In this document: positions 1-21,645 of the stretch, in pieces
Position numbering within the stretch: the stretch's first letter is position 1
Layout: every line of letters starts with the position of its first letter
Made by a program: the position numbers and the translations under genes
Source: a bacterium
Lineage (GTDB): Bacteria; Bdellovibrionota_C; UBA2361; CALJRW01
DNA length: 21,645 bases
Reading direction: 5' to 3'
Assembly: GCA_031385045.1 (NCBI GenBank)
Contig: JANNBC010000005.1
Span: forward strand, 1 to 21,645
Notes under the pieces: model-generated
Database searches by the model: none
What the model saw: the letters and a program-made list of their open reading frames with translations, nothing else
What the model was told of the DNA's origin: nothing

Positions 1-168
1 ACTGATAAAAACTTTTCCGCGATTAAATTCTCTTGCATTTCGATGAACCAAAATAAAGGTAATCATCATAAAATGCAGACAAATTATGCTCTTCGCAATT
101 AGTTAAAAAAGTAGATTAATTTCGATCACTTAGCTCTTCGAAAACAAAATTAGTATTACGAAGGTAAG

Positions 169-217
169 TGACATTCGTGCCAGGCAAGAGCTTGACATTC
201 GTGCCAGGCAAGAGCTT
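169..217. repeat. Perfect 24-bp tandem direct repeat (TGACATTCGTGCCAGGCAAGAGCT x2), REP-like, downstream of the RAYT gene
   Basis: Units at 169-192 and 193-216 are identical. Each contains the interrupted palindrome TGCC-A-GGCA. The minus strand reads CTTG-CC-TGGCA-CGAA-TGTCA (5-bp hairpin with one G-T pair). Confidence 0.9.
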
Positions 218-356
218 TCACTATAATATCAAATTAAAAATGATAGCCATACCCAGCTATAATCTGCTTCTTTTAAAGATTTAAAGGGTAATTAGATTGA
301 AGCCTAGATAGATCTCTAGACCTCCAGTCCCTGACTAGATCAATAATAAATGACTA

Positions 357-1322
357 CTAATTACGATGCTCAATTAGGTGGTGGAGCATTGGTAGTCTTG
401 GTGGAAATAAGCCTGCTGGGTATACTTCAGTGAAATCTCCTCCTAGAATACTTTGATATACTTCATTGGCATATTCACAAAGATTTTTTGCGTAATTAAT
501 AAATTGCTTTCTAAGCTCTCTGTTTCCAGTAATACACCACATTTTTCTGCCAGTCCGGTTTGGTTTGTATTTTAAGTCTATTCCTTGGTTCTCGAGTTTT
601 GCTCTTCCCATGAAATCAGTTTTTTCTTGATAGATTGCCGATTGAATTTCTTTGATCTTTTCATGGATGGTTTTATTGATTTTGTTTATTTCTGCAGGGT
701 CTTTGATCTTAAATGATTTCATCCAAGCATTTGGATTAAATTCAAAATTGCCTTTGGCTGGATTATCCTTAACTAGTAATTTGCGCATCTTCTCAAAGAA
801 AAGATGTCCTTTATCTTGGGGTATTTCAAAGAGGGAGTCGCGACGGATGTAGTTGCACTTCATCTTGAAAGTATTTGCTTTATAGTATTCCCATGTACTT
901 AGGCCTGGATACTTATTAATTGATTCTATTAATCCATCCTTGACTGGGTTGGTATAAAGATAAGCGATCTTATTGATGACATCTTCTCTGGTTAGAAGTA
1001 CTGGGGAGTCATATCTTTCGCACCACACAGTTCTTTTCTTTCTTCCTAAGATTCTATTTAGATAATGGGCTGATTCAGTTTTAAATCTTTCCATAAATTT
1101 TGGTAAATCTAGTGGGTTTTCAATTCTTACAATCATATGGATGTGAGTTCCATTGACTATGAAATGATTGATTTCTAGTGGGTGATGTTTGAAAGCTCTG
1201 ATTAAAGCGGACTTTAGAAGAAATTTCACTAGAGGATTTGCAGGCAACATGATTCCTTCTTCCACGCTGAGAGTTACGAAGTGGATCTGGTTGTTTAGTA
1301 TTATTTTTCTTAGGCGAGGCAT
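357..1322 (-). CDS. HUH/Y1 tyrosine transposase, IS200/IS605 superfamily, RAYT (TnpA-REP)-like, with C-terminal extension
   Basis: 321 aa; N-terminal MPRLRK..HFVT, HUH motif (NGTHIHMIV), VWCERYDS, catalytic Tyr in YLYTNPVKDGL, all typical of RAYT-type Y1 transposases. No adjacent tnpB. Confidence 0.85.
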   Translation of the reverse strand: MPRLRKIILNNQIHFVTLSVEEGIMLPANPLVKFLLKSALIRAFKHHPLEINHFIVNGTHIHMIVRIENPLDLPKFMERFKTESAHYLNRILGRKKRTVWCERYDSPVLLTREDVINKIAYLYTNPVKDGLIESINKYPGLSTWEYYKANTFKMKCNYIRRDSLFEIPQDKGHLFFEKMRKLLVKDNPAKGNFEFNPNAWMKSFKIKDPAEINKINKTIHEKIKEIQSAIYQEKTDFMGRAKLENQGIDLKYKPNRTGRKMWCITGNRELRKQFINYAKNLCEYANEVYQSILGGDFTEVYPAGLFPPRLPMLHHLIEHRN

Positions 1323-1351
1323 GGAAGCAATCTCTGTATATTTAGACTTCT

Positions 1352-1378
1352 ATATCGGTAGTTGATTATTAAAGTTGC
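1352..1378 (-). promoter_or_regulatory. Candidate sigma-28 (FliA)-like promoter for the transposase
   Basis: Minus strand GCAA-N15-ACCGATAT; the -10 resembles GCCGATAA. Same GCAA-N15 layout as the site at 9885-9911. Confidence 0.35.
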
Positions 1379-1484
1379 TTTGTTGTGAGAATAATGTTGG
1401 GTGGCTCTAGTGAGCCTCTATTGAGTACAAGGTGATGTAATAGTGGGTTTATCTCTTCTTACCTGAATTAGTGTGGGTTTATTT

Positions 1485-1493
1485 TGTTATAAT
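1485..1493 (+). promoter_or_regulatory. Extended -10 sigma-70 promoter element (TGTTATAAT)
   Basis: Exact TGn-TATAAT upstream of the DUF4394 gene; preceded by a direct repeat GTGGGTTTAT at 1443-1452 and 1473-1482. Confidence 0.5.
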
Positions 1494-1576
1494 TATTTTT
1501 TAGAACTATGAGCATAGTCATACAGAGAACTAAATTTTCCAGATACATTACTGACTCTTTTAATAATGGAAAATTT

Positions 1577-3160
1577 ATGATTAACAATTTGTTAAAGTTT
1601 AAAAATGTGGTTTTTGGTCTGGGGCTCCTAGCGACCCTAGCCGTAAATCCCAGCGACAGTAGAGCTGAACCAATCATGGCGGTAACTGATACTAATCAAC
1701 TGATTAGTTTTGATAGCGCCTCACCCGGCACATTAGATAGCACAGTTAGTCTTAGTGGATTAGCTATAGGAGAAGTTGTTTTGGGATTGGATTTTCGTCC
1801 TGCCAGTGGAGAATTATTTGTTTTAGGAAATTCTAACCGGCTATATAATGTTGATGCACTTACTGGTGTGGCGACTCAAACTGGAGCTGATGGAGCTTTT
1901 GCTTTAAGTGGAACTGCTTTTGGTTTTGATTTTAATCCATTAGTTGATCGTGCGAGAGTTGTTAGTGAGACTGAACAGAATATCCGACTAAATCCAAATG
2001 ATGGAACCTTAGTTGCTACTGATTCAAATCTTGCTTATGACTTAACTGATATTAATTCTGCAGCTAATCCAAATATTGTAGAAGTAGCCTATAGTAATAA
2101 TTTTTCTGGAACAGCAACTACAGTTCTATTCGGAATTGATTCTGCTCTAGATATCTTAGTGGATCAAACTCCTGCTAATAATGGGACATTGCATACTATT
2201 GGAGCTCTTGGAGTTGATACTTCTAATTTAGTTGGTTTTGATATTTCAACAGCCAATCCAAATGTTGTTACAAACGCAGCTTATGCGGCAATGAATGTTG
2301 CTGGGAGTTATAATTTGTATTCAATTAACCTGACTACTGGAGCGGCAACATTAATTGGTGCCATCGGTAATGGGATAACTGCAATTCAAACCTTAGCAGT
2401 TATTACATGTAATCCGGATGTTACAATTAATGATGAAATTGTCTACGAGGGTAACTCAGGTTCACAAGATGTAATATTTACGGCTAGCCTTTCTCGTGAC
2501 TGTGGAAGAACAGTAACTGTAGATTACAATACAAATAATGGTACTGCGATTGCCGAGCAAGATTACTTATCTGAAGTTGGAACTTTAGTTTTTAATCCGA
2601 ACGAAATGTATCAGCCTATTTTTGTAACAGTTAATGGTGATACTAGCGCAGAAGCAGATGAAACATTTAGTGTCAATCTAACTAATGCTGTTCAGGCAAA
2701 TATTCTGGACAATATTGCAGTTGGAACGATCCTAAATGACGATCAACCTCTAGTAACTTCAACAGATCTTAGTATTGATAAACAAGCTAAGAGTCGTGTT
2801 AAGGTTGGAAATAACTTAACATATAGTTTCAACGTTACTAATCTTGGATCCATTGCTGCAACAAATGTAATGTTAAGAGACGAAATGCCAAGACGCACTC
2901 GCTACTTAAATGTTACTTCTAGCCAAGGTAGTTGTATTACGCCTAATAGAAATAAAAATGGAACAATTGAATGTGATTTAGGAACACTTTCTCCTGGTGC
3001 TACTGCAACTTTAACTTTAAAAGTTAAAGTTAATGGACAACCAAGAAGAACCCTAAAAAACACAGCAACAGTTGAATCTACAACTGCTGATAGTAATTTA
3101 AGTAATAACACAGATTCTGTAGACACGAGAGTGACTACAGGCAGTGAAAATCATTCTTAA
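1577..3160 (+). CDS. Secreted multidomain protein: signal peptide + DUF4394 + Calx-beta + DUF11 (Ig-like)
   Basis: Start moved from 1508 to the in-frame ATG at 1577, which gives a signal peptide (MINNLLKFKNVVFGLGLLATLAVNPSDSRA). GLDFRPASGELF and FGFDFNPLVDRARVV match DUF4394; EGNSG..VTVNGDTSAEADETFSVNL..GTILNDD matches Calx-beta; DLSIDK..VGNNLTYSFNVTNLG..CDLGTLSPGAT..NLSNN matches DUF11. Confidence 0.8.
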   Translation: MINNLLKFKNVVFGLGLLATLAVNPSDSRAEPIMAVTDTNQLISFDSASPGTLDSTVSLSGLAIGEVVLGLDFRPASGELFVLGNSNRLYNVDALTGVATQTGADGAFALSGTAFGFDFNPLVDRARVVSETEQNIRLNPNDGTLVATDSNLAYDLTDINSAANPNIVEVAYSNNFSGTATTVLFGIDSALDILVDQTPANNGTLHTIGALGVDTSNLVGFDISTANPNVVTNAAYAAMNVAGSYNLYSINLTTGAATLIGAIGNGITAIQTLAVITCNPDVTINDEIVYEGNSGSQDVIFTASLSRDCGRTVTVDYNTNNGTAIAEQDYLSEVGTLVFNPNEMYQPIFVTVNGDTSAEADETFSVNLTNAVQANILDNIAVGTILNDDQPLVTSTDLSIDKQAKSRVKVGNNLTYSFNVTNLGSIAATNVMLRDEMPRRTRYLNVTSSQGSCITPNRNKNGTIECDLGTLSPGATATLTLKVKVNGQPRRTLKNTATVESTTADSNLSNNTDSVDTRVTTGSENHS

Positions 3161-3178
3161 ATATTTTGATGCCTTCTT

Positions 3179-3210
3179 ACTACCAGAACAGGTCAAACTG
3201 TTCTGGTAGT
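3179..3210. terminator. Hairpin between convergent genes, probable intrinsic terminator
   Basis: Perfect 13-bp stem ACTACCAGAACAG / CTGTTCTGGTAGT with a 6-nt loop, starting 18 nt after the stop at 3160, followed by a short T run. Confidence 0.7.
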
Positions 3211-3325
3211 TTCATATCCAAACTACTAAATAATTTGCATAAGTTTGGCAAACTTTCCAAGACAATTATAATAAAACAAATTTTATCCTCCGCTCAAAAA
3301 ATCGTTATCTGAAATATTTGAGGAA

Positions 3326-4318
3326 TTAGATTGAAATAATACGGTTAATAATCTGCTCAAGTTCTTTAGGATTTAATTTACTACCTGTCATCCTAGGCGA
3401 TCCTCCAATAATATCACTACCACCCCAAGAATTTGCTGATTCGGAAACAAGGCCTTCGGCGTAATTTAGAAATGTATATAAATCAGTAATAGGAAAGTTA
3501 ACATAGGGGCTCATTTTTCCAATTGAGTAAGTAAAACTGGAGTCTTCGTTTTCTCGCACTGAGACAAAGGCTCTAATACCATCAGAGTAAACTGCAGTTC
3601 TAGCATGAGAACCAATTTCTCGAATCATCTTCCAGTTTTTTCCCCCACCAATTTGCTCATATGTAGTATCCAGTTCTATTTTACTACCTCGTCCATAGGA
3701 GTACTCTGTAATCCTATCTCCGACATTAGAAATCAGTTGCGCCATTTCGCGGCCAGACATTTGAAAAATCTTTCCGGCACTGCGAGCATTAGCGTAAGGT
3801 TCAAAGATCCAAGAAATCTCTTGAAGAACTTCTGAGTTGGGATCTATCGGGTAAGCCCCAGCAGTGACATCAAGTAAATCTTCTAATCTAACTAGGCGGT
3901 GAATTAATGGTTCACGTCTAGGACTCGTAATCCGGGAGTGATTCTTTAGTAGCCAAACTGATAATGCCGTATCGTGATCTGGATCGTTGACAAAAATATT
4001 TACAAGTGGCTGAGCGTTAATGCAAAATGTATCTAAAAGTCCTTGTTTTAAAGCAACTAATACTTGCGAGCAGGTTGCTCTGGTTCCTAGTCGATCAACT
4101 TCTTCATGATGATTAAAACTCCCATGTGGGCCATTGGGACTAAACTGTGGGCGACCAAACACAAATCCATCTAAAGCAATTGAGAATGGTGGATAATTAT
4201 CGATAAACTCCGGCCATTTAACTACTTTTTTAGGAGCAACGAAAAGTGTAATACCCTCATTTAATTTTTCCCGGTGTATTTCTGAAATTGGTTCAAGGCA
4301 AACTTCTTTTGCTAGCAT
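3326..4318 (-). CDS. Hypothetical protein, probable divergent (circularly permuted) DHH-superfamily phosphoesterase
   Basis: 330 aa; motifs IALDG, FNHH, ATCSQV, VNDPDHD, EDLLDVTAG and C-terminal WGGSDIIGGSPR resemble DHH motifs II, III, IV, I and the DHHA1 GG motif. Confidence 0.5.
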   Translation of the reverse strand: MLAKEVCLEPISEIHREKLNEGITLFVAPKKVVKWPEFIDNYPPFSIALDGFVFGRPQFSPNGPHGSFNHHEEVDRLGTRATCSQVLVALKQGLLDTFCINAQPLVNIFVNDPDHDTALSVWLLKNHSRITSPRREPLIHRLVRLEDLLDVTAGAYPIDPNSEVLQEISWIFEPYANARSAGKIFQMSGREMAQLISNVGDRITEYSYGRGSKIELDTTYEQIGGGKNWKMIREIGSHARTAVYSDGIRAFVSVRENEDSSFTYSIGKMSPYVNFPITDLYTFLNYAEGLVSESANSWGGSDIIGGSPRMTGSKLNPKELEQIINRIISI

Positions 4319-4519
4319 AAAACTTTCTAACTAATAATTTTTTGGTAAGATTTCAAGTTGTGCCTATCTTGAGTAAGCTTTAGTTGAATTAATAGGTAAA
4401 TTAAATAATGACTACCAAAATGCAATTTTACTACAAATTACCTGCTAGTCTATAGTGCTTAGATTATTGTCACTAAAAGTCATTTCCGCTAATTTATTCC
4501 CTATCTCCCAAGAGTTATT

Positions 4520-5938
4520 ATGAGTTGTCTAACTTTAATTAATAAATTTTTTCTAAATTATCGCTTAACTTCTCGGGGCATTGCTTGGCTTACCTGCATC
4601 CAATTATTACTTTGGATGCTACTAGTTATCATTGATTACTACTCCCTCAATTATAACAATTTTGATACTGGAATTTTTGCTAATCTAATTGCTAACGTTA
4701 TCCATTCCGGTAATTACTACAGTACAATTCTGGCCAAACATGGATTTTCAGATCACTTCTCCCCTAACCTATTACTACTAATTCCATTATTTAAATTTTA
4801 TCCCAGCTTTCTATGGTTACCTTTTCTAAAGGTAGTCGCTTATTTTTCATGTATACCAATTCTCTATGCACTAGGTAAACAGATTCTTGGTAAGAATCAT
4901 TATGGAACGCAGATCGTAGTTTTTCTCTGGCTAATTAATATGCCATTAGGGAGAACTTTATACTTTGAGTTTCAACCTTCAGCCTTAGCATTGCCTTTTG
5001 TTTTACTGGCTTTTCTTTTTGCAATTAAAAAAGAAAATCTTAAATTAATTCTTTGTTTAATATTCTTATTAGGTTTTAAAGAACAACTGCCATTAATCTG
5101 GATTGCAGTAGGAAGTTTTCTCATTTTCCTTCAAAATAGATCAAAAATAGGATTTACTTTGATAGTTACAGGTATATTTCTTGGAGTAATTATTGTTGGA
5201 TATATTATGCCTGCCTACAATACAACAAACTCATATCAACATTTAAACAAACTAGGTGTTTTGGAAATGATTCCAGAAAAGCTACTGATGTTGTTGATGG
5301 CTTTTGCTTCTGTTTTATTTATTCCATTAGTTAGACCCAAAAGCTTACTTTTTATTATACCCGCTTTTTCGCTTTCTCTAATTTCTGGAGAAGTAGTCAT
5401 GACTAGTTTATCTTTTCACTATCAAGATCTTGGGCTGACAGTAATGTTTATTGGTTTATTTTATGGAGTAAAAGAAATAGATTCTATTCCCAGATTAGAA
5501 AGTTTTAAAAAGTTTTTAGGCAGTATACTTTTTATGATTATTTGTTTAGGAATTAATCCTCGGCAACCATTTTTATATCTTTATCGGCACTGGCCAACTA
5601 GTGAGCAAAAAAATATTGTAGAACAGATACAGGAAGTAAGAGCAAAACTTCCTACCCTAAACCAATCTCCAACCATTTGGATCACAGATTCGCTTGGCCC
5701 CTATCTGTATGAAAGCAATAGCCTAAAGTCGATTACAGACTTTGAAGTCATTAATCAAATCAAAGATAACAAAAATGTGCTGATTATAATCTCGCCTAAA
5801 AGCAATAATTACCCACTAAACAAACATGCCATTGAGGAATTAGAGCAGCAGTTACTAGTTTTTGTGAAGGAGAAGAAATTACTCCAATCACATTCATTTT
5901 TACCATTAAATGTCTTTAGTTCTGAAAGAATACCTTAA
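4520..5938 (+). CDS. DUF2079-family polytopic membrane protein (GT-C-like putative glycosyltransferase)
   Basis: 472 aa, many hydrophobic segments; FDTGIF..DHFSPNLLLLIP, FEFQP, LGFKEQ and FHYQ fit the DUF2079 pattern. Confidence 0.7.
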   Translation: MSCLTLINKFFLNYRLTSRGIAWLTCIQLLLWMLLVIIDYYSLNYNNFDTGIFANLIANVIHSGNYYSTILAKHGFSDHFSPNLLLLIPLFKFYPSFLWLPFLKVVAYFSCIPILYALGKQILGKNHYGTQIVVFLWLINMPLGRTLYFEFQPSALALPFVLLAFLFAIKKENLKLILCLIFLLGFKEQLPLIWIAVGSFLIFLQNRSKIGFTLIVTGIFLGVIIVGYIMPAYNTTNSYQHLNKLGVLEMIPEKLLMLLMAFASVLFIPLVRPKSLLFIIPAFSLSLISGEVVMTSLSFHYQDLGLTVMFIGLFYGVKEIDSIPRLESFKKFLGSILFMIICLGINPRQPFLYLYRHWPTSEQKNIVEQIQEVRAKLPTLNQSPTIWITDSLGPYLYESNSLKSITDFEVINQIKDNKNVLIIISPKSNNYPLNKHAIEELEQQLLVFVKEKKLLQSHSFLPLNVFSSERIP

Positions 5939-6007
5939 CTTGCCAAAATCATTAATTATTTAAGTATTTTCAACAGGCACCAAACATTAATCAAACTTAA
6001 AAATCTC

Positions 6008-6034
6008 TTTAGTCTAAAATTTATTAGCCGATAA
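6008..6034 (+). promoter_or_regulatory. Candidate sigma-28-like promoter giving a leaderless transcript
   Basis: Exact GCCGATAA at 6027-6034; TTTAGTCT (5/8 match to TAAAGTTT) 11 nt upstream; ATG at 6042 follows after 7 nt; no Shine-Dalgarno. Confidence 0.5.
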
Positions 6035-6041
6035 TCTAACT

Positions 6042-7112
6042 ATGTCTAATCAGACTTTGCAAGAAGCACCTAAAGTTGATATCCGCCAGCAAGGTAATAC
6101 CTTGGATCTAGCAGAGAACTTTGCCGTTCGTCCTAATGCCGAGAATGCTAAAATTTTATCAGAAGTCTTAGCTGAAATTAATTTAGAAAAAGGAATCTAT
6201 TCACAAATTGAATTTAAAAATCCAAAGACTGGTGTCAGCACTAAACTTAACTGCTCACTTAGTAAGACTAATGGGCAATATCTTCTAGTTTCTAGTGGCT
6301 ATAGTGGCTATAGTGGCTCACAAATTATGCCTAGCAAAGAGGATCAAATCGTAGGAGTTGCTAAGATTGAAATTGTTGGAAAAGAAGATGCAATAATCTC
6401 ACTTTATAAAAAAATTGATAGTTTTCAAACGGCTCTCGAAAGTGCTCGCGGGCAAATGGTCAGGATTTTTTCAGATCGCCATAATTCTGAGGAATTTTTA
6501 ATTCAAAGTATTGACCGTCAAGGAGTTGTAACCGCAGTTAAAATGGATCGCCTTGGAGCACAAGAAGAAGTTAGCTTTCAAATTAGTCGTAATAAATGTT
6601 ATTTTGCCCAAGGTACTGAAGATGAATACTCTCAACCAATTACTGCCATTCACCGACTAAGTAGCCATCTAACGTTAAATAGGATCAGCAATTCAGAAGG
6701 AATTGTAGCTCCCGAACTTCCTGTGCTTGGACAAAAAGGACAAATAGTAGATCAAATTTCTGCCCTAGACCTAATTGCTAAGGGTACTGAGGTTACAATA
6801 AAAATTAAAATTGATAATTATCATACTCAGGAAATAGATTTAAAAACTAACTGGCTAGGATTTAAGGCTGGGCAGATAATTGTCGGAAATCCTAGAGTGC
6901 TTGCTGGAGTTAGTTCCTATCCACTTGAAAATGTCTTAGAGTTAAGAACATCCCCTCAAGATCAGGATCAAAAAGATATCGCAACATTATTTAAAGCTAC
7001 TTCCAAACCAGATAAACGTATTCCTGGAAGTACGATGGTAGAGATAAGGCCAGTTATAGCTGGCGCTAGTTTTGACTTCAAAGTAATAGATACACTTTAT
7101 GCTATAAAATAA
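6042..7112 (+). CDS. Hypothetical protein (no family recognised)
   Basis: 356-aa open frame with soluble-protein composition and a promoter-like motif directly upstream. Confidence 0.7.
   Translation: MSNQTLQEAPKVDIRQQGNTLDLAENFAVRPNAENAKILSEVLAEINLEKGIYSQIEFKNPKTGVSTKLNCSLSKTNGQYLLVSSGYSGYSGSQIMPSKEDQIVGVAKIEIVGKEDAIISLYKKIDSFQTALESARGQMVRIFSDRHNSEEFLIQSIDRQGVVTAVKMDRLGAQEEVSFQISRNKCYFAQGTEDEYSQPITAIHRLSSHLTLNRISNSEGIVAPELPVLGQKGQIVDQISALDLIAKGTEVTIKIKIDNYHTQEIDLKTNWLGFKAGQIIVGNPRVLAGVSSYPLENVLELRTSPQDQDQKDIATLFKATSKPDKRIPGSTMVEIRPVIAGASFDFKVIDTLYAIK
6293..6318 (+). repeat. In-frame 9-bp tandem repeat (TAGTGGCTA x~3) encoding SGY-SGY-SGS
   Basis: Directly visible at 6293-6301, 6302-6310 and 6311-6318. 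Confidence 0.85.
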
Positions 7113-7188
7113 ATTAGATGTTTAATCAGTATTTATAAAATAAATTCAGGTAGCTTATCTGTTTTTTTATTTCATCTATGTATTTATA

Positions 7189-7488
7189 CTAAATCAAATC
7201 TAGCAGGGCCTTTATTTTAGTATTTGCTTCAATTGGATGTCGAAGTTTTTTGTTGAGTTTAATTGTATAACGGTTTCTTCTCCCGATACGCTCTCTTCGG
7301 AGGTATCCTTCAGCTTCTAAGTCAGAAAGAATTCTAAGAACTGCCCTCTCAGTAATTCCGACATGAATAGCAATCTCTTTTACTGGCAAATCTGCTTTGC
7401 GGTGTAAGCAAAGCAGTACATGCCCATGATTACTCAAAAATGTCCATGTAGACTTTGCTAAATTGGGGCTTTGGCCTGCATTCTTCAT
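7189..7488 (-). CDS. Winged-helix transcriptional regulator (ArsR/MarR-like), divergent from sbtAB
   Basis: WTFLSNHGHVLLCL..EIAIHVGITERAVLRILSDLEAEGYL.RERIGRRNRY..LRHPIE. ATG at 7488 preferred over GTG at 7512 because of the promoter position. Confidence 0.85.
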   Translation of the reverse strand: MKNAGQSPNLAKSTWTFLSNHGHVLLCLHRKADLPVKEIAIHVGITERAVLRILSDLEAEGYLRRERIGRRNRYTIKLNKKLRHPIEANTKIKALLDLI

Positions 7489-7494
7489 TAATTT

Positions 7495-7523
7495 AGTATG
7501 CGATAAAAACACATGCTTTACAA
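7495..7523 (-). promoter_or_regulatory. Sigma-70 promoter for the regulator (leaderless)
   Basis: Minus strand TTGTAA-N17-CATACT-N6-ATG(7488). Confidence 0.5.
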
Positions 7524-7524
7524 T

Positions 7525-7539
7525 ACATGAATTTTATGT
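7525..7539. promoter_or_regulatory. Imperfect palindrome, candidate operator between the regulator and sbtA
   Basis: ACATGAA-T-TTTATGT, 6 of 7 positions symmetric, in the short divergent intergenic region. Confidence 0.4.
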
Positions 7540-7557
7540 CACATATAGCCCCCTTAT

Positions 7558-8544
7558 ATGAACGACATTCTTCAAACCAACCTCCTAAGCCCAATCACCT
7601 TGTGTTTTATCCTTGGAATATTTGCAAAACTAATACGCAGTGAACTTGCTCTTCCGAAAGATATTTATATTGGAATTTCGATTTATCTTTTACTTGCTCT
7701 TGGCTTAAAAGGTGGCGTGGAACTTGCTGAGGCTCCCCTTGACTCGATACTAAAGCCTGCCATCATTACCTTACTTCTCGGTATAATTACACCGATATCA
7801 GCTTATCTAATACTTCGTCGACTTGGAAAATTTTCAGTGTCTAATGCTGCTGGAATCGCTGCTCATTATGGCTCGGTCTCAGCAGTTACATTCCTAGCGG
7901 CTCAGTCATTCATTAGCGAAATGTCACTAAAAGATCCGATGTTAGCACCGCTTGAAGGATTCATGCCAACGCTATTAACCCTTCTGGAAGCCCCAGGCAT
8001 TCAGACGGCTCTGATGATCGGTGTTATTAATTCCGCTAGTGAGGGCAAGTTACTTTCAAAGGCATTTCATGAAATGTTAACAGGCAGAACAACAATCTTG
8101 CTTGTGGGGGGGCTAATTGTTGGTGCTCTTATTGGTCATAAGAACTGGGAAGTGATTGCTCCATTTTATGATACTAAAGGCGCCGTCTTTCGGGGACTGC
8201 TTTGTTTGTTCTTACTGGAGATGGGACTAATCGCTGGAGCCCGAATGGGCGACCTTAAAAAGGCTGGCATTTTTCTGATTTTTTTTGGAACAATTGTTCC
8301 TATAATCCATGCCACTCTTGCTATCGTACTTGGATATTGGGCTGGGCTTTCAGTCGGGGGATGTACGGTCCTTGGTGCGATGGCGGGGAGTGCTTCGTAC
8401 ATAGCTGCTCCTCCTGCTGTTCGAATGACGTTACCTGACGCTAACCCAGCTTACTACTTAACTGCGGCTCTAGCGATTACTTTTCCGTTTAACTTAGTAA
8501 TTGGTATACCGATTTATTTTGAAATTTCTAAAATGTTACACTGA
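7558..8544 (+). CDS. sbtA: Sodium-dependent bicarbonate transport family permease (SbtA / Sbt_1)
   Basis: IYLLLALGLKGG, AAHYGSVSAVTF, FLLEMG, SASYIAAPPA, ITFPFN are family signatures; adjacent PII-like gene. Confidence 0.9.
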   Translation: MNDILQTNLLSPITLCFILGIFAKLIRSELALPKDIYIGISIYLLLALGLKGGVELAEAPLDSILKPAIITLLLGIITPISAYLILRRLGKFSVSNAAGIAAHYGSVSAVTFLAAQSFISEMSLKDPMLAPLEGFMPTLLTLLEAPGIQTALMIGVINSASEGKLLSKAFHEMLTGRTTILLVGGLIVGALIGHKNWEVIAPFYDTKGAVFRGLLCLFLLEMGLIAGARMGDLKKAGIFLIFFGTIVPIIHATLAIVLGYWAGLSVGGCTVLGAMAGSASYIAAPPAVRMTLPDANPAYYLTAALAITFPFNLVIGIPIYFEISKMLH

Positions 8545-8559
8545 TTTTTAAGAGGAATT

Positions 8560-8865
8560 ATGATAAAACTTACTACTTTGAAACTTGTCACGATAATTGC
8601 TGAATCAATCCTAGAAGACAAAATATTATTAGGTATCAAAGACAATGGTGCCAAGGGATATACAGCCATGTCTTCTCACGGTAAAGGCTCTCGGGGTACA
8701 GGGACTGGCGAAATCCCCGGTGCGAATATCAGAATTGAAACTCTTGTCAGTCCTGAGGTCGCTGAAAAAATTATGGAGTATATCTCTAGTAGTTATTTTA
8801 AAAACTATGCAGTGATCTGCTATGTAGTCGAAGCTAGTGTGCTTCGGGGAGAGAAGTATACTTAA
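8560..8865 (+). CDS. sbtB: PII-like signal transduction protein (SbtB-like)
   Basis: LVTIIAESILE..GAKGYT..GKGSRG..NIRIETLV..VLRGEKY; SD (AGAGGA) upstream; directly follows sbtA. Confidence 0.85.
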   Translation: MIKLTTLKLVTIIAESILEDKILLGIKDNGAKGYTAMSSHGKGSRGTGTGEIPGANIRIETLVSPEVAEKIMEYISSSYFKNYAVICYVVEASVLRGEKYT

Positions 8866-8895
8866 GTTATGCTATAAAATAAATTAGCTGTTTAA

Positions 8896-9834
8896 TCATT
8901 CTGCTAAATTTGCATTTTCAATTGCTAATTTCCTGACAGCTACCAATTGATCCACATCAATCTCTCTTTTATTATTTATTTTTTCAAATGCTCTTCTTAA
9001 TTTTTTGAGAGCGACTACTTCAATTTGTCGAATTCGCTCGCGAGTAACCGCCATACTTTGGCCTACTTGTTCTAATGTCATTGGATCTCCCTTATTCTGA
9101 CCATGAATACCAAGGAAACGAGCACGGATAACATGTTCTTCTCTAGGGGTTAGTACCTGACCAAGAGTACTTAGCAAGAGATCAATTTGCTCGTTTCGAG
9201 AACATTGTTCAGCAGAACTTGTGGCACTTTCATCTGCTACAGAATTATAAACAGTGTCAGAGTTAGAGCCTTCACTAATTGGAGCATCTAGCGGGATAGT
9301 CCTTTTTCCATATGATAAATAACTGGTGACTTTCTCAGTTGAGATTCCCAGCTCCAGCCCGATTTCTTCATCCGAAGGTGCTTGGCCTAGATCCTGTTCT
9401 AGCTTGCTAGCAACCTTACGAATCTTAGCGATTTTATCTTCCATGTGAACCGGTAGGCGGATTGTTTTTGTTTGATTAGATAGCGCCCGGCGAATTGCTT
9501 GCTTAATCCACCAAGCAGCATATGTTGATAACTTATTTCCTAATGTGGAATCAAATCGATCGATCGCTTTCATTAAGCCAATATTACCTTCCGCAATCAA
9601 ATCGGCTAGATTTCCATTACCATAGTCGTAATCATGAGCAATCTTGACAACTAATCTTAAGTTAGCTTTTACCATTTGCTCCCGGGCCTTTTCATCACCC
9701 ATCGCAATCTTTTCAAAAAGTTGCAGTTCTTCCTTTCTACTAAGCAGTGGTTCTTTTAATAGTCCAGTATACCATTCGCTATGTTCTGCTTTGTGAGTTC
9801 GGTTCTCATTATTACTGCTAGGATTAGGAATCAT
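8896..9834 (-). CDS. Alternative sigma-70 factor, RpoD/RpoS-like, lacking region 1.1
   Basis: PLLSRKEE, ANLRLVVKIA, DLIAEGNIGLMKAIDRFD, STYAAWWIKQAIRRA, TIRLPVH, TLEQVG..VTRERIRQIE. ATG at 9834 preferred over TTG at 9858, which lies inside the promoter/operator. Confidence 0.9.
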   Translation of the reverse strand: MIPNPSSNNENRTHKAEHSEWYTGLLKEPLLSRKEELQLFEKIAMGDEKAREQMVKANLRLVVKIAHDYDYGNGNLADLIAEGNIGLMKAIDRFDSTLGNKLSTYAAWWIKQAIRRALSNQTKTIRLPVHMEDKIAKIRKVASKLEQDLGQAPSDEEIGLELGISTEKVTSYLSYGKRTIPLDAPISEGSNSDTVYNSVADESATSSAEQCSRNEQIDLLLSTLGQVLTPREEHVIRARFLGIHGQNKGDPMTLEQVGQSMAVTRERIRQIEVVALKKLRRAFEKINNKREIDVDQLVAVRKLAIENANLAE

Positions 9835-9840
9835 TAGGGA

Positions 9841-9868
9841 ATTGTATTGACTAAGCAAGCTTAGTCAA
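9841..9868 (-). promoter_or_regulatory. Sigma-70 promoter overlapped by a perfect 10-2-10 palindromic operator
   Basis: TTGACTAAGC-AA-GCTTAGTCAA at 9847-9868; minus strand reads TTGACT-N16-TACAAT-N6-ATG(9834). Confidence 0.7.
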
Positions 9869-9884
9869 GTGTCAACTAATTCAG

Positions 9885-9911
9885 GCAAAACTGCCAGCAA
9901 AAAGCCGATAT
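9885..9911 (+). promoter_or_regulatory. Candidate sigma-28-like promoter facing the small ORF at 10050
   Basis: GCAA-N15-GCCGATAT. Confidence 0.35.
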
Positions 9912-10049
9912 CTGATGATATTCATAGGTGATAATATTATTTACCAAAGTAGATCAGTCTAACTTTATATGATCTATATCATATAATCTTCTAATGAATA
10001 ATCTTACTCTAGTTCTCAAGAATTTAATTTTCATCTGAAGAATAATAAT

Positions 10050-10214
10050 ATGATTAAAAAATTTAAAATTGCCTCAACAAAAAAATTTATTTCTAATTTG
10101 ACCAACCAAGATGGGAAAATCGGATATGTGATCATGTGGCTACTGGGAACACCTATTTCTCTGCTGATTATCCTCTGGCTATTCCTTGGAAATAATATCT
10201 TTAGTAAAGGATAG
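10050..10214 (+). CDS. Small single-pass membrane protein (54 aa), not in the ORF track
   Basis: Manual translation: MIKKFKIASTKKFISNLTNQDGKIGYVIMWLLGTPISLLIILWLFLGNNIFSKG*. Basic N-terminus, hydrophobic WLLGxP helix, fills an otherwise empty intergenic gap. Confidence 0.7.
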   Translation: MIKKFKIASTKKFISNLTNQDGKIGYVIMWLLGTPISLLIILWLFLGNNIFSKG

Positions 10215-10260
10215 TCGATTGGAATTTGGAAAGTTCTTCAAATTAGTGCCGGTGGTTTTA

Positions 10261-11280
10261 CTAAAAAACTTCTCCACAGTGCATGATCTGTAAGACTTCT
10301 TCTAGGGCATTAAGCTCCTCTCGCCAATATTGAGGTGATCCAAAAAGAGGAAAAATATTTTTAAAAGCTGGGTCATCCCAGCGTTTGGCAATCCAAGTGC
10401 TAAAGTTTACCATTCTTAAAGCACGAAGTGGTTCTAATAGTCGAATACTTTCAAAATCAAAATCAATTAACTGACTATATGACTCAATCAGTAAATCTCT
10501 TTGTTTCTTACTCCACTCGTCTCTTCCTGGTACGATTAACCAAAGATCTTGAATTGGTGGGCCCATAATAAAATCATCAAAATCAACGAAAGTACAGGAT
10601 TCATCTAGCCAAAGAATATTTCCTAAGTGACAATCTCCATGTAAGCGTTGCAGTGGCACCGCTTCAAACCAAGGTGTAGAAGTCTCGCAAATTTGTTCAA
10701 CTAGTTGGATATAACGACTTTGAACCTCAGGTGGTAAAATTTGTTTTTCTACTAGATACTTACAGTTATCTAATCCATAAGACTGTGGGGTTAACACATT
10801 GCGGTGTTTTGCTTTTTCGGATCGTCCAACTTGGTGCATGCGAGCAATGAAGCGTCCCAGCATGGCGATTTGGGAATCTGTGTATTCATCAAGGATTCGA
10901 CCACCGATTTTAGGAAAGATGCTAAAGAAAAGATCGTTATCAAGTCCAGCAATAGAATGAACGGTTTGACCATCAGGGAAACAAAGTGGTGGCACGACAG
11001 GTAGATCACGCTCCTGTAAGTCTTTAATAAACTGATGCTCTTCTAAAATCTGATCTTTAGACCACCTTCCAGGACGATAAATCTTAATAACACGTGAAGC
11101 TTGATATTTAGATTCTAGATCTTCTTTAGGAATATTTAACTCCACATCATAAACACGATTTTCCACGCTATTTAGTGGAATAATTTTGCCTGTACATTGA
11201 GTTCCTAGCTCTTCCACTGCCACCAAAATTCGATCTGGTGTTAACTCATAAAAAAACTGTGTGGCTTGGCTATCGAACAT
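10261..11280 (-). CDS. srkA: Stress response Ser/Thr protein kinase SrkA (RdoA/YihE)
   Basis: LNSVENRVY, KIYRPGRWSKDQILEEHQF, RLHGDCHLGNILW, VDFDD, QDLW, RWDDPAF. Confidence 0.92.
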   Translation of the reverse strand: MFDSQATQFFYELTPDRILVAVEELGTQCTGKIIPLNSVENRVYDVELNIPKEDLESKYQASRVIKIYRPGRWSKDQILEEHQFIKDLQERDLPVVPPLCFPDGQTVHSIAGLDNDLFFSIFPKIGGRILDEYTDSQIAMLGRFIARMHQVGRSEKAKHRNVLTPQSYGLDNCKYLVEKQILPPEVQSRYIQLVEQICETSTPWFEAVPLQRLHGDCHLGNILWLDESCTFVDFDDFIMGPPIQDLWLIVPGRDEWSKKQRDLLIESYSQLIDFDFESIRLLEPLRALRMVNFSTWIAKRWDDPAFKNIFPLFGSPQYWREELNALEEVLQIMHCGEVF

Positions 11281-11815
11281 TCAAGGTCTGTAATTTTAAA
11301 ATGGCGGCGACTGATACAGAATCACGAATCTGTCCTTCCAGCACCATCGAAACTGCTTCACTAAATAATACTTTTTTAAGACTTAGCTGTTCCGTCTCTT
11401 CTGGGCTTGCGCTTCCCATTGTTAAATCCTTAGCCAAATAAACGCAAGCTAATTCATCACTAAGACAATCAGAAATTGCTAAATCAAGTAGCTTCTCCCA
11501 ATGCTTGGCAACTAAGCCAGTTTCTTCTGCTAGCTCTCGCTGGGCACAAGTTAATAGTTCCTCACCTAACTCCGAGCCACCCATGGGAATCTCCCATTCA
11601 AAACTCTTTAAAGGATAACGATACTGACCAACTAGCCAGGTATACCCATCTTGATCGATTGGAATAATTCCTACGGCAACTTTCTTACAATGCAAATAGG
11701 TATACTTAGTCGGATTGTCTTGCGGTCCCAAACAATCATTTTCAATTAGACTTAACCAATTATTATCATAAACTACTTTACTACTTAAAGTTTTCCAAGG
11801 ATTTTGATTATTCAT
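11270..11815 (-). CDS. Nudix hydrolase (ADP-ribose pyrophosphatase-like)
   Basis: Nudix box GGSELGEELLTCAQRELAEETG preceded by QYRYPL..WEIP. Confidence 0.9.
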   Translation of the reverse strand: MNNQNPWKTLSSKVVYDNNWLSLIENDCLGPQDNPTKYTYLHCKKVAVGIIPIDQDGYTWLVGQYRYPLKSFEWEIPMGGSELGEELLTCAQRELAEETGLVAKHWEKLLDLAISDCLSDELACVYLAKDLTMGSASPEETEQLSLKKVLFSEAVSMVLEGQIRDSVSVAAILKLQTLNVR

Positions 11816-11825
11816 GTTTTACTTT

Positions 11826-12170
11826 TTATGAAATTAAATGCGTCCCAGAAAGACTGGAGCGAATTGGAAATAAGCATGTTTTTTTTGGTAAAAAACCTAG
11901 ACAGGCTTTTTGTTGATAGACTAAGGATATTCTTATATTTTTTTCTCGACTAACTTCTAGTTCAAAAACTTCTATTTCTGGATCCAAGGTCATTAAAAAG
12001 CTAGTAATGTTTTTTTTAATTTCAGAATCGGATTGAATAACAGCTTCAGTTAAATAACGATTTAAATAATTTTTTATTTCATAACGCAGGTATAAGACTG
12101 GAACAAAGAGCGAGAGCGAAGATGTAAGAAAAATGATTAAGAATCCGATTAAAAATAACTTTTTAATCAT
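11826..12170 (-). CDS. Hypothetical protein with N-terminal membrane anchor
   Basis: 114 aa; MIKK followed by a long hydrophobic stretch; overlaps the upstream gene by 8 nt and is tightly packed in the operon. Confidence 0.65.
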   Translation of the reverse strand: MIKKLFLIGFLIIFLTSSLSLFVPVLYLRYEIKNYLNRYLTEAVIQSDSEIKKNITSFLMTLDPEIEVFELEVSREKNIRISLVYQQKACLGFLPKKTCLFPIRSSLSGTHLIS

Positions 12171-12495
12171 TTAATAATTGTGGAAGACTGCTAAAGAACT
12201 TGGAGCGAGGCAAGACATTTGAGAATCCAGCTTCTTCTGCTTGAATAGCTAGTTCCGACTGAATATGAGGAAAAAAACAAACTGTTTGTTCTGTCTGATT
12301 ATGTTTCTTAATTACAGCTAAAACTTGGCTAAGTTCTAACTTGTTATTGGTCAAATCCAAAACTATCTGAGTTGCACTGGGCAACTCAGATTCTAATTGT
12401 CCTATTTCTTTGATGTAGACTGATTCATGATCAAGGACTGACTTTACTTGCTGTCTAGATATTAGATCCGAAACAATTAAAAGCGTCCTCGACAT
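12163..12495 (-). CDS. Atypical single-domain receiver (CheY-like) protein
   Basis: 110 aa; LLIVSDL..IVLDL..VCFFPH..AEEAGFSNVLPRSKF follows the receiver beta/alpha pattern, with Arg at the usual Lys position. Confidence 0.55.
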   Translation of the reverse strand: MSRTLLIVSDLISRQQVKSVLDHESVYIKEIGQLESELPSATQIVLDLTNNKLELSQVLAVIKKHNQTEQTVCFFPHIQSELAIQAEEAGFSNVLPRSKFFSSLPQLLND

Positions 12496-12499
12496 TTCT

Positions 12500-13753
12500 T
12501 TAGCCTTTCATCATATCAAAAAATTCACGATTAGTTTTAGATGAATTCATCTTATCCTGTAGCCACTCCATTGTTGCAATAACATCAAGTGGGGCTAATA
12601 CTTTACGAAGTAAAATACTCTTATGTAACGTATCAGTATCTAACAAGAGCTCTTCCTTACGAGTAGCAGACTTACTAACATCAACTGCTGGGTATAGGCG
12701 ACGCTCAGCTAAGCGACGATCTAGCACTAGCTCCATGTTACCAGTACCTTTAAACTCTTCAAAGATTACTTCATCCATTCTAGAACCAGTATCAATTAAG
12801 GCAGTTCCAATGATTGTTAAGCTACCACCATCTTCAATTTTTCTAGCAGCACCAAAGAATCTTTTTGGTTTTTGAAGAGCATTAGAATCAACACCCCCAG
12901 AAAGAACTTTACCGCTAGCTGGTGCAACCGTGTTATAAGCACGAGCAAGACGAGTGATTGAGTCTAAAAGAATAATAACATCTTTACCATGCTCAACTAA
13001 ACGCTTAGCTTTTTCGATGACCATTTCCGCAACTTGAACGTGTCGGGTTGCAGGTTCATCAAAAGTCGAACTCACAACTTCGCCCTTCACAGAACGTTGC
13101 ATATCAGTTACTTCTTCAGGACGTTCATCAATTAACAAAACAATAATAAAAGCGTCTGGGTGATTCTCAGAAATAGACTGGGCTAAATCTTTTAACAAAA
13201 CTGTCTTACCAGCTTTTGGTGGAGCAACAATTAATGCTCTCTGCCCCTTACCAATCGGTGCAAAGATATCGATAATCCGAGAAGCCAAGTTATGAGACTT
13301 TGTTTCCAAGGTAAATTTCTCCATTGGGTGAATTGGAGTTAAGTTATCAAAGTGAACTTTCTTCTTTAGATTTTCAATTGGATCATAGTTAACATTATTA
13401 ACTTTCAGTAAGGCGAAATAACGCTCCCCTTCTCTTTGTCTTGGTGGACGAATTTGACCATCAACAGTATCACCTGTTTTTAATCCAAAACGTTTAATCT
13501 GTGCTGGAGAAACATAAATATCATCGGAACCAGGAAGATAGCTGTAATCAGATGCACGAAGAAAACCATAACCATCTTGCAGGCATTCAAGAACACCAGT
13601 TGCATAGATCGCACCATTAGTTTCAGACTGGGCAGTTAAGATACTAAAAATCATATCTTGCTTACGCATGGTGTTAGCACCTTCTACGCCAAGATCTTCG
13701 GCAATTTTCAGTAGTTCATCAGGCTTTTTGGCCTTTAATTCATTAAGATTCAT
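12500..13753 (-). CDS. rho: Transcription termination factor Rho
   Basis: [74 protein letters not shown] upstream. Confidence 0.99.
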
Positions 13754-14075
13754 ATAACCTCAAAAAGTTTAATTGATAGCTATTATTGTTATTCCTAAGC
13801 CCTTGCTGGGTAAGAATATTATTCATAACTATTGCTGTTGGTTTCACGATTTAAACTGAAATATTCCAGATTTAAATTTTTAGTCTCTCGGCAAATTCTC
13901 TCTGAAAGAATTTGTATCCAGATAAAAACAACTGATTTTTATCTAATAGGAAAAATAAAAGATTAATATTTTATGATTTATTACAAAAAAATTAGGATTT
14001 ATTTTTTTCTATTTGAAAGATTTCCGCGATGTTTTGACAGCAGAAAAAGGATGTCAGGATTAACGTGACTTCGGC

Positions 14076-14103
14076 AATCTACCACAACATAATTCACTGT
14101 CAA
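14076..14103 (-). promoter_or_regulatory. Probable rho promoter, implying a ~315-nt 5' leader
   Basis: Minus strand TTGACA-N16-TAGATT with an extended -10 TG. Confidence 0.6.
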
Positions 14104-14153
14104 GAGCGAAGTTTAACCCGCATTATTCATCAGTGCACGTAGCGAGGAAAAGA

Positions 14154-14184
14154 TCCTTCTTCGCTAAAGCTACGACGGGACAAG
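14154..14184 (-). repeat. REP-like mini-hairpin, copy 1
   Basis: Minus strand CTTG-TCCCGTC-GTA-GCTTTAGC-GAA-GAAGGA. Confidence 0.7.
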
Positions 14185-14235
14185 AGTTTGGTTTCAGTTT
14201 GGACTAAAAAAGCACATTGAGACCGAGGTCTCACG

Positions 14236-14267
14236 CCTGCCTTGTCGTAGCCTTTGGCGAAGACAGG
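14236..14267 (+). repeat. REP-like mini-hairpin, copy 2 (inverted relative to copy 1)
   Basis: CCTG-CCTTGTC-GTA-GCCTTTGGC-GAA-GACAGG. Confidence 0.7.
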
Positions 14268-14285
14268 AGCATTTTTTCGTTCAAG

Positions 14286-14314
14286 CCACCTTCGCTTCGC
14301 TATGGCGATCCAAG
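14286..14314 (-). repeat. REP-like mini-hairpin, copy 3
   Basis: Minus strand CTTG-GATCGCC-ATA-GCGAAGC-GAA-GGTGG. Confidence 0.6.
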
Positions 14315-14452
14315 AATGGAGCCAAAATTCTTTTTCGTAGTAGTGCTCCCCCGATTACACACTGTAATTTTAAAAAATTTCTAAATCCCTCGTAAGTCAT
14401 CGGGATTAGAAAGAAATTTTATTTCTTTCTAATCACTGATGAATTATGCGGG

Positions 14453-15148
14453 TTAAGCACCCCTTGGTTCATTTAGCTTAACGGCAGCAACAGATCTCAA
14501 ATAATTTGGTTTTAAATTGGCAATTAAATCTAAAGAAAAATCGGGAATTTTGATTTGATTGATTGTTACTAATTTTAGCAAATTAGCACTCAAACAATTG
14601 TTTTTTTGGGGTATAAACTTGTCAAACAACTTAAGATCTAAATCACAATATACTTTTAAATCTGCTAAATTTAAGTTTAATTCTTGATGTTTTTGAGTTA
14701 AAAATCTTTCTAAATAATCTAACGTCATGATTTCTTCCTTATTCACCGAAGAAAGTTTCCCCTGCTTAACTTGATAAATCCCCGTAAAAAATTCATTGCG
14801 TCTAGCGTCTGTCAACACAACTTGCAGATTACTATCAGCATTTAAATTTGCCATTGCTTGTAGGCTAGAAACTTCCGTTACTGGAATTCGTAAGGCCATA
14901 GCAAGACCAGCAACAAATGAATAGCCGATACGAAGTCCAGTAAAAGATCCTGGCCCAGCACCTAGAATAATACTTTTTAGATTGGAGATCGGAATATTAT
15001 TAGCCTGCAGTAAATTATCTAATAGCATGGAAAGAGTTTCTATATGACTATTAGGATCCTTCGCTTCAATCGTAAAAACTTCTCCATGATCAGAGAGGAT
15101 ACTTAGGGAAGCAATTGGAGTGCTAGAATCAATAGCTAACTGCGCCAC
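14453..15148 (-). CDS. tsaB: tRNA threonylcarbamoyladenosine biosynthesis protein TsaB
   Basis: LAIDSST, GAGPGSFTGLRIG, DARRNE, C-terminal PNYLR; GTG start abutting the rseP stop. Confidence 0.93.
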   Translation of the reverse strand: MAQLAIDSSTPIASLSILSDHGEVFTIEAKDPNSHIETLSMLLDNLLQANNIPISNLKSIILGAGPGSFTGLRIGYSFVAGLAMALRIPVTEVSSLQAMANLNADSNLQVVLTDARRNEFFTGIYQVKQGKLSSVNKEEIMTLDYLERFLTQKHQELNLNLADLKVYCDLDLKLFDKFIPQKNNCLSANLLKLVTINQIKIPDFSLDLIANLKPNYLRSVAAVKLNEPRGA

Positions 15149-16327
15149 TTAATTTACCAAGCGAAAGAGATCGTTCCCGATTGCAAAAATCATTAGGGAT
15201 AATAATAAGAATAAACCGAAATGATTGGCATAATCTAAGAATTTTTTATTAAGGCGTCCTCCTTTGATTGCTTCTAATAAGAAAAGCAATAAGTGCCCAC
15301 CATCTAAAACTGGAATTGGTAATAGGTTTAAAACAGCCAGTGAAATACTAATAAAGGAAACAAACATCATTAATCTTTCCATCCCTTTCTCGGAAGATTT
15401 AACGGTTTCTTGAACAATAGTAATTGGTCCACCAATATGTTTTGCCGAAATTGCACCAGAAGCTAAGTACCAAACACTCTTAAGAGAAATCCATGAAGTG
15501 TAATAAACTTGAAAGGTACTAGCTTTAATAGCATCAATTAGGCCTACTTGTTCTTTATCAAAAGAAGCTTGAATTCCAATTAAATAACGGACCTTGGGGT
15601 TCTTTTCCCCACTAACTAACTGCATCTCGGTACTTTCAATTTTAGGAGTAAGCGTTAAGGCAAGTTCCTTTTGGCTACCATTCTCTTCCCGAGTTAGCTC
15701 TACTTTAACAGGATTCTCCTTAGCAAGCTTAATATTCTCAACAAGATTTTCCCAGGTGACAATCTTCTGGCCATCAATCGTCTTAATTACATCTCCAACT
15801 TTTATTCCAGCTTCTTCTGCTGGATAACCAGGAATGATCTCACCAATCTTGGGCTCATTGCTTGGCTTACTGGCACCAAAGATCATGTAGACACTAAAGA
15901 TTAAAACCCAAGCTAAGATAAAATTAAATAAAGGTCCCGCAAAAACAATCGAACTACGAGCTAAGATCCCTTTCTCAAAAAACCACTTACTGCGATCTTC
16001 AAGTACAGCTTTTTCAACTGTAGAAACAGGTTCGATACTAAAAGGATCACGTTCTTCCTTGTTAAAGTCGTCCCCTTCTTCTTTATAGTATTTGTTATAA
16101 TCATCTCCAGCCATTCGCACATAACCACCAAGAGGAATTAATCGTAAAGCATAATTAGTAGTAGCAACTTTCTTTTGCCAAATCACTGGTCCAAAGCCTA
16201 CAGCAAATTCTAAAACAGTAACCTTATTCCATTTAGCAAATAAGAAATGCCCTAATTCATGGATAAAAACCAAGACGCTAAGTACTAGTAGGGCAATAAA
16301 AATTTTAAAAACAAAAGCTAAAATCAT
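15149..16327 (-). CDS. rseP: RIP metalloprotease RseP (M50, one PDZ domain)
   Basis: HELGH, IPLGGYVRM, AGPLFNF, PDZ segment, NLLPIPVLDGGH. Confidence 0.96.
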   Translation of the reverse strand: MILAFVFKIFIALLVLSVLVFIHELGHFLFAKWNKVTVLEFAVGFGPVIWQKKVATTNYALRLIPLGGYVRMAGDDYNKYYKEEGDDFNKEERDPFSIEPVSTVEKAVLEDRSKWFFEKGILARSSIVFAGPLFNFILAWVLIFSVYMIFGASKPSNEPKIGEIIPGYPAEEAGIKVGDVIKTIDGQKIVTWENLVENIKLAKENPVKVELTREENGSQKELALTLTPKIESTEMQLVSGEKNPKVRYLIGIQASFDKEQVGLIDAIKASTFQVYYTSWISLKSVWYLASGAISAKHIGGPITIVQETVKSSEKGMERLMMFVSFISISLAVLNLLPIPVLDGGHLLLFLLEAIKGGRLNKKFLDYANHFGLFLLLSLMIFAIGNDLFRLVN

Positions 16328-17169
16328 ATGTAAAAGTTATCAAAAAATAAAACTATTGGCGTAGCCATTAACAAACCATCAATTCGATCTAAGATACCAC
16401 CATGTCCCGGAAGTAGTTGGGAGCTATCTTTAAACCCAGAATTTCGCTTCAGATAAGATTCAATTAGATCGCCAAAGATTGCAAATACTACCACCAATAC
16501 TGTCAGTAAGGTCTGTATTAGTAAATTATAGTTCGGATAAACATATTTAAGAAGAGCTACACCGACAATTGTAGAAAGCATCAAACCACCCCACATCCCA
16601 GCAACAGTTTTATTTGGAGAAATTGCTAAAGCAATGGGAGTCTTTCCATATTTTTTACCAATGAAGTAAGCTGAGGAGTCATTAAGAGCGACTACCAAGA
16701 TTAACCAAAGGATCAGCTTAATCTCCCGCATGACAATAATTAAATGTAGCAGACTGAGAAGTCCAAAAAGTACAATAAAAGCAGGAAACAAAAAACGATA
16801 CAGATTATTAGTTAGATATAAATTCTCGCGACCAATAACCATGCCATAACAACAGAAAAAGCCAGCCGTAAATAATAATACCATCTCCATAGGCAAATAG
16901 GCTTCAAAATAATAATTATTAATTAGCGTTGCAAACAAAGGTAGACTAAAGAAAAATAAGAATGTGTATTTGGATATAGTTCGATGGACAGCAGCGGAAC
17001 CTAGTTGCGCTAGCTCTGTAATGGCTAGAAAAGTAAAACCAGAAAAAGCTAAACAGGAAAGCAAAGGTAAATAGAGGATTTGTGTTTTTAACAAAAAGAG
17101 TAAAAACAGAAACACCACCACCATTACCGTAGCTGTTATAATTCGAGTTTTTAATTGAATCGTGATCAT
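16324..17169 (-). CDS. cdsA: Phosphatidate cytidylyltransferase
   Basis: DSSAYFIGKKYGK, ISPNKT, GDLIESYLKR..KDSSQLLPGHGGILDRIDG. Confidence 0.95.
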   Translation of the reverse strand: MITIQLKTRIITATVMVVVFLFLLFLLKTQILYLPLLSCLAFSGFTFLAITELAQLGSAAVHRTISKYTFLFFFSLPLFATLINNYYFEAYLPMEMVLLFTAGFFCCYGMVIGRENLYLTNNLYRFLFPAFIVLFGLLSLLHLIIVMREIKLILWLILVVALNDSSAYFIGKKYGKTPIALAISPNKTVAGMWGGLMLSTIVGVALLKYVYPNYNLLIQTLLTVLVVVFAIFGDLIESYLKRNSGFKDSSQLLPGHGGILDRIDGLLMATPIVLFFDNFYI

Positions 17170-17217
17170 GAAAATCCTAAGTAGCTAGTAAGCTGCGTGC
17201 CAACAAAAATGTCCTAA

Positions 17218-17943
17218 TCACTCAACCTTACCAAAACGTCTTTGACGCGTATTGTATTCTACAATACATCTTCGAAAAACATCAGGGGTAAAATCAGGCC
17301 ATAATTCCGGAACAAAGATGAACTCCGAGTATGATAATTGCCAAAGTAAGAAGTTGGATAACCTTTGCTCATTACTGGTTCTAATCAACATATCAGGATC
17401 TGGCCAATCTTTTGTGTAAAGCTCCTGAGAAATTAACTCTTCGTTAATATCTTCGGGGGTTACTTCACCATTCTGTGCTTTACTAGCAATCTTTTGAATA
17501 GTTGCCACAATCTCTTGGCGTGAACCATAAGAAAGTGCCAGTATTAATTCCATTTCCTTTAAGTCGCGAGTAGCCTCTTCGGATTTAGTAACAAGTTTTT
17601 GTAATTTTTCTGGCAGAGAACTTAAATCACCAATTGTTCGCAGACGAACACCTTGTTCAATAAAAGTCTTAATTTCAGAGCTAAGATAAAGCTCTAATAA
17701 TTTCATCAAAGCGGCGATTTCGATTGCCGGGCGATTCCAGTTCTCCGAGGAGAAAGTATAAAGTGTTAAATATTTAACTCCTAGTTCACGGGCTTCTTTG
17801 ACTAAAGCTTTTACCGCTTTAGCTCCTTGAGTATGTCCTTCGTAACGAGCAAGTCCTCGCTCCTTAGCCCAGCGACCATTGCCATCCATAATAATGGCGA
17901 TATGCTTGGGAATATTAGAAATTATTTCAGAGTTTGTTTGCAA
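17218..17943 (-). CDS. uppS: Undecaprenyl diphosphate synthase (isoprenyl transferase)
   Basis: PKHIAIIMDGNGRWA, YTFSSENWNRP, RTSNEQRLSNFLLWQ, RRFG; TTG start. Confidence 0.97.
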   Translation of the reverse strand: MQTNSEIISNIPKHIAIIMDGNGRWAKERGLARYEGHTQGAKAVKALVKEARELGVKYLTLYTFSSENWNRPAIEIAALMKLLELYLSSEIKTFIEQGVRLRTIGDLSSLPEKLQKLVTKSEEATRDLKEMELILALSYGSRQEIVATIQKIASKAQNGEVTPEDINEELISQELYTKDWPDPDMLIRTSNEQRLSNFLLWQLSYSEFIFVPELWPDFTPDVFRRCIVEYNTRQRRFGKVE

Positions 17944-18025
17944 AGAATTTTCTAGTAAATTTCAAAATAATTGCCAACTTCTTGCTAGAGATAAAACTAT
18001 TCTCCAGAAAGAATTTTTTTACGCC

Positions 18026-18580
18026 TTAGATCGCCATGATTTCGACTTCTTTCTCTTTCATCAATTGGTCAATATCCTTAATAAACTGATCGGTCAGTTT
18101 TTGAACTTCGTTTTCTCCACGCTTGCAATCATCTTCATTAATTGCCTTGAGTTCTTTTTGCTTTTTAAGTGCTTCATTAGCATCACGGCGAAAATTACGA
18201 ATAACTACCTTACTTTCTTCCGCTGTTTTTCCTAAGCCTTTTACAATATCCTTACGCCGCTCTTCTGTTAGGGCTGGAATTGGAACTCGAATCATACTCC
18301 CATCACGTGCTGGATTTAAACCAAGCCCTGCTTGTTGAATTGCTTTCTCCACAGCGTCTAAGGCGCTGGAATCATAAACTTGAACCGTAATCATTCTAGG
18401 TTCTGGAACGTTAATCAAACCTAACTGAATTAATGGAGTTTGCGAACCATAATAATCAACATAAATACCTTCTAACATTCCAGAGGTTGCCCGACCCGTT
18501 CGAACTTTTACAAGCTCATGTTTTAAATGTTCTAATGATTTTTTACAGCTTGCATGAAAAGCATCAATTATTGATTTCAT
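18026..18580 (-). CDS. frr: Ribosome recycling factor
   Basis: VRTGRA, VDYYG, GLNP..DG..IRVPIPALTEERRK; SD AGGAG. Confidence 0.98.
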   Translation of the reverse strand: MKSIIDAFHASCKKSLEHLKHELVKVRTGRATSGMLEGIYVDYYGSQTPLIQLGLINVPEPRMITVQVYDSSALDAVEKAIQQAGLGLNPARDGSMIRVPIPALTEERRKDIVKGLGKTAEESKVVIRNFRRDANEALKKQKELKAINEDDCKRGENEVQKLTDQFIKDIDQLMKEKEVEIMAI

Positions 18581-18655
18581 AATAACTCCTAAATATTCTC
18601 AGACAATTTTAGTTGCCATAAGATTTACTGAAAACTCTACCTTCACCAGTAAGAT

Positions 18656-19372
18656 TTAACTTACGTATGTCCCTACTTGTTCCCCGACTATCACAGCTTT
18701 TAGAGCTCCTTCTGATAGTACATTAAAAACAATAATTGGTAACTTATTATCCATACACAAAGAAATTGCTGTAGAATCCATGACCTTAAGTCCCTTCTGT
18801 AGGACTTCCATAAAACTCACACTTTGATAGGCGACAGCATCCGCGTGCTTCACTGGGTCTTTATCATAAATGGCATCGACCTTAGTGCCTTTTAATAAAA
18901 TTTCAGCACTCATCTCCATAGCTCTTAAGCTAGCAGCAGTATCGGTTGTAAAATAAGGATTTCCTGTACCAGAAGCAAAAATAATTACACGGTTTTTTTC
19001 CATGTGACGCATGGCTCGACGACGAATATAGGGCTCGGCAACTTCTGGCATATTAATTGCCGACATTACACGAGTATAAACTCCATTTTTTTCTAAGATA
19101 TCTTGCAAGGCGAGAGCATTAATGGCAGTGGCTAACATCCCCATGTAATCACCAGAGACTCGGTCTAAGCCTTTGGCTCCAGCTTGAACTCCGCGGAAGA
19201 TGTTTCCTCCACCGATGACGATACAAAGTTGTACGCCTAAATCAACAACACTTTTTATTTCTCGAACTAATTGGGTAATGACTTCGGAGGAAATTCCATG
19301 CCCATCAGTTCCCGCTAAAATTTCACCACTAAGTTTTAATAAAACACGACGATATTTTACGGGCTGATACAT
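18656..19372 (-). CDS. pyrH: UMP kinase
   Basis: [46 protein letters not shown]. Confidence 0.98.
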
Positions 19373-19448
19373 AGATTCTTATATAGTAAATTTCAAAAAT
19401 AATCACCGACAACAAGGCTACCTTATCGGTAAGTGAGAATATTGGATT

Positions 19449-19482
19449 CTTGTCCTCCGTAAGTAACTTAAGCGAAGGAGGA
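19449..19482 (+). repeat. REP-like mini-hairpin, copy 4, enclosed by a larger imperfect stem
   Basis: CTTG-TCCTCC-GTA-AGTAACTTAAGC-GAA-GGAGGA, flanked by TGAGAATATTGGAT (19434-19447) and ATCTAATTTCTCA (19484-19496). Confidence 0.6.
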
Positions 19483-19614
19483 GATCTAATTTCTCAGCAC
19501 AAGAACGACATTAATTGGACTCATGCCAAGCCTACAGCTTCAGAGAATGTTGCAAAACGCTTTATTTTTCAATAATTAATTTTGCAACAAACTAAGTAAA
19601 CAATTACTTGGAGA

Positions 19615-20271
19615 CTATGCCCCAGCAAGAGTTGCTTGAACTTCAGCAGCTAAGTCTGTAGCTTCTTTTTCGATCCCTTCTCCAACTTCAAACACAGAGA
19701 AACGACGAACTGTAACTTTTTCACCAACTTTAGCACTTAGATTTTCAACTAACTGAGTAATAGTTAGTTTGCCAGAATCATCTTTGATATATGGCTGATG
19801 AACTAAACAATTATCTTCATAAAACTTACGAAGTTTTCCAGTGATAATCTTCTCGGCCATTTCTTTTTGGTTCTCTTTCAAGCTATCCAAAACTAATTGT
19901 TTTTCTTTTTCAATGATCGCTTCTGGAATATCAGATTCTTGTAAGTAAGCTGGCTTCATTGCAGCAACGTGCATCGCAATACCTTTAGCACAGTCTTGGA
20001 ACTCATCTCCTCGAGCAACGAAATCTGTTTCACAGTTAAGCTCAACAATCGCAGCAATCTGCCCACCAGCATGTAGGTACATACCGATAAAACCTTCAGC
20101 AGCGACTTTGCCGGCACGCTTAGTTACACTTTTTAAGCCCATCTTACGAAGTGCTTCAATCGCTTTTTCTTGATCACCATTAGCTTCTTGCAATGCTTTT
20201 TTGCAATCCATCATTCCGGCACCAGTAATTTCTCTTAAATTTTTAACATCAGAGGCTTTAATTTCAGTCAT
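19615..20271 (-). CDS. tsf: Elongation factor Ts (short form, 218 aa)
   Basis: VKNLREITGAGMMDCKKAL, ELNCETDFVA, AMHVAA, VRRF..FEVGEG; SD AAGGAG. Confidence 0.98.
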   Translation of the reverse strand: MTEIKASDVKNLREITGAGMMDCKKALQEANGDQEKAIEALRKMGLKSVTKRAGKVAAEGFIGMYLHAGGQIAAIVELNCETDFVARGDEFQDCAKGIAMHVAAMKPAYLQESDIPEAIIEKEKQLVLDSLKENQKEMAEKIITGKLRKFYEDNCLVHQPYIKDDSGKLTITQLVENLSAKVGEKVTVRRFSVFEVGEGIEKEATDLAAEVQATLAGA

Positions 20272-20334
20272 TTTCTCTCCTTAATAATCCGTTAATTAGT
20301 TTTTTACTACTCAGAACTCAGTCTGAATATTTTG

Positions 20335-20358
20335 GAGACTGAGCGAATGCCCAGTCTC
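20335..20358 (-). promoter_or_regulatory. GC-rich hairpin in the rpsB-tsf spacer (stability/attenuator-like)
   Basis: mRNA GAGACUGGGC-AUUC-GCUCAGUCUC, 10 bp with one G-U pair that forms only on the minus strand; no U-tract follows. Confidence 0.55.
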
Positions 20359-20374
20359 ACTAGCACCTGTTTCT

Positions 20375-21211
20375 TTATGCTTGAGGTTGAATTTCAACAG
20401 CAACAAAACTGTCTTTCTTCGTAAACTCTGGCTTACCTTCTTGACCACGGGCCTTAGGGTTAAAGCTTAAACGTCCTAGAGCAATTTGATCAGCTACAGC
20501 ATTTGTAAACAATTCAATAGCCCGACGAGAATCGTCATTTGTTGGAATTGGGAAATCGATCAATGAAGGATCTGCGTTAGTATCAACAAGTGCAATAACA
20601 GGAACTCCTAGTTTTCGAGCTTCTTCTACTGCAATTGAGTCACGGCTAACATCAACAACAAATATAAAATCAGGAACACGTTTCATGTCACGAACACCTG
20701 CTAAGTTAACTGCAATCTTATCGATCTTACGAGTAATTTGTAGTTTTTCTTTTTTACCAATACGAATATCAGAACCTGGCTCGTCAGCTTTCTTTAGTAA
20801 TGTTTCTAATCGATCCATTTTAGAGATTGAACGACGGATTGTTTCAAAGTTTGTTAACGTTCCACCCAACCAACGGTTGTTGATGTAATAAGCTCCACAA
20901 CGAGTAGCAGCTTCTTGCACAGCACCACGAGCTTGCTCTTTAGTTCCAACAAACATAAATGTTGCACCACGAGAGGCAGCTTTCTTAATCATTGGAGCAG
21001 TCTTAGCCCAATAATTAACTGTTAAATCTAGATTGATTACGTGAACATCACCTTTCTTACCGTAGATGTAAGGTAACATTTTAGGATTCCAGCGATCTAC
21101 TTTATGTCCAAAGTGAGCACCAGACTCAAGCAGAGTTTCTAATGTTATTTCTACCGGAGCGTACTCTGGCTTTTCAGTAACAGCTTCAATTGTTTCGTTT
21201 GTTTCAGTCAT
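20375..21211 (-). CDS. rpsB: 30S ribosomal protein S2
   Basis: LLESGAHFGH..RWNPKM, FVGTK, RWLGGTLTNF, LVDTNADP..PIPTNDDS. Start reassigned to ATG at 21211 (SD AAGGA); the track start at 21310 lies within the promoter. Confidence 0.98.
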   Translation of the reverse strand: MTETNETIEAVTEKPEYAPVEITLETLLESGAHFGHKVDRWNPKMLPYIYGKKGDVHVINLDLTVNYWAKTAPMIKKAASRGATFMFVGTKEQARGAVQEAATRCGAYYINNRWLGGTLTNFETIRRSISKMDRLETLLKKADEPGSDIRIGKKEKLQITRKIDKIAVNLAGVRDMKRVPDFIFVVDVSRDSIAVEEARKLGVPVIALVDTNADPSLIDFPIPTNDDSRRAIELFTNAVADQIALGRLSFNPKARGQEGKPEFTKKDSFVAVEIQPQA

Positions 21212-21222
21212 TTTTTTCCTTA

Positions 21223-21289
21223 GTTTATTCCTCCCTTTCACATTGATACCCAAGAATTGGGCACAACTAAGTTGTTTGAAAGGTGTGTA
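21223..21289 (-). ncRNA. rpsB 5' leader, S2 autoregulatory (t44-like) structure
   Basis: Minus strand ACACA-CCUUUCA..ACAAC-UUA-GUUGU-GCCCAA-UUC-UUGGGU..UGAAAGG-GAGGAAUAAAC: closing 7-bp stem, two inner hairpins, and the CACAC...GUGC...GGAGG pattern of S2 leaders. Confidence 0.7.
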
Positions 21290-21300
21290 AATTTTGCTGA

Positions 21301-21329
21301 ATAATAGCAATTGCTTAGGTTTTTGGCAA
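21301..21329 (-). promoter_or_regulatory. rpsB operon sigma-70 promoter
   Basis: Minus strand TTGCCA-N17-TATTAT with extended TG, placed directly before the leader. Confidence 0.75.
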
Positions 21330-21645
21330 ATATACTAAGCGACATTGAAAATTACCGAAAAATACAAAGGCGCTTAGTATATCAAGTGCGAAGCACTTGA
21401 AGCGACCCTTGGGGGTCGCTAAAGTATTGAGCCTTATTTTATAAGGCTCAATACTGGGGAAGACAAATAGACTAAAACCCCAATGAACTAAAAATGCGAT
21501 CCGCATTTTTCCTAGCCGTTCGGTAAAACCTTGTATGTTGAAAAAGTTCTATTTATCTATAAATTTAGATAAACAAGTCCCTGGAGTAGTAGACCGAGAA
21601 AAACCTGTGTAAACGACACGACCATTAGATAGGTCACTACTCCAG
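21330..21645. repeat. Chain of inverted repeats/hairpins (structured ncRNA or MITE/REP cluster), runs to the window end
   Basis: Perfect stems at 21330-21382 (12 bp), 21382-21400 (8 bp), 21401-21420 (8 bp), 21423-21455 (15 bp), 21490-21510 (9 bp), 21552-21573 (8 bp) and 21581-21645 (10 bp). Confidence 0.8.

Follow-up and report, generated by a model that had tools for sequence, protein, structure and literature searches.

The window analysed here is the whole stretch of 21,645 nucleotides of contig JANNBC010000005.1 (assembly GCA_031385045.1), which belongs to a bacterial genome of the Bdellovibrionota_C lineage (G000, 94.9% complete). Between a promoter preceding rho and a tsaB-like gene, it carries a short non-coding element with terminal inverted repeats and with no ORF of at least 80 aa, namely a MITE that is interrupted by three mini-hairpins (Table 1). 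The initial annotation had described a TTAA-bounded terminal-repeat element containing a perfect 14-bp hairpin, and both features proved correct, coordinates included. The 23-nt inverted repeat with one mismatch (14113-14135 / 14434-14456) was also confirmed in the sequence; since its outer 4 nt, TTAA, represent the target duplication, the true terminal repeats of the MITE are 19 nt long and not 23.

Table 1. The MITE, its inserts and its immediate surroundings (positions in the window)
Feature	Position	Strand	Basis
Sigma70-like promoter upstream of rho, 10 nt from element end	14076..14103	-	10/12 consensus match; same hexamers in G001
Left target-site duplication TTAA	14113..14116		Single TTAA at empty orthologous site in G001; family-wide 4-bp YTAR duplication
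IS1380-type MITE, 336 bp (243-bp core + 93 bp of inserts)	14117..14452		5 two-ended copies in G000, more in G001
Left terminal inverted repeat, 19 bp	14117..14135	+	19/19 identical to right end of L071 IS1380-family element
Long imperfect host hairpin, broken by three inserts	14142..14338		Fold of stripped element and natural insert-free copy
Mini-hairpin insert 1, 31 nt, 4-nt tail	14154..14184	+	Exactly absent in G000:C53 and G001:C13, C63, C54; 31-nt skip in contigs of runs X3, X4
Apex hairpin of long host stem	14218..14233		Fold of stripped element
Mini-hairpin insert 2, 32 nt, preceded by GCT on the same strand	14236..14267	-	Exactly absent in G001:C63, C54
Mini-hairpin insert 3, 30 nt, 3-nt loop variant	14285..14314	+	Exactly absent in G000:C39 and G001:C13, C63, C54
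Short closing stem, right third	14348..14404		Fold
Perfect 14-bp hairpin	14404..14434		Pairing complete in two G001 copies despite different arm letters
Right terminal inverted repeat, 19 bp	14434..14452	-	One mismatch to left repeat
Right target-site duplication TTAA, contains tsaB stop codon	14453..14456		ORF 14453-15148 terminates here
tsaB-like gene, stop codon at insertion site	14453..15148	-	PF00814, E 4 × 10−22

The element is strongly folded (z = −8.0 vs 100 dinucleotide shuffles). When the inserts are removed in silico, 14185-14213 pairs with 14269-14328 to give one long stem, as the initial annotation had anticipated, and a natural insert-free copy in the same-genus genome G001 (G001:C63) folds like the stripped element; the empty alleles give the exact limits of the inserts and correct those proposed for the third one (about 14287-14316) to the values of Table 1. 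A search of the element against Rfam yielded five weak matches, all far below the gathering score, and no tRNA or tmRNA was found in the window. In two G001 copies (L007, L018), the 14-bp hairpin is perfectly paired despite several changed letters on both arms, the kept pairing pointing to selection on structure or to self-templated repair.

The boundaries of the element follow from the behaviour of its relatives. A 4-bp target duplication is perfect in 26 and has one mismatch in 23 of the 59 end pairs, which include a few spurious or overlapping rows, while a 5-bp rule fits 1/59 and a 3-bp rule 2/59. Three TTAG/TTAG and three CTAA/CTAA pairs among the perfect ones need a 4-bp duplication, so that TTAA is the duplicated target and the element starts with CCC. 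A 2-bp TA duplication with a symmetric terminal base, as in IS630-type MITEs, was suggested by three mismatched copies and is rejected on the same TTAG/TTAG and CTAA/CTAA pairs. The duplicated target holds the end of a long ORF in four of nine two-ended copies (window 14453, G000:C24, L007 and L009), at both ends in the case of C24.

Six loci were obtained when metagenomes were scanned for the terminal pattern. One of them (L071) is a complete 1,679-bp element encoding an IS1380-family transposase (NF033539, 340 bits, cut-off 180), and its right end matches the MITE repeat in all 19 positions; the same end stands behind a similar transposase tail in two others (L070, L072). The same-order genome G015 contains a further IS1380-family element (L044) with related ends and a TTAG/TTAG duplication. 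The initial classification as a DDE-type MITE with other copies was borne out. The identity of one 19-bp end to an IS1380-family element makes IS1380 the likely mover. The transposase profile PF13701 is present in 8/41 genomes and was not found in G000, G001 or G002, so the mover is one that we infer; mobilisation of the MITE by an IS1380 transposase acting in trans appears very probable.

The MITE itself is ordinary. Like IS1380-derived MITEs it is non-coding, has 19-bp ends starting with CCC and a 4-bp YTAR duplication, and often sits at stop codons; unlike them it carries hairpin passengers and has no cognate transposase found in its own genome. It shares no internal similarity with two full IS1380 elements beyond the ends. 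The name IS1380 does not occur in a MITE review (PMC10969869). G015 and G053 are rich in related IS1380-type MITEs (L176-L210) from families of ~57 and 175 bp, with 116 and 34 end matches, respectively, and their target duplication is mismatched in about half of the end pairs. In G015, mismatches affect 13 of 23 elements and 18 of 92 duplicated positions, a rate roughly double the internal divergence of seven long copies (10.5%). IS1380 transposases are distant relatives of piggyBac, according to excerpts of PMC10140906. A piggyBac-like carry-over of donor flanks as the source of the mismatched duplications was considered and found unsupported, ordinary decay explaining the mismatch in G015.

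Five two-ended copies of the MITE are present in G000. Their lengths, duplications included, are 344 nt for the copy in the window (C28), 313 nt for C39, 313 nt for C53, 146 nt for C17 and 83 nt for C24. Among the 41 genomes searched, further copies occur only in G001; the single match in G014 covers insert 1 alone. The orthologous site after tsaB in G001 is empty and holds one TTAA, as the initial annotation had hoped to find in a relative, and the site of C39 is likewise empty there, in a region too diverged for base-by-base reading. The copies differ in their passengers. All three inserts are present in C28, 1 and 2 in C39, 2 and 3 in C53 and only 2 in G001:C13, while G001:C63 and the truncated G001:C54 have none; the REP-free G001 copy measures 244 bp between its duplications. 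The alignment gaps at the insert sites are exact (31, 32 and 30 nt) and show no target duplication. The three hairpins were gained separately, as singles and without target duplication. Other copies exist, an orthologous site is empty and the hairpin positions are variably occupied, the three points on which the initial reading of nested mobile elements had been staked.

The order of the gains is complicated by insert 3. It is common to C28 and C53, yet the derived bases 14233, 14335 and 14378 unite C28 with C39 on both sides of it, so that C39 either lost the insert exactly, or a short conversion tract was involved, or the copy is mis-assembled. In the contigs of run X1, the C39 junction devoid of insert 3 lies on one 110-nt contig with a depth of 3.6 vs 9.2-9.6 in the flanks and ~30 nt on its short side, and several C39-specific bases were not seen in this run. 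An exact excision of insert 3 in C39 is therefore possible. In a contig of run X4, another hairpin variant leads into the right side of site 3. In run X3, a contig with a depth of 2.6 connects the flank on the tsaB side with a path that lacks insert 1; this contig, which may be a strain allele or a chimera, was left out of account. Because the copies share stretches longer than the assembly word, the assignment of inserts to copies may be affected by mis-joining.

Two further copies deserve mention. A 181-nt copy (L009, G001:C47:19647-19827) has the left side of site 1 joined to the right side of site 3 via one hairpin, the outcome expected if the DNA between inserts 1 and 3 was deleted. At G000:C39:13212-13346 (L218) there is a decayed remnant of the MITE's right third (79% identical), directly upstream of a GTPase gene which we take to be hflX-like, and this remnant may now serve as leader or promoter DNA.

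The mini-hairpin is a family of its own, dispersed and mostly extragenic. A simple motif gave 34 matches in G000 vs 1-2 in base shuffles, and a structural rule 54 loci vs 5 and 0 in controls; after merging and removal of six ill-formed matches there are 60 loci, of which 56 lie outside long ORFs. A stricter pattern detects the hairpin in 47 of 124 genomes from the phylum, with no control matches, and a related one at 17 viral-contig loci. The layout is that of an imperfect palindrome with a tag, a stem, an unpaired triplet and GC-loop-GC, the common tail CAAG being CTTG at the foot of the other strand. Exact filled and empty pairs without duplication were found for four other host repeats, with looser pairs for three more, and the step between filled and empty sites is a single unit of 30-33 nt. 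The hairpin is also nested in another copy of itself, in six cases in G000 and in seven among 100 fetched loci of other genomes. The proposal that one non-autonomous parasite targets another is not supported in the sense of specific targeting of this MITE: repeats make up 12.1% of the non-coding DNA and take about 9 of about 45 insertion events by hand count (p = 0.087), so the MITE is not a specific target of the hairpin. Specific targeting of repeats in general was dropped on the same figure, the hairpin entering other repeats, itself and unique DNA.

The recipient sites are more structured than expected, the rejoined flanks having a median z of −2.25 (n = 26 loci) vs −0.18 in 300 non-coding controls (p = 3 × 10−5). 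A preset rule whereby a stem begins at the 3′ junction failed on a first validation set (5/38 non-nested loci of other genomes vs 108/1500, p = 0.19), and enclosure of the junction by a hairpin was rejected as well (5/26 vs 25/300, p = 0.08). Separation of tailed from tail-less copies, a two-class rule devised after the failure of the preset one, gave the following picture. Copies with a CAAG-like tail (n = 53) are preceded by T at −1 in 38 cases, by C at −2 in 34 and by G at −3 in 29, while tail-less copies abut a stem of at least 8 pairs on the 3′ side in 19/36 cases vs 1/36 on the 5′ side (offset control, 8/89). In a held-out third set the T was present in 14 of 18 and the stem in 8 of 15 on the 3′ side vs 1 of 15 on the 5′ side. 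Within the window, only insert 2 obeys the GCT rule, the bases before inserts 1 and 3 being GA and AA, respectively.

A candidate enzyme for hairpin spread was sought among the gene neighbours. The initial annotation had assigned this role to RAYT transposases, an assignment that the neighbourhoods do not support: no hairpin lies near any of the 20 Y1/RAYT-like loci inspected (18 distinct genes, window 357-1322 included), vs 11 of 30 loci of a small GIY-YIG nuclease. In G000 this nuclease is a 79-aa protein encoded at C41:6403-6639, and a hairpin copy starts directly after its stop codon. Among the best 30 of 61 homologue matches, the motif lies no more than 250 nt from 11 genes (10/29 without G000), the other 19/30 loci having no motif by the rule used, and further from these 30 genes there were no matches in 48,609 nt. 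Genomes with at least five hairpin copies possess the nuclease in 10/13 cases vs 32/111 of the others (p = 0.001), and a RAYT-like gene in 13/13 vs 90/111 (p = 0.12; 103 of 124 genomes in all), both p-values overstating the case because kin genomes are not independent. For the query used, 26 of the 47 hairpin-bearing genomes have no nuclease homologue. None of the 17 viral-contig copies has a nuclease or Y1 gene within 700 nt.

The Tyr, Arg, His and Glu columns, which we take to be catalytic-type residues of the GIY-YIG protein, are invariant in 28 aligned sequences. The predicted fold (pLDDT 92) best matches At-HIGLE (E 4.5 × 10−4) and Slx1 (E 8.7 × 10−4), and a sequence search of the PDB with the nuclease returned no matches. 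GIY-YIG enzymes hydrolyse and do not join strands, a point against the nuclease as the agent of spread. Slx1, as described in excerpts of PMC6902002, cuts branched DNA near the branch point. In seven of the ten loci scanned (L077, L082, L086, L087, L088, L097, L062), the 3′ end of a tRNA or tmRNA gene is immediately followed by the GIY-YIG gene with its hairpins, and a short motif located ~20-45 nt before the start is common to many homologues; the arrangement suggests that the nuclease gene and hairpins form a small tRNA-linked cassette. The 321-aa Y1 (RAYT-like) gene at window 357-1322 is followed by a direct repeat of ~24 nt (window 160-215) which is unrelated to the mini-hairpin.

Taken together, the observations describe an IS1380-type MITE with three separately gained hairpins, and we give roughly even chances to the view that these hairpins spread on ssDNA by means of the Slx1-like GIY-YIG nuclease encoded elsewhere in the genome. 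In such a course of events, an IS1380 transposase would move the MITE in trans into the TTAA at the tsaB stop codon; the nuclease would bind the hairpin and nick ssDNA after a GCT-like sequence or at the base of a stem, and host repair would seal a hairpin copy into the nick. The long stem of the MITE would offer a good landing place, and subsequent transposition of the MITE would copy the passengers. That hairpin spread depends on this nuclease acting on folded ssDNA, with the host doing the sealing, is a proposition that might go either way, the link to the enzyme being one of association in sequence data. A bolder version, in which the single 30-nt hairpin is the mobile unit of an undescribed system where, with no transposase involved, the ~80-residue Slx1-like nuclease would drive both insertion without duplication, after GCT or at the base of a stem, and an occasional exact removal, is put forward tentatively and may well be wrong. 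If true, a nuclease-driven hairpin system would build Russian-doll repeats inside MITEs, other palindromes and itself.

The junctions alone favour an HUH enzyme, while the gene neighbourhood favours the GIY-YIG nuclease. It is conceivable, if somewhat unlikely, that an HUH transposase of the RAYT or IS200/IS605 type moves the hairpins by peel-and-paste and that the GIY-YIG gene is a passenger or a second user. Clean insertion without duplication, a constant 4-nt tag at one foot and the preference for GCT beside the other end resemble the HUH rules as far as these are given in excerpts of PMC6006769, and the arrangement of tag, stem, unpaired triplet and GC-loop-GC parallels the GTAG-3 REPs of PMC3733652 (excerpts). 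The apparent exact loss of insert 3 in C39 would fit as well, as would the wide distribution of RAYT-like genes, found in the window itself and in every hairpin-rich genome. Yet none of the Y1 loci inspected has a hairpin nearby, the Y1 protein of the window scores below the REP_Tyr_transpos cut-off (68 vs 80 bits), and three genomes (G006, G064, G120) have hairpins and the nuclease and no match to the RAYT-like query.

The spread might also proceed with no dedicated enzyme, through template switching and gene conversion at folded ssDNA during replication, the nuclease only recognising and maintaining the hairpins; we regard this as unlikely. The structured flanks of the insertions agree with it, self-nested copies show an A-A-B-B pattern which slippage could also yield, and a short conversion tract accounts for the presence of insert 3 in C28 and C53 despite the bases shared by C28 and C39. 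However, the inserts have a constant length and enter unrelated, non-homologous sequence, inner and outer copies can differ in variant (L261), and the GCT bias recurs across genomes. Very improbable is the idea that the three hairpins belong as fixed modules to a single structured RNA or element, the differing copies being assembly chimeras. The stretches shared between copies and the low depth of the C39 junction in run X1 speak for it, but each insert site is found unoccupied in two or more copies and also in a second genome, the same hairpin stands alone at dozens of sites, and no Rfam match comes near the gathering score. The idea is largely refuted by the REP-free copies, and clean junctions in copies lacking insert 1, insert 3, both or all three rule out fixed modules.

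Several traits attributed here to the hairpins and the candidate nuclease have precedents. Like REPs and REPINs, the mini-hairpin is an imperfect palindrome of 20-40 nt bearing an unpaired 4-nt tag; it forms clusters, lies mostly outside genes and inserts into other palindromes and its own kind. The nesting of REPs in other palindromes and in each other is already known (PMC3733652, PMC3116915, excerpts). The tag CAAG/CTTG of the mini-hairpin is neither the GTAG nor the CGTC of the two REP superfamilies; the families were compared by text description, and the hairpin may yet match one of those in PMC3733652. Unlike a REPIN it is gained as a singlet at empty sites and not as an inverted doublet, whereas REP singlets are treated as defunct remnants in excerpts of PMC3116915; unlike the REP-RAYT system it has no RAYT adjacency. 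CGTC REPs lack a dedicated transposase, according to excerpts of PMC3733652. With IS200/IS605 elements it shares insertion beside a short target without duplication, an HUH signature in excerpts of PMC6006769, as well as possible exact excision, and it differs in having one 30-nt hairpin instead of two ends, a loose target bias and no associated Y1 gene found.

The pairing of a small single-domain GIY-YIG gene with a dispersed hairpin repeat is likewise known from the Ssn nuclease and its NTS/SRM hairpins (Chenal et al. 2025, PMC11893778), for which the available excerpts hypothesise a mobile origin. The SRM search pattern nevertheless matches 0/54 hairpin loci and nothing in the element, the nuclease here has 79 aa vs 94 aa with a predicted fold closest to Slx1-lineage structures, and in the loci read the hairpin is mostly confined to one flank of the gene. 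In the literature searched, which covered few subscription papers, we found no description of the present hairpin-nuclease system. For the spread of short palindromic repeats with no known transposase, one candidate enzyme can now be named; spread by a small nuclease would be, if true, an unusual route for selfish DNA. The filled and empty alleles of multi-copy hosts reveal precisely which unit moves, where its junctions lie and what target bias it has, and the question of the enzyme can be tested with an 80-residue protein and short oligonucleotides.

Two further arrangements show the hairpin in other hosts. At G000:C2:180770-181358 (L216), tandem modules start with a tmRNA-like 5′ head, and in one module the mini-hairpin fills precisely a site that both others have empty. 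At the right end of the window (21439-21561) another family of palindromic repeats is represented by an empty copy; elsewhere in the genome this family carries the mini-hairpin in its loop.

Follow-up and report, generated by a model that had tools for sequence, protein, structure and literature searches.

A hairpin cluster upstream of rpsB is a composite of a MITE-like repeat and the left end of an IS110-group element with a predicted bridge RNA

Introduction

The window analysed here is the whole 21,645-nt contig C28 of genome G000, a 2.83-Mb assembly of 61 contigs with 36.8% G+C and 95% completeness. Hairpins are densely packed in its last 316 nt (21330-21645), upstream of the predicted rpsB promoter, and this raises the question of what they belong to: one large non-coding RNA, the end of an element, or an accumulation of palindromic elements. 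All three had been offered in a sequence-only reading of the window. G001, a sister species, and G002, a second relative in the family, were used for comparison.

Results

Hairpins of the cluster

There are exactly seven maximal perfect stems (at least 8 bp, loop of at most 50 nt) between 21330 and 21645 (Table 1). They have the lengths of 8-15 bp and the positions given in the sequence-only reading, and the stem listing includes its four back-to-back hairpins at 21330-21455, one with GCGAAGC. No shuffle came close: in 300 dinucleotide shuffles there were no such stems in 237, one in 60, two in 2 and three, the maximum, in a single case. The RNA folding z-score of the region is -9.1 on either strand. 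The last hairpin had been described as enclosing two sub-hairpins. Its fold consists of a closing stem, an internal loop and a terminal GUGU/ACAC hairpin; GTGT/ACAC is therefore the terminal hairpin, but GACC/GGTC extends the closing stem and is not a separate sub-hairpin. This hairpin does stop exactly at the window edge, and the reason is that the contig, which the window covers in full, ends where the assembly breaks inside a repeated element.

A scan of the region with the Rfam 15 covariance models gave no match at the gathering score; the nine matches at E values up to 10 were all weak and far under the cut-off, and none was credible. No tRNA or tmRNA was found and nothing exceeded the cut-offs of the Rfam families, sRNAs and CRISPR repeats included; the sequence-only reading had likewise recognised no tRNA, tmRNA, RNase P or CRISPR features. 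A terminator scan found none within the hairpin region.

Searching for further copies, as had been proposed, was informative: BLAST and profile searches of the genome found them, and they split the region at 21531/21532. The first part, 21331-21531, is a multicopy hairpin repeat, and the second, 21532-21645, is the left end of an IS110 element. Each is seen separately elsewhere in the genome. 'Element end' and 'accumulation of palindromic elements' were thus both right, and the region is a composite of two mobile elements, each of a known kind.

Table 1. Features of the hairpin cluster and its surroundings (window coordinates)
Feature	Position	Strand	Basis or remark
rpsB (ribosomal protein S2)	20375..21211	-	PF00318, E 6.6e-81; neighbour, outside the element
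Predicted rpsB promoter, TTGCCA-17-TATTAT with TG	21301..21329	-	Consensus scan; conserved in G001
Left 201 bp of ~216-bp TA-bounded multi-hairpin repeat (MITE-like)	21331..21531	+	Profile matches in the genome
Left imperfect terminal inverted repeat, 27 bp, TATACTA-n5-CATT-n5-TTACCG	21331..21357	+	Consensus built from 35 left ends and 31 right ends; starts with target TA
Hairpins H1-H4 of the repeat, back-to-back	21330..21455	+	Stems; compensatory changes across copies; H2 with GCGAAGC loop
H5, fifth repeat module, split by the IS	21468..21531	+	Alignment of 35 copies; inner stem 21490-21510
IS110 left target, GTAAAAC + core CT (21530-21531)	21523..21531	+	Within the repeat's right terminal inverted repeat
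Left non-coding end of IS110-group element, truncated by contig end	21532..21645	+	Identical in C10, C25, C26 (twice)
Predicted -10 box, TATGTT	21534..21539	+	Completed by TTGACT of the right end, 17 bp away, when the element is an excised circle and not otherwise; function by analogy with IS621
5' stem-loop of predicted bridge RNA	21552..21573	+	Fold of left end
Target-binding loop of predicted bridge RNA	21581..21645	+	Fold; same layout in 7 homologous loci
Left target guide, GAAAAACCT	21598-21606	+	Matches left flank
Right target guide, CCATTAG	21622-21628	+	Complementary to right flank
Stem 1	21330-21382		12 bp, loop 29
Stem 2	21382-21400		8 bp, loop 3; carries GCGAAGC
Stem 3	21401-21420		8 bp
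Stem 4	21423-21455		15 bp
Stem 5	21490-21510		9 bp
Stem 6	21552-21573		8 bp
Stem 7	21581-21645		10 bp, loop 45

Anatomy and distribution of the repeat

The window holds all but the final 16 bp of this copy of the repeat. These are found on the other side of the IS, where contig C35 ends. Synteny with G001 identifies this contig end as the far side of the locus; it holds the IS right end and then the last repeat bases. There are 58 profile matches to the repeat in G000, and 66 loci when whole- and part-element profiles are used. The copies are 210-249 bp long, start TATACTA and finish TAGTATA, and none of the 66 loci is inside any ORF of at least 90 aa. Near-complete copies number 25 (200-248 bp, mean pairwise identity 0.80). 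The terminal inverted repeats are imperfect, with 17 of 27 consensus positions common to left and right ends. In the three genomes of the family, G000, G001 and G002, the 27-bp end pattern was counted 42, 16 and 40 times, respectively, and never in reversed controls; it was found once each in two of the other 88 genomes of the order. A sequence search with the whole repeat among 40 relatives found it in G001 only. The repeat is short, non-coding, multicopy and intergenic, and it has terminal inverted repeats; both are features by which MITEs are recognized.

The five modules are strongly palindromic. Across 35 related copies, 24 of 59 consensus pairs occur as more than one Watson-Crick pair type, and departures from Watson-Crick pairing on the + strand comprise 45 G-T, 21 A-C and 40 others; because the copies are related, these counts are not independent. 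The copies show that the palindromes are maintained, a pattern that selection on RNA or ssDNA and arm-to-arm repair would produce alike. Other copies have an optional 30-nt hairpin inserted in the loop of the H5 inner stem.

A hairpin of ~30 nt with the core GCTTTAGCGAAGG is a small REP-like repeat in its own right, present at 36 places in G000 (a few probably by chance), for example at C26:162852, C55:18712-19571 and ~14170 (-) of the window. It is located in the H5 loop of some repeat copies and within other repeat families. At least three further families of multi-hairpin repeats were seen in G000 (examples at C2:6029-6201, C7:14446-14730, C5:5949-6223 and C53:22715-23031), with modules swapped and nested among families.

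At two sites the repeat is shared between the sister genomes in opposite orientation. For locus L013 and C26:95061-95277 of G000 both flanks are homologous; for L009 and C45:62476-62690 only the left flank is. Such pairs may reflect either inversion in place or a hot spot for insertion.

What moved the repeat

IS630-family elements with TATAG ends in the same register are present in G001 and G002. The terminal repeats of the G002 element begin TATAGTA; their positions 19-27 read AAATTTCCG, which falls in the same 27-bp frame as AAATTACCG in the left end of the repeat. One of the further repeat families of G000 also has TATAG ends, which match the IS630 termini of G001 and G002; this sister family fits the G002 ends better than the TATAC repeat does. 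Within the 95% complete G000 assembly there was no IS630: PF13358 (DDE_3) gave no match, PF13565 gave sub-threshold matches only, and tblastx with the G001 element found nothing. No autonomous element with TATAC ends was found among long ORFs between repeat modules or among the collapsed repeats listed.

Ten G001 repeat loci were compared with G000, giving one clean empty site, two shared sites and seven uninformative cases; three of four further G000 repeat flanks were unmatched in G001 and the other was too diverged. The length of the empty site in G000 for a G001 copy fits a 2-bp duplication, although both dinucleotides have diverged: the empty genome has TG there, and the right end of the filled site has CA. 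The empty rpsB site is compatible with insertion at TA, but its right flank has diverged by ~11 nt. We propose that the repeat is a non-autonomous MITE-like element, probably moved in trans by an IS630-type transposase.

A different mover would be an HUH enzyme. The repeat might be a REPIN- or BIME-like unit spread through ssDNA hairpins by a RAYT-like Y1 protein, which would leave the IS110 part unchanged. G000 does have two Y1_Tnp (HUH) genes, one of them inside the window, and no IS630 match; the repeat is built of modular hairpins and occurs as inverted doublets and tandem copies. Additionally, a GNA triloop, a known stable DNA mini-hairpin, is retained in 30 of 35 copies and never inverted, and the + strand gives the better DNA fold in 28 of 31 copies. 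However, repeat copies flank neither intact Y1 gene (the nearest are ~9 kb and ~20 kb away), so the adjacency typical of REPIN and RAYT was not found. The outer 27-bp motif, moreover, is in register with the IS630 terminal repeats of a family relative, and the TA ends are like those described for RUP, ERIC and Correia (PMC2229807). We regard spread by an HUH enzyme as unlikely and favour the IS630-type transposase.

The Y1_Tnp protein of the window (357-1322, -) has 321 aa and a long C-terminal part. Y1_Tnp is also found at ~104 kb on C26 (L029:898-1824), with fragments on C33, C34, C55, C56 and C58. Several partial relatives, at 45-83% identity, are located close to the ends of contigs. A second gene, beside metK, is only distantly similar (27% over 86 aa). 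The first ~150 bp of the window are another collapsed repeat.

It is also conceivable that the repeat, whatever moved it, is retained for a role that it plays as folded RNA or single-stranded DNA, such as in mRNA stability or termination. The co-varying pairs, the excess of G-T over A-C on the + strand and the insertion of the optional hairpin within a loop would all fit such a role. On the other side, arm-to-arm repair of DNA palindromes yields perfect compensation too, and inverted H4 loops exist. Copies show no preference of orientation relative to genes (n=27: 11 divergent, 6 convergent and 10 co-directional), and their sites are mostly unshared between the sister species. A function of this kind is, in our view, quite improbable.

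The IS110 element

The 114 nt from 21532 to 21645 are identical at five places (C10, C25, C26 twice and C28). In C25 they run 9 nt further, and in C10, where the same 114 nt are internal, the extension sought beyond 21645 was obtained: the left end continues into a further hairpin and a 323-aa DEDD recombinase ORF. The ORF matches PF01548 (E 8e-21) and PF02371 (E 3e-18), both above cut-off. The only solved relatives of the protein are the IS621 (E 3e-36) and ISCro4 (E 1e-35) recombinases; it aligns with IS621 over residues 11-317 and retains the GID, EATG, DxxD and ES motifs. We take these motifs to be catalytic, the first three acidic. The element is IS621-like and measures 1234 bp between two CT cores. 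About 224-239 nt of non-coding DNA lie upstream of the gene at the left end and the right end is short; no long sub-terminal inverted repeats were seen when the IS110 ends were read by eye.

Ten right ends were assembled, identical except for one T in two of them, and the depth of the IS body is ~6-8 times that of the flanks in sequencing runs X1, X2 and X4. There are therefore roughly ten recent, near-identical copies, collapsed by the assembler. All five assembled left ends begin after AAAACCT, and the repeat's own end follows nine of the ten right ends. Empty copies of the repeat read AAAAC-CT-AATGG (AAAACCTAATGGG at the target), and filled copies have AAAACCT at the left and CTAATGG at the right.

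The exception is the right end in C10, whose flank (C10:4534-4500) continues as non-repeat DNA after CTAATGGG and yet matches the right guide 7/7. A contig of run X2 confirmed this junction. The C10 copy may be an off-repeat insertion or a rearranged site, and it may join the flanks of two loci, because no contig spans a whole copy.

The nearest IS110 relatives found are 41-47% identical. G001 has distant members only (28-31%), outside the repeat, and the left-end pattern is absent from G001 and G002.

Predicted bridge RNA and its guides

Only the last 114 nt of the cluster are likely to belong to a functional RNA, a predicted bridge RNA; this class of RNA has been described, but no Rfam 15 family matched it here. 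The fold of the left end has a three-domain layout in which the donor-binding loop lies past the end of C28. The left target guide GAAAAACCT was compared with the left flanks of all five copies: it equals that of C10 at 9/9 positions and each of the remaining four at 8/9. The right guide CCATTAG pairs with the right flank at 7/7 positions in 10/10 right ends. The left donor guide AGAGTCTCT equals the left side of the computed circle junction at 9/9 positions and the right donor guide CAAG (4 nt) pairs with its right side. The same computed joining of right and left ends creates a promoter-like TTGACT-17-TATGTT. Neither a circle junction nor an empty-site joint was seen in the contigs of four sequencing runs, in which rare forms tend to be lost.

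Fourteen homologous loci were fetched and 12 viewed; seven of them, representing five distinct elements of 41-47% identity, could be parsed with both ends and flanks, the guide register being assigned by eye in place of the automatic parse in three of the seven. In all seven the right guide matched its own flank 7/7, and the left guide matched at 5-8/9 positions, although the sequences differed from element to element. The predicted guides thus co-vary with the insertion sites across homologues. In three homologous left ends (L044, L045 and L047) an additional 130-200 nt of palindromic DNA separate the start of the element from its target-binding loop.

Within the genome there are six unfilled sites with a CT core and at most one mismatch from the predicted target, five of them in repeat ends; three further repeat ends, also unfilled, differ solely by a CC core. 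The element has every feature of the IS110 bridge-recombinase group that can be tested in sequence.

Position beside rpsB

Names inferred from Pfam families place rpsB first in a gene run rpsB-tsf-pyrH-frr-uppS-cdsA-rseP. The repeat starts 2 bp past the predicted -35 box of rpsB and the transcribed direction of the IS110 element points away from the gene. The sequence-only reading was correct in placing the cluster upstream of the rpsB promoter. However, the orthologous site in G001 is empty, with the break at TA, and yet promoter and leader are conserved there, so the tie to rpsB is positional. The rpsB neighbourhood looks incidental to the element.

The 5' leader of rpsB (21212-21300, -) is near-identical in G001; one of its stems shows a compensated change, from CCCAA/TTGGG here to CCTAA/TTAGG there. 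It has no Rfam match; we presume that it is the S2 autoregulatory leader. Elsewhere in the window (7189-8865) an HTH regulator is next to genes for an SbtA-type bicarbonate transporter and a PII-like (SbtB-like) protein.

Discussion

We conclude, with a probability of about 0.93, that the cluster arose by nested insertion: a MITE-like repeat landed at rpsB, and an IS621-like IS110 element with a bridge RNA then inserted inside its right terminal repeat. The composite anatomy, the boundaries, the copy numbers, the matches between guides and flanks and the empty sites are all established from sequence data; transcription, circle formation and catalysis are inferred by analogy with IS621, and the identity of the repeat's transposase is inferred as well.

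In the proposed history a ~216-bp non-autonomous MITE with a TA target and 27-bp imperfect ends would first have inserted at a distance of 2 bp from the rpsB -35 box, on its upstream side, moved in trans, probably by a transposase of the IS630 type. The IS110 element would then have inserted at the CT core inside the right terminal repeat. By analogy with IS621, it would excise as a circle in which the joined right and left ends form the sigma-70 promoter TTGACT-17-TATGTT, and transcription of the left end would give a bridge RNA of ~180 nt, in which a 5' stem-loop is followed by loops that bind the target and the donor. Of these, the DEDD recombinase would use the guides GAAAAACCT and CCATTAG, pairing with both strands of AAAAC-CT-AATGG, while the donor guides AGAGTCTCT and CAAG would pair with the circle junction, and recombination would take place at CT. 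With a dispersed intergenic repeat as its target, the element could insert in dozens of places without harm, and every copy struck would have its terminal repeat split.

That the 316 nt instead form one large structured ncRNA with pseudoknots, or an rpsB-linked regulatory leader, is highly improbable. The low folding z-score and the many compensatory changes in the hairpins would suit it. However, the two halves occur independently in the genome and are joined at just five assembled loci, therefore the region is not a single RNA and the 'large ncRNA' of the sequence-only reading was wrong as one unit. The cluster is missing from the orthologous G001 site and folds alike on both strands, and the predicted rpsB transcript, which begins downstream of it, does not include it. 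The first pseudoknot does have the claimed complementarity (TTACCGAA with TTCGGTAA), but these are the inner hexamers of the repeat's two terminal inverted repeats; the second spans the insertion junction between CCT and TGTAT and would be possible in IS-filled copies alone. A fold-back chimera at the contig end, suggested by a last stem that closes exactly there, can be dismissed, since these 114 nt lie within C10, continue for 9 nt more in C25, and belong to an IS that independent runs carry at several-fold depth.

In IS621 the bridge RNA comes from the left end and has one loop that binds the target and another that binds the donor (Durrant et al. 2024, PMC11208160); 9-nt left guides, a CT core, a junction promoter, insertion into a dispersed palindromic repeat and one natural guide-target mismatch are also described there. 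The present element shares this plan, its junction promoter being a predicted one. In contrast with IS621, its right target guide has 7 nt, longer ones being mentioned in that paper for some orthologues, its target is not a REP but a terminal repeat that belongs to a MITE-like element bounded by TA, and its host lineage is another. Dispersed palindromic repeats are known insertion sites of IS621, ISPpu10 and ISPa11. ISPpu10 and ISPpu9 in the REPs of Pseudomonas putida (10.64898/2026.03.19.712850; see also PMC12288879) likewise use a multicopy intergenic palindromic target, with duplicated CT and embedded in a stem-loop, and the surrounding hairpin is reported to be needed by ISPpu10; unlike theirs, the target hairpin here is the long A+T-rich arm of a ~80-nt module.

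Transposon-end targeting has also been published for IS1111 members; IS4321 and IS5075 target transposon terminal repeats. A known RNA-guided DEDD element likewise aims at a terminal inverted repeat that belongs to a different mobile element; the present one differs in being of the IS110 group, with the non-coding region upstream and without long sub-terminal repeats, and in that the victim is a short chromosomal MITE-like repeat. The repeat itself resembles RUP, ERIC and Correia, which according to PMC2229807 are ~100-200 bp, non-coding, intergenic and highly folded, with TA termini and terminal inverted repeats. RUP is tied there to IS630 by terminal similarity, and the IS630 link of the present repeat is likewise proposed from similarity of ends. 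The five-hairpin modular build, the internal TATAC..GTATA units and the 27-bp bipartite imperfect ends set it apart from these three, and among 91 genomes searched it is confined, two single end-pattern matches aside, to the three of this family.

No report of an IS110-group element aimed at a MITE was found in the open literature searched. Approximately a fifth to a quarter of the near-complete repeat copies have been hit recently by the IS110 element. The 14-bp target is wholly within the terminal repeat, therefore each insertion splits an end that a transposase would need. This raises the tentative idea, which we hold at somewhat under even odds, that an RNA-guided element feeds on, immobilizes and may even curb an IS630-type MITE whose terminal repeat, recognized by the transposase, contains the whole target, the MITE perhaps being a structurally selected single-stranded element that can flip in place, as the two sites with opposite orientations in the sister species would allow.

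The way in which this hairpin chain was resolved carries a caution: Rfam scans miss bridge RNAs, and these RNAs are located where contigs break. The element adds an apparently active low-GC bridge recombinase, judging by its identical ends and ~10 copies, with a fully readable 14-bp target and donor, and it would be a candidate for orthologue screens. To the natural targets on record for IS110 elements, namely REPs, attC sites and transposon ends, it adds a MITE-like terminal repeat. The known IS110 mechanism is unchanged, and the locus, though neat, is an ordinary case in which mobile DNA of two known kinds has become joined.
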